This document shows positions 1 through 64,000 of a stretch of 64,000 nt of DNA, one piece after another (positions within the stretch are counted from its first letter, which is position 1; the number at the start of each line of letters is the position of its first letter). The stretch covers positions 2,542-66,541 of the forward strand of contig CACXAT010000010.1 of assembly GCA_902765725.1 (NCBI GenBank). The letters run 5' to 3'. The notes below the pieces were generated by a model. It was not told where the DNA came from and ran no database searches. It worked only from the letters and a program-made list of their open reading frames with translations. Position numbers and translations under genes: made by a program. The DNA is from an uncultured Lachnospiraceae bacterium. Lineage in GTDB: Bacteria > Bacillota > Clostridia > Lachnospirales > Lachnospiraceae.

Positions 1-237
1 CTGCTTCTGCTCCTGCAGAACAAGGGCAAGGTTTTCTCGATTGACCAGATCTATGAGAAGATCTGGAATGAGGAGGCCTTCTGCGCGGACAACACGGTGA
101 CGGTCCATATCCGCCACATCCGCGAGAAGATCGAGATCGACCCGAAGAACCCGAAGTACCTGAAGGTCATGTGGGGAATCGGATACAAGGTGGAGGACCT
201 GCCGCCTGAGGGCATCACACCCGGGGCAGAAGGCTGA
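1..237 (+). CDS. OmpR/PhoB-family response regulator, C-terminal winged-helix part (5' truncated by the window)
   Basis: My frame-1 translation reads LLLLLQNKGKVFSIDQIYEKIWNEEAFCADNTVTVHIRHIREKIEIDPKNPKYLKVMWGIGYK, ending at TGA 235-237. This is a typical Trans_reg_C motif, and the gene sits directly upstream of a kinase. Confidence 0.9.
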   Translation: MLLLLQNKGKVFSIDQIYEKIWNEEAFCADNTVTVHIRHIREKIEIDPKNPKYLKVMWGIGYKVEDLPPEGITPGAEG

Positions 238-263
238 GGCGGACAGGCAGTCCTGACAGGAAG

Positions 264-2591
264 ATGAAAGATAAGTACTATACTCCGGTCTGGAAGAATA
301 CACTGGTGATCATACAGTGCATATGCGTCGCGGTGATCGTACTGAGCCTGCTGACGATCGAGATCCGGCTGGACGGAACCTTTGATATATCACAGCTCGG
401 CCGTTCCTATGAGGAAACGGCCGTATTTCTGCGCGATGCGGAGAGCACGATCCGCAGGAAGGTGGACTGCAGCCGGAATATCGAGCTGTTCCAGAGCGGG
501 TCGGAGACGGATCTGAATAAACAGATCGATATCCGTCAATATGTACTGGGCATCAGCGACGAGGCAAACCGCAATGAGAACCTGACCTATCTGCTCAGTG
601 ACCTGATCAACTTTTACCCCTCCCTCGGCCAGCTCAAGTCGGCCGTAAAGACATCGACAGAGTCCAGGACAGAGGATGCCACGGCATCAGAATCCTGGGA
701 CAGTCTCGCGAAGGCAAAGGACTGCGAGACGATCCTTCCCATATCCGGGAGCACACTGGCCTCCACGGCCAGCGCCTCCTCCACTCCCTATGAGACACTG
801 CTGGAATACTACAGGATGCTGATCCGTGCCTGCGAGGATATCCATGTCCGCTATCGTTCCTACGTGGAGGAAAATGAGAATCCGGAGGGCTCCGCCAATC
901 CGAAGGCACCCAGCAATATCAGCTTCTATATAGAGAATACCCAGACCAAGAAATCCTATACGAACCTCGGAGTGAACAGCGTTGCCACAGCCAGGGTCGC
1001 CATCGAGGAGGATCAGGAGCTCACCCCTCTGTTTGAAGGCGTGCGCACCATGAATATCATGGTGGCCAATTCGGAGAGTACGCTGAACAGCCGCGCAGCC
1101 TCCTTCTTTATCGATACCGTTTTTCTGGGCTCCAATGAGAGGGTCGTGATCGCGGTCGACCGCAGCTATCCCGTGGGTGATGAACTGCGGAAGGGATATC
1201 TGGATTACCAGAAGAGGGAGCCGGTGGTCATCGCCGCGCTGATACTCACAGTCCTCGCTGTGGTGGTGCTGGTCGCGTGCCTGACCGGAAGCATCCTGGC
1301 CACTGGAAGAAAGAGCAGGACGCAGCTGATCGGGATGGAGGGCTTTGACCTGATCCCCACCGAGATCGCTGCCGGGATCTGCGTGATCTCACTGCTGTTA
1401 TGGTTCTATCTGTTCCGGAACGTTCTGCGCAGCAGGATCCCTGCCCGCTATCACATGGCAGGGATGGCCGCCTTCTGGGTCATCCTCTACTGGATGTGCC
1501 TGATGTCGCTGCTGAGCCTGGCCAGACGGACCAAATGGAAGACGGTCTGGCCCAACAGCGTCATGAGCACCGTCGTCCGGGTCAGCGCCCAGGTCCTGGA
1601 GGCAAAGGTTACCTCCGCCAGAATGCTGATCATATTCGCGGTATTCATGCTGGCCAATTTCCTGCTTCTGAGATTCTTCAGCACCATCGGCGTCGCGATC
1701 GTGATCGTACTGGATCTGGCGATGCTGCTGTATCTGGTGGCCGACCAGCTGGGCAAGCTGAGCGTCCGGGCAGGGCTTCGTGAGCTGTCGGAAGGAAAGC
1801 TGGACTACCGGATCGATACAGCGCCGCTGACCGGAGACAGCCTGGAGATGGCGGAGGCGGTCAATGAGATGGGCGACGGCCTGCAGGAGGCCGTGGATTC
1901 CATCGTCCGGAGCGAGCGCCTGAAGACAGAGCTGATCACAAATGTCTCCCATGACCTCAAGACGCCGCTGACCTCCATCATCAACTATGTGGACCTGCTC
2001 AAGCGCGAAGATCTTCAGAATGAAAAGGCCAGGGAGTATATCGACATACTGGATCGCAAGTCACAGAGGCTCAAGACCCTGATCGCGGACCTGATCGAAG
2101 CCAGCCGGATCAATTCGGGCAATGTGGAGCTCGACATGGCAGAGCTGGATCTTCGCTCCATGGTGCAGATGGCAGCCGGCGAGTTCGAGGACCGGTTCGA
2201 GGAGCTGGGGCTGAAGGTCGAGTTCACCCAGGCGCAGCCCGGGCAGAAGCTGATGATCCGGGCGGACGGCTCCCAGCTGTGGAGAGTGCTGGACAACCTG
2301 CTGAGCAATATCGTGAAGTACGCAAAGAAGGATTCCATCGTGCGCATCACCCTGTCCGGTGAGGAGGGGTTCGCGGAGGCTGTATTTGAAAATGAATCCT
2401 CCGAGGAGCTGCTCAAGAGCGGGGAAGAGCTGGAGGAGCGCTTCGTCCGGGGCGACAGCAGCCGCAATTCGGAGGGCAGCGGACTCGGGCTGTCGATCGC
2501 GGGCAGTCTGACAGAGCTTATGGGCGGTACATTTTCCGTGACCACCCAGGGCGACCGGTTCTGCGCAAGGCTTCAGTTCCCGCTGCTGTGA
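264..2591 (+). CDS. Sensor histidine kinase with large extracytoplasmic domain and several TM helices
   Basis: H-box ITNVSHDLKTPLTSII, N-box DNLLSNIVKYA, G-box GSGLGLSIA; N-terminal TM segment. Confidence 0.92.
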   Translation: MKDKYYTPVWKNTLVIIQCICVAVIVLSLLTIEIRLDGTFDISQLGRSYEETAVFLRDAESTIRRKVDCSRNIELFQSGSETDLNKQIDIRQYVLGISDEANRNENLTYLLSDLINFYPSLGQLKSAVKTSTESRTEDATASESWDSLAKAKDCETILPISGSTLASTASASSTPYETLLEYYRMLIRACEDIHVRYRSYVEENENPEGSANPKAPSNISFYIENTQTKKSYTNLGVNSVATARVAIEEDQELTPLFEGVRTMNIMVANSESTLNSRAASFFIDTVFLGSNERVVIAVDRSYPVGDELRKGYLDYQKREPVVIAALILTVLAVVVLVACLTGSILATGRKSRTQLIGMEGFDLIPTEIAAGICVISLLLWFYLFRNVLRSRIPARYHMAGMAAFWVILYWMCLMSLLSLARRTKWKTVWPNSVMSTVVRVSAQVLEAKVTSARMLIIFAVFMLANFLLLRFFSTIGVAIVIVLDLAMLLYLVADQLGKLSVRAGLRELSEGKLDYRIDTAPLTGDSLEMAEAVNEMGDGLQEAVDSIVRSERLKTELITNVSHDLKTPLTSIINYVDLLKREDLQNEKAREYIDILDRKSQRLKTLIADLIEASRINSGNVELDMAELDLRSMVQMAAGEFEDRFEELGLKVEFTQAQPGQKLMIRADGSQLWRVLDNLLSNIVKYAKKDSIVRITLSGEEGFAEAVFENESSEELLKSGEELEERFVRGDSSRNSEGSGLGLSIAGSLTELMGGTFSVTTQGDRFCARLQFPLL

Positions 2592-2738
2592 GCATCTCCG
2601 GGATGGTGAAAGTTTGGTGAATTATGCGGGGCATCTCTTGCAGGGGCTGATCAAAGTATTTATCCTAGAATCATGCCGCCCGGGCTTATCGTAAAAGCCT
2701 GCTGATCCTGGAAAATATTGTTCAGAGGTGAGACAAGA

Positions 2739-3140
2739 ATGAACTGGAGAGACCGTTTTAACAGATTTATGTATGGGCGATACGGACAGGATGACCTGTC
2801 CAGATTCCTTCTGATCGTGGCGCTTGTTCTGCTGATCGTGAATCTGCTGTTCAGGCTGCCCGGAAGCGGGATCCTCGTACTCCTGATCCTGGGGTATAAT
2901 TATTTTCGCATGTTTTCACGCAATGTCCCCGCCCGCTATGCGGAGAACCAGAAGTACCTGCAGATGAAGGGACGTGTCCTGGACTTCTTCCGGGGCCGGA
3001 AGAACCGCGCGGAGGATCTGAAGGAGAACCATATCTACCGCTGTCCCAAGTGCAGTCAGAAGATCCGCATCCCCAGAGGCAAGGGGATGGTGGAGATCAC
3101 CTGCCCGAAATGCAGAACGAAGTTCCGCAAGAGGAGCTGA
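2739..3140 (+). CDS. Small membrane protein with C-terminal zinc ribbon
   Basis: ATG 2739 follows GAGGTG. Two hydrophobic helices, then CPKC...CPKC. Confidence 0.8.
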   Translation: MNWRDRFNRFMYGRYGQDDLSRFLLIVALVLLIVNLLFRLPGSGILVLLILGYNYFRMFSRNVPARYAENQKYLQMKGRVLDFFRGRKNRAEDLKENHIYRCPKCSQKIRIPRGKGMVEITCPKCRTKFRKRS

Positions 3141-3143
3141 GCC

Positions 3144-4079
3144 ATGTTTGGTTATGTAACGGTCAACCGGCCGGAGCTGAAAGTAAAGGAACTGGAATTG
3201 TACCGCAGTTATTACTGCGGTCTGTGTGCTGAACTGCACAGAAGATACGGAAGGAAGGGACAGCTGCTGCTGTCCTATGACTGTACCTTCCTCCTGCTCC
3301 TGCTGACGGGCACCTATGAGCCGGAAGAGACACAAAAGCTTAGCAGATGCATCGTACATCCCGCGATCGTGCACAGAGAGACCTCCAACCGCTTCACGCA
3401 GTACGCGGCGGATATGAATGTCCTGCTTGCCTGGCTGAAAGCAGCCGATGACTGGCGGGATGAGCGGAAGCAGAGCGCTAAGCTTCTGGCGATGCTGCTT
3501 CGCAGGGACTATCTGAAGATACGGGAGAGATACCCGCGCCAGGAGAAGGCGGTCAGGGAAAATATCCAGGCCCTGTACAGAGAAGAGAGGCGGGAACAGC
3601 GTTCAGCCGCCAGCTTCGAGGGGCAGGCCGGAAGTGAGAAGGTAGCCCAGATCCTGGCCAGAATCGACAAGACGGCAGGCTACACCGGGCGTTTCCTCGG
3701 GGAGCTGTGCGTGGTCCGGGAGGACCGCTGGGCGGAGGACCTGAGAGGCACCGGATTCTACCTTGGCAAGTTCATTTACCTGATCGACGCATATGACGAT
3801 CTGGAAGAAGACCGGAAAAAGGGAAACTACAATGTACTTCTGGAGCTGCAGAGAGCCCTTCCGGAGTCGTTCGAGGACTATGTGAGACAGATCCTGCTGG
3901 ATACGGCAGCCTGCTGCTGCAGGGTATTCGAGCGTCTTCCCATCGTGAAGGATGTGGAGCTTCTGCGAAACATTCTGTATTCGGGGATCTGGGTGAGATT
4001 CCACCAGATCCGCAATGGGGAAGAGAAGGAGAAGAAGGCACCGGCATATTGCGACATGGCATACCGGAGGCAGATTTGA
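3144..4079 (+). CDS. DUF5685-like protein (possible isoprenoid-synthase-like fold; see findings)
   Basis: MFGYV...YYCGLC...LSYDCTFL N-terminus recalled as the DUF5685 family; Asp-rich motifs DDWRDE and DAYDDLEED. Confidence 0.75.
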
Positions 4080-4098
4080 AGAGCACAGGGGAAGGCAG

Positions 4099-4755
4099 AT
4101 GAGAGATCCATATGATGTCCTCGGGATTCCGAGGGATGCGTCTGACGATGAGATCAAGAAGGCGTACAGGACACTGAGCCGGAAGTATCACCCGGACGCG
4201 AACATCAATAATCCGAATAAGGCGCAGGCTGAGGAGAAGTTCAAGGAAGTACAGGAGGCATATGACGCCCTCCAGAATAAGAAGAGCGGCTACGGACCTG
4301 GAAGCAGCTACAGTTCAGGCTCGTATAGTTCCGGCTCCTACGGCGGGTTCTACGATGGCTTCGGCTTCGGAGGCTACGGCCAGAGAGAGTCTGACGTTCA
4401 CATGCAGGCTGCGGCAAACTATATCAACAGCCGTCACTTTGCGGAGGCGCTGAATGTCCTGAACGGCATACGGGACCGGGACGGACGGTGGTATTATCTG
4501 AGCGCGATCGCCAATGCCGGCTCCGGCAATAACGTGCTGGCCCGCCAGATGGCGCAGACGGCAGTTCAGATGGAACCCGACAATATGCTCTACCGGCAGT
4601 ATCTCAGCCAGCTTGAGGGCGGCGGCAGCTGGTACCAGGGCATGGGCAACGCCTACGGCGCGCCGATGGAGACGGATTCGGATATGTGCACCAGGCTGTG
4701 TCTGGCGAATCTTCTGTGCGGCATGTGCGGACCCGGAGCCTGCTGCTGTCTGTGA
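4099..4755 (+). CDS. J-domain (DnaJ-type) co-chaperone with TPR-like region and Cys-rich C-terminal tail
   Basis: DPYDVLG...YHPD J-domain; helical repeat region; tail [22 protein letters not shown]. Confidence 0.85.
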
Positions 4756-4858
4756 CAGAGCGCAGTGCATTTTATCTGGCCTCGCAGCGTGGACATGGCT
4801 GCAGGGAATTGGTAAAATATAAGTGGATCTGTCAATCCAAAGATTCGGAGGTGGAGAG

Positions 4859-5473
4859 ATGGCTGGAAGAGATATTATTACGATCGGCAGGCAGTTTGGA
4901 AGCGGCGGTCACGAAGTGGGAAGAAGACTTGCGGCAGAGCTCGGACTTACGCTCTACGACAAGGAACTGCTGAAGATGGTCGCGCAGGAGAGCAATATCT
5001 GCGAGCAGGTTCTTGAGGACTATGATGAGAAGCCTACGGGAAGCCTTCTCTATTCAATCATGATGGATATCTATCCGTCCATGAATTATGTCGGCAACAC
5101 ACTTCAGCAGCAGGTCGTGCAGGCTCAGTATGACACGATCATGAAGATCGGCCAGAAGGGCGGCTGCGTGATCGTCGGAAGAGCGGCTGACTATATCCTT
5201 CGCGACAATCCGCGCCTGACCAGCGTGTTTATCCACGCAAGTGACGAATTCCGCATTAAGAGGATCACTGAGTATGAGCATATCAGTGATGACAAGGCCA
5301 GGGACATGATCGCGAAGGCGGACAAGAAGAGAGCGTCCTTCTACAACTTCCAGACAGAGAAGCGGTGGGGCCACGCGGCGTCCTACAATCTGTCCGTTGA
5401 CACCAGTCAGCTGGGGATCGACGGATGCGTCACTCTGATCCGCAGGTATCTTGAATTAAAGAATGCGAGATAA
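4859..5473 (+). CDS. Cytidylate kinase-like family protein
   Basis: ITIGRQFGSGGHEVG P-loop-like motif, CVIVGRAADYIL, YNLSVDTS; ATG 4859 follows GGAGAG. Confidence 0.85.
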   Translation: MAGRDIITIGRQFGSGGHEVGRRLAAELGLTLYDKELLKMVAQESNICEQVLEDYDEKPTGSLLYSIMMDIYPSMNYVGNTLQQQVVQAQYDTIMKIGQKGGCVIVGRAADYILRDNPRLTSVFIHASDEFRIKRITEYEHISDDKARDMIAKADKKRASFYNFQTEKRWGHAASYNLSVDTSQLGIDGCVTLIRRYLELKNAR

Positions 5474-5534
5474 TACCGGGCGGATCCAAACATCTTAGAG
5501 CTTATTATTTTTAGGAAAGAACAGGCAGTATATT

Positions 5535-7499
5535 ATGAATGATAATAACCGGAACGACCAGAACGGGAATCCCAATCAGAACCGGAATCACTCGACCGTA
5601 CTGATCTTTATGGTGGTCACACTGGTCACGCTGGTTCTGATGAGCATTGTCAACCGGGCCATGAATGACTCTACCTCCATGGAGATCACCTACGATCAGT
5701 TCCTGGAGCTGCTGAACAAGGGTCTGGTCGACTCTGTTACGGTCGATGAAGACAAGCTGACGATCGTGACGAAGAGGCAGGGACTTGCCAGCCAGGGAGT
5801 CGAGATGACCTACTACACGGGAAGGATCAATGATCTGCACCTGGTGGACCGTCTCGATCAGGCCAATGTCGAATTCAAGGAGAAGATTCCGGACAATACG
5901 ACGAGTCTGATACTCAATGTCGTGCTCAGCTTCGCGCCGCTGATCCTGATCTGGATCCTGATGGGCGTGGTGCTGCGCAGGATGTCAGGGGCCGGAGGCA
6001 TGATGGGCGTGGGCAAGAGCCGCGCCAAGATGTACATGCAGTCCGAGACCGGCGTAACCTTCAAGGACGTCGCCGGACAGGATGAGGCGAAGGAATCCCT
6101 GCAGGAGACGGTAGAGTTTCTGGAACATCCGGAGAAATATGCCGACATCGGAGCCAAGCTTCCGAAGGGCTGCCTGCTCGTAGGACCTCCCGGAACCGGC
6201 AAGACACTTCTGGCGAAGGCTGTTGCGGGAGAGGCCCATGTGCCCTTCTTCTCCCTGACCGGTTCGGATTTCGTTGAGATGTTTGTCGGCGTCGGCGCAA
6301 GCCGCGTGCGTGACCTGTTTGACGAAGCCAAGAAGAACGCGCCCTGCATCATCTTCATCGATGAGATCGACGCGATCGGCAAGAGCAGGAATTCCGGCGG
6401 ATACGGCGGCAATGATGAGCGTGAGCAGACGCTGAACCAGCTGCTGTCCGAGATGGACGGATTCGACACCTCCAAGGGTCTTCTGATCCTGGCGGCCACA
6501 AACCGTCCGGAGGTCCTGGACCCGGCACTGCTTCGCCCGGGCAGATTTGACCGCAGAGTTACTGTTGAGAAGCCGGATCTGCAGGGACGTATCGATGTCC
6601 TGAAGGTCCATGCCAAGAATGTGCATCTGGATGACACGGTAGATCTGAAGGAGATCGCCCTGTCCACCTCCGGCGCTGTCGGTTCGGACCTTGCCAATAT
6701 GATCAATGAGGCAGCGATCCTGGCGGTCAAGAACGGCCGCGCGGCAGTCAGCCAGAAAGACCTGCTGGAAGCAGTCGAGCTGGTCCTCGTGGGCAAGGAG
6801 AAGAAGAACCGGATCCTCTCCAGAGAAGAGCGCAGGATCGTTTCCTACCACGAAGTCGGGCACGCCCTTGTCTCCGCGCTGCAGAAGCACTCGGAGCCGG
6901 TGCAGAAGATCACGATCGTTCCCAGGACCATGGGCGCCCTCGGATATGTCATGAACGTTCCGGAGGAGGAGAAGTACCTCAACACAGAGGCAGAGATCCG
7001 CGCGATGCTGGTAGAGTTCGTGGCAGGCCGGGCGGCGGAAGAGATCGTATTCAATACCGTGACGACCGGTGCGGCCAACGATATCGAGAAGGCCACCAGG
7101 GTCGCCAGAGCCATGGTTACCCAGTATGGCATGAGCGAGAAGTTCGGACTTGCCCAGCTGGAATCCCCGGCGAGCCAGTACCTGGATGACGGCAGGATCG
7201 TGATGAACTGCTCTGACGCTACGGCGGCAGAGGTCGATCACGAAGTGATCCGGATCCTGAAAGACTCCTACGAGCAGGCGAAGAAGCTGCTCACAGAGCA
7301 CAGAGAGGCGATGAACCGCATCGCCGAGTTCCTGATTGAGAAAGAGACCATCACCGGCAAGCAGTTCATGGATCTGTTCTATGAAGTGGAGGGGATCGAT
7401 CCTTCCGAGGCGAAGAAGGAAGCCAGGATCCAGGAGAACGTGATCCCTCAGGAGCCGGCATCTCCTGAGGCAGAATGCAAGAATCATGCCGAGGAATAA
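5535..7499 (+). CDS. ftsH: ATP-dependent zinc metalloprotease FtsH
   Basis: Two TM helices, Walker A GPPGTGKT, Walker [21 protein letters not shown], zinc motif HEVGH. Confidence 0.97.
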
Positions 7500-7550
7500 T
7501 GCCGGAAAACCCATGAAGTTCAGCATCTCGCCGAATATTCAGACAACAGC

Positions 7551-7579
7551 TTGACAGCCGGGGTTCTCTGGAGTACCAT
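7551..7579 (+). promoter_or_regulatory. Sigma-A-type promoter upstream of the PAP2 gene
   Basis: TTGACA (7551-7556), 17 bp spacer, TACCAT (7574-7579). Confidence 0.6.
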
Positions 7580-7584
7580 CGGCA

Positions 7585-8352
7585 ATGCTGAGAGAAAAAT
7601 GGAGAAGATATAAAGGGTATTCGAAGGCAGTAAGCAGAATTATGAATGGAAAGGTCAGGAAAATAAGAGAAGTTTGCCGCACACACCGGCATGCATACTG
7701 GATCCTCCTGTATGTTGCGATCTATATGATCGGTTTCAACGTGCTGGAGAATGCAGGCCATGTGCATTATCATATTATTCATACATGGCTGGATGACCAG
7801 ATCCCGTTCTGCGAGTACTTCATCATCCCGTATTTCCTGTGGTTCGGGTTCAATGTTGCGGTTGTGACCTGGATCGTATTCAAAGGAACGGTCGAGGAGA
7901 CCTACAAGGTTTCGGCAGTCCTGATGACAGGAATGATGATCTTCCTGGTCGTGTCCGCGGTCTATCCGAATAAGCTGGACCTGCGTCCGGATTATGTGGA
8001 TACGAGCAACATCTGCGGTATGCTGGTCTCCTTCCTCTACAAGACGGATACGCCGACCAACGTACTGCCCAGCATCCATGTGTTCAACACCATGGCACTG
8101 TGCTTTGCGGTACATGGCAACAAACAGCTTCGTGAGCACAGACTGGTGACGCTCTCATCCGACATACTGGGCGTACTGATCGTACTGTCCACCATGTTCC
8201 TGAAGCAGCATTCGGTAATCGATGTTTCACTGGGACTGGTCATGAGCGTCATGCTCCAGATGATCGGAGACAGGATCTTCGAGACACCTGCGGAGGCAGC
8301 ACTGGCAGGACAGCGGGTGTACAGAAGGCGCTCCGAGCATGCGGCAGATTGA
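7585..8352 (+). CDS. PAP2-family integral membrane phosphatase/phosphotransferase
   Basis: Multi-TM; NVLPSIHV and KQHSVID catalytic-type motifs. The start could alternatively be ATG 7642. Confidence 0.8.
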   Translation: MLREKWRRYKGYSKAVSRIMNGKVRKIREVCRTHRHAYWILLYVAIYMIGFNVLENAGHVHYHIIHTWLDDQIPFCEYFIIPYFLWFGFNVAVVTWIVFKGTVEETYKVSAVLMTGMMIFLVVSAVYPNKLDLRPDYVDTSNICGMLVSFLYKTDTPTNVLPSIHVFNTMALCFAVHGNKQLREHRLVTLSSDILGVLIVLSTMFLKQHSVIDVSLGLVMSVMLQMIGDRIFETPAEAALAGQRVYRRRSEHAAD

Positions 8353-8376
8353 CAGAATAGAATGATTTCATTTACG

Positions 8377-8413
8377 ATGCACAGAGATTCATAATCTCTG
8401 TGCATTGTTCTTT
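8377..8413 (+). terminator. Perfect 13-bp hairpin with T-rich tail between the PAP2 gene and uvrC
   Basis: ATGCACAGAGATT-CAT-AATCTCTGTGCAT followed by TGTTCTTT. Confidence 0.6.
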
Positions 8414-8422
8414 GGAGGACCT

Positions 8423-10438
8423 ATGAACCCTGATTTCAACCTGCAGGAAGAACTGAAAAAACTGCCCGACAGACCCGGCGTGTATATCATGCATGACCGG
8501 TCGGACGCGATCCTGTATGTGGGCAAGGCGGTGAATCTGAAGCGGCGCGTGCACCAGTATTTCGTGAAGAAGCTGGGCCGGGGGCCCAAGATCGAGCATA
8601 TGGTCAGCCGGATCGCCTATTTCGAATACATCGTGACGGATTCCGAGCTGGAGGCGCTGGTCCTGGAGAATAACCTGATCAAGGAGAACCGGCCGAAGTA
8701 CAATACGCTTCTCAAGGATGACAAGACTTATCCGTATATCAAGGTCACGCTGCAGGAAGAATACCCGAGGGTCCTGTTTACCAGGAAGATGAAGAAGGAC
8801 GGAGCGCGCTACTACGGCCCCTTCAAGAGTTCATTTGCAGTGAAAGAGACCATCGAGCTGCTCAGGAAGCTCTACAGGGTGCGGGACTGCAGCCGGAACC
8901 TGCCGAGGGATATCGGGGCGGAGCGCCCCTGCCTGAACTATCAGATCGGACAGTGCAACGCGCCGTGCCAGGGACTGATCTCGCAGCAGGATTACCGGGA
9001 GAGCATCCAGAAGGCAGTGGATTTTCTCAATGGCAGCTACAGGGAGGTCGTCCGGATCCTGGAGGAAAAGATGCTTGCCGCCAGCGAGGCCATGGACTAT
9101 GAGGCGGCGGCCCAGTACAGAGACCTGAAGCAGAATGTGCTGACCGTGGTCCAGAAGCAGAAGATGGAAAATGGAGACGGTGAGGACCGGGATATCCTCG
9201 CCCTCGCGCTGGACGGCAAGGATGCGGTGGTCCAGGTATTCTACGTCAGGGACGGCAAGCTGATCGGAAGGGATCACAGCTTCATGACGCTCGGAGAGGA
9301 GGACGTATCCATCCTGCAGGAAGCTGCCCCGGAAAATGAAGACACGCCGGAAGGAGACACGCCGGAAGGAGACGTGCCTGAAGGAGACGCGCCTGAAGAA
9401 GAGGCCAGGAAGCGTATCCTTGAGGTGAAGGGACGGATCCTGTCTGTGTTTGTGCGCCAGTTCTATGCCGCGGCTCCCTTCCTTCCGAAGGAGTTGATGC
9501 TGGAGTGCCGCATCGAGGACCAGAAGCTGATCGAAGAGTGGCTGAGCAGCCGGCGCGGGAGCCGTGTTTACATCAAAGTACCCCAGCGAGGGACCCGCAG
9601 CCGCCTGGTGCAGATGGCCCATGAGAATGCTGAGATCGTACTGAAGCAGGACAGGGAGAGAATCCGCCTGGAAGAGGGAAGGACCATCGGAGCCATGCAG
9701 GAGATCGCATCCATCCTGGGCATCGGACATGTCACCCGGGTGGAGGCCTACGACATCTCCAATACATCGGGACTGGAGTCGGTGGGCTCCATGATCGTAT
9801 TTGAAAAAGGAAAGGCGAAGCCCACGGATTACCGCAAGTTCAGGATCCGGACCGTGGAAGGGCCCAATGACTATGCTTCCATGCGGGAGGTCCTGCAGAG
9901 GCGTCTGCGGCACGGGATCGAAGAGGCGAATGACCTTCGGGAGCGCCATATGGATGAAGCCCTCGGCTCCTTCAGCACCCTGCCGGACCTGATCATGATG
10001 GACGGCGGCAAGGGGCAGGTCCACATCGCCGAGGAGGTGTGCGAAGAGCTGGGACTTGCGATCCCGGTCTGCGGCATGGTCAAGGATGATTATCACAGGA
10101 CCAGAGGTCTGTATTATCAGGACCAGGAGCTGCCCATCGACCGGCGCTCGGAAGGCTTCAAGCTGATCACGCGGATCCAGGATGAGGCGCACCGTTTTGC
10201 CATCGAGTACCACCGCTCTCTTCGCAGCAAGGCGCAGACCCATTCCCTGCTCGATGAGATCGAGGGGATCGGACCGGCGCGGCGCAAGGCGCTGCTCCGG
10301 GCTTTTGGATCTCTGGAGGCGATCCGCGACGCGCAGCTGGAGCAGCTGGTGCGCGCGCCTTCCATGAACAGGGCAAGTGCACAGAAAGTATATGAGTATT
10401 TTCATCCCGGTATTCTCGACAAAGATCCGAACACGTGA
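8423..10438 (+). CDS. uvrC: Excinuclease ABC subunit C
   Basis: GIY-YIG region PGVYIM...YVGKA, Cys cluster, UVR coil, EAYDISN, DGGKGQ, C-terminal HhH GIGPARR; ATG 8423 follows GGAGG. Confidence 0.97.
   Translation: MNPDFNLQEELKKLPDRPGVYIMHDRSDAILYVGKAVNLKRRVHQYFVKKLGRGPKIEHMVSRIAYFEYIVTDSELEALVLENNLIKENRPKYNTLLKDDKTYPYIKVTLQEEYPRVLFTRKMKKDGARYYGPFKSSFAVKETIELLRKLYRVRDCSRNLPRDIGAERPCLNYQIGQCNAPCQGLISQQDYRESIQKAVDFLNGSYREVVRILEEKMLAASEAMDYEAAAQYRDLKQNVLTVVQKQKMENGDGEDRDILALALDGKDAVVQVFYVRDGKLIGRDHSFMTLGEEDVSILQEAAPENEDTPEGDTPEGDVPEGDAPEEEARKRILEVKGRILSVFVRQFYAAAPFLPKELMLECRIEDQKLIEEWLSSRRGSRVYIKVPQRGTRSRLVQMAHENAEIVLKQDRERIRLEEGRTIGAMQEIASILGIGHVTRVEAYDISNTSGLESVGSMIVFEKGKAKPTDYRKFRIRTVEGPNDYASMREVLQRRLRHGIEEANDLRERHMDEALGSFSTLPDLIMMDGGKGQVHIAEEVCEELGLAIPVCGMVKDDYHRTRGLYYQDQELPIDRRSEGFKLITRIQDEAHRFAIEYHRSLRSKAQTHSLLDEIEGIGPARRKALLRAFGSLEAIRDAQLEQLVRAPSMNRASAQKVYEYFHPGILDKDPNT
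9338..9397 (+). repeat. 4 x 15-bp in-frame tandem repeat inside uvrC (EDTPE/GDTPE/GDVPE/GDAPE)
   Basis: Units gaagacacgccggaa, ggagacacgccggaa, ggagacgtgcctgaa, ggagacgcgcctgaa. Confidence 0.85.
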
Positions 10439-10480
10439 TACGATTAAACGTAACGCATATCTTACCCATCGGAGGTCTAC

Positions 10481-11449
10481 ATGAATACACAATCCAGCGT
10501 ACCGATCGAAAAACTAGCTGATAAGATGGATCTGACCTACCAGACACCGCAGGTTAATCTGAAGGGCAAGGCGCTTACGACCACGGAGGTCAACCGGCCG
10601 GCACTGCAGCTGACAGGTTATTTTGACTACTTTGATTCCGACCGTCTCCAGGTCATCGGATATGTCGAATACACCTATCTGGAGACGCTGAGCCGTGAGA
10701 GAAAACGTGTGGTCTACGAGCAGCTTCTGGCATCCAAGATCCCGGCCATCGTCTATACCACCAGAACTGTTCCGGAAGAAGACATGCTGGAACTGGCGGT
10801 GAAGTACGACGTGCCGATCTTCACCACAGACAGGGAGACCAGCGCATTTGTCGCGGAAGTGCTCCGCTGGCTGAACGTGGAGCTGGCTCCGTGCATTACG
10901 ATCCACGGGGTGCTGGTAGATGTATACGGTGAAGGCGTCCTGATCATGGGTGAGAGTGGGATCGGCAAGAGTGAGGCCGCGCTGGAGCTGATCAAGAGGG
11001 GCCACCGCCTGATCACCGACGATGTAGTCGAGATCCGGAAGGTATCCGATACCACGCTGGTGGGAACGGCGCCGGATATAACGCGTCATTTCATAGAACT
11101 GCGCGGCATCGGCATCATCAATGTGAAGACCCTGTTCGGTGTGGAAGCCGTTATGGATACGACGAACATCGACCTGGTCATCAAACTGGAGGAATGGGAC
11201 AAGGATAAGGAATACGATCGGCTGGGACTGGAAGAGGAGTACACAGAGTTCCTCGGCAATAAGGTGACCTGCCATTCGCTTCCGATCCGTCCGGGCAGGA
11301 ACCTCGCGGTGATCGTGGAATCGGCGGCGGTAAACCACAGACAGAAGAAGATGGGATACAATGCGGCACAGGAGCTGTACGACAGAGTGCAGCAGGGCAT
11401 CAGGGCAAACATGGAAAAAAATAATTTTGACAGGCAAGGAGACATGTGA
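10481..11449 (+). CDS. hprK: HPr kinase/phosphorylase
   Basis: HGVLVDVYGEGVLIMGESGIGKSE, LITDD, ELRGIGII, PGRNLAVIVESAA. Confidence 0.97.
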   Translation: MNTQSSVPIEKLADKMDLTYQTPQVNLKGKALTTTEVNRPALQLTGYFDYFDSDRLQVIGYVEYTYLETLSRERKRVVYEQLLASKIPAIVYTTRTVPEEDMLELAVKYDVPIFTTDRETSAFVAEVLRWLNVELAPCITIHGVLVDVYGEGVLIMGESGIGKSEAALELIKRGHRLITDDVVEIRKVSDTTLVGTAPDITRHFIELRGIGIINVKTLFGVEAVMDTTNIDLVIKLEEWDKDKEYDRLGLEEEYTEFLGNKVTCHSLPIRPGRNLAVIVESAAVNHRQKKMGYNAAQELYDRVQQGIRANMEKNNFDRQGDM

Positions 11450-12384
11450 TGAAGCAGTATTGTTTTGGAATCGACGTAGGCGGAACAACGGTTAAGTGCG
11501 GTTTTTTCAATTCTGAGGGAGATCTTCTCGACAAATGGGAGATCCCTACCAGGACAGAGGAGAACGGATCTAAGATCCTTCCGGATATTGCGCAGACGAT
11601 CAAGGCAAAGATCGAGGAGAGAGGCCTTACCAAGGACCAGATCGAGGGTGTCGGCATCGATATCCCGGGACCGGTCAATGAAAAAGGAGAGGTCGATCTC
11701 GCGGTCAATCTTCACTGGGGCCATGTAGATATCGTCGGCGAGATGGAGAAGATGACGGGCATCCGTACGAAGGCTGTCAATGATGCCAATGCCGCGGCAC
11801 TGGGCGAGTGCTGGAAGGGCGGCGGCGCCGGCCACAAGAACCTGATCATGGTCACCCTTGGCACGGGTGTAGGCGGCGGTGTCGTTGTAGAGGGCAAGGT
11901 CATTGCCGGAGCAGGCGGTGCCGGCGGCGAGATCGGTCATGTGCATGTCACCGAGGAGCTGACTGAGCCCTGCAACTGCGGCAATGTCGGATGCCTGGAG
12001 CAGGTAGCCTCCGCGACCGGCGTGGTGCGCCTTGCGAAGATGCAGCTGGTCAAGAAGCCGGATATGCCCTCCGTACTCAGAGACAGGAACTTCTCCTGCA
12101 AGGACGTATGGGATGCAGTCAAGGACGGAGACGAGCTTGCGGATGAGGTAGCTGAGAAGTTCGGATTCTATCTGGGAAGAGCGCTGGCCGCATTTGCCTG
12201 CGTGACCGATCCGGAGATCTATGTCATCGGCGGCGGCGTATCCAAAGCAGGCACGATCATCCTGGACTATGTCCAGAAGTATTACAGACAGTATGCTTTC
12301 CCGGCATGCAAGGACGCGACCTTCGCCCTGGCAACCCTGGGAAATGATGCCGGCATCTACGGAGCGGCAAAGCTTGTTCTGTAA
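11449..12384 (+). CDS. glcK: ROK-family glucokinase
   Basis: GIDVGGT, NDANAA, TLGTGVGGG, GEIGH, CNCGNVGCLE; start overlaps the hprK stop (TGATG). Confidence 0.9.
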   Translation: MKQYCFGIDVGGTTVKCGFFNSEGDLLDKWEIPTRTEENGSKILPDIAQTIKAKIEERGLTKDQIEGVGIDIPGPVNEKGEVDLAVNLHWGHVDIVGEMEKMTGIRTKAVNDANAAALGECWKGGGAGHKNLIMVTLGTGVGGGVVVEGKVIAGAGGAGGEIGHVHVTEELTEPCNCGNVGCLEQVASATGVVRLAKMQLVKKPDMPSVLRDRNFSCKDVWDAVKDGDELADEVAEKFGFYLGRALAAFACVTDPEIYVIGGGVSKAGTIILDYVQKYYRQYAFPACKDATFALATLGNDAGIYGAAKLVL

Positions 12385-12405
12385 CAGTCAGGAGGCAGTG
12401 TAAAA

Positions 12406-12531
12406 ATGAAGAACCAGAAACGCAATTCAAGGCGCGGCAGGAAACAGCAGATCGTGGCAGCAGTCATCGTAGGTGTACTGGTGCTGGCAATGCTCCTGTC
12501 CGTTCTGCCCTCCATGTTCGCGATTGCATAA
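12406..12531 (+). CDS. 41-aa single-pass membrane protein (DUF4044-like), absent from the ORF track
   Basis: GGAGG upstream. MKNQKRNSRRGRKQQIVAAVIVGVLVLAMLLSVLPSMFAIA: basic N-terminus plus one hydrophobic helix; fills the glcK-VanW gap. Confidence 0.7.
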   Translation: MKNQKRNSRRGRKQQIVAAVIVGVLVLAMLLSVLPSMFAIA

Positions 12532-12571
12532 GAGTGCATAAGGAACAAGGGATTCTTTCGGAGGACATGCT

Positions 12572-14116
12572 TTGAAGGCAGATAGATTCTTGAAGGTGTT
12601 CGCGGCAGGGGTGATCCTGGCGGCCGTCACAACCGTATATGCGCATGCCGCAAAACCGGTTGCCTCGTCCTACGACCAGACCATCGCCAGCGGCGTACAC
12701 GTGGAGGGCGTGGACCTGTCCGGGATGAGCCTGGAGGAAGCCCGCGGCGCCCTCCAGACCAAAGTGGACCAGATGGCATCCACGCCCGTCAGCCTTACCA
12801 TAGGCGGCAATGTGGTCACCTCTTCGCTTGCAGATATGGGTTATACCTGCACGAATCTGGACATTGTGAACGATCTTGCCCGGATCGGGAAGAGCGGAAA
12901 TATCGTCGAGCGGTACAAGGAGCAGAAAGACCTGGAGAACAATACGGTGGACTATCCGCTGGAATTCACAGTGGACAGGAGCCGTGTCCGGGAGATCGTG
13001 GGAGGCTGCAGTGTCTACAACACCGATCCGGTGGAGGGACAGCTTCTGATCGGAAGCGACGGCTATCCCTACGTAGAGGGCGGAACTGACGGTATCACGC
13101 TGAAGAAAAAGAAGTCGGTAAAGGCGGTTATGAACGCCATCCGGAACTGGACCGGCGGCGAGATCTCGGTAGACCTTGTGGTGGACGTGACCAGTCCCGA
13201 GGTATCCGCTGAAACGCTGTCACTGGTGAAGGATGTACTGGGACAGGCAACGACAGACTATTCGGCGTCCAGCGCCGCGCGCGCGACCAACGTTCAGAAC
13301 GGCTGTCATCTGATCGACGGCACTCTGCTGTGGCCGGGTGAGGAATTCTCTGTCACGAGGGCGGTCACGCCATTTTCGGCAGAGAACGGATACCAGCCTG
13401 CGCCGACCTATGAAGAGAACCGGACGGTAGACTCCTACGGAGGAGGCATCTGCCAGGTATCCACGACCCTGTACAACGCTGCGCTCAAGGCGGAGATGGA
13501 CATCACGGCCAGATCCAACCATACGATGATGGTCAGCTACGTGGAGCCCTCCAAGGACGCTGCGATCGCGGAAGGTTCGATGGATATGTGCTTCGTCAAC
13601 AATACGGACGCGCCGATCTACATCGAAGGATACTGCTCCGGAGGCCAGATCACCTTCGTGATCTTCGGCCATGAGACAAGACCGGAAAACCGGACCCTGC
13701 AGTTCACCAGCAAGGTGCTGGCGACGATGCAGCCCGAGGGCTTCTCCCTGTATCCGGACGCGACCCAGCCTGTGGGCTACGTGCTGCAGACCCAGTCGCC
13801 CCACACGGGATACCAGGCGGAGCTCTGGAAGGAGATCTATGTGGATGGTGTCCTGACCGACGAGTACAGGATCAATTCCAGCTACTATCAGGCAGTCGGA
13901 ACCATCTATTCCATCGGAGTGGCGACCGCGGACCCGTCTGTGTCCCAGGCGATCTACGCAGCCATCTCAGCCAACAATCTCCAGGCTGTCCAGCAGATCA
14001 TCGCGACCGGGAAAGCACAGGCTGCCCAGCCGGATCAGCAGGCACAGACCGATGCGTACGGCAATCCGGTTGTGACCGATCCTGCCGTGGACCCGAACGT
14101 TACGATCATCAACTGA
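12572..14116 (+). CDS. VanW-family exported protein with N-terminal PG-binding-like region
   Basis: Signal peptide; RATNV, GGGICQVSTTLYNA, HTMMVSYV, DAAIA VanW motifs; TTG start after GGAGG. Confidence 0.88.
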   Translation: MKADRFLKVFAAGVILAAVTTVYAHAAKPVASSYDQTIASGVHVEGVDLSGMSLEEARGALQTKVDQMASTPVSLTIGGNVVTSSLADMGYTCTNLDIVNDLARIGKSGNIVERYKEQKDLENNTVDYPLEFTVDRSRVREIVGGCSVYNTDPVEGQLLIGSDGYPYVEGGTDGITLKKKKSVKAVMNAIRNWTGGEISVDLVVDVTSPEVSAETLSLVKDVLGQATTDYSASSAARATNVQNGCHLIDGTLLWPGEEFSVTRAVTPFSAENGYQPAPTYEENRTVDSYGGGICQVSTTLYNAALKAEMDITARSNHTMMVSYVEPSKDAAIAEGSMDMCFVNNTDAPIYIEGYCSGGQITFVIFGHETRPENRTLQFTSKVLATMQPEGFSLYPDATQPVGYVLQTQSPHTGYQAELWKEIYVDGVLTDEYRINSSYYQAVGTIYSIGVATADPSVSQAIYAAISANNLQAVQQIIATGKAQAAQPDQQAQTDAYGNPVVTDPAVDPNVTIIN

Positions 14117-14118
14117 CC

Positions 14119-14595
14119 ATGGATATCATAATGACCGGCTATGCCGGGCAGAAGGAAACAGCAGATCTTGCGGCGCGCTATGAAGCCAGGCTGCGCCGGG
14201 AGCTCCCCCTGTCGGTGACAGAGGCGGCCAGGTCCCTGGCATCTGACTGCCGGCCTCCCGAAGAGTGCATGAGCAGGGCGGGTGTCCGGATCACCGAAGG
14301 CGGAGTGGCTGCGGCGCTGTGGATCCTGGGGGAGAAGCTCCAGAGCGGGCTGAATGCGGATCTTCGATCCGTCCCGATCCGGCAGGAGACTGTCGAGATC
14401 TGTGAGATCCTGGATCTGGATCCCTACAGCCTGAGAAGCGACGGTGCCTGGCTGATCGCCGTGGCAGACGCGCAGGAGGCGCTGCTGTGGTGCCGCGTCA
14501 GGAAGATCCCTGCCGCGAAGATCGGAGAGACGACCGCTCAGGAGGCCAGAGTTCTCGCCTGCGGGGACGTGACAAGGTATCTGGAGCGGGCGTAG
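14119..14595 (+). CDS. AIR synthase-related C-terminal-domain protein (HypE/PurM-like, C domain only)
   Basis: DIIMTGYAG, ITEGGVAAALW, VPIRQETVEICEILDLDPY, IPAAKIGE; only 158 aa. Confidence 0.65.
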   Translation: MDIIMTGYAGQKETADLAARYEARLRRELPLSVTEAARSLASDCRPPEECMSRAGVRITEGGVAAALWILGEKLQSGLNADLRSVPIRQETVEICEILDLDPYSLRSDGAWLIAVADAQEALLWCRVRKIPAAKIGETTAQEARVLACGDVTRYLERA

Positions 14596-14665
14596 CGGAC
14601 ACGCCGCGCCTCACGGAGAAGTCCGGCATATACATATTACCCGTAATAGAAGGAGGAAAGTCACT

Positions 14666-15148
14666 ATGAGAGAACAGATTCTCGCGCTCCTGGAGCGTAA
14701 TTCCAAAATGACGCCGGAGGAGATCGCGGTTCTTCTGGGCTCGAGCAAGGAGATGATCGCGGAGGAGATCCGCCGGATGGAAGCTGAGAATATCATCTGC
14801 GGATACAATACCCTGATCAACTGGGATCATACCGGTGCCGAGAAGGTGACAGGACTGATCGAGGTGCGGGTCACTCCCCAGAGAGGACAGGGGTTCGATC
14901 ACATCGCGGAGCGCATCTACAATTACCCGGAGGTCCAGTCTGTGTATCTGATCTCGGGCGGCTACGACCTGCTTGTTATCCTGGAAGGAAAGTCTCTCAA
15001 AGACATCGCGTCCTTTGTACACAGCAAGCTGTCCACGATGGACAGTGTCATCTCGACGGCGACTCATTTTATCCTGAAGAAGTACAAGGATGACGGAATC
15101 ATTTTTGATCAGGAGAAGGGAGACCCGCGGCAGACGATCACTCCGTAA
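14666..15148 (+). CDS. Lrp/AsnC-family transcriptional regulator
   Basis: N-terminal HTH, SVYLISGGYDLLV, STATHFILK; strong AGGAGG. Confidence 0.92.
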   Translation: MREQILALLERNSKMTPEEIAVLLGSSKEMIAEEIRRMEAENIICGYNTLINWDHTGAEKVTGLIEVRVTPQRGQGFDHIAERIYNYPEVQSVYLISGGYDLLVILEGKSLKDIASFVHSKLSTMDSVISTATHFILKKYKDDGIIFDQEKGDPRQTITP

Positions 15149-15204
15149 GCCCTTCCACGGATCGTATCCGGCGGCCGAGCAACTGCTAAGGAGTTTGTAT
15201 TGAT

Positions 15205-16389
15205 ATGATGAAATTAGATAAAGGAATGACTCTCGGGAAAAAGGCTGTCGCGCTGAAACCGTCCGGGATCCGCAAGTTCTTTGATATTGTCGCGGAGATG
15301 GATGACGTGGTTTCACTGGGCGTCGGCGAGCCGGACTTTGATACCCCCTGGGCTGTCAGGGACGAGGGCATCTACACACTGGAGAAGGGCAAGACCTTCT
15401 ATACCTCCAATTCCGGCCTGAAGGAGCTCCGCGAGGAGATCGTCAATTTCCAGATGAAGAGGCTTGGGGTACGCTATGACCCGATCCACGAGTGCCTGGT
15501 GACGGTGGGAGGATCTGAGGCGATCGACCTTGCCTTCCGCGCGATCTGTGATCCCGGGGATGAGATCCTGATCCCCGAGCCCAGCTATGTTTCCTACACG
15601 CCCTGCGCGATCCTTGCGGACGCTGTTCCGGTCCCGATCCCGCTGAAGGCGGAAAATGACTTCCGTCTGACTCCGGAGGAACTGGAGGAGCATATCACGG
15701 ACAAGACGAAGATCCTGGTGCTCCCGTTCCCGAACAATCCGACCGGGGCTGTCATGACCAGGGCGGATCTGGAGCCTATCGCGAAGATCTGCATCGAGCG
15801 CAACCTCTTCGTCGTCACGGATGAGATCTATTCCGAGCTCACCTACACAGGAGAAGACCATGCGTCCATCGTGCAGTTCCCCCACATGCAGGAACGCACC
15901 GTCCTGATCAACGGATTCTCGAAGGCATTTGCTATGACCGGATGGAGGCTCGGATACTGCTGCGGTCCGCAGGAGATCATCTCTCTGATGACGAAGATCC
16001 ACCAGTTCGCGATCATGTGCGCGCCGACCAACAGCCAGTATGCCGCGGTCGTTGCCCTGAGAGACTGCTATGCGGAAGTGGAGAAGATGCGCGAGGCATA
16101 TAACCAGAGAAGACGGTTCCTGCTGCATGCCTTTGAGCAGATCGGTCTTCCCTGCTTCGAGCCCTTCGGAGCATTCTATGTTTTCCCCTGCATCAAGGAA
16201 TTCGGAATGACCTCAGAAGAGTTCGCGACCAGGCTTCTGGAAGAGGAGCGGGTGGCCGTCGTGCCGGGAGACGCTTTCGGAGAGAGCGGCGAGGGATATA
16301 TCCGTATCTCCTACGCCTATTCGCTGGAGGCCCTGAAGGTGGCGGTCGGACGTCTCGAGCGATTCGTGACACGGCTTCGCTCCCGCTGA
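15205..16389 (+). CDS. PLP-dependent aminotransferase class I/II
   Basis: LGVGEPDF, PNNPTG, DEIY, GFSKAFAMTGWRLG, GYIRISYA. Confidence 0.93.
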   Translation: MMKLDKGMTLGKKAVALKPSGIRKFFDIVAEMDDVVSLGVGEPDFDTPWAVRDEGIYTLEKGKTFYTSNSGLKELREEIVNFQMKRLGVRYDPIHECLVTVGGSEAIDLAFRAICDPGDEILIPEPSYVSYTPCAILADAVPVPIPLKAENDFRLTPEELEEHITDKTKILVLPFPNNPTGAVMTRADLEPIAKICIERNLFVVTDEIYSELTYTGEDHASIVQFPHMQERTVLINGFSKAFAMTGWRLGYCCGPQEIISLMTKIHQFAIMCAPTNSQYAAVVALRDCYAEVEKMREAYNQRRRFLLHAFEQIGLPCFEPFGAFYVFPCIKEFGMTSEEFATRLLEEERVAVVPGDAFGESGEGYIRISYAYSLEALKVAVGRLERFVTRLRSR

Positions 16390-16431
16390 CCTGAGGTTTC
16401 GGCAATATCGGATAAAAATGGAAAAATCATC

Positions 16432-16470
16432 AAAAACTCCCAGACACAGCGTGGCTGGGAGCTTTATATT
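16432..16470 (+). terminator. Intrinsic terminator after the aminotransferase
   Basis: CTCCCAG (16437-43) pairs with CTGGGAG (16455-61), followed by CTTTATATTT. Confidence 0.6.
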
Positions 16471-16516
16471 TTGGGCAGATGCACAAATAATGTGTAGAAT
16501 GTATGAACAATTTTAA

Positions 16517-16545
16517 TTGCAGATTTTGGGGCATGGTGCTAACAT
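16517..16545 (+). promoter_or_regulatory. Sigma-A-type promoter of cstA with extended -10
   Basis: TTGCAG, 17 bp spacer, TAACAT, with TG at the extended -10 position. Confidence 0.55.
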
Positions 16546-16597
16546 AGGCGTATCGATAACAGGTGTCTGTAAAACAGAAAACGCATAAACACACTGC

Positions 16598-16634
16598 CTG
16601 CTGTGAGAGAACCGGGACTCGCAGCGGTTTTTGT
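16598..16634 (+). terminator. Terminator-like hairpin inside the cstA 5' leader
   Basis: CTGCTGTGAG pairs with CTCGCAGCGG (10 bp, 2 G.U), followed by TTTTTGT. Confidence 0.55.
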
Positions 16635-16682
16635 GTGAATGAGGGATCTGACAGGCGCCATATAACTTGGGAGGGTTATATT

Positions 16683-18155
16683 ATGATTAGTTTCTTTATC
16701 TGCCTTGCGATTCTGATCTGCGGGTACTTCACCTACGGCTCGTTTGTTGACAATACATTCGGACCGGACGACCGTGAGACCCCGGCAGTCGCAATCAATG
16801 ATGGTGTTGACTATGTTGTCATGCCTGCGTGGAAGCTGTTCCTGGTGCAGCTGCTGAACATTGCCGGACTTGGCCCGATCTTCGGTGCCATGCAGGGTGC
16901 TCTCTGGGGACCGATCGTGTTCCTGTGGATCACATTTGGTACTGTCTTTGCAGGTGCCGTACATGACTATTTCTCCGGAATGCTTTCCGAGAGAAACAAC
17001 GGTGCATCGATCTCCGAGGTTACCGGTATCTACCTTGGGCCGATCATGCATAACATCATGCGTGTATTCTCAGTCATCCTTCTGATCATGGTCGGTACCG
17101 TGTTCGCAGTCGGACCGGCTGGCCTTCTGGTCAAGCTGCTCACTGAGAAGGGCGTATCCGGCATGTTCGCGCAGACCACGACCTGGCTGGCGATCATCCT
17201 GATCTACTACTTCATTGCGACCTTTATCTCCATTGATAAGATCATCGGCAAGATCTATCCGATCTTCGGTATTGTCCTGATCATCATGGCTGTTGGCGTT
17301 GCATTCGGTATCCCGATCCACGGATTCCACACCCCGGAGATCTGGGCAAACTTCCGCAACATGCATCCGGCGGGAACTCCGATCTGGAGCTTCATGTTCA
17401 TCACCGTCGCATGCGGTGCTATCTCCGGTTTCCATTCCACTCAGTCTCCTCTGATGGCACGCTGCCTGAAGAGTGAGAGACAGGGTAAGTTCGTATTCTA
17501 CGGCGCAATGGTTGCAGAAGGCTGCATCGCTCTGATCTGGGCCGCAGCAGGCTGCTCTCTGTACGCTGTTACCGACGGACTGAACACCGGCCTTGCTGAG
17601 GTTCTGGCAAATGGTCAGTCCGCAGCCATCTACGATGTTGCAGTTACCACCATGGGTCCGGTCGGCGTTATCCTTGCGATGCTCGGCGTTGTTGTCTGCC
17701 CGATCACTTCCGGCGACACAGCTTTCCGTTCCGCAAGACTGACCCTTGCTGACTGGCTGAAGTTCGATCAGGGAACCATGGGCCACAGACTTGCGCTCTG
17801 CATCCCGGTCCTTGGCGTAGGCGCTTTCCTTGGCTTCGGCAACACCCTTGGATTCATCAACTACACCGTCATCTGGAGATACTTCAGCTGGACCAACCAG
17901 ACGCTGGCTATGATCGTCCTGTGGGCAGGCGCGATGTTCCTGGCGATGGAGAAGAAGAACTACTGGATCGCAGCGATTCCGGCAACCTTCATGAGTGCGG
18001 TTTCCTCGACCTACTTCATCATGGCTCCGGAGTGCCTTGGCATGATCCCGGCTCTGAAGAGCAACACCACGGTTGCATATCCGTGCGGACTCATCATCGC
18101 GGCGCTGTTCCTGGTGATCTTCCTTCGCAGCGCGAAGAAGGCTTCTTCCAGATAA
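16683..18155 (+). CDS. cstA: Carbon starvation protein A-family transporter (peptide/pyruvate)
   Basis: IAGLGPIFGA, GAVHDY, ACGAISGFHSTQSP, ITSGDTAFRSARL; ATG 16683 follows GGGAGG. The track's longer start runs through leader DNA. Confidence 0.92.
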   Translation: MISFFICLAILICGYFTYGSFVDNTFGPDDRETPAVAINDGVDYVVMPAWKLFLVQLLNIAGLGPIFGAMQGALWGPIVFLWITFGTVFAGAVHDYFSGMLSERNNGASISEVTGIYLGPIMHNIMRVFSVILLIMVGTVFAVGPAGLLVKLLTEKGVSGMFAQTTTWLAIILIYYFIATFISIDKIIGKIYPIFGIVLIIMAVGVAFGIPIHGFHTPEIWANFRNMHPAGTPIWSFMFITVACGAISGFHSTQSPLMARCLKSERQGKFVFYGAMVAEGCIALIWAAAGCSLYAVTDGLNTGLAEVLANGQSAAIYDVAVTTMGPVGVILAMLGVVVCPITSGDTAFRSARLTLADWLKFDQGTMGHRLALCIPVLGVGAFLGFGNTLGFINYTVIWRYFSWTNQTLAMIVLWAGAMFLAMEKKNYWIAAIPATFMSAVSSTYFIMAPECLGMIPALKSNTTVAYPCGLIIAALFLVIFLRSAKKASSR

Positions 18156-18189
18156 ATAAAAGCGGCTTGGCCGTAATGCATGAACAAAA

Positions 18190-18230
18190 CAGGGCGGGAG
18201 GCTCAGACCTCCCGCCCTGCTTCTGTTCTG
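18190..18230 (+). terminator. Intrinsic terminator after cstA
   Basis: CAGGGCGGGAGG-ctcaga-CCTCCCGCCCTG, 12-bp stem, then CTTCTGTTCTG. Confidence 0.75.
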
Positions 18231-18406
18231 TATACAGGCGTCATGGATCCGTGGTTACAGTTCATTTCAGTAGGCGAAGGCGGTCAGCTGTGCTATACTG
18301 TGGGAGCGGTCCGGCCGGAAGGCCGTGTACGGGCCGCGGAATCTGCCAGACGGCGGCATCTGCCGCGGGGGCAGATGGAATGTGAGAGAAATGGGAGGAT
18401 GGGGAA

Positions 18407-19405
18407 TTGCCCAGATTATTCGGAAATCAGTCACTGCCGGCAGACACGCTGAAGGCAGACAAGAAGGCCTGCAGGAAGATCGGCCCCCTCGGAATGGGAA
18501 GAAGGGCGCTCTACCTGAACAGCTTCTATATCAGCCGCATGTACTATGTGGTCTGGACGGACATTAAGAGAGTCTATAAGCTGGTCGCCATGTCAAAAGG
18601 CGGCTTCACCGGTATCGGCGCCTTCGGCTCCATGAGCTATCTTGTGGTGGAGCTTCGGGACGGTCGCACCAAGCGGTGCCAGATCAAATACGAGCACCAG
18701 ACCGACGAAGCCCTGGCCTGGATCGCGGAGCATCATCCGGAGATCCCGACCCAGAGCGAGGCTGCCGGGAAGAAGCTGGAAGAGGCGAAGAAGGCGGAGC
18801 AGGCACGGTATAAGAAGGACCTTACGGTGGAGGAGAAGAACCGGCTGCGCATCCTGGAGGAGGCCGGGGAGTATCTGGAGAAGAAGCCCGCGCTCTATCG
18901 GAACCTGTCCTGGAGCGCAGGAAAGATGCGCGCCCAGCAGATGGTCAGTCCCCAGAAGAGGATCCTTGGAATCTGCATCATGGCCGGAGCTGTCCTGCTG
19001 CTTGCGGTTGGCATCGCCCTGACGGTGAGCCGTCATCCGGCCGGTATCTACATGATCATGTTCGGAGGTGTCTTCCTGCTGTTCTCCCTGTCAGGCAATC
19101 TGGTGCCGATCGGGAAGAACTCCCCGAAGCGGATCAAAGAGGAATGGGACGCAGCCGTGGCAGAGTCTGAAGCCTATATCAGCAGGAGAGATGACTTCCC
19201 GGTACCTGCAAGATATGCCCACCCGATCGTTCTTCGGCGCATGGCGAGAGTGATACGGGAAGGCAGGGCGGACAGCATCCCCCAGGCCCTGGAGGTGGTC
19301 AAGCAGGACCTGAAGGCCCTGAATAAGTCCGTGACCGTGTCCCAGCAGGAGTATGATGAAGTCGTCGCCGTCAAGCCCCTGTTCCTGGTATCCGACTACC
19401 GGTAA
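18407..19405 (+). CDS. Conserved hypothetical membrane protein (two central TM helices)
   Basis: 332-aa ORF with host-like codon use and TTG start after GGGAGG; no nucleotide-binding motif visible. Confidence 0.7.
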   Translation: MPRLFGNQSLPADTLKADKKACRKIGPLGMGRRALYLNSFYISRMYYVVWTDIKRVYKLVAMSKGGFTGIGAFGSMSYLVVELRDGRTKRCQIKYEHQTDEALAWIAEHHPEIPTQSEAAGKKLEEAKKAEQARYKKDLTVEEKNRLRILEEAGEYLEKKPALYRNLSWSAGKMRAQQMVSPQKRILGICIMAGAVLLLAVGIALTVSRHPAGIYMIMFGGVFLLFSLSGNLVPIGKNSPKRIKEEWDAAVAESEAYISRRDDFPVPARYAHPIVLRRMARVIREGRADSIPQALEVVKQDLKALNKSVTVSQQEYDEVVAVKPLFLVSDYR

Positions 19406-19501
19406 CAGGGACGGGTCAGATGTCCGGCGCACAGGCGTCCGGAAGATGTCCGGCAGCCGGATATGAAAGCCGATCCATGAAATCGGAATGGACCGTGAGG
19501 T

Positions 19502-20428
19502 ATGAATATGAGAGATCTGGAACAGTTTCTGAGACAGGAAGGTGTGGATGAAGCCCTTCTGGAGGAGGCGGCGCAGTTTCGAGCCTCCCACCAGGCCGCG
19601 GAGGATGTGCAGGGGCGGATCCCGCAGCCGGTCTATACCTATTATGGCAGGGAGGTCTGGGAGAAGGCCATCGCCGCGGTTCTGTGCGGTGAGAATCTCC
19701 TGCTTGCCGGTCCCAAGGCAACGGGCAAGAATGTACTTGCCCAGAACCTGGCGCTCCTGTTCGGGAGGCCTCTGTGGGACGTCAGCTTCCACGTCAATGT
19801 GGACGCGGCCTATCTGATCGGCTCGGACACCTACGACGGAAGCCGGGTGACCTTTCGGCCGGGCCCTGTATACCAGAGCGCCGTAAAGGGCGGCTTTGCT
19901 GTTCTGGATGAGATCAATATGGCAAGAAATGAAGCCCTCGCAGTGCTGCACGCGGCCCTTGACTTTCGCCGGGTGATCGATGTCGCGGGCTACGACAGGA
20001 TCCAGGTGGATCCCGCGGCCAGATTTATCGGGACGATGAACTACGGATACGCGGGGACCAGAGACCTCAATGAGGCGCTTTGCTCCAGATTCGCGATCCT
20101 GAATATGCCCATGATCGCCGAGAACGACCTGAACCGGCTGGTGAGCGATGCATTTCCCACCATCCGGGAGCAGATCCGGAGCCAGTTCGTGCAGCTCTTC
20201 TATGAGATCGAGCGCAAGGCACACAGCGCCGAGATCTCCGAGCGGGCCCTCGATCTGAGAGGCCTGCTGGATGCGCTGGCACTGATGCAGAAGGGCGTCC
20301 GCAGCGGCGACGCGCTCCAGATGTGTATTGTCAATAAAACCTTTGACGAGTACGAGCGCACACTGGTGACGGACATGATCTCAGCCAGGATTCCGACAGA
20401 CCTGACCCGGGCGGACGTGTTCAGCTGA
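19502..20428 (+). CDS. MoxR-class AAA+ ATPase (CbbQ/NirQ/NorQ-like)
   Basis: Walker A GPKATGKN, Walker B VLDEINMA, GTMNYGYAGTRDLNEALCSRF. Confidence 0.88.
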   Translation: MNMRDLEQFLRQEGVDEALLEEAAQFRASHQAAEDVQGRIPQPVYTYYGREVWEKAIAAVLCGENLLLAGPKATGKNVLAQNLALLFGRPLWDVSFHVNVDAAYLIGSDTYDGSRVTFRPGPVYQSAVKGGFAVLDEINMARNEALAVLHAALDFRRVIDVAGYDRIQVDPAARFIGTMNYGYAGTRDLNEALCSRFAILNMPMIAENDLNRLVSDAFPTIREQIRSQFVQLFYEIERKAHSAEISERALDLRGLLDALALMQKGVRSGDALQMCIVNKTFDEYERTLVTDMISARIPTDLTRADVFS

Positions 20429-20465
20429 GGCGAAGTCACAGGCGGCAGAGGATGACGGCACAGAT

Positions 20466-22232
20466 ATGATCAAGCAGCATTATTCCGGCAGCGCGAGGCG
20501 CTCTGTGAACATCATATGGAACGCGGCGATGAACTATGATTTTGATCCGCCCTTCCTGGCATTCTTCACAAATGGCGAGCCGGACGATTATCTGAATATG
20601 ATTATCGGCCTCACGGTGAAATGGCTGGACTTTGACCGGATCACCGATTTCTTTCTGCGCCTTGGAGAGGGCCCGACGCTGGATGAGGCTTCCAGCATCC
20701 TGTGGCTGGGGATCGAAAACTGCATCTATGGCATGGAGCTGCGGCAGCGCCCCATGATGGAGCAGATGCGCGCCTGCAGGGCCCGGGAATTCTTCCGCAT
20801 CAGCGGCATGCTCTCCGAACAGCAGATGTCCTTCATGAGCATGAAGGTGTACGACCAGGAGGAGGCCCGGTGGGCGAAGGTCCTGGGCAGGAAGGTGCTG
20901 GATATCGGACCTTCGGCCAGAAAACTCGCCCGCGAGCTGGAATTCGATCCTTCCTGGGATACGGACAGGATTCTGGAGAAAATGAATGAGATCCTGAAGA
21001 CCTGGTTTAAGATCACTCTTCCGGACACGCCCGTCAGAGCCGCCCGCAGGATGCCGGCCTGGAGGAGGGCCCTGGCAAAGGTGCTTCCCGGTAGGGAGAA
21101 TCAGAGCGCGGATCTTCTGGTGCTTCGCAGGGGGAGCGGGAGCGGAGACAAGAAGGGAAGCGTCCACCTCACCCACAGCCAGGGAGCGCTCCCGGTCTCC
21201 AGAAATGAGCAAAGAGACCTGGAATACATACAGACAGCATTCGGTCCCTGCATGTATTCTGCCCGGGAGATGAGCATCCTGGAGGAGAACCTGTGCGTTG
21301 AAAATGACAGCGCCTGCAGGCTCTGGTTTACGAGAGAGGACCGTGCCCCGGGCAGCAGGACGGCTGCGGGAGAGCTCAGCCGCGAGGCGCAGCAGCTTGC
21401 AAGAGACCGGCAGCTGCAGAGACAGCGCAATGAACAGTATTATCATGACCATATCTTCCGGATCCGGGAGAGCATACGGAACCTGACCGCGCAGACGGAT
21501 ATGATCTTCAGGTCTTACCTGCGCAGTCTGCCCGCATCCGCAAAGCATGGAAAGCTGGACGGCAGAAGGGTCTGGAGAGTTCCGGTCCTTGACGATATGA
21601 AGGTCTTCCGGACCGATTCGGACATCGCCGAGGCAGACATTACCGTGGATCTTCTGCTGGACGCCTCACAGTCCAGAATGAATTCCCAGGAGCTGATCTG
21701 CACCCAGGCACTGGTGATCGCAAGGAGCCTGGAGGAATGCGGCATCCCGGTGCGGGTCACCGCCTTCAGATCCCTTCGCGGATACACGGTGCTCGAGCGG
21801 CTGAAGGAGTACAGGGACCGGAGAGGGGAAGGCCTGTTCGGATATTATGCCGGCGGGTGGAACCGGGACGGCCTGTGCCTCAGGACCATGGATTACCTGC
21901 TGGAGGATGAGAAGAAACAGGGAAACGGCGTAAAGAGGATCCTCCTGGTGCTCACGGACGCAAGCCCCAACGACGCAGTGCCGCTGGCGCAAAAGAGCGG
22001 CAGCCTGTTCTCAAGGGAATATGAGGGAGACGCGGCAGTGCGGGAGGCAGAGGCGGCGGTCCGCCTGCTGAGAAGCCACCAGATCAGCTGCGGCGCCCTG
22101 TTTTACGGCGCGGCCAGCCATCTGGACAATGTGCACCAGATCTACGGACAGCACTATGTACGCATCCGCAGCCTGAACCAGCTGGCAGACGGTGTCTCGC
22201 AGCTGCTGCAGATGAATCTTCGGGAGATGTAA
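20466..22232 (+). CDS. VWA-domain partner protein (NorD/CbbO/CobT-like)
   Basis: GKLDGRR, MIDAS LLLDASQS, WNRDG, VLTDASP; directly follows the AAA+ gene. Confidence 0.82.
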   Translation: MIKQHYSGSARRSVNIIWNAAMNYDFDPPFLAFFTNGEPDDYLNMIIGLTVKWLDFDRITDFFLRLGEGPTLDEASSILWLGIENCIYGMELRQRPMMEQMRACRAREFFRISGMLSEQQMSFMSMKVYDQEEARWAKVLGRKVLDIGPSARKLARELEFDPSWDTDRILEKMNEILKTWFKITLPDTPVRAARRMPAWRRALAKVLPGRENQSADLLVLRRGSGSGDKKGSVHLTHSQGALPVSRNEQRDLEYIQTAFGPCMYSAREMSILEENLCVENDSACRLWFTREDRAPGSRTAAGELSREAQQLARDRQLQRQRNEQYYHDHIFRIRESIRNLTAQTDMIFRSYLRSLPASAKHGKLDGRRVWRVPVLDDMKVFRTDSDIAEADITVDLLLDASQSRMNSQELICTQALVIARSLEECGIPVRVTAFRSLRGYTVLERLKEYRDRRGEGLFGYYAGGWNRDGLCLRTMDYLLEDEKKQGNGVKRILLVLTDASPNDAVPLAQKSGSLFSREYEGDAAVREAEAAVRLLRSHQISCGALFYGAASHLDNVHQIYGQHYVRIRSLNQLADGVSQLLQMNLREM

Positions 22233-22233
22233 T

Positions 22234-23721
22234 ATGGGATCTGCGAATCTTCCAACTGAATTTCTGAATGAGATGGAGAAGCTCCTGGGCGAAGAATACC
22301 CGGAGTTTCTCTCCAGTTATGATCAGCCCCGCAGAAACGGGCTTCGCGTGAACCGTCTGAAGGCAGACCCTGGGCAGTTCGCATCAAACGCACCCTTCAG
22401 GGTGGAGCCCATCCCATGGGCGGACAACGGGTACTACGTGGATTACCGGGACCAGCCCGCAAGGCACCCTTACTATCATGCCGGCATGTACTACCTGCAG
22501 GAGCCAAGTGCCATGGCACCGGCAGCGCTTCTGCCCGTAAGGCCCGGCGACCGTATCCTGGATCTGTGCGCCGCTCCGGGCGGAAAAGCGACGGAGCTTG
22601 GAGCAAGACTTCAGGGCCGGGGACTTCTGGTTGCAAATGAGATCTCCGCGGCCAGGGCCAGGGCCCTTCTTCGCAACATCGAGGCCTTCGGGATCGCCAA
22701 CGCGCTGGTGACAAACGAGACGCCCGAGCGGCTTGCGGAGCGCTTCCCGGCGTTTTTTGACAAAGTGCTGGTAGACGCGCCCTGCTGCGGGGAGGGCATG
22801 TTCCGCAAGGATCCTGACGTGGCCAAGGCCTGGTACCCGGCGAAGGTCGAAGAATGCGCCGCCATCCAGAGACAGATCATCCTGCAGGCGGCCGATATGC
22901 TCCGGCCGGGCGGATATATGGTATATTCGACCTGCACCTTTGCTCCGGAGGAAAATGAGCTGATTCTTCTTCATCTTCTTCGCTGCAGGCAGGAGATGGA
23001 ACTGGTCCGGATCCCCTGCGAGGGAGCGCTGGAGAGCTTCAGCCCCGCGTATTCGACAGACATGCTCAGAGAGTGCGGCTATCTTCTCCAGCAGGAAGAA
23101 AAGGCGCAGGACAGCGCAGCGGCTGGAGATAACGAGATTGACCTGACGAAGGCAATCCGGATCTGGCCCCACAGGGCCGGAGGCGAAGGGCATTTCACAG
23201 CCCTTCTCAGAAAAAAAGCAGAAAGCAGGGACTCCGGAAGGAATGCCCGCCAGGCGCCTGGAAAAGGCCGCCGCAGCCAGGGGCCTGCAGGCCTGTCCAG
23301 GGAAGAGGCCGGATATCTGAAGGAGTTTCTGGACCGTTTCCTCCCCGGGGCAGATCTGGACGCGGGGCGTCTGGAGAACCACGGCGGCAAGGTCTATCTC
23401 TCCGCGGAGGGGGCGGCCGGGATCCGGGGGATCACCTTCCTTCGCAACGGCCTGTATCTGGGGGATCTGAAGAAGAACCGGTTTGAGCCCTCACAGGCGC
23501 TGGCGATGGCACTTCCCTCGGGAGCGCAGGGAGATGAGCGGATCTCATTTTCCCCGCAGGATGAGCGCCTGGCGCAGTACCTTCACGGAGAGACTGTGCG
23601 CCTGGAGGAAGACAGGGAAAACGGCTGGTATCTGGTCTGCGCGGACGGCTGTCCGCTGGGCTGGGGCAAGCTTGCGGGGCGGCAGCTGAAGAACAAACTG
23701 CTCCTTAGCTGGAGAGTATGA
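22234..23721 (+). CDS. rsmF: RsmF/NOL1/NOP2 rRNA m5C methyltransferase
   Basis: YLQEPSAM, LDLCAAPGGKA, DAPCCGEGMFRK, VYSTCTF, EGHFTA, C-terminal PUA-like region. Confidence 0.9.
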   Translation: MGSANLPTEFLNEMEKLLGEEYPEFLSSYDQPRRNGLRVNRLKADPGQFASNAPFRVEPIPWADNGYYVDYRDQPARHPYYHAGMYYLQEPSAMAPAALLPVRPGDRILDLCAAPGGKATELGARLQGRGLLVANEISAARARALLRNIEAFGIANALVTNETPERLAERFPAFFDKVLVDAPCCGEGMFRKDPDVAKAWYPAKVEECAAIQRQIILQAADMLRPGGYMVYSTCTFAPEENELILLHLLRCRQEMELVRIPCEGALESFSPAYSTDMLRECGYLLQQEEKAQDSAAAGDNEIDLTKAIRIWPHRAGGEGHFTALLRKKAESRDSGRNARQAPGKGRRSQGPAGLSREEAGYLKEFLDRFLPGADLDAGRLENHGGKVYLSAEGAAGIRGITFLRNGLYLGDLKKNRFEPSQALAMALPSGAQGDERISFSPQDERLAQYLHGETVRLEEDRENGWYLVCADGCPLGWGKLAGRQLKNKLLLSWRV

Positions 23722-23765
23722 CCGCAGGATACGACAAGTAGGATTAGTACGATAAGGAGAGAGCA

Positions 23766-24683
23766 ATGTTTCTGATTGTAGCGAACCAGATGGTGGTCAT
23801 GTTCATTCTGATCATGGTCGGATATTTGATCCGCAGGGTGAACCTGGTGGACCATGCCGGGTCCAAAACACTGTCCAACGTCCTTCTTCTGCTGGTCAAC
23901 CCTGTTCTGATCATGAACAGCTTTCTGACCGTGGAATACGATGTCTCGAAGGTGCGAAACCTTCTGCTGACCTTCCTGTTTGCCGTGATCACGCATCTCC
24001 TCGGGATCATAGCTGCCAGGATCATGCTCCCGGGAAAAGAGCCGGACAACATGATCGAGCATTACAGTGCCGTGTACAGCAACTGCGGCTTCATGGGGAT
24101 CCCGCTGGTCCAGAGCATACTCGGAGCGGAAGGCGTCTTCTATGTCACGGCCTACCTGGTGGTGTTTAATTTCCTCACCTGGACCCACGGACTGATCATC
24201 ATCACGGGGGATGCTTCCCCAAGGCAGCTTCTGAAAGGGCTCAGGAGTCCGGTCATGTTCACCATGCTGGCCGGGATCGCATGCTATTTCCTGAAGATCC
24301 GCATACCTGCCAATGTGGGGTCCGCGCTTACCTATATCGCCGGCATGAATACCCCGCTGGGCATGTTTGTCGCAGGCGCGGCGTTGGCCGAGGGCCATCC
24401 GCTGGCAGCCCTGAAGAAGGGACGCGTATACATGGTGGCGGCTGCGAAGCTGTTTGTGATGCCGCTTCTGGCCATGGCCGTCATGCTGATCTTCCGCCCC
24501 ACGGACGCGGTGTACTATACCGTGATCGCGGCAGCGGCAAGTCCGGTGGCTACGACCTGCACCATGATGGCGCTTCGCTATGACAGGAATTACCACTACG
24601 CATCAGAGCTGTATGTCGTGACCACACTCATGTCCATGGTGTCGATCCCGGCAGTGATCGCCCTGGCTGAGATGCTGTACTGA
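23766..24683 (+). CDS. AEC (auxin efflux carrier)-family transporter
   Basis: About 10 TM helices, YSNCGFMGIP, NTPLGM, VVTTLMSMVSIP. Confidence 0.88.
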   Translation: MFLIVANQMVVMFILIMVGYLIRRVNLVDHAGSKTLSNVLLLLVNPVLIMNSFLTVEYDVSKVRNLLLTFLFAVITHLLGIIAARIMLPGKEPDNMIEHYSAVYSNCGFMGIPLVQSILGAEGVFYVTAYLVVFNFLTWTHGLIIITGDASPRQLLKGLRSPVMFTMLAGIACYFLKIRIPANVGSALTYIAGMNTPLGMFVAGAALAEGHPLAALKKGRVYMVAAAKLFVMPLLAMAVMLIFRPTDAVYYTVIAAAASPVATTCTMMALRYDRNYHYASELYVVTTLMSMVSIPAVIALAEMLY

Positions 24684-24703
24684 GAAGAGAGAGGAAGGGG
24701 GCT

Positions 24704-25222
24704 TTGGCAATGGCCGGTCTGAAGATGAATTACTGCATGCAGTGCGGCGCGAAGCTTACCACAAGACACCTGGATCTGGAAGGGGAGGTCCCTTACTGTG
24801 AGACCTGCGGGGAATTCCGTTTTCCGGTCTTCAGCACCGCGGTCAGCATGATCGTGACGACCAGGGAGCGGGACAAGATCCTCCTGATCAAGCAGTACGG
24901 CAGGGACAGCTACATCCTTGTGGCAGGCTACGTCAACAAAGGAGAGGATGCCGAGGACGCCGTGGTGCGCGAGGTCAGAGAAGAGATGGGGCTTAAGGTC
25001 ACGGAGGTTCATTTCAACCACAGCCGGTATTTTGAGCCCTCCAACGTACTCATGCTGAACTTCACAGCCATCGTGGAAGACACCAGAGTGCACGAGAACC
25101 GGGAGATCGATTCCTACCGCTGGTTTACGCCTCAGGAGGCCCGGGAGAACGTCAGATGGCCGAGCCTTGCGGGAGATTTCCTTGACGGATACCTCACGGG
25201 GGATTATCATTTTACGAAATAA
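24704..25222 (+). CDS. NUDIX hydrolase with N-terminal zinc ribbon (NudC-like)
   Basis: CMQC...CETC; Nudix box GYVNKGEDAEDAVVREVREEMG. The start could be ATG 24725. Confidence 0.85.
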   Translation: MAMAGLKMNYCMQCGAKLTTRHLDLEGEVPYCETCGEFRFPVFSTAVSMIVTTRERDKILLIKQYGRDSYILVAGYVNKGEDAEDAVVREVREEMGLKVTEVHFNHSRYFEPSNVLMLNFTAIVEDTRVHENREIDSYRWFTPQEARENVRWPSLAGDFLDGYLTGDYHFTK

Positions 25223-25246
25223 GTATTTAGGAAGTATACTATCAGA

Positions 25247-26164
25247 ATGAATTACAGAACTAGACGGATTCTGCTCATCGTGCTTGTGAGCATCCTCCTT
25301 GTGGTCACGATCCTGTTCATGTGCCTGCTGATCTTTGACAAGGATCTGGAGCCTGTGCTCTCGAAGCTGCGCGAGACAGAGGCAGTGACGGAAGTGGTCG
25401 CAGAGACAGAAGCGCCGCAGACCGAGGCGGCGACAGAGGCCGAGCCTGTGACAGAGATCCAGACGGAAGCGGAGACAGAGGATCCTCTGATCGCTCAGAT
25501 GAACTCCATCTACACCTTCTCACAGGGTCCGGTCGCCTGGGAGCGGAAGACCCCTTACTCCGGGGAATGGTGTGAATATGAGATGGAGGGCGGTAGATTC
25601 AGCGTATTTGGCTGCGGCCTGTGTGCCCTGGCCAACATCTACAGCTCACTGACGCCCTATGAATGCTCGCCAGTGGCCATGTACAGGTATGCCATGCAGG
25701 CCTCGGACTATTCGCCGAGCTGGGGCTACGGAGCCATCGACTGGCCCTATATGGGGCAGACCCTGAGGAGTCTGGGGTTCAAGGTATCGTTCCGCAAGAA
25801 GGATCTGAACTATGAGACCTTCCGCAGGGCATACAGGAATTCCCTCACGGCCATCGTGCTGGTCAGCAGCGAGGAGGACGACACCTACTGGCAGGATACC
25901 CCGGGCCACTATGTAAACCCGTGGCTGTATGATGAGGAGCGCGACATGGTCTTCCTGGGAGATTCGGGCAACCCGGACCACAACCGTTCCTGGGTCCCGC
26001 TGCGCTATCTCTACGATGCCATGGCCCACGACAGCTCGTATCAGTACATGCTGGTTCGCTCCTACGATGAGGACCGGAACACCTGGAAGTATTCCGGGAT
26101 CGAGGAAAAATGCACCTTCCCCGCGTTCTACATGCCCAAGAGCGTCCAGGAGACGGAGAGCTGA
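25247..26164 (+). CDS. Membrane-anchored C39-like cysteine peptidase with acidic Thr-rich linker
   Basis: N-terminal TM, TEA-rich linker, GCGLCALA (Cys), GHYV (His), GDSG (Asp). Confidence 0.65.
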   Translation: MNYRTRRILLIVLVSILLVVTILFMCLLIFDKDLEPVLSKLRETEAVTEVVAETEAPQTEAATEAEPVTEIQTEAETEDPLIAQMNSIYTFSQGPVAWERKTPYSGEWCEYEMEGGRFSVFGCGLCALANIYSSLTPYECSPVAMYRYAMQASDYSPSWGYGAIDWPYMGQTLRSLGFKVSFRKKDLNYETFRRAYRNSLTAIVLVSSEEDDTYWQDTPGHYVNPWLYDEERDMVFLGDSGNPDHNRSWVPLRYLYDAMAHDSSYQYMLVRSYDEDRNTWKYSGIEEKCTFPAFYMPKSVQETES

Positions 26165-26234
26165 GGGACGGAAGGCAACTGGGAGCCGGAAGACGCCCGG
26201 GAGCCGTATAAAACCGAATACTGTGAATGAAGAG

Positions 26235-26290
26235 AGGACAATGATGTCGGCAATGGATCATTTCTAGACGTCATTGTCCTTTTATTTTTC
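26235..26290 (+). promoter_or_regulatory. Leader terminator overlapped by an ANTAR-type hairpin upstream of murT
   Basis: AGGACAATGATGTC (26235-48) pairs with GACGTCATTGTCCT (26267-80), followed by TTTATTTTT. The 5' arm itself folds as GAC-[AATGAT]-GTC. Confidence 0.65.
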
Positions 26291-26340
26291 TCTGCAGCCT
26301 CTGCAGGTGGAAACAGTGGAATCATAAGAAGGATAAGATT

Positions 26341-27750
26341 ATGAAACTGCGAAGCATATGCGCCATCGCTGCATGTAAACTGACTAGGCAGGCTCTGCGG
26401 CTGCTGCACCGGGGCGGCACGGCCCTTCCGGGCAAGGCGGCGCTCCTCTTTGACCCGAAGATCCTGGAGAAGGTGAGCGCGGGCATGGAGATCATAGTCG
26501 TCACGGGGACGAACGGCAAGACCACGACCTGCGGCATGCTGGAAGGCGCACTGCGCGATGCCGGGCGGCCCTGCCTGTCCAATAAGTCCGGTGCCAACCT
26601 GCTGTCCGGCGTGACCGCCGAGCTGACCTGCAACACCACCTGGAGCGGGAAGCCGAAGACTCGTTATGCGGTGATCGAATGCGATGAGGGCGCCCTGAAG
26701 CAGGTGGTGCCCCTGATCCGTCCGAAGGTGATCGTCGTGACCAACCTGTTCCGCGACCAGCTGGACCGCTATGGGGAGGTCATGCACACTCTGGAGGAGA
26801 TCCGCACCGGCGTTCTGCGGTCTCCCGGCAGCATCCTGTGTCTGAACGCGGACGATTCCCTGACCGGGTCGCTGGCCCTGGACGTACCAAATCCTGTGGT
26901 CCGGTACGGGTTCGACATCCCCACTGGAGAACAGAAGGATCCTGCTCTGTCGGACGCCAGGTACTGCATCCGCTGCGGCGCGCCATACAGCTACCACTAT
27001 CACACCTATGCCCACCTGGGCGGATTCTACTGTCCGAAGTGCGGCTACAGCAGGCCGCAGGCAGATGCCGCAGTGACGAAGATCCTGAAAATGAACCAGG
27101 ACGGGACCTGCTGCCGTGTCCGCCTGCCCGAAGACGGCTGGACGCCCGGTACAGGCCAGGGCTGCGCGGATTCGTATGAGATGGAGATTACCGTAGGGCT
27201 TCCCGCGGTGTACAACCTGTACAATGCCATGGCCGCTGTCTGCGCCTGCGCCGCTTTCGGGCTGAGTGCGAAGGAGAGTGCCCTGTCCCTGAAGGCAGTG
27301 CACAGCAGCTTCGGAAGGATGGAGACCTTCACTGTGGGGAAGACCTCCCTGCAGATGATCCTGGTGAAGAACCCGGCAGGCTGCACCCAGGCGCTGGAAT
27401 ATCTGGCTTCGGCCGAGAAGCCCTGCAGGGTGCTGCTCTGCCTCAATGACCGGACGGCGGACGGGCACGACATCTCCTGGATCTGGGACGCGGATTATGA
27501 AAAGATCTGCAAGGATCCGGGCCTTACCGAGATCGTGGTATCCGGCGACCGGGCGGAGGACATGCAGCTGCGCCTCAAATACGCGGGGGCGGATACCGGC
27601 CGCATACGGCTGATCCGGGAGATGAAGGAGGCTGTGAGCTGGATCGAAGCCTCCCGGACACCGGTCTATGCCCTTCCCAACTACACCTCGATGCTGGAGC
27701 TTCGGGAGGCGGTCAGGGAGAGGACAGGAGCCAGTGAATTCTGGCAGTAA
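26341..27750 (+). CDS. murT: Lipid II isoglutaminyl synthase subunit MurT
   Basis: GTNGKTTT, GANLLSG, NLFRDQLDRYGE, zinc motif CIRC..CPKC, KNPAG, DGHDISWIWD, PNYTSML. Confidence 0.9.
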   Translation: MKLRSICAIAACKLTRQALRLLHRGGTALPGKAALLFDPKILEKVSAGMEIIVVTGTNGKTTTCGMLEGALRDAGRPCLSNKSGANLLSGVTAELTCNTTWSGKPKTRYAVIECDEGALKQVVPLIRPKVIVVTNLFRDQLDRYGEVMHTLEEIRTGVLRSPGSILCLNADDSLTGSLALDVPNPVVRYGFDIPTGEQKDPALSDARYCIRCGAPYSYHYHTYAHLGGFYCPKCGYSRPQADAAVTKILKMNQDGTCCRVRLPEDGWTPGTGQGCADSYEMEITVGLPAVYNLYNAMAAVCACAAFGLSAKESALSLKAVHSSFGRMETFTVGKTSLQMILVKNPAGCTQALEYLASAEKPCRVLLCLNDRTADGHDISWIWDADYEKICKDPGLTEIVVSGDRAEDMQLRLKYAGADTGRIRLIREMKEAVSWIEASRTPVYALPNYTSMLELREAVRERTGASEFWQ

Positions 27751-27789
27751 GATGACAGTTAGAAGGGCAGGAAGAAGGAAGGAAATACT

Positions 27790-28542
27790 ATGGGCATGGA
27801 GCTGAAGATCTGCCACCTCTACCCGGAGGTGCTGAACCTGTACGGGGACAGAGGCAATATACTGTGCATGAAGAGGCGCCTTGAGGCGCGCGGCATCTCC
27901 TGCAGCGTGACCCTGGCAGGGATCGGAGACAATCCGGACCTGACACAGTTTGACCTGTTTTTCATCGGGGGAGGACAGGACTTTGAGCAGGAGGTCCTTC
28001 TGGACGACCTTCGGGGCGGCAAGGGGGATTCGATCCGCAGCGCGGTCCTGGACGGGAAGACCTTCCTGTGCATCTGCGGCGGCTACCAGATGATGGGCCA
28101 TTATTACCAGACCCATGACGGGGTGAAATGTGAATTCCTTGGCGCGGTGGACCTGCATACGGTGGGCGGCAGGAAGCGGATGATCGACAACTATGCATAT
28201 GTACTGGGAGAAGAATCAGGCGGCAGCACAGTTGTCGGCTTCGAGAACCACAGCGGCAGAACTTATCTGGGAGAGGGGGTGCAGCCTCTGGGCAGGGTCC
28301 TGAAGGGCTGCGGCAATAACGGTGAGGACGGAACCGAGGGCGTCCGCTTCCGCAATCTGTTCGGGACCTACAGCCACGGGCCGGTCCTTCCCAAGAACCC
28401 GCAGTTTGCCGACGAGATAATAAAAACCGCGCTGCAGTACAAGTACGACAGCGCGGATCTGGAACCGCTTGATGACAGTATGGAGATGCAGGCCCACAGC
28501 AGAGTCCTGAGACACTATTTACACCTGAGTGAATCTGTCTGA
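27790..28542 (+). CDS. gatD: CobQ-like glutamine amidotransferase GatD
   Basis: NLYGDRGN, GGGQD, ICGGYQ (Cys), GFENHSG, YSHGPVLPKNP; directly follows murT. Confidence 0.9.
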   Translation: MGMELKICHLYPEVLNLYGDRGNILCMKRRLEARGISCSVTLAGIGDNPDLTQFDLFFIGGGQDFEQEVLLDDLRGGKGDSIRSAVLDGKTFLCICGGYQMMGHYYQTHDGVKCEFLGAVDLHTVGGRKRMIDNYAYVLGEESGGSTVVGFENHSGRTYLGEGVQPLGRVLKGCGNNGEDGTEGVRFRNLFGTYSHGPVLPKNPQFADEIIKTALQYKYDSADLEPLDDSMEMQAHSRVLRHYLHLSESV

Positions 28543-28554
28543 AGTCTTCGCAGG

Positions 28555-30138
28555 TTACACTCCGCTGTCCCCGTAGTTGGACAGGACTCTGGCGGAGGGA
28601 TCATTTACATCACAGCCTTCCCACTCCCGGTTCGGCATCCAGAAGTCTGCAACCATCTCCGACTGCCCCGGATAGTATTTCTCGAAGATATCGCGGTAGA
28701 GCAGGGATTCTTTCGTGAAGGGCTGCGCGTGGGTATAGCGCGCGCGGCCTTCCTCGAAGGCTTCGTCCGAATACATCGACTCAGCGTAGTCCTGAAGGTC
28801 ATCGCGCAGGGAGTGTCCCACCGCGTCCGAGAAGGCGGCCTTCTCGCGCATCAGGATGCTGAAGGGGATAAGGTCGTCCTTTTCAAATGCGTGGCGCAGC
28901 AGGTATTTTCCGATCCCGTAGGTATTCATCTTCTTTGCAGGATCGATATGCATGACATAGTCCACAAAGTCCAGATCGCCGAAGGGAACTCTCGCCTCAA
29001 GAGAGTGAACAGAGATACTGCGGTCGGCCCTCAGCACATCATACATGTGGATCTCACGGATCCTCTTCTGAGCCTCCTTCTGGAAAGCTTCCGCGTCCGG
29101 GGCAAAATCCGTATATTTATAGCCAAACAGCTCATCCGAGATCTCGCCGGTCAGGATGACGCGAAGGTCTGTGTTCTCGTGGATCCATTTGCAGACCAGA
29201 TACATGCCAATGGAGGCCCGGATCGTGGTAATGTCGTAGGTGCCGAGGGCGTAGATGACCGGCTCCAGCGCATTGATCACATCGTCACGGTTTATGATGA
29301 CCTCATGGTGATTGCTGTGGATATACTCCGCGACCTGCCTTGCGTATTTCAGGTCGATGGCGTCCACATCCATTCCGATGGCAAATGTCTCCAGAGGCCT
29401 GCCTTGCATCTTCGCCGCCGCGCCGCATACCAGGGACGAATCCAGGCCGCCGGACAGCAGGAAGCCGATGGGCGCGTCCGCGTCCAGACGCTTGGCGATG
29501 CCCCGCAGAAGGCGGTCATGGATCTGGCGGGAGATCTCGTCCAGGTCATCCTCCAGATAATACTGCGCCTGTGAAGGATCGTGGTAGCAGATGAACTCCC
29601 CGTCCCTGTAGTAGTGTCCGGGCGGGAATGGGCGTATCTTCCCGCAGACCGGCACCAGCATCTTGGGCTCGGAGGCAAATACGATCGAGCCGTCTTTGTC
29701 ATATCCGTAGTACAGCGGCCGGATCCCGATGGGATCGCGCGCCGCGATAAATGAATCCGCTCCGGCATCGTACAGGACCAGGGCAAACTCCGCGTCCAGA
29801 AGGGAAAACATGCTGCACCCAAGCCGTTCATACAGGGGAAGCAGGATCTCGCAGTCACTGCCGCTCTCAAAGCGGTATCCCAGGGAGATCAGATATTCCT
29901 TCAGAGGGCGGAAACCATACAGCTCTCCGTTGCAGACGCAGGCATTGCCATTTCTGAAGAAAGGCTGCATCCCGGCCTCGGACAGTCCCATGATCGACAG
30001 ACGGCCGAACCCGAGCACGCCGCCCTTCACCCGGGCCGTCCTGGACATATCCGGTCCGCGGGAAGCGGCGATATCCAGAAGCTCCCGGCAGGTGTCCTCT
30101 GAAATCTTACTGCTGCAATACCCCAATACCGTACACAT
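28555..30138 (-). CDS. asnB: Asparagine synthase (glutamine-hydrolysing)
   Basis: N-terminal Cys2, RGPD, NGELY, ARDPIGIRPLY, LLSGGLDSS, TGEISDELFG, EARVPF, REKAAFSD. Confidence 0.93.
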   Translation of the reverse strand: MCTVLGYCSSKISEDTCRELLDIAASRGPDMSRTARVKGGVLGFGRLSIMGLSEAGMQPFFRNGNACVCNGELYGFRPLKEYLISLGYRFESGSDCEILLPLYERLGCSMFSLLDAEFALVLYDAGADSFIAARDPIGIRPLYYGYDKDGSIVFASEPKMLVPVCGKIRPFPPGHYYRDGEFICYHDPSQAQYYLEDDLDEISRQIHDRLLRGIAKRLDADAPIGFLLSGGLDSSLVCGAAAKMQGRPLETFAIGMDVDAIDLKYARQVAEYIHSNHHEVIINRDDVINALEPVIYALGTYDITTIRASIGMYLVCKWIHENTDLRVILTGEISDELFGYKYTDFAPDAEAFQKEAQKRIREIHMYDVLRADRSISVHSLEARVPFGDLDFVDYVMHIDPAKKMNTYGIGKYLLRHAFEKDDLIPFSILMREKAAFSDAVGHSLRDDLQDYAESMYSDEAFEEGRARYTHAQPFTKESLLYRDIFEKYYPGQSEMVADFWMPNREWEGCDVNDPSARVLSNYGDSGV

Positions 30139-30169
30139 AGATATCCCTCCTGTTTCTGTATCCGGATAT

Positions 30170-30213
30170 AAAAAGGGACGCAGACTCCGGCACAGCCGGA
30201 CGCCCTTGTCCCC
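30170..30213 (-). promoter_or_regulatory. asnB leader: ANTAR-type hairpin overlapping an intrinsic terminator
   Basis: Minus strand GGAC-[AAGGGC]-GTCC (plus-strand 30198-30211), then CCGGC-TGT-GCCGG and GCGTCCC-TTTTTAT. Confidence 0.6.
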
Positions 30214-30237
30214 GATCCGCTCATTTATTTACTGAGG

Positions 30238-30267
30238 ATTCTTACACACCGAAAGAATGAAAGTCAA
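30238..30267 (-). promoter_or_regulatory. Putative sigma-A promoter of asnB
   Basis: Minus strand TTGACT, 17-18 bp spacer, TG-TAAGAAT. Confidence 0.45.
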
Positions 30268-30325
30268 CACAGAATGGTTAGTTTCAACATACCCGTTTGG
30301 TATGACAAATCCTGTCCTTCATGTA

Positions 30326-30355
30326 TTAGACGATACTTTTCCGGTATGTTATAAG
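30326..30355 (+). promoter_or_regulatory. Putative sigma-A promoter of glnA
   Basis: TTAGAC, 18 bp spacer, TGn-TATAAG. Confidence 0.5.
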
Positions 30356-30363
30356 GGAGAAAT

Positions 30364-30440
30364 AAAGCAAAGGCGCTTTGAAGGAGCCGCCCCGGGGAAC
30401 ACCCGGGAGACGGTTTCGCTCAGAGGCCTTTTTTGTTTTT
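30364..30440 (+). promoter_or_regulatory. glnA leader: ANTAR-type hairpin overlapping a long intrinsic terminator
   Basis: AAAGC-[AAAGGC]-GCTTT (30364-79). Alternative stem AAAGGC/CTTTGA/GGAGCCG/CCCGGG pairs with CCCGGG/CGGTTTC/TCAGAG/GCCTTT, followed by TTTGTTTTT. Confidence 0.7.
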
Positions 30441-30493
30441 CTGGTCCTGCCGGCCCGGCCGGTCAGGAGGATGCAGCAGAAGGAGGAACTATT

Positions 30494-32602
30494 ATGAAGA
30501 AGGCTACATCGATTCCGGACATGTACGGCAGTCTTGTTTTCAGCGACAGAGTCATGCGGGAGCGTCTGCCCAAGGATATCTATAAGGCAGTTCATAAAAC
30601 GATCCAGAATGGAACACATCTGGAACTGGATGTGGCCAATTCTGTAGCGGCAGTCATGAAAGAGTGGGCGATCGAGAACGGCGCGACTCATTTCACACAC
30701 TGGTTCCAGCCGATGACCGGTCTGACCGCGGAGAAGCATGACAGCTTCATCGCCCCGGAGGGAGACGGCACGATCATCATGGAATTCTCCGGCAGGGAGC
30801 TGGTCAAGGGAGAACCGGACGCCTCCAGCTTTCCCTCCGGCGGCCTGAGAGCCACCTTCGAGGCCAGGGGCTATACCGCGTGGGATCCCTCTTCACCGGC
30901 ATTTATCAAGGATGGCTCCCTGTATATCCCGACCGCGTTCCTGTCCTACGGAGGAGAGGCGCTGGATAAGAAGACCCCGCTCCTTCGTTCCATGGAAGCG
31001 CTGAGCAGACAGGCTGTGAGAGTCCTGCAGCTTCTGGGAGAGAAGGACGTTACCCGGGTGACCACGACCATCGGATCGGAGCAGGAGTATTTCCTGATCG
31101 ACAAGGAGATGTACCTTGCCAGGAAGGACCTGCTGCTGTGCGGAAGGACCCTGCTTGGCGCCCCGGCGCCCAAAGGCCAGGAGATGGAGGATCATTACTT
31201 CGGTGTTCTGAAGCCGAGAGTATCTGAGTTCATGCATGAGCTGGATGAAGAGCTCTGGAAGCTGGGGATCCCGGTCAAGACCAAGCACAATGAGGTCGCC
31301 CCGTCCCAGCACGAGCTGGCACCGGTCTTTGAGACCGCCAATGTCGCGGTCGACCACAACCAGCTGACCATGGAGACCATGAAGAAGGTTGCCGACAGGC
31401 ATGGTTTCGCATGCCTGCTCCACGAGAAGCCCTTCGACGGTGTCAACGGCTCGGGCAAGCACAACAACTGGTCGATCCAGACCAACACGGGAGTCAACCT
31501 CCTGAACCCGGGCAGGCATCCGGGCGAGAACCTGGTCTTCCTGACCTTCCTGGTATCCGTGATCGCGGCAGTTGATAAATATGCAGATCTTCTCAGAGTC
31601 TCCGTCGCGTCTGCCGGCAATGATCACCGTCTGGGCGCAAATGAGGCTCCGCCTGCCATCATTTCCATATTCCTGGGAGATGAGCTCACGGCAGTTCTTG
31701 ATTCCATGGAACACGGCGAGACCTTCGAGAGTGCCGGAAAACAGCAGATGGGAACCGGCGCCCAGGTCCTGCCGCACATCACAAAGGATACGACAGACCG
31801 CAACAGAACCTCGCCCTTCGCATTTACCGGCAACAAGTTTGAGTTCCGCATGCCCGGCTCGGCCCTGTCTGTGGCAAACCCGAACATCGTTCTGAACACG
31901 GCGGTGGCGGACACGCTGTCTGACCTGTACGACGAGCTGGCGCAGATTCCGGAGGAAGAGCGGACGCAGAGACTTCCCGGCCTGCTGCGCAGCCTTCTGA
32001 AGCAGCACAAGAGGGTGCTCTTCAATGGAAACGGCTACACCGACGAGTGGATCGAAGAGGCACACAGAAGAGGACTTGACGATCTGAGAGCGCTTCCGGA
32101 TGCCATGCCCAGATGGATCAGCGACAAGAGCGTCGCTCTGTTCACAAAGCATCAGGTGCTGACGAAGGAAGAACTGTTCTCCCGGTACGAGATGGTCCTT
32201 GAGAATTATTACAAGGCGATCCATATCGAGGCGCTGACGCTGCAGGAGATGGTCCGCAAGGACTTCATCCAGGGCCTGGTCTCCTATACGAAGGACCTGG
32301 CGCAGGAAGCGTCCCTCAAGAGAAGCCTTCTTCCGCAGGCCGCCTGCAGCCTGGAAGAAAAGATCCTTGAAGGTCTGGAGGCAGACGGCGTCCAGATCGC
32401 GCAGGCCCTCGACACCCTGCACACAGACATCCGGACTGCGGAGAAGATTGAAGGTGCGCAGGAGAGCGCGGAGTACTATGAGCGCACCGTCCTGAAGGAT
32501 ATGGAGCAGCTCCGGGCAGCTGTAGACCATGCAGAGGAGCGGATCCCGGACAGCTATCTGCCCTATCCGACCTACAGCAAGATCCTGTTCTCGACGCTGT
32601 AA
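30494..32602 (+). CDS. glnA: Glutamine synthetase type III
   Basis: [73 protein letters not shown]; ATG 30494 follows AGGAGG. Confidence 0.95.
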
Positions 32603-32637
32603 GCAACTGAAAGTACCTGCGATGGCCGTACTTTGAG

Positions 32638-32795
32638 CTGTGAAGGCAATCCTGCACAACCGTAGGAAGCCGACTGCGCTTTGCGAGTTGCCTGCACGTG
32701 CGTGAGCGACCACGTGCCTATAGGAGCGGAAGCACGTGCATATGCAACCGAAGCAAAGCAAAGGCAGGCGACGTGTTTGCAGGATGCCTTCGCAG
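32638..32795. repeat. 158-nt nested imperfect palindrome between glnA and gltB
   Basis: Nested arms CTGTGAAGGC/GCCTTCGCAG, ATCCTGCA/TGCAGGAT, GCTTTGC/GCAAAGC, GTTGC/GCAAC, TGCACGTGC/GCACGTGCA. Confidence 0.75.
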
Positions 32796-32836
32796 TGAGA
32801 AGACGGCCGAAAGACCAGTACAGGACAAGAAAGCTT

Positions 32837-35800
32837 ATGAGAGACTCATATTTTCTGAAAGAACGCGATGCCTGCGGCATCGGCACGGTCGTCAATATCG
32901 ACGGAACAAGAGAGTACGGGGTACTGGATGATGCTCTCCATATCGTGGAGAAGCTGGATCACCGCGCCGGAAAGGACGCTACCGGAAAGGTGGGAGACGG
33001 CGTGGGGATCCTGACCCAGATCCCTCATGGTTTCTTCAAAGCAGCTGCTGCCAGGGAGGAGATCTTCCTGGGGGAAGAGGGCGAATACGGAATCGGTATG
33101 CTGTTTCTTCCCAGAGATACCATGAAGCGCATGTTTGCCATGCGGATGATGGAGGTGATCATCCGCAAAGAGCAGCTGCCCTTCCTCGGATGGAGAAAGG
33201 TGCCGGTGCGCCCGCAGATCCTGGGGGAAAGAGCAGTGGAGTGCATGCCGCCCATCTGGCAGTGCTTCATAGGGAAGCCGGAGCGCATACAGAAGGGCAT
33301 CGACTTTGACCGCCGGCTCTATGTCGTGCGACGCGAATTCGAGCAGAGCTCCGAGGATACCTACATCTGCTCCATGTCTTCGCGCACCATTGTGTACAAG
33401 GGGATGTTCCTTGTACATCAGCTGAGAGAATTCTACTGCGATCTGCGCGATCTGACCTATGAGACTGCGATCGCTATCGTGCATTCCAGGTTCTCGACCA
33501 ACACCACGCCCTCCTGGATGCGGGCCCACCCCTACCGGATGATCGCGCACAACGGAGAGATCAATACGATCCGCGGCAACATGGACCGTATGCTGGCCAG
33601 GGAAGAGACCATGAAGTCCCAGTTCCTCCAGGAGGATCTGGACAAGATCTACCCGGTCATCGCACAGACGGGGTCTGACTCCGCGATGCTGGACAATACT
33701 CTGGAATTCCTCTACATGAACGGGATGGATCTTCCCCTTGCCATGATGGTGGCCATCCCAGAACCCTGGAAGCACAATGACTTCATGTCGAGGCAGAAGA
33801 AGGATTTCTATCATTACTACGCGACCATGATGGAACCCTGGGACGGCCCTGCGGCAGTCATTTTCTCAGACGGCGAGATCCTGGGAGCGACACTGGACCG
33901 CAACGGGCTGCGGCCGTCCCGCTATTATGTGACGGATAACGGCCGGCTGATCCTGGCATCGGAGGTCGGCGTGCTGGATATCGATCCTGCGCATATCAAG
34001 GTGCGCTCGAGGCTGGAGCCGGGCAGGATCCTGCTGGTGGATACGAAGAAGAAGCGGATCATACCCGATGAGGAGTGCAAGGAGATGTATTCCGGAGCCC
34101 ATCCCTACGGAGAGTGGCTGGACCGCTGCCTTCTGCATCTGGCACAGCTGCCGATCCCGAACCGGAAGATCCGCGTCCACAGCCAGGAGATGAGAGACCG
34201 TCTCTACAAGGTATTCGGATATTCCTACGAGGATGTGAAGGAGCAGATCCTTCCGATGGCGGAAAATGGGATCGAGAGTACGGTCTCGATGGGGCATGAC
34301 GCCCCGCTCGCCCTGCTCTCGAAGCATCATCAGCTGCTGTACTGTTATTTCAAGCAGCTGTTCGCCCAGGTGACGAATCCGCCCATCGACTCCCTGCGCG
34401 AGAAGGTTGTCATGGATACCACCGTGTATATCGGGTCGGACGGTGATCTTCTGGAAGAGAAAGCGGACAATTGCAGGGTGCTGGAGATTAACAACCCGAT
34501 CCTGACAGGGGTGGACCTGATCAAGATACGGTCTCTGGACAGGGAGGGCTTCCGCTCGAGAGTCATCTCCCTGCTGTACTACAAGAACACCTCCCTGACC
34601 CATGCCCTGGAGCAGCTCAACATCGCAGTGGACCGGGCGGCGGCTGAGGGATATAACATCCTGATCCTGTCCGACAGAGGCGTCGACGAGAACCATGTCC
34701 CGATCCCGGCTCTGCTCGCGGTCTCGTCTGTGGAGCAGCATCTGGTGATCACAAAGAAGAGGACCGCCGTCTCTCTGATCCTGGAGAGCGGGGAGCCCAG
34801 AGACGTGCACCAGATCGCCTGCCTGATGGGCTTCGGCGCCCGCGCGGTCAATCCGTACCTTGCCCATGAGTGCATCGCGGAGTTGATCGATACGGGGATC
34901 CTGGACAAGGATTATCATACGGCGATCGATGACTACAACAAGGCGCTGCTGTCAGGCGTTGTGAAGATCGCGGCGAAGATGGGAATCTCCACGCTGCAGT
35001 CCTATCAGTCCGCGCGCATCTTTGAGGCAGTCGGTCTTGGCAGCGATGTGATCGACCGCTGCTTTGCCGGCACGGTCAGCAGAGTCGGCGGGATCGGGAT
35101 GAAAGAGATCGGGGAAGATGTGGAGATACGCCATGATCAGGGATTTGATCCCCTTGGCCTTACAGTGGACACAAAGCTGGACTCCATCGGCTTCCATTCG
35201 CTTCGAAGCGGCCCCGACAAAGAGGACCATCTGTACAGTCCCGAGACGATCGTGACCCTGCAGAGGGCGGTGCGGACAGGCGACTATGATCTGTTCAGAC
35301 AGTATACTGCTCTGGTGGATGATGAGGAGCGACCCCACACCCTCAGGTCCCTGCTTCAGATCATCCCGGCAGGTCCGGCGATCCCGCTGGAGGAGACGGA
35401 GAGTGAGGAATCGATCGTAAAACGCTTCCAGACAGGGGCGATGTCCTACGGCTCTCTCTCCGCGGAGGTGCATAAGACGCTGGCCTGCGCCATGAACACC
35501 ATCGGCGGCAAGTCCAATACCGGAGAGGGCGGAGAGGACGAGAAGCGCTTCGGAACCATCTATAACAGTGCCGTAAAACAGGTGGCATCGGGAAGATTCG
35601 GCGTTACCTCCGCTTATCTCAACAGTGCCTCCGAGATCCAGATCAAGATGGCGCAGGGGGCCAAGCCCGGTGAGGGCGGACACCTTCCCGGCAGGAAGGT
35701 CTATCCCTGGGTGGCGGCGACCCGCTATTCCACGCCGGGGGTATCACTGATCTCCCCGCCGCCTCATCATGACATCTACTCGATCGAGGACCTGGCGCAG

Positions 35801-37351
35801 CTGATCTACGATCTCAAGAACGCAAACCGTGATGCCAGGATCAGCGTGAAACTGGTCTCCGAATCGGGAGTCGGCACCATCGCCTCCGGCGTTGCCAAGG
35901 CCGGAGCGCAGGTCATCCTGATCTCAGGCTATGACGGAGGAACCGGCGCGGCGCCCTTCTCGTCGGTGCACCATGCGGGCCTTCCCTGGGAGCTGGGGAT
36001 CACAGAGGCCCATCAGACCCTGATCGAAAATGGGCTCCGGGACCGTGTCGTCCTGGAGACGGACGGAAAGCTGATGAGCGGCCGTGATGTGGCCATCGCT
36101 GCGCTTCTTGGCGCCGAGGAATTCGGTTTTGCGACAGGACCGCTGGTCGCCATGGGCTGTATGATGATGCGCGTGTGCTCGAAGGATACCTGCCCCGCAG
36201 GCATCGCGACCCAGAACGAGTGCCTCAGAGGCCGCTTCCAGGGAAGGCCGGAGCATGTGATCAACTATATGCATTTCATAGCAAGGCAGCTTCGGGAGAT
36301 CATGGCCCGCAGCGGATTCCGGACTGTGGAGGAGATGGTCGGACGCACCGACTGCCTGAAGAGAAAGGATAAACTGCCAGTCAGCCGCAGCACGCTTGCC
36401 GATCTGAACCGGATACTGGACAGGCGCTATGCGCACGTGCAGGGAAGACATTTTGACCCGAAGAAGATCTATGACTTCCATCTGGAACAGACGAAGGATA
36501 TGCAGATCCTTCTGCCGGCTCTGGAGGAAATGAAGCAGAGGAAGCTGCAGAAGATGGTGGTGGAGACAGCGGTCTCCAGCACCGACCGTTCCTTCGGGAC
36601 GATCCTCGGAAGCGAAGTGACCAGAAAGTACGGGAACAGCCTGGCGGAGGATTCATTTACTATAAACTGCACCGGAGGCGGCGGACAGTCCTTCGGAGCG
36701 TTCCTCCCCCACGGTGTGACGCTCCGGCTGAAGGGAGATGCCAATGACGGTTTCGGCAAAGGGCTCTCCGGAGGCAAGCTGATCCTGACACCGCCGGACG
36801 GTGCCGGGTTCAATGCCCATGACAATGTGATCGTCGGCAACGTTGCCCTCTATGGAGCGACCTGCGGCAAGGCGTATATCTGCGGCATCGCGGGGGAGCG
36901 CTTCTGCGTTAGGAACTCAGGCGCCATCGCGGTGGCAGAGGGCTGCGGAGACCACGGCCTGGAGTATATGACCGGCGGAAGGGCCGTGATCCTGGGCATG
37001 ACTGGCAAGAACTTTGTGGCAGGCATGAGCGGCGGCATCGCCTATGTGCTGGACAGAGAGCATACCCTGTACCTGCGCATGAATAAAGAGATGGCCGTGG
37101 CCGAAGAGGTGACCGCGAAGCATGATATCGAGGAGCTTCGGGAGATCCTGAGCGATTATACAGCCGAGACCGGATCCCCCTTCGCGGCAGAGATCCTGGA
37201 GCATTTCGACCGGTACCTTCCGGACTTCAAGAAGATCATCCCGGAGGACTACCGAAGGATGATCCAGACCATCGGAAAGTATGAAGAGCAGGGAAGCAGC
37301 CATGAGAAGGCGGTTCTGGAGGCATTCAGGGAGGTGAGCGAACGTGGGTAA
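32837..37351 (+). CDS. gltB: Glutamate synthase large subunit
   Basis: ERDACGIG N-terminal nucleophile, HSRFSTNT, HNGEINT, IKMAQGAKPGEGG, GC.MMRVC..DTCP.GIATQ, GXGXG domain. Likely start ATG 32837. Confidence 0.96.
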   Translation: MRDSYFLKERDACGIGTVVNIDGTREYGVLDDALHIVEKLDHRAGKDATGKVGDGVGILTQIPHGFFKAAAAREEIFLGEEGEYGIGMLFLPRDTMKRMFAMRMMEVIIRKEQLPFLGWRKVPVRPQILGERAVECMPPIWQCFIGKPERIQKGIDFDRRLYVVRREFEQSSEDTYICSMSSRTIVYKGMFLVHQLREFYCDLRDLTYETAIAIVHSRFSTNTTPSWMRAHPYRMIAHNGEINTIRGNMDRMLAREETMKSQFLQEDLDKIYPVIAQTGSDSAMLDNTLEFLYMNGMDLPLAMMVAIPEPWKHNDFMSRQKKDFYHYYATMMEPWDGPAAVIFSDGEILGATLDRNGLRPSRYYVTDNGRLILASEVGVLDIDPAHIKVRSRLEPGRILLVDTKKKRIIPDEECKEMYSGAHPYGEWLDRCLLHLAQLPIPNRKIRVHSQEMRDRLYKVFGYSYEDVKEQILPMAENGIESTVSMGHDAPLALLSKHHQLLYCYFKQLFAQVTNPPIDSLREKVVMDTTVYIGSDGDLLEEKADNCRVLEINNPILTGVDLIKIRSLDREGFRSRVISLLYYKNTSLTHALEQLNIAVDRAAAEGYNILILSDRGVDENHVPIPALLAVSSVEQHLVITKKRTAVSLILESGEPRDVHQIACLMGFGARAVNPYLAHECIAELIDTGILDKDYHTAIDDYNKALLSGVVKIAAKMGISTLQSYQSARIFEAVGLGSDVIDRCFAGTVSRVGGIGMKEIGEDVEIRHDQGFDPLGLTVDTKLDSIGFHSLRSGPDKEDHLYSPETIVTLQRAVRTGDYDLFRQYTALVDDEERPHTLRSLLQIIPAGPAIPLEETESEESIVKRFQTGAMSYGSLSAEVHKTLACAMNTIGGKSNTGEGGEDEKRFGTIYNSAVKQVASGRFGVTSAYLNSASEIQIKMAQGAKPGEGGHLPGRKVYPWVAATRYSTPGVSLISPPPHHDIYSIEDLAQLIYDLKNANRDARISVKLVSESGVGTIASGVAKAGAQVILISGYDGGTGAAPFSSVHHAGLPWELGITEAHQTLIENGLRDRVVLETDGKLMSGRDVAIAALLGAEEFGFATGPLVAMGCMMMRVCSKDTCPAGIATQNECLRGRFQGRPEHVINYMHFIARQLREIMARSGFRTVEEMVGRTDCLKRKDKLPVSRSTLADLNRILDRRYAHVQGRHFDPKKIYDFHLEQTKDMQILLPALEEMKQRKLQKMVVETAVSSTDRSFGTILGSEVTRKYGNSLAEDSFTINCTGGGGQSFGAFLPHGVTLRLKGDANDGFGKGLSGGKLILTPPDGAGFNAHDNVIVGNVALYGATCGKAYICGIAGERFCVRNSGAIAVAEGCGDHGLEYMTGGRAVILGMTGKNFVAGMSGGIAYVLDREHTLYLRMNKEMAVAEEVTAKHDIEELREILSDYTAETGSPFAAEILEHFDRYLPDFKKIIPEDYRRMIQTIGKYEEQGSSHEKAVLEAFREVSERG

Positions 37352-38831
37352 AGCGACCGGTTTTCTGGAGTACGCAAGACAGGACGATCGGATCGTGCCT
37401 GTCAGCGAGAGGATCCTTACCTTTGACGAATTTCATACACCGCTGGATGAAAAGGCACGTACCGAGCAGGCCGGACGCTGCATGAACTGCGGGGTTCCCT
37501 TCTGTCAGTCCGCCATGAAGCTGAATGGCATGGTGACCGGCTGCCCGCTGCACAATCTGATCCCGGAGTGGAACGATCAGATCTGGCAGGGACACCTCGG
37601 ACATGCCTACGCAAGGCTCAGCAAGACCAGCAATTTCCCGGAGTTTACCGGCAGGGTCTGCCCGGCGCTGTGCGAGAAGGCCTGCATCTGCGGGGATCAC
37701 TCGGACCCGGTCAGCGTCCATGACAATGAGAGGTTCCTGATCGAAGAAGCCTTTGCCCGGGGCTTTGTACAGCCCATGATCCCGAAGGTGCGAAGCGGCA
37801 TGAAGATCGCAGTGGTCGGCAGCGGTCCCTCCGGACTTGCAGCTGCCGATATGCTGAACCACAGGGGGCATACGGTCCACGTATACGAGCGTGAAGACAG
37901 GATCGGCGGCCTGCTGATGTACGGGATTCCCAACATGAAGCTGGACAAGTCCGTCATCGCCCGCCGTCAGAAGCTGATGGAGGCGGAGGGCGTCGTCTTT
38001 TGCACCGGCTGTAATATCGATGAAAATGAATCTGACAGGCTGAAGGCAGAGTATGACGCGGTCGTGCTGTGCTGCGGCGCGAAGCAGGCAAGGAAGCTGA
38101 AGGGTGCGGATCCGGAGAAGATCAAAGGCATCTATTATGCAGTGGACTACCTTACCTCTGTGACCAGGAGCCTGATGAAGGCGGAGGACCATAAAGCCTC
38201 GAGCCTGCTGGCAAGGAAAGACTTTGTGAGCGCGGCGAAGAAGCACGTGGTAGTGGTCGGCGGCGGAGACACCGGCAATGACTGCATCGGTACGGTGATC
38301 CGGCAGGGCTGCAGGAGCGTAACGGCCCTTGAGATGATGCCAAAGCCCCCTGTCATCAGGGCAGAGGACAATCCCTGGCCCCAGTGGCCGAAGGTCCTGA
38401 AGACCGACTACGGCCATGAAGAAGCCATCGCCCTGTGGGGACAGGATCCCAGAGTCTATGAGACAACCGTGAAGGAATATATTACGGGGAGCAATGGCAG
38501 GCTGAAGCAGATCATGACAGTCAGAGTCTGCTTTGAGGACGGCAAGCTGAAGGAAGTCCCGGGATCCGAGAAGACCCTTCGCTGCGATCTTCTGCTGATC
38601 GCGGCAGGCTTCACCGGCTGCGAGGCCTACACACCCCAGGCCTTTGGCGTGGAGCAGACCTCCAGGGGCTGTGTGCGGACCCTGTCCGGAAGCTATCAGA
38701 CCAGCGTTCCGGGGATCTTTACAGCAGGAGATATGCACCGGGGACAGTCCCTCGTGGTGTGGGCGATCGCGGAAGGGCGGGAGGCCGCGCGGGAGGTGGA
38801 CCGGTACCTGATGGGATACGAGAGGCAGTAA
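37344..38831 (+). CDS. gltD: Glutamate synthase small subunit
   Basis: [49 protein letters not shown]; overlaps the gltB stop. Confidence 0.96.
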
Positions 38832-38853
38832 AACTTTGTATAAGGTGAGAGAC

Positions 38854-40068
38854 ATGTTCCAGATCAACGAAAACTATCTAAAACTGCAGGGGAGCTACCT
38901 GTTTTCGACGATCGCGTCCAAAGTGGCAGCCTATGCGGCAGCGAATCCGCACAGGGAGATTCTTCGTCTTGGGATCGGAGATGTAACGCTGCCGCTGGCA
39001 CCGGCGGTGATCAAAGCCATGCATGGCGCGGTGGATGAGATGGCCCGACAGGAGACCTTCCGGGGGTATGCTCCGGAACACGGATATGACTTTTTGAGGG
39101 AAGCAATCAGCAGGGTTGATTACCGCAGCCGCGGCGCGGACATTGATCCGGATGAGATCTTCGTCAGTGACGGAGCCAAGAGTGATTCCGGGAACATCGG
39201 GGACATCTTCTCCACGCAGAACCGGATCGCGGTCTGTGACCCTGTCTATCCGGTCTACCTGGATACCAATGTCATGGGCGGAAGGACCGGCTTCATGAAT
39301 CCTGCAGACGGCAGGTATGAAGGCGTCATCTACCCGCCCTGTACGGAGGAAAATGGATTCGTGCCGCAGCTGCCCGAAGAGGCGCCGGATATCATCTATC
39401 TGTGCTTTCCGAACAACCCCACAGGCATGACCATCCCGAAGGCAGAGCTGCAGCGATGGGTGGATTATGCGCTGGAGCACGGAAGCGTCATCATCTATGA
39501 CGCAGCTTATGAGGCGTACATCCGCGAGGACGGTATCGCACATACTATCTACGAGTGTGAGGGCGCGAAGAAATGTGCCATCGAACTTCGCAGCTTCTCC
39601 AAGAATGCAGGATTCACAGGAACCAGGCTTGGATTCACGGTAGTACCGAGAGAACTCAGATGCGGGGACGTCTCCCTGAACGATCTGTGGGAGAGGCGGC
39701 AGAGCACGAAGTTCAACGGGGCGCCGTATATCGTGCAGAGAGCAGGTGAAGCGGTCTATTCAGAAGAAGGCCGCAGGCAGACCGCAGAGCAGGTGGATTA
39801 TTACATGCGCAATGCCGCCTGCATCCTGGAGGGCCTGAAGAGCGCAGGCTACACAGTATACGGAGGTGTCAACGCACCGTACATCTGGCTGAAGACGCCC
39901 GGGGGAATGACCTCCTGGGAGTTCTTCGACCATCTGCTTGAAGAGGCTGCCGTGGTGGGTACGCCCGGCTCGGGCTTCGGCCCGGCCGGAGAACACTTCT
40001 TCCGGCTGACTGCCTTCGGTTCCTACGAGAACACGAAGGCAGCAGTGGAGAGAATCTGCAGACTGTAG
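38854..40068 (+). CDS. dapL: LL-diaminopimelate aminotransferase
   Basis: [61 protein letters not shown]. Confidence 0.93.
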
Positions 40069-40106
40069 AGAGAAAGACCGTCTGTCAGAAGCAGTCACAA
40101 TAACAG

Positions 40107-40172
40107 CAGCCCCGCGGTCTGATTATGCTATTCTCAAGCAGGAAGCATGAAGCAGACTGCGGGGCTGATTTG
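40107..40172. terminator. Hairpin between convergent dapL and pyrG
   Basis: CAGCCCCGCGGTCTG (40107-21) pairs with CAGACTGCGGGGCTG (40153-67); inner ATGCT/AGCAT. Confidence 0.65.
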
Positions 40173-40186
40173 TAATTGCCGGTTAC

Positions 40187-41788
40187 TCAGACCTTCCGGC
40201 AGTGGAGCGCGGCCTCGATCAGACCCGCAAAGAGCGGATGGGCATGATTGGGCCTGGAGCGAAACTCCGGATGGGCCTGCGTTCCGATGAAGAAGGGATG
40301 ATCCTTCAGCTCGATCATTTCCACGATCCTGTTATCCGGAGAGGTTCCGGCGATGATCAGGCCGGCCTCCTCCAGAGCGGCCCGGTAGTCATTGTTCACC
40401 TCAAAGCGGTGGCGGTGCCGCTCCGATATGACAGCCCTCCCGTACAGATGATAAGAGCGGGTGCCGCTCTTCAGGGCACATGGATAGGCGCCAAGGCGCA
40501 TGGTGCCGCCAAGATTTGTCACATCCTTCTGCTCCGGCATCAGGTCGATGACCGGATGCTTCGTGTCAGGATCAAACTCTGTGCTGTCGGCATCTTTCAT
40601 GCCCAGGACATCTCTGGCGAAATCCGCGATGGCCATCTGCATGCCCAGGCAGATCCCGAGGAAGGGGATCTTATGGTGCCTTGCATAGCGCGCCGCATAG
40701 CGGATCCCGTCCATGCCGCGGCTGCCGAAGCCGCCGGGAACGATGATGGCATCAGCCTGCCCCAGAAGGTCCCGGGCAGTCGCCTCTGACAGGTCCTCCG
40801 ACTCGATCCAGAGGATCTCCACATTGCAGTGATTGGCGATGCCGCCGTGCTTCAGGGCTTCCGCCACAGACAGGTAAGCGTCATGCAGTTCGGTATATTT
40901 TCCCACAAGGGCGACGCGGACAGTCTTCTTCGCGCAGCGCAGCGTCTTAACAACCTGCTCCCACTGTGACAGATCCGGCGAGGGAGAGGGGAGCTGCAGG
41001 CATTCCAGCACACTCTGGGCCAGCCGCTCCTTCTCCATGATCAGCGGAATCTCGTAGAGATATTCCGCGTCCTGATTCTCCAGCACATGCTCGACCGGGA
41101 CATTGCAGAACAGGGCGATCTTTTGCCGGATCGCATCCGAGAGCGGATACTCCGTGCGGCAGACCAGAATATCCGGCTGGATACCGGTCTCCTGGAGCCG
41201 TTTTACACTCATCTGGGTCGGCTTGGTCTTCAGCTCTCCGGAGACCTTCAGGTAAGGGACGAGGGTGACATGGATCATGATCGCGTTCTGGCGCCCGACC
41301 TCCCACTGGAACTGACGGATCGCTTCCAGGAAGGGCTGACTCTCGATATCGCCGACCGTGCCTCCGACCTCGATGATGGCGATCCGGTCACAGTCCGGAT
41401 CCTGCGCACCGTAAAAACGGGACTTGATCTCATTGGTGATATGGGGAATGACCTGCACCGTGCCTCCGCCATAGTCCCCGTGACGCTCCCGTGCGAGGAC
41501 CGATTCATAAACCTTGCCGGAAGTGACATTGGCATGGCAGTCCAGGTTCTCGTCAATGAACCGCTCATAGTGTCCCAGGTCCAGATCCGTCTCCGTCCCG
41601 TCGTCGGTGACAAAGACCTCGCCGTGCTGGATCGGATTCATGGTACCCGGATCGATGTTGAGATAGGGATCGAACTTCTGCATGGTGACCTGATATCCTC
41701 TTGCCTTGAGGAGCCTGCCCAGGGAAGCGGCAGTGATGCCCTTCCCGAGTCCGGATACGACACCTCCGGTCACAAATACATATTTCAT
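40187..41788 (-). CDS. pyrG: CTP synthase
   Basis: [57 protein letters not shown]; start follows AGGAGG. Confidence 0.97.
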
Positions 41789-42025
41789 ACAGTCCCTCCT
41801 TTTTACCAGTCTGCAGCAATCCCTTTCACTATAAGAGAGATCCGCCAAAGAATAAAATATCAGGATTATCCGCTTTTCATACCTAAGGAGTATGGCGGGG
41901 CAGGAAACATTTTCTGAAAAATAATGTTGAGCTAATGTTCAAGTCACAATTCCGACTTAATGCTCCTGTACCTTGATTACAACATCAAAACAGATCTGAT
42001 TCTCAGAGATAAAAGGAGATACAGT

Positions 42026-44389
42026 ATGAAGATCAGGAAGATAACAGGGATCCTGCTTGCCTGCGCGCTTGCTTTCACCGGCAGCGCCAGTGGAGAGGAA
42101 ATGACAGAGTATGCAGACAATGAAACAGGCAGTGAGAGCAGCAGTGCAACGACTGAAGAAGAGCGGTCTTACATAGAAGAGACGCTGAATCTTGCCAACA
42201 ATGAGGAAGTGACATGGTCCTATTCATCGGATGCGGACGCATGGGTCATGTCCATTGTATCAGCAGTAGCCTATCCGGAGCTGCCGGATCAGCAGGGCGT
42301 GTCAGTCTGTGTTCCCGGAGCATATGTGACCGGGATCGATACGGACGGGGACGGAAGTGCTGACGTGACGGCGCAGGATTACACCGAGGCGGTGCACGGC
42401 GCACTGGTGATCGATTATGATGCGCAGGTGACCAGCACCAACGGACAGGTCTATACGGCAGCGACCGCGCCGCTGATCCTGAACACAGGGGCGGCCGGGT
42501 ACGGTTCTTCAACCAATACCCTTGCCGGCACGACCTATGCGGCAGACGGTTATATCAACATCGCCTGCGGCAACCGCGGCAAGCAGGACACGGCGCAGGA
42601 CGAGGACGGGAACAGCTATTATACAGGAGACGCGCCCAGCTGCCTGGTGGATCAGAAGGCGGCAGCCCGCTTTGTGAAGTACAACATCCTCCTGGGCAAC
42701 CTCCCGGGATGCGTGGATTATCTGGTATCCACCGGAGGGTCCGGCGGCGGAGCCCACGCGGCCATGTTCGCGGCAACCTCGAACAACTCAGACTTTTATG
42801 ACTACCAGATCGAAGCCGGGGCAGTCGGCGTCTACCGCACAGAAGACGGGTACTCCACCACAGTTTCCGTCAACGGAGAAGAAGTGGAGCTCTCCGACGG
42901 CGCATGGGGCTGCATCGCATACAGCGCGATCACGTCACTCTATGAAGGCGATATGACCATGGCCTTCGAGTATTATCTCGATGAAGACTATGACTTCGGC
43001 ACCCAGTTCCAGGAGGCGATGGCAAAGTACCTGTCCGAAGAGTACATGGAGTACATCAACGCCCAGGAACTGTCCGTGGAAGAGGCAGCTGTCGGTTTCG
43101 ATCTCAACGAAGACGGGGATCAGGACGACACCATCGATCTGACCATCGAATATGACGAAGAGAAATACCCCGATACCAACGGCTACGGCGGAACTTATCT
43201 GGATCTGTATCTGGCAGAGTTCACCTCCAACCTGCAGTGGTATCTGGACAACCTCGGATACGCGGAGGGCTGGACCTGGTTTGACGAAGAAGGCAATGCG
43301 CTGAGCGACGAAGAAGTCGCGGCCATGACTGCAGAAGATTTCGCAGCCGCCTTCCTGGAAGGAAGATATGCGAAGGGAAGCACCGGTGCAGGCGGAATGG
43401 GCGGCCCTGGCGGAATGGGCGGCTTCCCCGGCGGCGGTCAGCGCCCGGACGGCGGGATTGGCTTCCCCGGCGGCGGTCAGCGTCCGGACGGTGAGATGGG
43501 CTTCCCCAGCGGCGGTCAGCGTCCGGACGGTGAGATGGGCTTCCCGGGTGGAGACATGGGAGATATGTCTGAAGGTGGCCTGCCGGATGCAGGCGCGGAA
43601 AGCGCCGCGCAGCAGGAGACTTCCGCCAACAGTACGGTTGCGGCCGCCGGCAGCGGAGACTCCATGACAGTCGGAACGCCTGATGCTGGCACGACGCAGG
43701 CTTCCGGAAGCAGCACAGACTCAAAGAATTACAGCACCTATGAAGAGATGCTTGCGGCATATGAGGAGGATATCGCACAGATCGAAGCGGGAGACGAATA
43801 CGGGAACAATATCGTATCTCTCTACAACCCGCTGAACTATATCGGAGCTGAGGACACAGAAGCTCCGACATGGACAAGGATCCTGATGGGAGCCTCCGAA
43901 GGCGACATGTCCATGTTCGCTTCCCTGAATCTGCAGCTTGCATGGCTCAGCAGCGGAACCGATGCCGACATAGCATGGCAGTGGGACGGCGGCCATGTAC
44001 CGTCCGAGATCCTCGGTGACTCCTTCTCCCTGTACGTGGATGAGATGTACGGAAAGTACGTGGAAGGCGCAGTGGAGATCACGAAGGAAGAGGCAGAAGC
44101 GATCACCTCCAACGGTACTGCACAGGAAGCAACAGGAACCGACATCAGCAGCTGGGTGGATGCCTCAGATCTGTCGGATGTGTCCTTCTCACTGGCAGAT
44201 GCGGTCAGCTACCGCACGAAGGGTGCCAGCAAGGCGATTCCAGGATTTGATGTCATTGATTACGGACAGGAAGATTACGTTTTCGGATCATCTGAAAAAG
44301 ATGCAAGGCATTGGGATGCATACGTGCTGAAGGTACTGCAGGAACACGCAGAGGAACTGTCCGGACTCTTCAACAGCCAGGACAATTGA
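42026..44389 (+). CDS. Exported tannase-like (subtype B-like) alpha/beta-hydrolase, very acidic
   Basis: Signal peptide, APSCLVDQKAAARFVKYN, nucleophile elbow GGSGGG, WTRILMGASEGD, WQWDGGH; resembles Firmicute tannase motifs from memory. Confidence 0.65.
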   Translation: MKIRKITGILLACALAFTGSASGEEMTEYADNETGSESSSATTEEERSYIEETLNLANNEEVTWSYSSDADAWVMSIVSAVAYPELPDQQGVSVCVPGAYVTGIDTDGDGSADVTAQDYTEAVHGALVIDYDAQVTSTNGQVYTAATAPLILNTGAAGYGSSTNTLAGTTYAADGYINIACGNRGKQDTAQDEDGNSYYTGDAPSCLVDQKAAARFVKYNILLGNLPGCVDYLVSTGGSGGGAHAAMFAATSNNSDFYDYQIEAGAVGVYRTEDGYSTTVSVNGEEVELSDGAWGCIAYSAITSLYEGDMTMAFEYYLDEDYDFGTQFQEAMAKYLSEEYMEYINAQELSVEEAAVGFDLNEDGDQDDTIDLTIEYDEEKYPDTNGYGGTYLDLYLAEFTSNLQWYLDNLGYAEGWTWFDEEGNALSDEEVAAMTAEDFAAAFLEGRYAKGSTGAGGMGGPGGMGGFPGGGQRPDGGIGFPGGGQRPDGEMGFPSGGQRPDGEMGFPGGDMGDMSEGGLPDAGAESAAQQETSANSTVAAAGSGDSMTVGTPDAGTTQASGSSTDSKNYSTYEEMLAAYEEDIAQIEAGDEYGNNIVSLYNPLNYIGAEDTEAPTWTRILMGASEGDMSMFASLNLQLAWLSSGTDADIAWQWDGGHVPSEILGDSFSLYVDEMYGKYVEGAVEITKEEAEAITSNGTAQEATGTDISSWVDASDLSDVSFSLADAVSYRTKGASKAIPGFDVIDYGQEDYVFGSSEKDARHWDAYVLKVLQEHAEELSGLFNSQDN
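43421..43549 (+). repeat. About 3.3 x 39-bp in-frame tandem repeat (GFPGGGQRPDGEM-type)
   Basis: Unit ggcttccccggcggcggtcagcg(c/t)ccggacgg...; units start at 43421, 43460 and 43499, partial at 43538. Confidence 0.9.
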
Positions 44390-44439
44390 GAAAATAAACA
44401 GAACAGGAACTGCGCCTCCTGAGAGGAACTGACTATAAG

Positions 44440-44480
44440 GCAGCCGGCTGTGGCATATCGCGACAGCCGGCTGCTTTTCT
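44440..44480. terminator. Terminator between the convergent tannase-like and Uma2 genes
   Basis: GCAGCCGGCTGT...ACAGCCGGCTGC followed by TTTTCT. Confidence 0.7.
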
Positions 44481-44521
44481 GCTGCCTGACAAATCGTCAG
44501 ATCCTCTGATCATGTTATTCA

Positions 44522-45421
44522 TTATTCATACCGGGCCAGCCGATCCTCGATCCTGGAGAAATCAATGGAGCATTTTCCCTCTGAGATCTGCACCGGGATC
44601 TGATCATGGAACGAATAACGCACCGGATCATAATGTTCTGTATCGAAAAAATGAACCGTCACGGTCCGATGCTCCGGGTCAACGACCCAGTATTCACGCA
44701 CTCCTGCCTTCTCATATTTGTAGAGCTTCAGGATCATGTCCCTGGAGCGTGTGGAGGGAGAGAGGATCTCCACAGCAAGGTCCGGAGCACCTTCCAGAAG
44801 CTTCATATGAAGATAATCCTGCGGGCTGCAGATGACCAGAAGGTCCGGCTGCACCATGGTATAGTTGTCCCGGTCCAGGCGAACATCGCAAGGAGCGGCG
44901 ATTACTTCACAGGGAAGGCCGTGCTGTTCGGCACAATCGGAAAAGAGACGCAGCAGCTGGCCAAGGATGATCTGATGAAGAAACGAGGGTGTTGCCATAT
45001 CATAGAAGGCACCGTCGATCAGTTCGACACGTTGTTCATCGGGCAGTGCATAATAATCATCCAGCGTATGCAGACGATCCCGGGATGCCGGCTCATGCGA
45101 ACCGTTGTCATATTGAACTGCTGCGCCGTACGGAGCGGGTGCTTCACGAAGCATATTGTCCTGCGGCGAACGGACAGTTCTCTGGTACCACCCTTCCATC
45201 GCAGGTGCATGATAGGCTGTTGTGCTTTTATCAGGATCCGGAATGGGATCCGGGCCGTGGAGGACCTTCTCCAGTGCTTCGATCGTGAGCCTTCGCGGAG
45301 CTTTGGTGGTTCCCGCGAAGATCTTCTGCACCGTTCCGAGCGGCACGCCAGACATCTGAGAGATCATCTGACTGGTAAGGCCGAGCTCGGCCTTCTTTTT
45401 TTTCATCTCATCAATTGTCAT
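44522..45421 (-). CDS. XRE-type HTH fused to a Uma2/DUF820 (PD-(D/E)xK-like) domain
   Basis: N-terminal HTH (SQMISQMSGVPLGTVQKIF), ELIDG, VQPDLLVIC, PDLAVEILSPS, GVREYWVVDP. Confidence 0.85.
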   Translation of the reverse strand: MTIDEMKKKKAELGLTSQMISQMSGVPLGTVQKIFAGTTKAPRRLTIEALEKVLHGPDPIPDPDKSTTAYHAPAMEGWYQRTVRSPQDNMLREAPAPYGAAVQYDNGSHEPASRDRLHTLDDYYALPDEQRVELIDGAFYDMATPSFLHQIILGQLLRLFSDCAEQHGLPCEVIAAPCDVRLDRDNYTMVQPDLLVICSPQDYLHMKLLEGAPDLAVEILSPSTRSRDMILKLYKYEKAGVREYWVVDPEHRTVTVHFFDTEHYDPVRYSFHDQIPVQISEGKCSIDFSRIEDRLARYE

Positions 45422-45596
45422 ATGCAGCTCCTTTCAGGCAGAACCTGCCATTTACCCCATTCATGGCATGAGTATAGCATGCAGATGCATATATGACAAC
45501 CATAATATTTCCGATAGGACATCCATATCTTCCATATGGAAATACCGTTTGGAAAATGCGCAGTACCGGAGTGTTAATCCGACGCCGTCGGGTTGC

Positions 45597-45681
45597 TATA
45601 GGAAAAACCTTGAACTGGCACTAAATTATAGAACATTGACGAATGCTGGCACATGCTTTATATTCCTACTAAACCGATAGG
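45597..45681 (+). promoter_or_regulatory. metY promoter with a candidate LysR box and a palindromic operator
   Basis: TTGACG (45636-41), 17 bp spacer, TATATT (45659-64). TATAG-N7-CTTGA at 45597-45613. CCTA-N9-TAGG at 45665-81. Confidence 0.5.
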
Positions 45682-45737
45682 CAAGTAGCCGAAAGCAGAC
45701 GGAAGCAGGCTTCCGGATAAAGGGGAAGGAGATTATC

Positions 45738-47039
45738 ATGAGTGAACATATCTGCAAATTTGAGACACTGCAGCTTCATGTAGGACAGGAGAAGGCGGAT
45801 CCGGCAACCGACGCGAGAGCGGTCCCGATCTATCAGACCACTTCTTATGTATTTCACAGCGCACAGCACGCAGCGGACCGGTTCGGGCTCAGAGATGCCG
45901 GCAATATCTACGGCAGACTGACGAACTCCACGCAGGGGGTCCTGGAAGAGAGGATCGCGGCGCTGGAGGGCGGCGTTGCGGCGCTGGCCCTGGCAGCAGG
46001 CGCTGCGGCTGTCACCTATTCGATCCTGGCGCTGGCAGGCGCGGGCGATCATGTAGTAGCGCAGAACACGATCTACGGCGGAAGCTACAACCTGCTGGAT
46101 CAGACGCTTCCGAACTACGGCATTCAGACATCCTTTGTCGACGTGCATGACCTGGAAGCGGTCGAGAACGCGATTAACGAGAAGACGAAGGTGATCTTCA
46201 TCGAGACCCTCGGCAATCCGAACTCCGATATACCGGACATTGACGCGATCGCACAGATCGCCCACAGCCACGGTATCCCGCTGGTGATCGACAACACCTT
46301 CGGCACGCCGTACGCGATCCGTCCGTTTGAGCACGGAGCGGACATCGTGGTACACTCGGCCACCAAGTTCATCGGAGGCCACGGGACCACCCTGGGCGGA
46401 CTGATCGTGGACGGAGGCAAGTTTGACTGGAATGCATCCGGCAAGTTCCCGCAGTTTACAGAGCCCAACGCCAGCTATCACGGCGTATCCTTCGTGCAGG
46501 CGGCAGGCGCGGCGGCCTATGTGACCTACATCCGCGCGATCCTGCTGCGCGACACCGGAGCCGCCATCTCACCCTTCAATGCGTTCCTGCTTCTGCAGGG
46601 CCTCGAGACCCTGTCCCTGCGCCTGGAGCGGCACGCGGAGAACACGAAGAAGGTGGTGGAGTTTTTGGCAGCACATCCGCAGGTGGAGGAGGTCAGTCAT
46701 CCCTCCCTCCCGGACCATCCCGATCACGCGCTGTATGAGAAGTATTTCCCGAACGGCGGAGCGTCCATCTTCACCTTCCGCATCAAAGGCGGCAAGGAGG
46801 AAGCCTACGCGTTCATCGATGGTCTGAAGATCTTCTCCCTCCTGGCGAATGTGGCAGATGTCAAGAGCCTGGTGATCCACCCCTACGACACGACCCACGC
46901 GGAGATGACGCCGGAGCAGCTGGAAGCGGCAGGCATCTATCAGAACACGATCCGCCTGTCCATCGGAACCGAGCACATTGACGATATCATCTGGGATCTG
47001 GAGCAGGGCTTTGCGGCTGCTGCGAAACTGAACGGGTGA
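45738..47039 (+). CDS. metY: O-acetylhomoserine aminocarboxypropyltransferase (sulfhydrylase)
   Basis: VPIYQTTSY, GNIYGRLTN, VIDNTF, HSATKFIGGHG, LLANVADVKSLVIHP. Confidence 0.9.
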   Translation: MSEHICKFETLQLHVGQEKADPATDARAVPIYQTTSYVFHSAQHAADRFGLRDAGNIYGRLTNSTQGVLEERIAALEGGVAALALAAGAAAVTYSILALAGAGDHVVAQNTIYGGSYNLLDQTLPNYGIQTSFVDVHDLEAVENAINEKTKVIFIETLGNPNSDIPDIDAIAQIAHSHGIPLVIDNTFGTPYAIRPFEHGADIVVHSATKFIGGHGTTLGGLIVDGGKFDWNASGKFPQFTEPNASYHGVSFVQAAGAAAYVTYIRAILLRDTGAAISPFNAFLLLQGLETLSLRLERHAENTKKVVEFLAAHPQVEEVSHPSLPDHPDHALYEKYFPNGGASIFTFRIKGGKEEAYAFIDGLKIFSLLANVADVKSLVIHPYDTTHAEMTPEQLEAAGIYQNTIRLSIGTEHIDDIIWDLEQGFAAAAKLNG

Positions 47040-47059
47040 GACTGAGAGAGGAGTCCATT

Positions 47060-47923
47060 ATGAAAAAGATCAGAAAGAATACCATTATTGCAGCATTAAC
47101 AGCCCTTGGACTGGGCGCAGCGCTCGCCTCCCCCGCGCTTGCGGATGAGTCCTTCCGCACACTGGACGAGATCAAAGAGAGCGGAACCATTAATATCGGA
47201 GTGTTCTCCGACAAGAGTCCCTTCGGCTACGTGGGTGAGAACGGAGACTACCAGGGGTATGACGTGTACCTGGCCGAGCACCTGGGAGAAGACCTGGGCG
47301 TGGAGATCAACTATGTATCTACGGAAGCGGCCAACCGGATCGAGTATCTGCAGACCGGCAAGGTCGACATCATCCTGGCGAATTTCACGGTGACGCCGGA
47401 GCGCGCCGAGGAGGTGGATTTCGCGCTGCCCTACATGAATGTGGCGCTGGGCGTCGTGTCTCCGGAGGATGCGGTGATCGAGAGTCTGGATGACATCGGA
47501 GAGGATGATCAGGTCATCGTCATCTCAGGAACGACTGCCGAGACCTATCTGGTGAAGAACAATCCTGAGATCAAGCTGCAGAAGTACGATGCATACGCCG
47601 AAGCGAAGACCGCATTTGAAAATGGAAACGGCGTGGCATGGGCCAATGACAATACCGAGGTCATCGCATTTTCCATTGAAAATGAAGGATATGTGGTCGG
47701 CATCCCGTCCCTTGGCAGTGCGGATACGATCGCGCCGGCAGTCACCAAGGGCAACGAGACTCTGCTGAACTGGCTCAATGAGGAAATCGTCGCCCTGGGC
47801 GAAGAGAATTTCTTCCACGCAGACTATGAAGCGACCCTGCTGGATACCTACGGCGCCGACTATGAGGACACTCTTGTGATCGAAGGCGGAGCCGTGGCCG
47901 GCAGCGAGACGGAGGCTGAATAA
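47060..47923 (+). CDS. Polar amino-acid (cysteine-type) ABC substrate-binding protein
   Basis: TLDEIKESG, GVFSDKSPFGY, ANRIEYLQTGKVD, ANFTVTPER; downstream of metY. Confidence 0.85.
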   Translation: MKKIRKNTIIAALTALGLGAALASPALADESFRTLDEIKESGTINIGVFSDKSPFGYVGENGDYQGYDVYLAEHLGEDLGVEINYVSTEAANRIEYLQTGKVDIILANFTVTPERAEEVDFALPYMNVALGVVSPEDAVIESLDDIGEDDQVIVISGTTAETYLVKNNPEIKLQKYDAYAEAKTAFENGNGVAWANDNTEVIAFSIENEGYVVGIPSLGSADTIAPAVTKGNETLLNWLNEEIVALGEENFFHADYEATLLDTYGADYEDTLVIEGGAVAGSETEAE

Positions 47924-47955
47924 GAAGTAAGATCTGACAGGAGGGAAATGTCCGG

Positions 47956-48615
47956 ATGGATATGAGTGTAATCAACTCCTATATCCCTCTGTACCGGGAC
48001 GCACTGCTGCTCACGCTCAGGATCGGGTGGCAGGGCGTCTTTTGGGCGTTCATCATCGGACTCGGGTGCACCCTGATCCGTCAGCTGCGCATCCCGGTGC
48101 TGAGGGGCGTGGTAACTGTCTATGTGGAGCTGCTGCGCAATACGCCTCTGCTGGTACAGCTGTTTTTTCTGTATTTTGCGCTGCCGAAGATCGGTATCCG
48201 CATAAGTGCCGAGGTCTGCGGCAGCCTGGGCCTGGGGCTTCTTGGCGGGGCATATATGGCCGAGACCTTCCGCAGCGGACTGGACAATATCGCTCCGGTC
48301 CAGGAGGAAAGCGCGCTGAGCCTGGGCATGAGCCGTTACCAGACGCTTCGCTATGTGATCTTTCCGCAGGCCGCTTCCGCAAGCATGGCCGGGATCCTGG
48401 CCAATGTGATCTTTCTGCTGAAGGAGACCAGCGTTTTTTCGGTCATCAGTCTGATGGACCTGATGTTCACCGCCAAGGACCTGATCGGGATGTATGCCAA
48501 GACCATCGAATGCCTGACCCTTCTGGTGATGTTCTACCTGATCATGCTGCTTCCGGTGTCGCTGCTCGGGACCGTCCTGGAGAGGAGGCTTCGTTTTGCA
48601 GAGTTTGGGAATTGA
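47956..48615 (+). CDS. Amino-acid ABC transporter permease
   Basis: RNTPLLVQLFF, GAYMAETFRSG, EAA-type loop, LLKETS. Confidence 0.9.
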   Translation: MDMSVINSYIPLYRDALLLTLRIGWQGVFWAFIIGLGCTLIRQLRIPVLRGVVTVYVELLRNTPLLVQLFFLYFALPKIGIRISAEVCGSLGLGLLGGAYMAETFRSGLDNIAPVQEESALSLGMSRYQTLRYVIFPQAASASMAGILANVIFLLKETSVFSVISLMDLMFTAKDLIGMYAKTIECLTLLVMFYLIMLLPVSLLGTVLERRLRFAEFGN

Positions 48616-49270
48616 CGTACTCTTAAAGGGAAGCAATTTTCTGCGGCTTCTCACAGGACTCTGGACGGCAGTGAGGATCAGCCTGATCTCGGTTGCGATC
48701 AGCATTGCGCTGGGCATCCTTGCGGGTATGCTGATGACCTCGAAAAGCACCCTGGTGAAGGTGCTGATGCGGGTCTATCTGGAGATCGTGCGGATCATGC
48801 CGCAGATGGTGCTGCTGTTTATCGTGTATTTCGGCACGACCCGCGTGTTCGGCCTGAACCTCGAGGCGGAAACGGCGGCCATCATCGTATTTACTTTCTG
48901 GGGAACCGCGGAGATGGGAGACCTGGTGCGCGGCGCTCTGATCAGCATCCCGAGGATCCAGTATGAGAGCGCGGCGGCTCTGGGCATGAGCGAGACAGCC
49001 GCGTTCCGGTATGTGATCCTGCCCCAGACCGTCCGAAGACTGATTCCGCTCTCCATCAACCTGATCACGCGCATGATCAAGACGACCAGTCTGGTGATGA
49101 TGATCGGGATCGTAGAGGTACTGAAGGTGGGGCAGCAGATTATCGAGGCAAACCGAAAAACATCACCGAACGCGGCCTTCGGCGTGTTCGCGGTGGTGTT
49201 TCTGATGTATTTTCTGATCTGCTGGCCGGTCAGCAGGCTGGCAGCGCGGCTGGAGAAAAGGTGGGCATGA
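48596..49270 (+). CDS. Amino-acid ABC transporter permease
   Basis: AEMGDLVRGA, QYESAAALG, MIKTTSL. Confidence 0.9.
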   Translation: MQSLGIDVLLKGSNFLRLLTGLWTAVRISLISVAISIALGILAGMLMTSKSTLVKVLMRVYLEIVRIMPQMVLLFIVYFGTTRVFGLNLEAETAAIIVFTFWGTAEMGDLVRGALISIPRIQYESAAALGMSETAAFRYVILPQTVRRLIPLSINLITRMIKTTSLVMMIGIVEVLKVGQQIIEANRKTSPNAAFGVFAVVFLMYFLICWPVSRLAARLEKRWA

Positions 49271-50016
49271 CAATGGAAAATGAAGTACTCAGGATCGAAC
49301 ATCTGCACAAGGAATTCGAAGGAAATGTGATCCTGAAGGATCTGAACCTGACGGTACGCAGAGGAGAAGTAATCGTGGTGATCGGGCCCTCCGGCTGCGG
49401 CAAGAGTACGTTCCTTCGCTGCATCAACGCACTGGAGGACATCCAGGGCGGACAGATCCTGCTGGACGGGCATCCGGTGCGAAGAGACGCGAAGGATGTT
49501 ACGCAGATGAGGCAGAAGATCGGGATGGTGTTCCAGAGCTATGATCTGTTCCCGCACAAAACGATCCTCCACAATATCACGCTGGCACCGGAAAAGGTGC
49601 AGAAGCGTCCCCGGGCGGAGGCGGAGAAGGAGGCCATGGAGCTGCTGGAGCGCGTCGGCCTGGCGGACCGCGCAGGGGACTATCCCAGGCAGCTGTCCGG
49701 CGGTCAGAAGCAGCGTGTGGCGATCGTCCGCGCGTTGTGTATGCACCCTGAGATCCTGCTGCTGGATGAGATCACGGCAGCCCTGGACCCGGAGATGGTG
49801 CATGAAGTGCTTGAGGTGGTAGTGTCTCTGGCGCGCTTGGGAAGCACCATGCTGATCGTAACCCACGAGATGGCATTTGCCCGGGCCATCGCGGACCGCG
49901 TGCTGTTTCTGGACGGCGGTGAGATCGTGGAGGAGAGCAGCGATCCGAAAGCATTTTTTACAAAACCGCAGACACCGCGCGCGCAGGCGTTCCTGAAAAC
50001 CTTTGATTATGAATAA
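49267..50016 (+). CDS. Amino-acid ABC transporter ATP-binding protein
   Basis: GPSGCGKS, LSGGQKQR, LLLDEITAALDPE, VTHEM. Confidence 0.93.
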   Translation: MTMENEVLRIEHLHKEFEGNVILKDLNLTVRRGEVIVVIGPSGCGKSTFLRCINALEDIQGGQILLDGHPVRRDAKDVTQMRQKIGMVFQSYDLFPHKTILHNITLAPEKVQKRPRAEAEKEAMELLERVGLADRAGDYPRQLSGGQKQRVAIVRALCMHPEILLLDEITAALDPEMVHEVLEVVVSLARLGSTMLIVTHEMAFARAIADRVLFLDGGEIVEESSDPKAFFTKPQTPRAQAFLKTFDYE

Positions 50017-50087
50017 CGGCCTGTGGACATTTCGTAAAAAAGGATCGGATGAGGAGAAAAATGACTGACTGAGTCAATGTATGTCAC

Positions 50088-50126
50088 GTCCCCTCTGCCC
50101 TTAGCGGCAGGGGGGATTCCTGTTAT
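50088..50126 (+). terminator. Probable terminator after the ABC operon
   Basis: CCCCTCTGCC-cttagc-GGCAGGGGGG, then ATTCCTGTT. Confidence 0.5.
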
Positions 50127-50275
50127 TCCTGAGTAAGAGTATCGTTCGTACAAAGAAAAGACTTTTTTATGGCAAGACCGGAGAAGGAATGATACAATAA
50201 TTGTTGTAATTGTGCCAATTTTCCGGACGGATCAGTAATCATTTAGTGCAGAATACCTGCAGTCAGGAGTTGAAT

Positions 50276-51688
50276 ATGAGAAAAACCAAGATCGTATGTA
50301 CCATCGGCCCGGCAAGTGAATCGGAGGAGATGCTGCGCGCGCTGTGCGCTGCCGGCATGAATGTAGCCAGGCTCAACTTTTCCCATGGAACGCATGACGA
50401 GCATCTGCGCCGGATCGAAGCGATCAGGAAGGTCCGCAGTGAAATGAACATGCCGATCGCAATCATGCTGGATACAAAAGGACCGGAATATCGTATCGGT
50501 ATCTTTGAGAACGGAAGCATCGAACTGAAGGAGGGGGATCACTTCATCTTCACGACCGATCAGGTAACGGGTGATCAGGAGAAGGTCAGCGTGAGCTATC
50601 CGCTTCTGTATGAAGACATGGAGCCGGGCGACACGATCCTGGTGAACAATGGCCTGCTGATCTTCCATGTCACGAAGGTGGACGGGCATGACATCCATAC
50701 GGTCGTAGAGTGCGGCGGAACCATGTCCAACCGCAAGAGCATGAGCTTCCCGGGCAAGGTGATCCACCAGACCTATCTGTCCGAGCAGGACAAGTCGGAC
50801 ATCCTCTTCGGCATCCAGAACGGAGTCGATTTCGTGGCATGTTCCTTCGTGTCGGTGCGCCAGGACCTGATCGATGTGCATGAATTCATGGATGCCAACG
50901 GCGGCGATGGCATCGAGCTGATCGCCAAGATCGAGAACCAGTCGGGCTTCGACAACATCGAAGACATCTGTAAGGAATGCGATGGCATCATGGTCGCCCG
51001 CGGCGACATGGGCGTGGAGATCCCCTTCGAGCAGCTGCCGGCGATCCAGAAGAACCTGATCACCAAGTGCCGCATGCTGGGCAAGAGAGTCATCACTGCC
51101 ACGGAGATGCTGGAGTCCATGATCAATAATCCGCGTCCGACCCGTGCTGAGACCTCCGACGTCGCGAACGCTGTCTATGACGGGACCAGCGCCGTGATGC
51201 TGTCCGGTGAGACGGCGGCCGGCAAGTACCCTGTCGAGGCGGTGAAGGCGATGGCCAGGATCGCGGAGGCGACCGAGAAGAATATTGACTATACGAAGCG
51301 TTTCCACGACGCTTCCTTCCTGATCAAGAATGATGTGGACGCCATCTCCCACGCGACCTGCGGCATGGCGATCGACATCAAGGCAAAATGCATCGTCGCC
51401 TGCACCATCTCCGGCATGACGGCGCGCATGGTCTCCAGGTTCCGCGGACCGGTGGACATCATCGGCATGACGACGGACGAGAGGACCTGGCGCAAGCTGG
51501 CGCTCTCCTGGGGCGTGAATCCGCAGATGAGCGAGTATTATCCGTCCACGGATGTTCTTTTCTACAGCGCGCTCAAGAACGCGATCAACACCATGAACCT
51601 GACGAAGGGAGATCAGATCGTCATTACCGGCGGTTATGTCAACGGCGAATCCGGCAACACCAACCTGATCAAGATCGAGAGAGTATAA
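50276..51688 (+). CDS. pyk: Pyruvate kinase
   Basis: RKTKIVCTIGP, RLNFSHG, DTKGPE, IAKIE, MVARGD, TATEML, VMLSGETA; upstream TGGCAA-17-TACAAT. Confidence 0.97.
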   Translation: MRKTKIVCTIGPASESEEMLRALCAAGMNVARLNFSHGTHDEHLRRIEAIRKVRSEMNMPIAIMLDTKGPEYRIGIFENGSIELKEGDHFIFTTDQVTGDQEKVSVSYPLLYEDMEPGDTILVNNGLLIFHVTKVDGHDIHTVVECGGTMSNRKSMSFPGKVIHQTYLSEQDKSDILFGIQNGVDFVACSFVSVRQDLIDVHEFMDANGGDGIELIAKIENQSGFDNIEDICKECDGIMVARGDMGVEIPFEQLPAIQKNLITKCRMLGKRVITATEMLESMINNPRPTRAETSDVANAVYDGTSAVMLSGETAAGKYPVEAVKAMARIAEATEKNIDYTKRFHDASFLIKNDVDAISHATCGMAIDIKAKCIVACTISGMTARMVSRFRGPVDIIGMTTDERTWRKLALSWGVNPQMSEYYPSTDVLFYSALKNAINTMNLTKGDQIVITGGYVNGESGNTNLIKIERV

Positions 51689-51748
51689 AACGCCGGCACT
51701 GCCTGTGCCCGGTGAAGAGAATACAGCAACAGATCGAAGGAGACCGTT

Positions 51749-52996
51749 ATGAGCGAAATGAACAGAAAGTACCAGATCGACACAGAAGAAAACCGTGCGT
51801 TTCTGAAGAGCCTGACAGAGGATCTGCTGAAGTTCGGGCACAGATTCCCCTCTCCCCAGGGATCCTCCTACTATCTTGGCGATGACGGAACTCCCTGGAC
51901 GGACCGTCCCCGCGAGACCTTTGTCACCTGCCGCATGGCTCATTCCTACAGCATCGGACATTTCCTGGGACATCCGGGCAGCGAGGAGCTGATCGACGCG
52001 GCCCTGAAGGGACTCCAGGGAGAACTGAAGGATACGAAGAACGGCGGCTGGTATCCGGGGATCAGGGCGGACGGAACTCCCCTTCCCGGAAAGCTGTGCT
52101 ATGCACATGCATTTGTGATCCTCGCGGCCACCTCATCCCTCCTTGCGGGAAGGCCCGGCGCGAAGGAGCTGCTGGATGAGGCCCTTGCCGCATATGACCG
52201 CTTCTACTGGGATGAGGAAGAGGGCATGGCATATGACACCTGGAATACGGAGTTCACAGTCCTGGATGACTACCGCGGACTGAACGCGAACATGCATACT
52301 GTGGAAGCCTTCCTGGCTGCGGCGGATGCTGCAGGGCTGGAGGAGTACAGAGTCCGCGCGGGCCGTATCATCGACAGAGTGCTGGGCTGGGCATCAAAGA
52401 ACAACTGGAGGATCCCGGAACACTTCAGCAGCGACTGGGAGCCGGATCTGGAATGCAATAAGGACAGACCTGCGGATCAGTTCAAGCCCTACGGAGCAAC
52501 CCCCGGACATGGCCTGGAGTGGAGCCGCCTGATCACCCAGTGGGCAGTATCGACCTTCAGGGAGGATACCGTATCCGCCGCACACTATGTGGAAGCGGCC
52601 GAGAATCTCTTCCTGCGCGCAGTGCAGGATGCATGGAACACGGACGGGGCTCCGGGCATCGTGTACACCACGGACTGGAACGGGGTGCCGGTGGTACATG
52701 ACCGCATGCACTGGGTCCTCGCGGAAGGGATCAACACGGCGGCGACGCTGTACCGGGTGACCGGAAAGCAGGTCTATGCGGATTATTATGCACAGTTCAT
52801 GGAATATCTGGATGATAAGGTAGTGGACCATGTGAATGGTTCCTGGTTCCACCAGATGGACCGTGACAATCATGTGATCGGAACGGTATGGCCTGGCAAG
52901 AATGATCTGTATCATGCGCTTCAGGCAACGCTGATCCCGTATTACAGACCGGGCGTATCCATCGCGCTGGCTGTGAAGAATCAGGATTGTGAATAA
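51749..52996 (+). CDS. AGE-family epimerase/isomerase (mannose isomerase/YihS-like)
   Basis: RGLNANMHTVEAF, PYGATPGHGLEW, GSWFHQMD, GKNDLYHA. Confidence 0.85.
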   Translation: MSEMNRKYQIDTEENRAFLKSLTEDLLKFGHRFPSPQGSSYYLGDDGTPWTDRPRETFVTCRMAHSYSIGHFLGHPGSEELIDAALKGLQGELKDTKNGGWYPGIRADGTPLPGKLCYAHAFVILAATSSLLAGRPGAKELLDEALAAYDRFYWDEEEGMAYDTWNTEFTVLDDYRGLNANMHTVEAFLAAADAAGLEEYRVRAGRIIDRVLGWASKNNWRIPEHFSSDWEPDLECNKDRPADQFKPYGATPGHGLEWSRLITQWAVSTFREDTVSAAHYVEAAENLFLRAVQDAWNTDGAPGIVYTTDWNGVPVVHDRMHWVLAEGINTAATLYRVTGKQVYADYYAQFMEYLDDKVVDHVNGSWFHQMDRDNHVIGTVWPGKNDLYHALQATLIPYYRPGVSIALAVKNQDCE

Positions 52997-53038
52997 ACAC
53001 ATGGAAACACATTGTCATTTGGAGAGGCGGGGTGTCAG

Positions 53039-54910
53039 ATGGGCAATTTTGAGATTCTAAGACAGCGTAAGGAATTAAAGAAGAGAAGTCATCAGATCGT
53101 ACGCAGTCATTATCTGGTTCTTCTCTTCCTGACACTGGTAGTGATCCTGTTCGGTACGGAATTCACCTACATCAAGGAAAACTGGGGTGAGAATCCCTTC
53201 TTCGGCCGAGAAGCCGAAGAGGATACAGATGACGTGGGCTCTATTCTCGACAGCGATTCGGTGCTGAGTGATATCATGCAGGGCAGGATGTCCGAAGGCG
53301 AGGCTGTGTCAGAGCAGCTGGAAGGGGAGATCAAAGAGAGGGGGGACACAAGCAAGGTGCTGGGACGGACCAGAGGCGTCTTCTCACAGCTTGTGAATAT
53401 GGCCTCCTCCGGCAAGTTCTATTCTTCGGCGGCAAGGACTCTCTTCTCGGTCGTAAAGTCTGAGACCCTCGTGGGCGTGATCTTCATCCTGATCAGCTTC
53501 TTCTGGTATATTGCGGTCTATTTCCTGATCCGGAATATGATATCGGTGATCTACCGAAGGGTGCTGCTCCTGTTGCGCATCTATGAGAACATCACTCCCG
53601 GGGATATACTGCATTTTGTCGCGGTGCGGAAATGGGTCAAGGCAGCCTGGGTGATGCTGGTGATGGATATCTACCACGCACTGTGGTATCTGACTGTCAT
53701 AGGCGGCCTCATTAAGTCCTATTCCTACTTCGCGGTGCCCTACATCATTGCGGAGAATCCGGATCTGAAGTCCAATGAAGCGATCACCCTGTCCAGAAAG
53801 ATGATGGACGGCTATAAACTGGAGCTCCTCCTGTACCAGGTCACGATGATCGGCTGGCACATTCTGGGAGCGATCACCTTCAGTGTCTCTGAATACGCAT
53901 ATGGCGTGGCGTACAGGACCGCCTGTGAGACGGAGTTCTACACGAAAGTCCGCGAAGCGGCGATCCGCAATCAGATCGATGGCTGGGAGCTGCTGTGCGA
54001 CAGGTACTTATATGAGAAGGCCGACAAGATCGAGCTCTATGAGACCTACTTTGACGTAGTCGATGAGATCACCCTGATCCATGAGCAGAAGATGGAGCTG
54101 ACCGGATACCGCAAGGTCCTGGCCGACTGGTTCGGAATCTGGTGGGGTTCTCTGGCTGACAAGAAGAAGTACGATGAGCTGGAAGGCAGGAAGTACGCGA
54201 TCGTGCACTACCGGATGTGCATGGATGGGAAGGCCTATCCCCAGTGGCTCAATCCGCTGTGGCGCAGGAAAGAGATCTCAAAGGTGGGACACGTTTCATT
54301 CCTCCGCAACTACTCCATCTGGACACTCTTCCTTCTGTTTATCAGCTTCTCCTTCATCGGATGGTCGTGGGAGGTGGCCCTGCACTTTATGCAGGCAGGT
54401 GAATTCGTAAACCGCGGTACCCTTCTGGGACCCTGGCTTCCGATCTATGGATCCGGCGGCGTGATCGTCCTGATGCTGTGCTCGCGCTTCCGCAAGAATC
54501 CTGCTCTGGAGTTTATCACAGCTGTCATTCTGTGCGGCACGCTGGAATACTTCGCAGGATGGTATCTGGAGACAAAGTTCCACCGCAGATGGTGGTCCTA
54601 TGATGGTTATTTCCTGAATCTGCACGGCAGAATCTGTGCGGAAGGCCTGCTGGTATTCGGCGTGGGCTGCTGCCTTGTGGTCTACCTGATCGCGCCGCTG
54701 TTCGACATCCTGCTGTCCAGGATCAAGAGCAGCATCCTGATCCCGATCTGTATCGTACTGGCAGTCCTGTTCGGAGCGGACCAGATCCACTCCAGCTTCC
54801 ACCCGAACATGGCCAAGGGCGCCGTGGAACAGAAGCCTGTGGAGACAGGAGGCTCTGAGACGGGAGGCTCTGAGGCGGGAGGCCCTGAGACAGAAGCATC
54901 CGCCACATAG
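53039..54910 (+). CDS. Membrane protein, DUF975-like domain fused to a CmpB/TMEM229-like domain
   Basis: IKSYSYFAVPYI..ENP..SRKMMDGYK; C-terminal SFIGWSWE, RGTLLGPWLPIYG, WWSYD, NLHGRIC. Confidence 0.75.
   Translation: MGNFEILRQRKELKKRSHQIVRSHYLVLLFLTLVVILFGTEFTYIKENWGENPFFGREAEEDTDDVGSILDSDSVLSDIMQGRMSEGEAVSEQLEGEIKERGDTSKVLGRTRGVFSQLVNMASSGKFYSSAARTLFSVVKSETLVGVIFILISFFWYIAVYFLIRNMISVIYRRVLLLLRIYENITPGDILHFVAVRKWVKAAWVMLVMDIYHALWYLTVIGGLIKSYSYFAVPYIIAENPDLKSNEAITLSRKMMDGYKLELLLYQVTMIGWHILGAITFSVSEYAYGVAYRTACETEFYTKVREAAIRNQIDGWELLCDRYLYEKADKIELYETYFDVVDEITLIHEQKMELTGYRKVLADWFGIWWGSLADKKKYDELEGRKYAIVHYRMCMDGKAYPQWLNPLWRRKEISKVGHVSFLRNYSIWTLFLLFISFSFIGWSWEVALHFMQAGEFVNRGTLLGPWLPIYGSGGVIVLMLCSRFRKNPALEFITAVILCGTLEYFAGWYLETKFHRRWWSYDGYFLNLHGRICAEGLLVFGVGCCLVVYLIAPLFDILLSRIKSSILIPICIVLAVLFGADQIHSSFHPNMAKGAVEQKPVETGGSETGGSEAGGPETEASAT
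54842..54901 (+). repeat. 4 x 15-bp in-frame repeat (ETGGS ETGGS EAGGP ETEAS)
   Basis: gagacaggaggctct, gagacgggaggctct, gaggcgggaggccct, gagacagaagcatcc. Confidence 0.8.
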
Positions 54911-54982
54911 AGCAGCAGGCTGAGGGGATCCCGGGACAGAACTGATCCGGAGATGAAACAGGCCGGTTTATACCGGCTGCAG

Positions 54983-55017
54983 GCAGCAGGCGGTGCAATG
55001 CCGTCTGCTGCTTTTTT
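54983..55017 (+). terminator. Intrinsic terminator
   Basis: GCAGCAGGCGG...CCGTCTGCTGC followed by TTTTTT. Confidence 0.75.
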
Positions 55018-55142
55018 GTAGATACACACACTTTTCTGACAGCTTGCCCGGGAGTACAATATCTGTAAGACACAGAATTCGCTTCTGCATCAGCTGCAGA
55101 GCCTGGAGGTGGATCATGGGAGAGACGGGGAGAGACAGACGC

Positions 55143-56138
55143 ATGAAAAAGCTGCGAAGATGTCTGCTGTTCATTGCATGCTGGATACTGCCGGTTTTCT
55201 TTTCTGCGGGCTGCAGCACCCAAAAGCAGCCGGCAGATGAGACAGAGGCAGGCAGGAATCTGGTGGTCGGATTCTCCCAGCTTGGCAGTGAGAGTGCCTG
55301 GCGTCTCGGCAATACGGCAAGCATGGAACAGGCAGCAAAGGAACACGGTATCTCCCTGATGATGGAGAACGGGATGCAGAAGCAGGAGAAGCAGATCAAT
55401 GCCATCCGTTCATTTATCGCGTATCAGGTCGACGTGATCGTCTTTGCGCCTATCGTGGAAGACGGCTGGGCCAATGTCCTGCAGGAGGCGCGGGACGCGA
55501 AGATCCCGGTGATCATGATGGACCGGGTCATCAATACCGCGGATTCGGACCTGTACGACGCGTATATCGGGCCGGATCACTATATGGAAGGGGTAAACGC
55601 GGCGAAATTCCTCCTGAAAAAGGCGGAAGAGATGCCTCAGGAGACCATACACATCGTGGAACTGTCGGGGACGGACGGATCCAGTCCTATGCTGCGAAGG
55701 TTCCGGGGATTCCACGATCTGATAGACGGGGATGAGCGGTTTGAGGTACTGGCAACCGTCTCCGGAGACTTCCTGCGCTCAAAGGGCAGAAAATGCATGG
55801 AGAATCTTCTGGCCCGATACGGAGACGAGATCGACGTCCTTTATTCGCACAATGACGCGATGACGCTCGGTGCGATCGAGGCCATGGAGGAGCAGGGAAT
55901 CAGACCGGGAGAGGATATCGTGATCATCACGGTAGACGGGGAGCAGGCAGCGGTCGATCTGCTGAAGGAAGGCAAGATCAACTGCGTAGTGGAGTGCTCT
56001 CCCAAATTGGGAGAAGCGGTGATGGATCTTGCAGAGAAGATGGTGAACGGGGAAGAGTATCCGAGGAATACCCATCCGGAGGAGAGCGTTTTCACCGAGT
56101 ACGATGATCTGAGTAATCTTGGCCCGAGGGGATACTGA
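55143..56138 (+). CDS. Sugar-binding lipoprotein (YtfQ-like), probable co-sensor of the adjacent kinase
   Basis: Lipobox FSAGC, GFSQLGSESAWR, HNDAMTLGA; stop overlaps the kinase start (TGATG). Confidence 0.85.
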   Translation: MKKLRRCLLFIACWILPVFFSAGCSTQKQPADETEAGRNLVVGFSQLGSESAWRLGNTASMEQAAKEHGISLMMENGMQKQEKQINAIRSFIAYQVDVIVFAPIVEDGWANVLQEARDAKIPVIMMDRVINTADSDLYDAYIGPDHYMEGVNAAKFLLKKAEEMPQETIHIVELSGTDGSSPMLRRFRGFHDLIDGDERFEVLATVSGDFLRSKGRKCMENLLARYGDEIDVLYSHNDAMTLGAIEAMEEQGIRPGEDIVIITVDGEQAAVDLLKEGKINCVVECSPKLGEAVMDLAEKMVNGEEYPRNTHPEESVFTEYDDLSNLGPRGY

Positions 56139-57589
56139 TGAAGAAGGAACGCAGGCAGAGTATTGAGAATCGACTCAATTTTACCACGAGGTTTCTCGTG
56201 GCTGTGCTTCTGCTGCCTGCGGCAGCCAGTCTCCTGGTCCTTGCATTTTATACACTGTGGATCCACCAGTCTACGGATGCCATCAGCAGGATCGCCGAAC
56301 TGAGGCCGATCGTAGAGGAGAATATACCGGAGCAGACCTGGTCGGTCATCGCGGGGAGAAATACATTTGATGACTGCGGCGTATACGATTCGATCGAGAG
56401 TGTAAATGAATCGATGGACAGTTACATGAGGCGCAGCAGCAGTACTGAGATCCTGGTTGCGAGAAGGACCATGGATACGCTTCGCTCATACGTTGAGCAG
56501 ATTGAACAGAAGATGAGCGATGATTCGGTACCGGTTTCTTCCAGTGAGGAGACGCTGGAGGAGGTCCGCTCTGTCGCGAGCCTCATCGGTGATATGCTGG
56601 CTTCCTTTATTGAACAGGAGATCATGCGGGTCAATGCCAGAAATACATCCCTGCAGAGACTCTCGATCATTATTCTGGTACTTGGTATCCTGATCCTGAC
56701 CTTTTCTGTATTCTTTGCCAGGCGTGCCCGTGCAGCGCTGGTGCGGTCGGTCCATGAGGCGATCGACCGGCTTCAGCAGTTTACCAGGGAATTTGCGTCA
56801 GGTAATCTGCAGGCAAGGGCATCACCGGCCCTTGTGGAAGAACTGTCTGACCTGACGAATGATGTAAACGTGATGGCAGAGCAGATGGGCAACCTGATCG
56901 AACAGAACCGCAGGGAGCAGGAGAACCTGAAGAAAGCAGAGCTTCGCACGCTTCAGGCCCAGGTGAATCCCCATTTCCTGTACAATACGCTGGACACGAT
57001 CGTCTGGGCGGCCGAATCGGGCAAGGACGAGGAAGTCGTCGTTCTGACCAAGTCGCTGAGCGATTTCTTCCGCAGCTCCCTCTCCTCCGGTGAGGACTGG
57101 GTAACGGTCGCGCAGGAGATCCGGCATCTGAACGGGTATCTCTCCATTCAGAAGATCCGTTACCGTGACATCCTGAATTATGAGGTGGAGATAGCGCCGG
57201 AGATGGAACAGTACGTCATGCTGAAACTGCTGCTGCAGCCTCTGGTGGAAAATGCACTGTACCACGGTATCAAGTACCGAAGGGGCGGAGGAAGCATCCG
57301 GGTACGCGGATGGCTCGAAAACAGCATGCTCTGCTTTACCGTACAGGATACCGGTGTGGGCATGACGCAGGAGAAGCTGGATGAAGTCATGGAGTCCATG
57401 AAGACTGGAAAGATACGTCGCAGAGATCCCAACGAGCCGGAGGCGGGCGGCGGTTTTGGCCTGTACAATGTCGACCAGAGGATCCGTCTGTACTACGGAC
57501 AGGACGAAGGGATTCTGATCAGGAGCGGAAGCGGTGGGACAACTGTCAGCTTCAGCGTTCCGGTTCATCAGGGGGAGGCGCAGCAGTGA
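56138..57589 (+). CDS. YesM/LytS-type sensor histidine kinase
   Basis: HAMP, LQAQVNPHFLYNTLD, LQPLVENA, GFGLYNV. Confidence 0.92.
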   Translation: MKKERRQSIENRLNFTTRFLVAVLLLPAAASLLVLAFYTLWIHQSTDAISRIAELRPIVEENIPEQTWSVIAGRNTFDDCGVYDSIESVNESMDSYMRRSSSTEILVARRTMDTLRSYVEQIEQKMSDDSVPVSSSEETLEEVRSVASLIGDMLASFIEQEIMRVNARNTSLQRLSIIILVLGILILTFSVFFARRARAALVRSVHEAIDRLQQFTREFASGNLQARASPALVEELSDLTNDVNVMAEQMGNLIEQNRREQENLKKAELRTLQAQVNPHFLYNTLDTIVWAAESGKDEEVVVLTKSLSDFFRSSLSSGEDWVTVAQEIRHLNGYLSIQKIRYRDILNYEVEIAPEMEQYVMLKLLLQPLVENALYHGIKYRRGGGSIRVRGWLENSMLCFTVQDTGVGMTQEKLDEVMESMKTGKIRRRDPNEPEAGGGFGLYNVDQRIRLYYGQDEGILIRSGSGGTTVSFSVPVHQGEAQQ

Positions 57590-59172
57590 TGAAAGTATTT
57601 CTGGTGGATGATGAGATTGCTACAAGAGAAGGGATAAGGAACTCTTCTCTGTGGGAGGGAGGGGAGTATTCGCTGGTCGGTGAGGCGCCGGATGGAGAGA
57701 TCGCCCTTCCCATGATCTATGAAGAGAAGCCGGATATTGTGATTACGGATATCAGGATGCCATTTATGGACGGGCTTGCGCTGAGCCGCGCCATCAAAAG
57801 GAGTATGCCCTGGATCCATATCGTGATCCTGTCCGGCTACAGCGACTTTATCTATGCCAAGCAGGCAATCTCCCTGGGGGTGGAGGAATACCTCCTCAAA
57901 CCGGTGACCGCCGATGAGCTTCGGACCGTCCTTGACAGGATCGGGGATAAGATTCAGGAAGAGAACAGTCTGAGGACCAATGCCCATGTCTTCCAGAACC
58001 GCATGGCATCGGGCATGCGGTTCGTGCAGGATAAGCTGCTGCAGTCTATCATCAATTCTCCGCAGAGTGAGGAGGAAGTCCGCAAGACAACAGAACAGAT
58101 GGAGAACCTTGGGATCAGTCTGGCAGCCGGGTGCTACACCATTGCGGAGGTCAGCTGTACGCTCCCGGAGGGCGGGTCCGAGGAATGCTTCAGAATTCTG
58201 CTGCAGCTTACGGACGGAAGCGGCGGCATGATCCTGCTGTGTACCTTCAACGGCGGAGTGAGGGCACTGGTCATGGGAAGCAGCCGGGAGGACGTGGAGG
58301 AACGGGCCTATACATTTGCCTCCGCGGCCCTCTATACGCTGGAACAGAGCCATGCGAAGAATATCCTGATCACCATCGGGGAGATGTGCACGGAGCTTTC
58401 TGGAATCTATGAGTCCATGCGCTCTGCGAGACATATCCGGTATATGGCGCAGAAGCGTCCGGAGCATGAGAGGATGCAGATCATCGGGATCCAGGAGATC
58501 GACGACGCCCCGCCGGCCTTTCAGGACCTGGAGATACAGCCACTGTATGAACAGCTGCGCTACGCGACAGCGCAGGAATTCCCATCGGTATTCCAGGAAT
58601 ATGCCTACTCGCTGCAGGGAGCGGAGGTGAATCCGGAAGGGACCAGAGAATACCTGAAGATGGAAGGCATCATGACGGCGGCCCGCATTGTCCGTGAGGC
58701 CGGGGGAGAAGCCGGGGCAGTCCTGGACCGTCAGGATTACGAGACTGTGATCAACCAGGCACCCTGGGAGTCCACATACAATGCACTGATATCTCTTCTG
58801 AGGCAGGCGCTGGAGTACAGAGAGAGCACCACGCAGGCATACGGCAATACAGCTGTAATACGGGCGCAGCAGTACCTGGCGCACAACTTCACGGACCCGA
58901 ACCTGATGCTGCAGGACGCGGCGAAAGCGGCAGGTATGTCCAACAGCAGGTTTTCCACGGTCTTTTCTCAGGAAACGGGAATGTCCTTTACCAATTATCT
59001 TACAGGGCTCCGGATCTCCAAGGCCAAGGAACTGCTCAGGGCAACCGACATGCGTTCCTCCCAGATCTGCTATGCGGTCGGATACAACGACCGGCATTAT
59101 TTCAGCTATATCTTCAAGAAAAATGTCGGCATGACTCCGAGTGAATACCGGAATGAAAACAAACCAAAATGA
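57586..59172 (+). CDS. YesN-type response regulator (REC + AraC HTH)
   Basis: VFLVDDE, TDIRMP, YLLKP, FSQETGMSF, VGYNDRHYFS..FKKNVGMTPSEYR. Confidence 0.93.
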   Translation: MMKVFLVDDEIATREGIRNSSLWEGGEYSLVGEAPDGEIALPMIYEEKPDIVITDIRMPFMDGLALSRAIKRSMPWIHIVILSGYSDFIYAKQAISLGVEEYLLKPVTADELRTVLDRIGDKIQEENSLRTNAHVFQNRMASGMRFVQDKLLQSIINSPQSEEEVRKTTEQMENLGISLAAGCYTIAEVSCTLPEGGSEECFRILLQLTDGSGGMILLCTFNGGVRALVMGSSREDVEERAYTFASAALYTLEQSHAKNILITIGEMCTELSGIYESMRSARHIRYMAQKRPEHERMQIIGIQEIDDAPPAFQDLEIQPLYEQLRYATAQEFPSVFQEYAYSLQGAEVNPEGTREYLKMEGIMTAARIVREAGGEAGAVLDRQDYETVINQAPWESTYNALISLLRQALEYRESTTQAYGNTAVIRAQQYLAHNFTDPNLMLQDAAKAAGMSNSRFSTVFSQETGMSFTNYLTGLRISKAKELLRATDMRSSQICYAVGYNDRHYFSYIFKKNVGMTPSEYRNENKPK

Positions 59173-59306
59173 TGCGGATAAAATAAAAACAAACCAAAAG
59201 AATATACAATTTAACCAAAACAGGATTCCGCAATTCTCAAATGGGTGAAAAATCAACCAATTCAGAATCATAAACAATTGATGATTTCGTCAGATTGTCC
59301 TATGCT
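59162..59306 (+). promoter_or_regulatory. Phased AACCAAAA repeats plus promoter of the sugar ABC operon
   Basis: AACCAAAA at 59162, 59192 and 59213, AACCAATT at 59255; TTGATG (59278-83), 17 bp spacer, TATGCT (59301-06). Confidence 0.55.
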
Positions 59307-59362
59307 GTACCTATCAGTTGAGCTGTGTGGTGCAGCATTCTTTTTTGTAGGGAGGTATCAGT

Positions 59363-60355
59363 ATGAGAAAACTTACAGCAATTGTTCTGACTGCAGCAAT
59401 GTGCATGGGACTTGCGGCTCCGGCTATGGCGGACATTAAGGTCGCTTTCTCCCAGATCGGACAGGAATCTGACTGGCGTACCGCTAACACCGATTCCATC
59501 AACGGAACCATCGAGGCTCATGAGGGCTGGGAACTGATTTATGACGATGCACAGCAGAAGCAGGAGAACCAGATCAAGGCTCTTCGCAACTTCATCACCC
59601 AGGGCGTAGATTACATCCTGTTCACCGGCGTTGTTTCCACCGGATGGGAAGAAGTTCTCGCTGAAGTAAATGAAGCAGAGATCCCGCTGATCCTGGTCGA
59701 CAGACTTCCGGACTGCATCGATGATATTGACTATGTAGCTGCATTCGGCGGAGACTTCGTAGAAGAGGGACGCCGCCAGGTAGCATGGGCAGGCGAGTAT
59801 CTCAAGAGCGTGGGACGTGACAACGAAGATGTCAACGTTGTTATCATGGAAGGTACAACGGGCGCTTCCGCACAGACCGGACGTACCGAGGGCAACCTGG
59901 CAGCTATGGAAGAGTATCCGTTCCTGAAGCTGGTCGGACAGCAGACCGGTAACTTCACCCGTGCTGAAGGCCAGGCGGTTATGGAGAGCTGGCTGAAGTC
60001 CATCGACAAGATCGATGTCCTGATCGCACAGAACGACGACATGGCTCTCGGCGCAATCGACGCTATCAAGGCTGCAGGCCTTGTTCCCGGCAAAGACATC
60101 ATCATCGTAGGCTGCGACTCCGTCAAGGCTGCTTTCGAAGCAATCGTAGCAGGCGAGATGAATGCTACCATCGAGTGCACACCTCTGTATGGCCCGTTCG
60201 TAGAGAGCTGCATCGAGTCCCTGGAAGCTGGCGAAGAGATGAGCAAGGAAGTCATCCATCCGGAAGAAGGCGTCTATGATATGGAAGGCGGAATCGACCT
60301 TGGTACCGTCACATCTGTAGCCGCTGCGGATGTCATCGACGAGCGCGTATATTAA
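59363..60355 (+). CDS. Sugar ABC substrate-binding protein (YtfQ/galactofuranose-type)
   Basis: AFSQIGQESDWR, AQQKQENQIKA, GNFTRAEG, AQNDDMALGA, TIECTP. Confidence 0.88.
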   Translation: MRKLTAIVLTAAMCMGLAAPAMADIKVAFSQIGQESDWRTANTDSINGTIEAHEGWELIYDDAQQKQENQIKALRNFITQGVDYILFTGVVSTGWEEVLAEVNEAEIPLILVDRLPDCIDDIDYVAAFGGDFVEEGRRQVAWAGEYLKSVGRDNEDVNVVIMEGTTGASAQTGRTEGNLAAMEEYPFLKLVGQQTGNFTRAEGQAVMESWLKSIDKIDVLIAQNDDMALGAIDAIKAAGLVPGKDIIIVGCDSVKAAFEAIVAGEMNATIECTPLYGPFVESCIESLEAGEEMSKEVIHPEEGVYDMEGGIDLGTVTSVAAADVIDERVY

Positions 60356-60417
60356 TTCACAGGCTCACAATAACCGGTCAGGTCACTGATCTGAAGAGCT
60401 GCTGAATAGATACTGAG

Positions 60418-60448
60418 ACAGGGCGGTGGCTTTCACCGCCCTGTTTTC
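60418..60448 (+). terminator. Intercistronic hairpin after the binding-protein gene (partial terminator or mRNA stabiliser)
   Basis: ACAGGGCGGTG-gcttt-CACCGCCCTGT followed by TTTCC. Confidence 0.7.
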
Positions 60449-60481
60449 CGATAGACAACGCCACACCAAGGAGGTAGGAAC

Positions 60482-62011
60482 TTGCCGGAAGATATTATCC
60501 TTGAAATGAAAGAGATCGAAATAGCGTTTCCCGGCGTCAAGGCACTGGACAAAGTAGATTTTACGCTTCGAAAAGGTGAGGTTCACTCCCTCCTGGGAGA
60601 AAACGGCGCCGGAAAATCCACACTGATCAAATGCCTGACCGGGGTTAATCACAAAGATGCCGGTCAGATTCTTCTGGAAGGCCGGGAGATCAGTCCGACC
60701 AGTCCGCAGCAGGCAATGGAGCTGGGAATCTCCACCGTGTTCCAGGAGATCAACCTCTGCCCGAATCTGACGGTCGCGGAGAACATATTCATCGGACGTC
60801 AGCCCATGAAGAGAGGGCAGATCGACTGGAAGACCATTAACAGGAGAGCAGACGAGCTCATGGCCAGATTCCATCTGGACATTGATGTCACGCGTCCGCT
60901 GTCCTTCTATTCAACTGCGATCCAGCAGATGGTCTCGATCGCGCGGGCAGTTGATGTACAGGCGAAGATCCTGATCCTGGACGAGCCCACATCCTCGCTG
61001 GACGACAATGAAGTCCAGCTCCTGTTTGAGGTCATGAGGGATCTGAAGAAGGATGGAATGGGTATCATCTTCATTACCCATTTCCTGGATCAGGTTTATG
61101 AGATATCAGACAGGATGACGATCCTTCGCAACGGCCATCTGGTCGGCTCCTACGGGATCAATGAACTGAACAAGGTCCAGCTGGTCACGGAGATGATCGG
61201 TAAGGACATTGACGTGATTTTCAACCTGAAGAGGGCGGACGTGAAGCCGGACGCACCCTACATGCTGGAGGCGGAGCACATCGGAGTCCCCGGGAAGGTG
61301 AAGGACATCAGTGTCAACCTGAAGGAAGGCGAGCTTCTCGGATTCGCGGGCCTGCTGGGCAGCGGGCGAACCGAGACGGCGGAGATGCTGTTCGGCGCGG
61401 AGAAGACGGCGCAGGGAACGATCAAAAAGAAAGGCAGAGTTATCAATCTGAAGAATCCGCATGCTGCTATCATGGAGCGGATCGCCTTCTGTCCGGAAGA
61501 CCGCAAGGTGGACGGCATCATAGGGGATCTGTCCATCCGTGAGAATATCATGCTGGCGGTACAGGCAAGGCGTGGTTTCCTGCATCCCATGTCAAGAGCG
61601 GAACAGGAGAAGCTGGCAGACAAATACATCAAGGCCCTCGGGATCGCGACCCCGGATGCGGAGAAGAAGATCTCGGAGCTGTCCGGCGGCAACCAGCAGA
61701 AAGTGATCCTGGCCAGATGGATGGCGACGGAACCGGATGTCCTGATCCTGGATGAGCCGACTAGAGGTATCGATGTCGGCGCCAAGGCTGAGATCCAGAG
61801 ACTTATGCTGGAGATGTGCAATGACGGTGTGTCCGTTATCTTTGTCAGTTCCGAACTGGATGAGATCATCCGCTGCTCCAACCGGATCGTCATCATGCGT
61901 GACCGCCAGAAGGTGGCAGAGGTAGACGGGGATACCTGCACGCAGCAGGATATCCTGAGCATCATCGCGGAAGGCTCCGCGGCAGGGAAGGCAGAGGAGG
62001 TCAGCGTATGA
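60482..62011 (+). CDS. Sugar ABC ATP-binding protein, two NBDs (YtfR-like)
   Basis: GENGAGKS, LDEPT twice, LSGGNQQK; TTG start after GGAGG. Confidence 0.93.
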   Translation: MPEDIILEMKEIEIAFPGVKALDKVDFTLRKGEVHSLLGENGAGKSTLIKCLTGVNHKDAGQILLEGREISPTSPQQAMELGISTVFQEINLCPNLTVAENIFIGRQPMKRGQIDWKTINRRADELMARFHLDIDVTRPLSFYSTAIQQMVSIARAVDVQAKILILDEPTSSLDDNEVQLLFEVMRDLKKDGMGIIFITHFLDQVYEISDRMTILRNGHLVGSYGINELNKVQLVTEMIGKDIDVIFNLKRADVKPDAPYMLEAEHIGVPGKVKDISVNLKEGELLGFAGLLGSGRTETAEMLFGAEKTAQGTIKKKGRVINLKNPHAAIMERIAFCPEDRKVDGIIGDLSIRENIMLAVQARRGFLHPMSRAEQEKLADKYIKALGIATPDAEKKISELSGGNQQKVILARWMATEPDVLILDEPTRGIDVGAKAEIQRLMLEMCNDGVSVIFVSSELDEIIRCSNRIVIMRDRQKVAEVDGDTCTQQDILSIIAEGSAAGKAEEVSV

Positions 62012-63072
62012 AAAAGAAAGCATTCAATCTGTCTGCGCTCACCAGGTCCAAGATCACCTGGGCGGTAGTCGCGGAACTCCTCATTCTTCTGGTATGCTTT
62101 GTCATCCGCCCCGACTTCTTCTCGATCAGCATCCAGCCGTCGACCGGCGTGCTGTACGGAAGCCTGATCGACATAGTAAACCGCTCCGCGGAGATCAGCA
62201 TCATCGCGATGGGCATGACCCTTGCGATCGCCCTGGGCGGAACGGATCTGTCTGTCGGCGCCCTTGTAGCAGTTTCCGGCGCCATGGCTCTGAAGCTGAT
62301 GCGCTGGGATGTTCTGGAATATGTGACTCCGGGCGACTATACAGTCAAGCCCTTCTGGATGGCGATCCTGTTCCCGCTTCTCACCTGCACGGTGATGGGA
62401 CTGTTCAACGGATTTCTGATCGCCAAAGGCGGCATGCAGCCGTTCATCGCGACGCTGATCCTGATGGTAAGCGGACGCGGAATCGCGCAGATCCTGACGA
62501 ACGGAAAGCAGTTCACCACGATGTACTCACCCTTCCGCGTAATCGGCCAGGGAAACCTCGGACCGATCCCCATGCCGATCGTCATCATGACGGTGGTATG
62601 TGTACTGATGGCGTTGTTCGTGCGGAAAACGGCCTTCGGCACCTTCGTTGAATCGGTCGGCGTAAACCGCAGCGCCAGCCGGCTCTCCGGAATCAGCTCC
62701 GATGCGGTCATCATGATCGTGTACTCGATCACCGGCTTCCTGTCCGGTATCGCAGGGCTGATCTATTCCAGCCGCATCATGTCGAATGACTCCAACAACG
62801 CGGGTATCAACTATGAGATGGACGCGATCCTGGCAGTCGTCATCGGCGGAACTGCCATGACGGGAGGCAAATTCAGTCTGCTGGGAACTCTGATCGGTTC
62901 CATCATCATCCGCACGATCGTAACATTTGTCTATTACTTCGGAATTGTCGCGGAAGCAACGATGGCATTCAAAGCGCTGATCATCGCAGTCGTCATTATC
63001 CTGCAGAGTGAACCGGTGCGTGAGTATTTCGCCCGTCGTTCTGAGAAGCGCGCAAGTCTGAAGCAGGGTTGA
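62008..63072 (+). CDS. Sugar ABC permease (YtfT-like)
   Basis: GGTDLSVG, QPFIATL, EMDAILAVVIGG. Confidence 0.9.
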   Translation: MKKKAFNLSALTRSKITWAVVAELLILLVCFVIRPDFFSISIQPSTGVLYGSLIDIVNRSAEISIIAMGMTLAIALGGTDLSVGALVAVSGAMALKLMRWDVLEYVTPGDYTVKPFWMAILFPLLTCTVMGLFNGFLIAKGGMQPFIATLILMVSGRGIAQILTNGKQFTTMYSPFRVIGQGNLGPIPMPIVIMTVVCVLMALFVRKTAFGTFVESVGVNRSASRLSGISSDAVIMIVYSITGFLSGIAGLIYSSRIMSNDSNNAGINYEMDAILAVVIGGTAMTGGKFSLLGTLIGSIIIRTIVTFVYYFGIVAEATMAFKALIIAVVIILQSEPVREYFARRSEKRASLKQG

Positions 63073-63089
63073 GGAAAGGAGGCACATTC

Positions 63090-64000
63090 ATGGAAGCAAC
63101 CGGAAGGAAGCGGCAGAGCCTTCTCTCCCGCATAATGAACCCGAAATACATCATGGTCTACGCGACCGTCGGAATCTTTCTGATCATTTATATCTTTGGC
63201 GCCATCAACTACGCAGACGCCGGTTTCCTGACACTGCGTACCCTGATCATCAGTATGTTCACTGAGAACGCTTACTACGGGATCAGTGCAGTGGGTATGA
63301 CGATGGTACTGATCACAGGCGGCATAGACCTGTCGGTCGGCGCGGTATCTTCCCTGACCGGCATGCTGATCGCATACGGCGTCGCGCGGATGAACCTGCA
63401 TCCCTTTGTATGCCTTGCCTTTGCCCTGGTAGTTGGCGTAGGCCTGGGCGCTGTCATGGGAGCGGCCATTCATTACCTGAGTGTACCGCCGTTTATCATG
63501 ACACTGACGGGAATGTTCCTGACCAGAGGCGTCTGCTCGCTCATCAGCCGGGAATCGATCGAGATCAACAATGATCTGATCGATGCGCTGGCAGGTTTCA
63601 AAATCTATCTGAAGTGGTGGAATGAAGACGGAGAGTGGGCGAAGATCAAACCGATCTGTTACATCAACTTCAATCTGCTGCTGTTTATCATCATGATCAT
63701 CGTCGGTACGATCCTGCTGCAGCGCACCCGCTTCGGGCGGAACGTATACGCGATCGGCGGAAATGAACAGTCCGCGAAGCTGATGGGACTTCCCGTAGCG
63801 CGCACGAAGATCCTGGTGTACGCATTCAACGGATTCTGTTCGGTACTGGCAGGATTTGCCTATGTCCTGTACGTCAAGAGCGGATGGAACCTCGCACTGC
63901 AGGGCGGTGAGCTTGAGGTCATCACCTGCGCTGTTATCGGAGGTACGCTGATGACAGGCGGCGTAGGCTATATGATCGGAACACTGTTCGGCGTACTGCT
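63090..64000 (+). CDS. Second sugar ABC permease (YjfF-like), 3' truncated by the window
   Basis: My translation from ATG 63090 (after AGGAGG): ...VGMTMVLITGGIDLSVGA...PPFIMTLTGMF...RTRFGRNVYAIGGNEQSA...ELEVITCAVIGG; open to the window end. Confidence 0.88.
   Translation, partial: MEATGRKRQSLLSRIMNPKYIMVYATVGIFLIIYIFGAINYADAGFLTLRTLIISMFTENAYYGISAVGMTMVLITGGIDLSVGAVSSLTGMLIAYGVARMNLHPFVCLAFALVVGVGLGAVMGAAIHYLSVPPFIMTLTGMFLTRGVCSLISRESIEINNDLIDALAGFKIYLKWWNEDGEWAKIKPICYINFNLLLFIIMIIVGTILLQRTRFGRNVYAIGGNEQSAKLMGLPVARTKILVYAFNGFCSVLAGFAYVLYVKSGWNLALQGGELEVITCAVIGGTLMTGGVGYMIGTLFGVL

Follow-up and report, generated by a model that had tools for sequence, protein, structure and literature searches.

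A candidate single-hairpin, ANTAR-type attenuator ahead of murT-gatD and of other glutamine and ammonium genes in an uncultured rumen Lachnospiraceae bacterium

The murT-gatD pair amidates the stem peptide of peptidoglycan and thereby affects cross-linking and surface charge, while glmS serves amino-sugar supply. Does the terminator that lies in front of murT-gatD in an uncultured Lachnospiraceae bacterium simply end the transcript of the preceding gene, or is it a switch that an ANTAR-type RNA-binding protein could set according to nitrogen status, as an initial annotation of this DNA had proposed? The locus lies in a 64,000-nt stretch (the window, G000:C10:2542-66541) of a 2.5-Mb genome of 54% G+C, here called G000. 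The MurT loci nearest to that of the window belong to uncultured rumen Lachnospiraceae MAGs.

Five genes follow one another at this locus: a gene for a 305-residue protein (25247-26164, plus strand), murT (26341-27750, plus strand), gatD (27790-28542, plus strand), asnB (28555-30138, minus strand) and the type III glutamine synthetase gene glnA (plus strand, 30494-32602, its true start being placed at 30494). Domain matches identify the asnB product as a glutamine-hydrolysing asparagine synthase. The murT product carries a Mur-ligase middle domain and a MurT C-terminal domain (Pfam Mur_ligase_M and MurT_C) and its gene is followed, after 39 nt, by that of a GATase_3 glutaminase (Pfam), as expected of a MurT-GatD pair. 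The NCBIfam equivalog scores of both proteins are below the cut-offs (314 bits against 800 for MurT, 204 against 400 for GatD); membership of the MurT and GatD families holds, and we infer from the sequences that the exact function is that of a lipid II isoglutaminyl synthase. The 305-residue protein carries a membrane anchor at its N terminus, gives a weak papain-like/phytochelatin-synthase match and may be a cell-wall enzyme; its gene directly precedes murT in all four close genomes, and promoter-like sites are found before it at 25182-25240.

A second MurT-like gene is present at C26:25962-27137 (L115; 54-56% identical; relatives' loci L113, L114 and L098-L100), behind a conserved TTGACA-17-TATGGT promoter. 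No gatD follows this type of murT in the relatives; in G012, where one neighbour was checked, it is followed by a GNAT acetyltransferase gene. The idea that the window carries a spare, nitrogen-specific pair beside a housekeeping pair was rejected, since the C26-type murT has no adjoining gatD in relatives and G000 has one gatD. The window holds the only gatD homolog of the genome, and the pair under study is therefore its only complete amidotransferase, with no spare copy. Glutamine synthetase is duplicated: a second type III enzyme, 54% identical to the window copy, is encoded at C4:38512-40602, and also in G009 and G015.

The leader of murT reads GGAC (26236-26239), AATGAT (26240-26245), GTC (26246-26248), an 18-nt loop, GACGTCATTGTCC (26267-26279) and TTTTATTTTT (26280-26289). 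Two structures can form from it. One is the hairpin GAC-AATGAT-GTC (26237-26248, plus strand), a candidate antiterminator whose hexaloop has A1, A2 and G4 and is closed by a C-G pair, just as the initial annotation had described it. The other is an intrinsic terminator (26236-26279, plus strand) in which GGACAATGATGTC pairs with GACGTCATTGTCC over 13 bp around the 18-nt loop, directly followed by the U-tract TTTTATTTTT (26280-26289, plus strand, from sequence reading). All 12 nucleotides of the hexaloop hairpin fall within the 13-nt 5' arm of the terminator and the two folds are mutually exclusive; this part of the proposal is borne out, except that the stem had been counted as 14 bp. The whole leader folds at -60.6 kcal/mol (RNAfold; z = -4.4 against shuffled sequences), the terminator hairpin being its main element. 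Taken alone, the terminator has -26.6 kcal/mol versus -3.0 kcal/mol for the hexaloop hairpin, so the small hairpin would win only if held by something. Just past the U-tract, a further small hairpin, CTGCAG-CCT-CTGCAG, is seen at 26292-26306, and its TCTGCAGG core is common to G009.

The same motif and layout had been reported before asnB and glnA, and this holds; amtB and glmS, which lie elsewhere in the genome, have it as well. The asnB site, GGAC-AAGGGC-GTCC (30211-30198, minus strand), lies in a leader spanning 30165-30213 where it overlaps a terminator followed by TTTTTAT. The glnA site, TAAAGC-AAAGGC-GCTTTG (30363-30380, plus strand), overlaps a terminator of -40 kcal/mol in a leader spanning 30360-30442 and is followed by TTTTTTGTTTTT. 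On contig C23, AGC-AAAGGC-GCT stands behind a TTGACA-17-TTAAAA promoter ahead of a gene (C23:795-2585) whose 597-residue product is an ammonium transporter fused to a C-terminal PII-like domain (amtB-PII), and on contig C17 the glmS site TGAC-AAAGGC-GTCA stands behind TTTACA-17-TATAAT. The products of all five transcription units (murT-gatD, asnB, glnA, amtB-PII and glmS) make, import or spend glutamine or ammonium.

How often such an arrangement arises by chance was gauged by counting every hexaloop hairpin of the genome that shares bases with the 5' arm of a strong terminator. Of these approximately 780 hairpins, 57 have A1/G4 loops, which are no commoner than loops with other letter pairs. 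A bare A1/G4 hexaloop in a terminator arm is thus not significant in this genome, and significance rests on the gene set and on the comparison with relatives. The specific form, defined by a C-G closing pair, an AANGNN loop and terminator overlap in a promoter-proximal leader, has five sites in G000. Other candidates were set aside. The hairpin CGC-AAAGGC-GCG on the minus strand of C23 (15487) does not overlap its terminator; it lies upstream of a gene for a GPH-family transporter, about 35 nt ahead of a thioredoxin gene's terminator, and may be a chance occurrence or a non-attenuator ANTAR site. At position 29983 of the plus strand of C15, the supposed terminator is merely a weak, G-U one.

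Canonical ANTAR targets contain two hairpins, and none of the five sites does. The sequence GGC-AATGGA-TC (26249-26259), which had been put forward as an imperfect second hairpin at murT, forms no standard pairs, and no second A1/G4 hairpin was detected within -60/+70 nt at murT, glnA, asnB, glmS or amtB, even with 2-bp stems. In the glnA leader, the -10 box leaves no space for a P1 hairpin. Genome-wide, dual hairpins with C-G closing pairs and a T-tract number two, neither near nitrogen genes; an apparent dual hairpin at C2:255045-255060 was discarded as lying within the rnfC coding sequence. Known RNA families do not account for these leaders either. Rfam gave no match at gathering score in the window and, for the asnB and glnA leaders, none even at E values up to 10, which rules out a known riboswitch, a T-box or a glutamine riboswitch; at E<=10 the murT leader matched only the XIST A repeat and the snoRNA sR52, both attributed to chance.

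To what extent the murT arrangement is kept was seen from its orthologs. The leader reads ATGAC-AATGAT-GTCAT in G009 (MurT 80% identical) and GTGAC-AAGGGT-GTCAT in G018 (MurT 74% identical), each followed by a terminator, and hairpin and terminator are thus both retained in these relatives. Terminator pairing is kept at 12 of 12 positions across the three orthologs (36 of 36 cells paired), with two compensatory changes, and together with the stable stem and the direct U-tract this marks the element as an intrinsic terminator. Loop positions 3 and 5 vary (AATGAT versus AAGGGT) and are matched in the 3' arm of the terminator, while A1, A2 and G4 are constant. The stem of the small hairpin is invariant in the three orthologs, so that covariation neither supports nor contradicts it. 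In G018, the 12-nt core of the murT site, GACAAGGGTGTC, is letter for letter that of the asnB site of G009 and G018.

These leaders also bear on the claim that murT has no promoter of its own past 26290. In G018, about 25 nt separate the U-tract from the murT ATG, a gap too short for a promoter, so that murT would be reached by read-through there. In G000 the claim stands less firmly, as a weak extended -10 candidate, TGGAATCAT, is found at about 26316, 3' of the terminator. Upstream of the hairpin, TATAAA (26207-26212, plus strand) is a possible leader -10 box, weak and with no clear -35; AT-rich, -10-like boxes are likewise found 10-25 nt before the murT hairpin of G009 and G018.

Outside these close relatives, the AAAGGC form with a terminator and its own promoter precedes murT-gatD in 3 of 72 other murT loci (L052, from a Blautia-labelled MAG, L058 and L064). 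Between the hexaloop/terminator and murT, L058 (2650-2850) and L064 (2790-2990) contain 4-5 tandem units of about 22 nt, GGTCATAGYCGYTTTTTTCA, each ending in a T-run; these units resemble repeated terminator-like modules. Many genomes of the genus, the family and the order have a single hairpin with a terminator ahead of glnA, amtB or glmS. Every one of about 25 instances has A1, G4 and a C-G closing pair, and the loop consensus is AANGGY, from which the murT loop AATGAT deviates at position 5; it is also able to close to a tetraloop. The amtB leader of G008 (L166) has two tandem attenuator modules, of which the first has G rather than A at position 1 of its loop (GAAGGC); the loop of the second is AAAGGC.

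No ANTAR gene had been seen in the window, and a genome-wide search for an ANTAR-domain regulator had been advised. Profile searches with PF03861 returned exactly one match in G000, on contig C15 (C15:28750-28881; 53.6 bits against a cut-off of 27.3), a count to be read with the 94.7% completeness of this MAG, from which a second ANTAR gene could be absent; the compared genomes are likewise MAGs. The corresponding 60-residue open reading frame (C15:28701-28881; L001:1483-1665, minus strand) has a strong ribosome-binding site and is flanked by a LysR gene and a YgiQ-type radical-SAM gene. Its product is the ANTAR domain alone, with no sensor, coiled coil or dimerisation part, and it aligns only to residues 145-189 of EutV, 369-412 of NasR and 154-196 of Rv1626, the three-helix part of ANTAR. 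A lysine equivalent to Lys149 of EutV is kept, and a histidine takes the place of the EutV tyrosine that stacks on G4 of the loop (PMC8934654). The gene is also present in G018 and in G009; that of G009 has the same LysR/radical-SAM place and encodes a protein identical over its last 46 residues. Such proteins form 11 clusters among 5.8 billion sequences, 8 of the 11 being of exactly 60 residues, and relatives carry ANTAR forms of 182-210 residues.

The distribution of this mini-ANTAR gene parallels that of the leaders. G015 is the next relative (MurT 75% and glutamine synthetase 84% identical), and its LysR/radical-SAM locus has a 137-nt gap without an ANTAR gene, its sole ANTAR protein being a receiver-ANTAR protein beside a kinase. 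In this genome, murT abuts the upstream gene, whose stop codon overlaps the murT start (translational coupling), and the terminator is absent; the element is missing from the leaders of asnB and glnA, and the leaders of glmS and amtB retain recognisable but broken remnants. As read from the sequences, this is one evolutionary event, which appears to have taken the mini-ANTAR gene together with all five switches, lost or degraded. In G033 and G035, an ANTAR gene directly adjoins a motif-bearing glnA or glmS. No ANTAR gene was found in G030, a relative of the same order, where glmS is under the classical glmS ribozyme (RF00234; L159:3356-3504). This ribozyme controls the same gene but is a metabolite-activated, self-cleaving RNA, in contrast to the hexaloop/terminator switch found, with no ribozyme, in the glmS leaders of G000, G009, G018 and G033 (relatives' loci L149-L151 and L161).

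How do these elements compare with studied ANTAR systems? AmiR and NasT are ANTAR proteins sequestered by a partner protein, AmiC and NasS respectively, that controls them. They provide a precedent for a separate signal protein, which a 60-residue ANTAR protein devoid of a sensor would need, but AmiR and NasT keep an N-terminal domain and a coiled coil. The eut targets of EutV/EutW in Enterococcus faecalis, with the consensus AGCAANGRRGCUY, overlap the 5' base of terminators (Fox 2009; PMC3369931). The amtB and glnA sites match this consensus at 12 of 13 positions and the murT site at 7 of 13, keeping the C-G pair, A1, A2, G4 and R5. The murT hairpin has the A1, the G4, the stem of at least 3 bp and the overlap with the 5' base of the terminator by which Ramesh 2012 recognised such sites; the two tandem hairpins of that description are found at none of the five. 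Like those of the EutV/EutW system, the sites here place an A1/G4 hexaloop, closed by a C-G pair, at the 5' base of a terminator, and they occur between operon genes as well as in leaders. The differences are that eut sites have two hairpins joined by a linker (5-12 nt) whereas there is one here, that EutV has a receiver, a coiled coil and an ANTAR domain and works with a kinase whereas the candidate regulator is a bare 60-residue domain with neither signal-input domain nor coiled coil, and that the targets are glutamine and ammonium genes rather than ethanolamine genes. It should be noted that, in both EutV studies, antitermination required a pair of hairpins at the proper spacing; the smallest unit that ANTAR binds is one hexaloop, and a monomeric EutV ANTAR construct bound RNA without antitermination in vitro (PMC8934654).

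The regulons predicted for Clostridia in Table S2 of Ramesh 2012 contain glutamine synthetase, ammonium transporter, PII and asparagine synthase genes, often beside an ANTAR gene, and more generally ANTAR regulons are mostly nitrogen-related (PMC3369931). The present set shares with that catalogue the glnA, amt and asnB themes, the adjoining ANTAR genes (G033, G035) and the logic of attenuation; it differs in that the catalogue derives from a dual-hairpin model and all hairpins here are single. The supplementary tables of Ramesh 2012 have no entry for a Mur ligase, peptidoglycan, cell wall, ligase or glucosamine, and murT-gatD and glmS are thus absent from them. In the open-access literature we found no report of ANTAR or nitrogen control of murT-gatD, in keeping with the novelty first ascribed to it, nor of nitrogen or ANTAR control of glmS or of a single-hairpin ANTAR regulon in Lachnospiraceae.

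Could the element do no more than terminate the upstream gene, its hairpin being coincidental, and could murT-gatD owe its expression to a promoter of its own or to constitutive leakage? Its start 71 nt past a same-strand gene, the 57 A1/G4 hexaloops that chance places in terminator arms, the lack of covariation in the hexaloop stem and TGGAATCAT as a possible extended -10 would all suit such a reading. It would leave unexplained why G018 has no promoter space, why its 12-nt core is identical to an asnB site, why the AAAGGC form recurs ahead of murT-gatD in other lineages and why the element is missing in G015, which has no mini-ANTAR gene and where the upstream gene runs straight into murT; we regard it as quite improbable. 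The attenuator could instead be real and belong to the same nitrogen/glutamine regulon, yet be read by a non-ANTAR protein, or through a direct RNA-metabolite or RNA-RNA interaction. That the sole ANTAR protein has neither the dimerisation part nor the sensor part needed by the studied ANTAR regulators, that the hairpin is single and that histidine replaces the aromatic residue stacking on G4 in EutV argue for this alternative, which is nevertheless unlikely in view of the resemblance of the sites to the eut ANTAR consensus (12/13 for amtB and glnA, 7/13 for murT), the joint loss of the mini-ANTAR gene and the five attenuators in G015 and the ANTAR genes that G033 and G035 have next to motif-bearing glnA or glmS; there is no Rfam family match, and a hairpin of 18-20 nt is too small for a metabolite pocket.

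The cue or the direction of the response might also differ, a real ANTAR switch answering a signal other than nitrogen or reading through under nitrogen excess. The sensor-less regulator and a neighbouring LysR regulator of unassigned specificity are compatible with this, but every unit of the set (glnA, amtB-PII, asnB, glmS and murT-gatD) deals with ammonium or glutamine and ANTAR regulons are mostly nitrogen-related (PMC3369931), and we hold such a cue or direction to be very improbable.

Taken together, these results make it probable that the murT element is a single-hairpin, ANTAR-type nitrogen/glutamine attenuator. The element at 26236-26289 would be more than the mere end of the upstream gene. 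Transcription would enter from the promoter of that gene or from the weak leader promoter and, by default, the 13-bp terminator would form and transcripts would stop before murT-gatD, at 26280-26290. An RNA-binding protein, most likely the single ANTAR protein of the genome, the 60-residue bare domain encoded on contig C15, would capture the hexaloop hairpin within the 5' arm of the terminator; the captured hairpin would tie up 12 of the 13 nucleotides of this arm, the terminator would be blocked and the polymerase would continue into murT-gatD. The glnA, asnB, amtB-PII, glmS and murT-gatD units would form one glutamine/ammonium regulon. Its inclusion of glnA and amtB points to nitrogen (glutamine) limitation as the likeliest condition for read-through, a response that would raise the three glutamine-dependent amidotransferases serving envelope and amino-acid synthesis, MurT/GatD, GlmS and AsnB, when their substrate is scarce.

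In favour of this attenuator are the layout shared by five leaders, the 12/13 consensus matches, the compensation among orthologs, the short G018 gap, the recurrence of AAAGGC, the co-loss in G015, the adjacency in G033 and G035, the ribozyme of G030, the hexaloop as a binding unit and the conservation of the mini-ANTAR protein. On the other side stand the single hairpin, a 60-residue protein without a coiled coil, the 7/13 match at murT, a co-loss that is a single event, generic loops that are not enriched and the possible TGGAATCAT -10. Of the proposal made in the initial annotation, the mutually exclusive hairpin and terminator and the nitrogen-related gene set have thus held, the latter extended to five genes, and the genome does encode an ANTAR protein; the dual hairpin did not hold, and the ANTAR protein is one without a sensor. 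We advance more tentatively, as a possibility rather than an expectation, that this sensor-less protein acts on single hexaloops together with a glutamine-reporting partner (e.g. PII or glutamine synthetase) and co-regulates glutamine synthesis and ammonium uptake with MurT/GatD, GlmS and AsnB, and that in this lineage the switch replaced the glmS ribozyme.

For Clostridia, a 2012 prediction already placed glutamine synthetase and ammonium transporters under ANTAR control; murT-gatD and glmS are targets beyond that catalogue and beyond the papers searched. If the proposal is true, one hairpin and a bare 60-residue ANTAR protein suffice, which bears on the need for two hairpins and a dimer, and the minimal switch, if functional, would give structural and synthetic studies a very compact system. 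G015, without the mini-ANTAR gene and without intact switches, is a natural control for comparison. On the more tentative reading with a glutamine-reporting partner, these uncultured rumen Lachnospiraceae would adjust the amidation of peptidoglycan and the supply of amino sugars to the availability of glutamine.

Follow-up and report, generated by a model that had tools for sequence, protein, structure and literature searches.

Antitermination by ANTAR-domain proteins is generally understood to require two RNA hairpins together with a dimer that is activated by a signal. In Clostridium saccharobutylicum, a glutamine synthetase (GS) gene reportedly lies beside the gene for a small ANTAR regulator, NitR, in a glnA-nitR-gltAB cluster for which antitermination of nitrogen assimilation is said to have been proposed. 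Our search of the open literature returned no paper on ANTAR proteins of Lachnospiraceae or on NitR. The eut leaders of Enterococcus faecalis, which are the targets of EutV/EutW, are described by a 13-mer (AGCAANGRRGCUY), by a rule that fixes A1 and G4 of the loop and by a two-hairpin requirement (Ramesh 2012, PMC3369931). Antitermination by EutV requires both hairpins and the dimer (PMC3369931, PMC8934654); a monomer without the coiled coil showed weak binding and no antitermination, and a longer linker between the two hairpins, P1 and P2, abolished activity (PMC8934654). In the crystal structure, the EutV dimer touches a single hexaloop, which the authors term the minimal binding motif (PMC8934654). 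A1 and G4 of the hexaloop are also essential in the nasF leader of Klebsiella oxytoca (PMC3369931), for whose regulator, NasR, two hairpins have been reported (PMC12591593), and a 2025 review lists every characterised ANTAR target as having "dual hairpins" (PMC12591593). ANTAR leaders have further been predicted ahead of PII, amt, and glutamate and glutamine synthase genes in Desulfotomaculum and other Firmicutes (Ramesh 2012, PMC3369931).

The window analysed here is a stretch of 64,000 nucleotides from the 2.5-Mb assembly (94.7% complete) of a rumen Lachnospiraceae genome, denoted G000; labels of this form are used for the 60 family genomes that were compared, with G064 and G073 being the closest relatives of G000. 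The spacer between asnB and glnA is 355 nt long and houses two divergent leaders. A Pfam search backs the identities of AsnB, the type III GS, GltB, GltD, MurT and GatD. The glnA gene is the first of a glnA-gltB-gltD-aminotransferase unit, and the murT-gatD genes are situated just past asnB. The 235-nt spacer between glnA and gltB, which was read in sequence, contains neither a U-tailed terminator nor a hexaloop hairpin, so that no separate attenuator was seen there. The features of the region are as follows.

28555–30138, minus strand: asnB, glutamine-hydrolysing asparagine synthetase (Pfam Asn_synthase, GATase_7)
30170–30213, minus strand: predicted intrinsic terminator of the asnB leader, GGGGAC...GUCCCU from 30213 to 30175 and U5 from 30174 to 30170 (folding)
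30211 to 30198, minus strand: predicted asnB antiterminator hairpin, GGAC-AAGGGC-GUCC, loop from 30207 to 30202 (folding)
30267 to 30238, minus strand: asnB promoter-like site, TTGACT-18-AAGAAT with TG (promoter scan; conserved in G064 and G073)
30326–30355, plus strand: glnA promoter-like site, TTAGAC (30326–30331), 18-nt spacer and TG-extended TGtTATAAG with the -10 at 30350–30355 (sequence; same in G064 and G073)
30363–30380, plus strand: predicted glnA antiterminator hairpin, UAAAGC-AAAGGC-GCUUUG, loop 30369–30374 (folding, covariation)
30370–30440, plus strand: predicted intrinsic terminator of the glnA leader, stem to 30428 and U-tract U6-G-U5 at 30429–30440 (folding)
30494–32602, plus strand: glnA, type III glutamine synthetase (Pfam GSIII_N, Gln-synt_C, Gln-synt_C-ter)
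32838–38831, plus strand: gltB (likely true start ATG 32838) and gltD, downstream in the glnA unit (Pfam)

An earlier note on this DNA had described back-to-back promoters and, behind each, a C-G-closed hexaloop embedded in the 5' arm of a U-tailed terminator. Sequence and folds agree with this description, and the promoter sites of glnA (TTAGAC) and asnB (TTGACT) are both present and conserved in G064 and G073. The glnA hairpin starts seven bases past the -10, and the 5' arm of the glnA terminator opens within the hairpin loop; the asnB mini-hairpin is contained entirely in the terminator 5' arm. Folded by themselves, the mini-hairpins reach -3.9 kcal/mol (glnA) and -4.0 kcal/mol (asnB), whereas the terminator folds reach -42.9 kcal/mol for glnA, with its A/U extension included, and -27.3 kcal/mol for asnB. 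The 156-nt stretch 30345–30500, covering the glnA leader, folds at -65.7 kcal/mol, with a z of -3.8 against shuffles. When the mini-hairpin is imposed on the fold of either leader, the stem beside the U-tract is lost. Given such weak hairpins (about -4 kcal/mol) and such strong terminators (-27 to -43 kcal/mol), termination would be the default and read-through would need a factor that stabilises the hairpin.

In the two closest relatives, the glnA block from the -35 through the hairpin is identical save for loop position 3 (A or G), and the asnB hairpin loop reads AAGGGU in both, its sole change being at loop position 6 (C or U). The apex of the glnA terminator carries an insertion of about 22 nt that is specific to G000, the terminator being compact in G064 and G073. 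A GAACA-pentaloop hairpin in this apex was considered as a second hairpin and rejected, as it is specific to G000 and missing in both relatives. A palindrome between the two promoters (CATACC-N5-GGTATG) is unconserved in G064 or G073 and was also rejected.

A comparison with the eut leaders reveals a short stem, a hexaloop, the essential G4 and an overlap with the 5' arm of the terminator as common features. The glnA hairpin, which the earlier note had placed close to the eut consensus, indeed matches the 13-mer at 12 of its 13 positions, including the A-G-C/G-C-U closing pairs, with a C in place of R at position 9 as the only exception. Differences are also apparent: eut has P1 and P2 spaced 5–12 nt apart, whereas the asnB and glnA leaders have one hairpin at the 5' end, and loop positions 5–6 are R-R in eut but G-(C/U) in the Lachnospiraceae leaders. 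Moreover, the eut regulon serves ethanolamine use, whereas that of the Lachnospiraceae serves nitrogen assimilation.

Further copies of the element were found, the nearest being a third, weaker one ahead of murT.

26232–26289, plus strand: murT-gatD leader, predicted hairpin GAC-AAUGAU-GUC (26237–26248) in the terminator 5' arm, U-tract 26280–26289 (folding)

This site had been proposed as a third copy before, and its homology bears the proposal out: the orthologous site is UGAC-AAUGAU-GUCA in G064 and UGAC-AAGGGU-GUCA, with a canonical AAGGGU loop and a compensating 3' arm, in G073. Judging from these sequences, the murT copy is probably a true but divergent member of the hairpin module. The covariance model R1 retrieves the glnA copy of G000 at 25.8 bits, although this copy was outside the training set, and misses the asnB and murT copies of G000, to which it is blind because their hairpin lies wholly within the terminator arm. 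Intergenic descriptor matches in G000 number four, all of them in leaders (glnA, asnB, glmS on contig C17 and amt on contig C23). The other R1 matches in G000 (on C47, C28, C29, C4 and C21) proved to be plain terminators or intragenic and were discarded, as was a match on C2 that sits within rnfC; a generic descriptor scan of the genome was too noisy to use. At the level of the genus, the regulon comprises asnB, gltB, glnA, amt, glmS, carA, guaA and an amino-acid ABC ATPase gene, all of which make or use glutamine or ammonium. No GlnR/TnrA box (TGTNAN7TNACA) was found in 30139–30493, even when one mismatch was allowed, and the window shows no enrichment of such boxes.

Orthologues of glnA from about 20 genera bear the same hairpin–terminator module. 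The hairpin statistics were derived from an ungapped alignment of 30 copies, in which the closing C-G pair, loop A2 and loop G4 are invariant (30/30), and loop A1 and G5 are each at least 90% conserved (A1 occurs in 27 copies and G in the other three). The covariation score of the hairpin is 0.597, a value that none of 500 shuffles attains (mean 0.294); slid-partner controls give 0.10–0.22, and the four inner pairs exchange G-C, A-U, C-G and U-A across copies. The terminator helix is 94% paired, a percentage inflated by the fact that copies were partly picked for having a stem, and has a covariation score of 0.653 against 0.326; the compensatory exchanges are unaffected by this selection. The alignment of leaders from related genomes, which the earlier note had suggested, thus finds the module conserved and both helices covarying. 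The shared loop AAnGRn that it had offered is right in that there is a common loop with an invariant G4, but the true family consensus is tighter, namely (A/G)-A-N-G-G-(C/U) with an invariant closing C-G.

A promoter matching TTGACA-16/18-TATAAT at 10–12 of 12 positions is found in 17 of 21 glnA leaders and ends 7–15 nt ahead of the hairpin. No second hexaloop hairpin was found within 90 nt upstream in the 21 leaders, a pattern shared by the asnB, amt, glmS, carA and guaA leaders of the genus. In G000 itself, a P1 hairpin is absent from the glnA, asnB and glmS leaders; a P1 candidate in the glmS leader, a 5-bp stem capped by the 7-nt loop AAUAACC, lacks G4, lies 14 nt away and was rejected. 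With promoters abutting the hairpin and no hexaloop upstream of it, these are one-hairpin leaders; provided that the promoters are genuine, no structure precedes the hairpin in the transcript, which leaves no space for a P1. The notion of a single-hairpin variant, raised in the earlier note, therefore holds where the conserved promoters abut the hairpin but does not extend to the whole genus, in which some leaders, those of gltB, carry a pair of hexaloop hairpins (such as CGAUAUC-AAAGGC-GAUAUCG directly behind the promoter, with GAAGC-AAUGGC-GCUUC on the terminator). The paired gltB hairpins are 44–53 nt apart from loop to loop, with linkers of about 30 nt, and the asnB–glnA junctions of two genus genomes are perhaps two-hairpin as well. 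One- and two-hairpin leaders thus coexist, presumably under one regulator. The regulons of Desulfotomaculum and other Firmicutes were found using a dual-hairpin covariance model, whereas the Lachnospiraceae leaders are mostly single-hairpin.

An ANTAR match is present in 54 of the 60 family genomes, with one match in each except for G053, which has a second, sub-threshold one, and the ANTAR genes often lie 2–20 kb from glnA. Covariance-model matches were obtained in 45 of the 54 ANTAR-positive genomes versus one of the six ANTAR-negative genomes (Fisher p = 0.0019, in a test that ignores phylogenetic non-independence and with two of the ANTAR-negative genomes being 67% complete). The exceptions are accordingly nine ANTAR-positive genomes without a match and one ANTAR-negative genome with one. 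In four genomes (G003, G014, G041 and G051), the motif is located approximately 1.8–2 kb upstream of the ANTAR gene. The element thus tracks ANTAR genes both phyletically and by synteny, and its loops fit the ANTAR rules, in keeping with the ANTAR type to which the leaders had previously been assigned.

The single PF03861 match in G000 (53.6 bits against a cut-off of 27.3, E = 9e-15) falls in a 60-aa ORF that has a polar 12-residue N-terminus and no further Pfam domain, no sensor domain and no coiled coil. The start of this mini-ANTAR gene lies about 20 nt beyond a LysR-type gene; the mini-ANTAR gene carries a ribosome-binding site (AAAGGAGG) of its own, and a YgiQ-type radical-SAM gene comes next. 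G064 and G073 keep both the LysR–mini-ANTAR–YgiQ gene order and the protein, with numerous synonymous changes, which argues that the mini-ANTAR is a real gene; homologues of about 60 aa that consist of an ANTAR domain only make up a small family. No motif that would indicate autoregulation was found upstream of the LysR–mini-ANTAR operon. Alignment of the mini-ANTAR with EutV (PDB code 6wsh) equates E29 with Glu160, H33 with Tyr164 (H or F in the relatives), M41 with Met172 and K18 with Lys149, EutV residues that keep the flipped-out G4 in place and plug the loop (Walshe 2022, PMC8934654). Residues that hold G4 in EutV are hence also present in the G000 protein; Arg168, Arg175 and Arg177, which are several of the backbone-contacting arginines of EutV, are not conserved. 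In contrast to EutV/EutW, the candidate regulator of G000 has no receiver domain, no coiled coil and no kinase.

ANTAR proteins of other members of the family take different forms. Most members of the genus have a protein of about 195 aa, a form whose G006 representative matches a receiver domain weakly, and G073 has both the short and the long forms. Most family members have a protein of about 182 aa made up of an N-terminal domain without a Pfam match, a basic linker and the ANTAR domain. Two genomes, G026 and G027, encode a CTP synthase that bears the ANTAR domain at its C-terminus (582 aa in total) and whose gene is divergent from glnA; this PyrG–ANTAR fusion is found in 28 protein clusters from many assemblies, where it is annotated merely as CTP synthase. 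The pyrG gene of G000 (40187–41848, minus strand) shares a gene block with glnA and ends without an ANTAR tail. In G006, the gene for a 404-aa type-I-like GS, which is divergent from the type III glnA, is followed by the ANTAR gene. This GSI-like and ANTAR pair has the same layout as the NitR cluster, whereas G000 has neither a GSI-like gene nor a full-length ANTAR regulator.

NasR and its nasF leader resemble the present case in being an instance of ANTAR antitermination of a nitrogen-assimilation operon; NasR, however, has a NIT nitrate sensor, whereas G000 has no NIT domain and one hairpin. AmiR, the partner of AmiC in Pseudomonas aeruginosa, offers a possible analogy for a sensor-less ANTAR protein, since it lacks phosphorylation control and is regulated by its partner, but AmiR has a pseudo-receiver, a coiled coil and dual hairpins (PMC12591593). 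The identity of the working regulator and its nitrogen sensing is the weakest link of the explanation that follows.

From the sequence comparisons, the element appears to share with ANTAR targets the loop rules, the terminator overlap, the regulon theme and the partner family, and to be without the defining two hairpins. This missing feature sets the leaders apart from the classical ANTAR-target RNAs as a variant. We propose that each leader is a protein-dependent ANTAR-type transcription attenuator with a single 5'-terminal hairpin, a reading to which we would assign a probability of roughly 0.7. As the conserved promoters suggest, RNA polymerase would start a few bases upstream of the hairpin, and the nascent RNA, left alone, would by default fold into the strong intrinsic terminator and stop transcription before asnB or glnA-gltBD. 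Under nitrogen or glutamine limitation, a signal that we infer from the nitrogen and glutamine genes of the regulon, an ANTAR-domain protein may grip the hairpin with its C-G-closed (A/G)ANGGY hexaloop, probably flipping out G4 in the manner of EutV. With the hairpin held, the 5' arm of the terminator would be withheld and the polymerase would read through. The same switch would operate on glmS and amt, and probably on murT-gatD, in G000, where the sole candidate regulator would be the 60-aa ANTAR-only protein, apparently co-transcribed with the LysR-type regulator.

The leaders could equally be ANTAR-type attenuators if the regulator were a full-length sensor-ANTAR protein encoded in the unassembled 5% or so of G000, with the mini-ANTAR as a remnant or accessory. 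The incompleteness of the assembly (94.7%) allows for this, the protein of about 195 aa occurs in most members of the genus and accompanies the short form in G073, and the G000 protein resembles the EutV truncation that, being without a coiled coil, cannot antiterminate. We nevertheless regard such a missing regulator as unlikely: the 100%-complete G064 has the mini form alone and yet keeps the glmS (a covariance-model match), glnA, asnB and murT modules, a tblastn search of G000 yields no receiver-ANTAR or GSI-like gene, and the mini gene is under purifying selection, with its own ribosome-binding site and a preserved LysR–mini-ANTAR–YgiQ synteny. A different kind of binder is also conceivable, either another RNA-binding protein or a nitrogen-status protein (GS or PII, for instance) that acts on RNA, in which case the likeness to ANTAR sites would be convergent. 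The link to ANTAR genes is correlational and has its nine positive genomes without a match and one negative genome with one, the one-hairpin layout recalls the single-hairpin RAT/LicT arrangement, and the mini-ANTAR is devoid of a dimerisation element. Convergence is, however, hard to reconcile with 12 of 13 eut positions including the closing pairs, an invariant G4, a phyletic association at p = 0.002, repeated synteny, motifs upstream of ANTAR-containing operons and the canonical paired hexaloops of some gltB leaders, and we consider it improbable.

Control without any protein, by a metabolite riboswitch (for glutamine, for example) or by an RNA that acts in trans and pairs with the loop, would suit a glutamine-centred regulon, and in one conformer both the GGC of the loop and the 3' arm are left unpaired. 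The Rfam searches speak against a known riboswitch: the window gave no match at the gathering threshold, and at E <= 10 the interval 29900–30700 gave only an irrelevant 12-bit match within asnB and no glutamine riboswitch. A ligand pocket is moreover implausible because the conserved part of the element spans only about 16–20 nt and the terminator apex is free to vary in length and sequence, making this alternative very improbable. The remaining alternative is that these are ordinary constitutive terminators or attenuators that resemble ANTAR sites by chance. A tightened descriptor (a stem, a C-[A/G]ANGG[C/U]-G loop and a nearby terminator) matches seven times in the genome and five times in the reversed genome, so the number of motif matches is no evidence in itself; what exceeds chance is the placement in leaders, the conservation in close relatives and the family-wide covariation. 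Conservation over about 20 genera, compensatory exchanges in both of the competing helices, a fixed place directly past the promoters and a coherent nitrogen regulon make chance resemblance scarcely credible, and the comparative data already contradict it.

If the leaders are indeed one-hairpin ANTAR-type attenuators, a further and much more speculative step, which we put forward as doubtful but possible, would be that a single 5'-terminal hexaloop suffices for ANTAR antitermination and that the driver is the free 60-aa ANTAR protein, with dimerisation and the nitrogen signal supplied by a partner in trans. Candidates for this partner would be the co-transcribed LysR-type protein or the glutamine-binding CTP synthase of the same glutamine gene block; the latter is suggested, by Rosetta-stone logic, by the PyrG–ANTAR fusions that adjoin glnA in sister genera. 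On this view, the ANTAR module would amount to a portable RNA clamp, plugged time and again onto different glutamine sensors.

One-hairpin leaders fit the structure of an EutV dimer on one hexaloop and may provide a minimal natural system for asking what the second hairpin does. As regards annotation, one-hairpin sites escape dual-hairpin models and Rfam. The plasticity of the regulator, which ranges from a form with a receiver-like N-terminal domain through the CTP synthase fusion to a bare 60-aa domain, offers a handle on nitrogen sensing in Clostridia without GlnR/TnrA-type control, and the sensor-less 60-aa ANTAR protein is what is particular to G000. More broadly, gut and rumen bacteria of a large family seem to manage their entire glutamine economy with a one-hairpin version of ANTAR control, which would govern GS, GOGAT, AsnB, GlmS and Amt, probably also the amidation of the cell wall and, among relatives, CarA and GuaA.

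The attenuator proposed before glnA and asnB, of the ANTAR type (PF03861, an RNA-binding domain), consists of one hexaloop hairpin placed in the 5' arm of a U-tailed terminator. In sister species of the genus this module also precedes carA, guaA and the gene for an amino-acid ABC transporter ATPase (loci L089-L118), and the asnB leaders of several of these species carry G instead of A at loop position 1 (GAAGGC). The gltB leaders of five sister-species loci (L092, L093, L099, L103 and L104) contain two hexaloop hairpins, of which P1 (GAUAUC-AAAGGC-GAUAUC) lies immediately 3' of the promoter and P2 lies on the terminator. The linker between them is ~30 nt, which far exceeds the 5-12 nt that EutV, a characterised two-hairpin ANTAR antiterminator, tolerates.

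In the source genome (G000), neither a U-tailed terminator nor a hexaloop hairpin was found in the spacer preceding gltB:

32603-32837: ~235-nt spacer between glnA and gltB; contains nested palindromes and three copies of CACGTG

The true gltB start is probably the ATG at 32838, not the TTG at 32681 that opens the longest ORF. Compared with its two closest genomes (G064 and G073), the glnA leader of G000 has a ~22-nt GC-rich insertion at the terminator apex (30386-30407) and an additional GC-rich hairpin, GGUCCUGCCGGCC...GGCCGGUCAGGA (30441-30470); the latter sits between the leader terminator and the ribosome-binding site. In both of these closest genomes (G064:C27 and G073:C335) the asnB leader contains a ~60-nt insertion (columns 90-150 of alignment A3), a tandem duplication (AAACUCCAUCAGGAGUCAAUAAAAGG x2) located between the promoter and the hairpin, which G000 lacks. 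All three genomes keep the block CA[C/G]AGAATGGTTAGTTT (plus strand, 30268-30285) directly upstream of the asnB -35 element; an UP element and an operator are both conceivable roles for this block.

A perfect match to the GlnR/TnrA-type motif TGTNAN7TNACA occurs at 40083-40099, between an aminotransferase gene and the end of pyrG, but is probably due to chance, since such matches are not enriched within the window. Elsewhere in G000 there is a second glutamine synthetase (GS) gene of type III, and many members of the family Lachnospiraceae likewise have two type III copies:

G000:C4:38512-39111: paralogous type III GS gene, with 66% identity across the first 200 aa

Genes encoding ANTAR domains were found in three further settings:

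L001 1483-1665 (G000:C15), minus strand: ANTAR-only gene; also in L075 and L083, 60-66 aa across the three loci
L062 3625-5373 (G026:C13), minus strand: gene for a CTP synthase (PyrG)-ANTAR fusion
G027:C19: PyrG-ANTAR fusion gene in a second genome
L064 3362-5294 (G006): gene pair for a 404-aa type-I-like GS and an ANTAR protein

The ANTAR-only protein is one of a small family whose members are ~60 aa long. Its gene directly follows that of a LysR-type regulator and is followed by a YgiQ radical-SAM gene, an order kept in three genomes of the genus. The LysR gene has no attenuator motif upstream of it. Also noted was a LysR-box-like palindrome, TATAGTTTTATACTATA.

In the 582-aa fusion protein of G026 and G027 the ANTAR domain forms the C-terminus of PyrG. 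The fusion gene is divergent from a type III glnA, the leader of which has the hairpin/terminator module. The fusion recurs in 28 protein clusters, drawn from many assemblies, where its only annotation is 'CTP synthase'.

The pairing of a type-I-like GS with an ANTAR gene is absent from G000; the ANTAR protein of the G006 pair gives a weak receiver-domain match. In four other genomes of the family (G003, G014, G041 and G051) attenuator motif matches precede the ANTAR gene by ~1.8-2 kb, an arrangement that suggests a putative autoregulated sensor-regulator operon.
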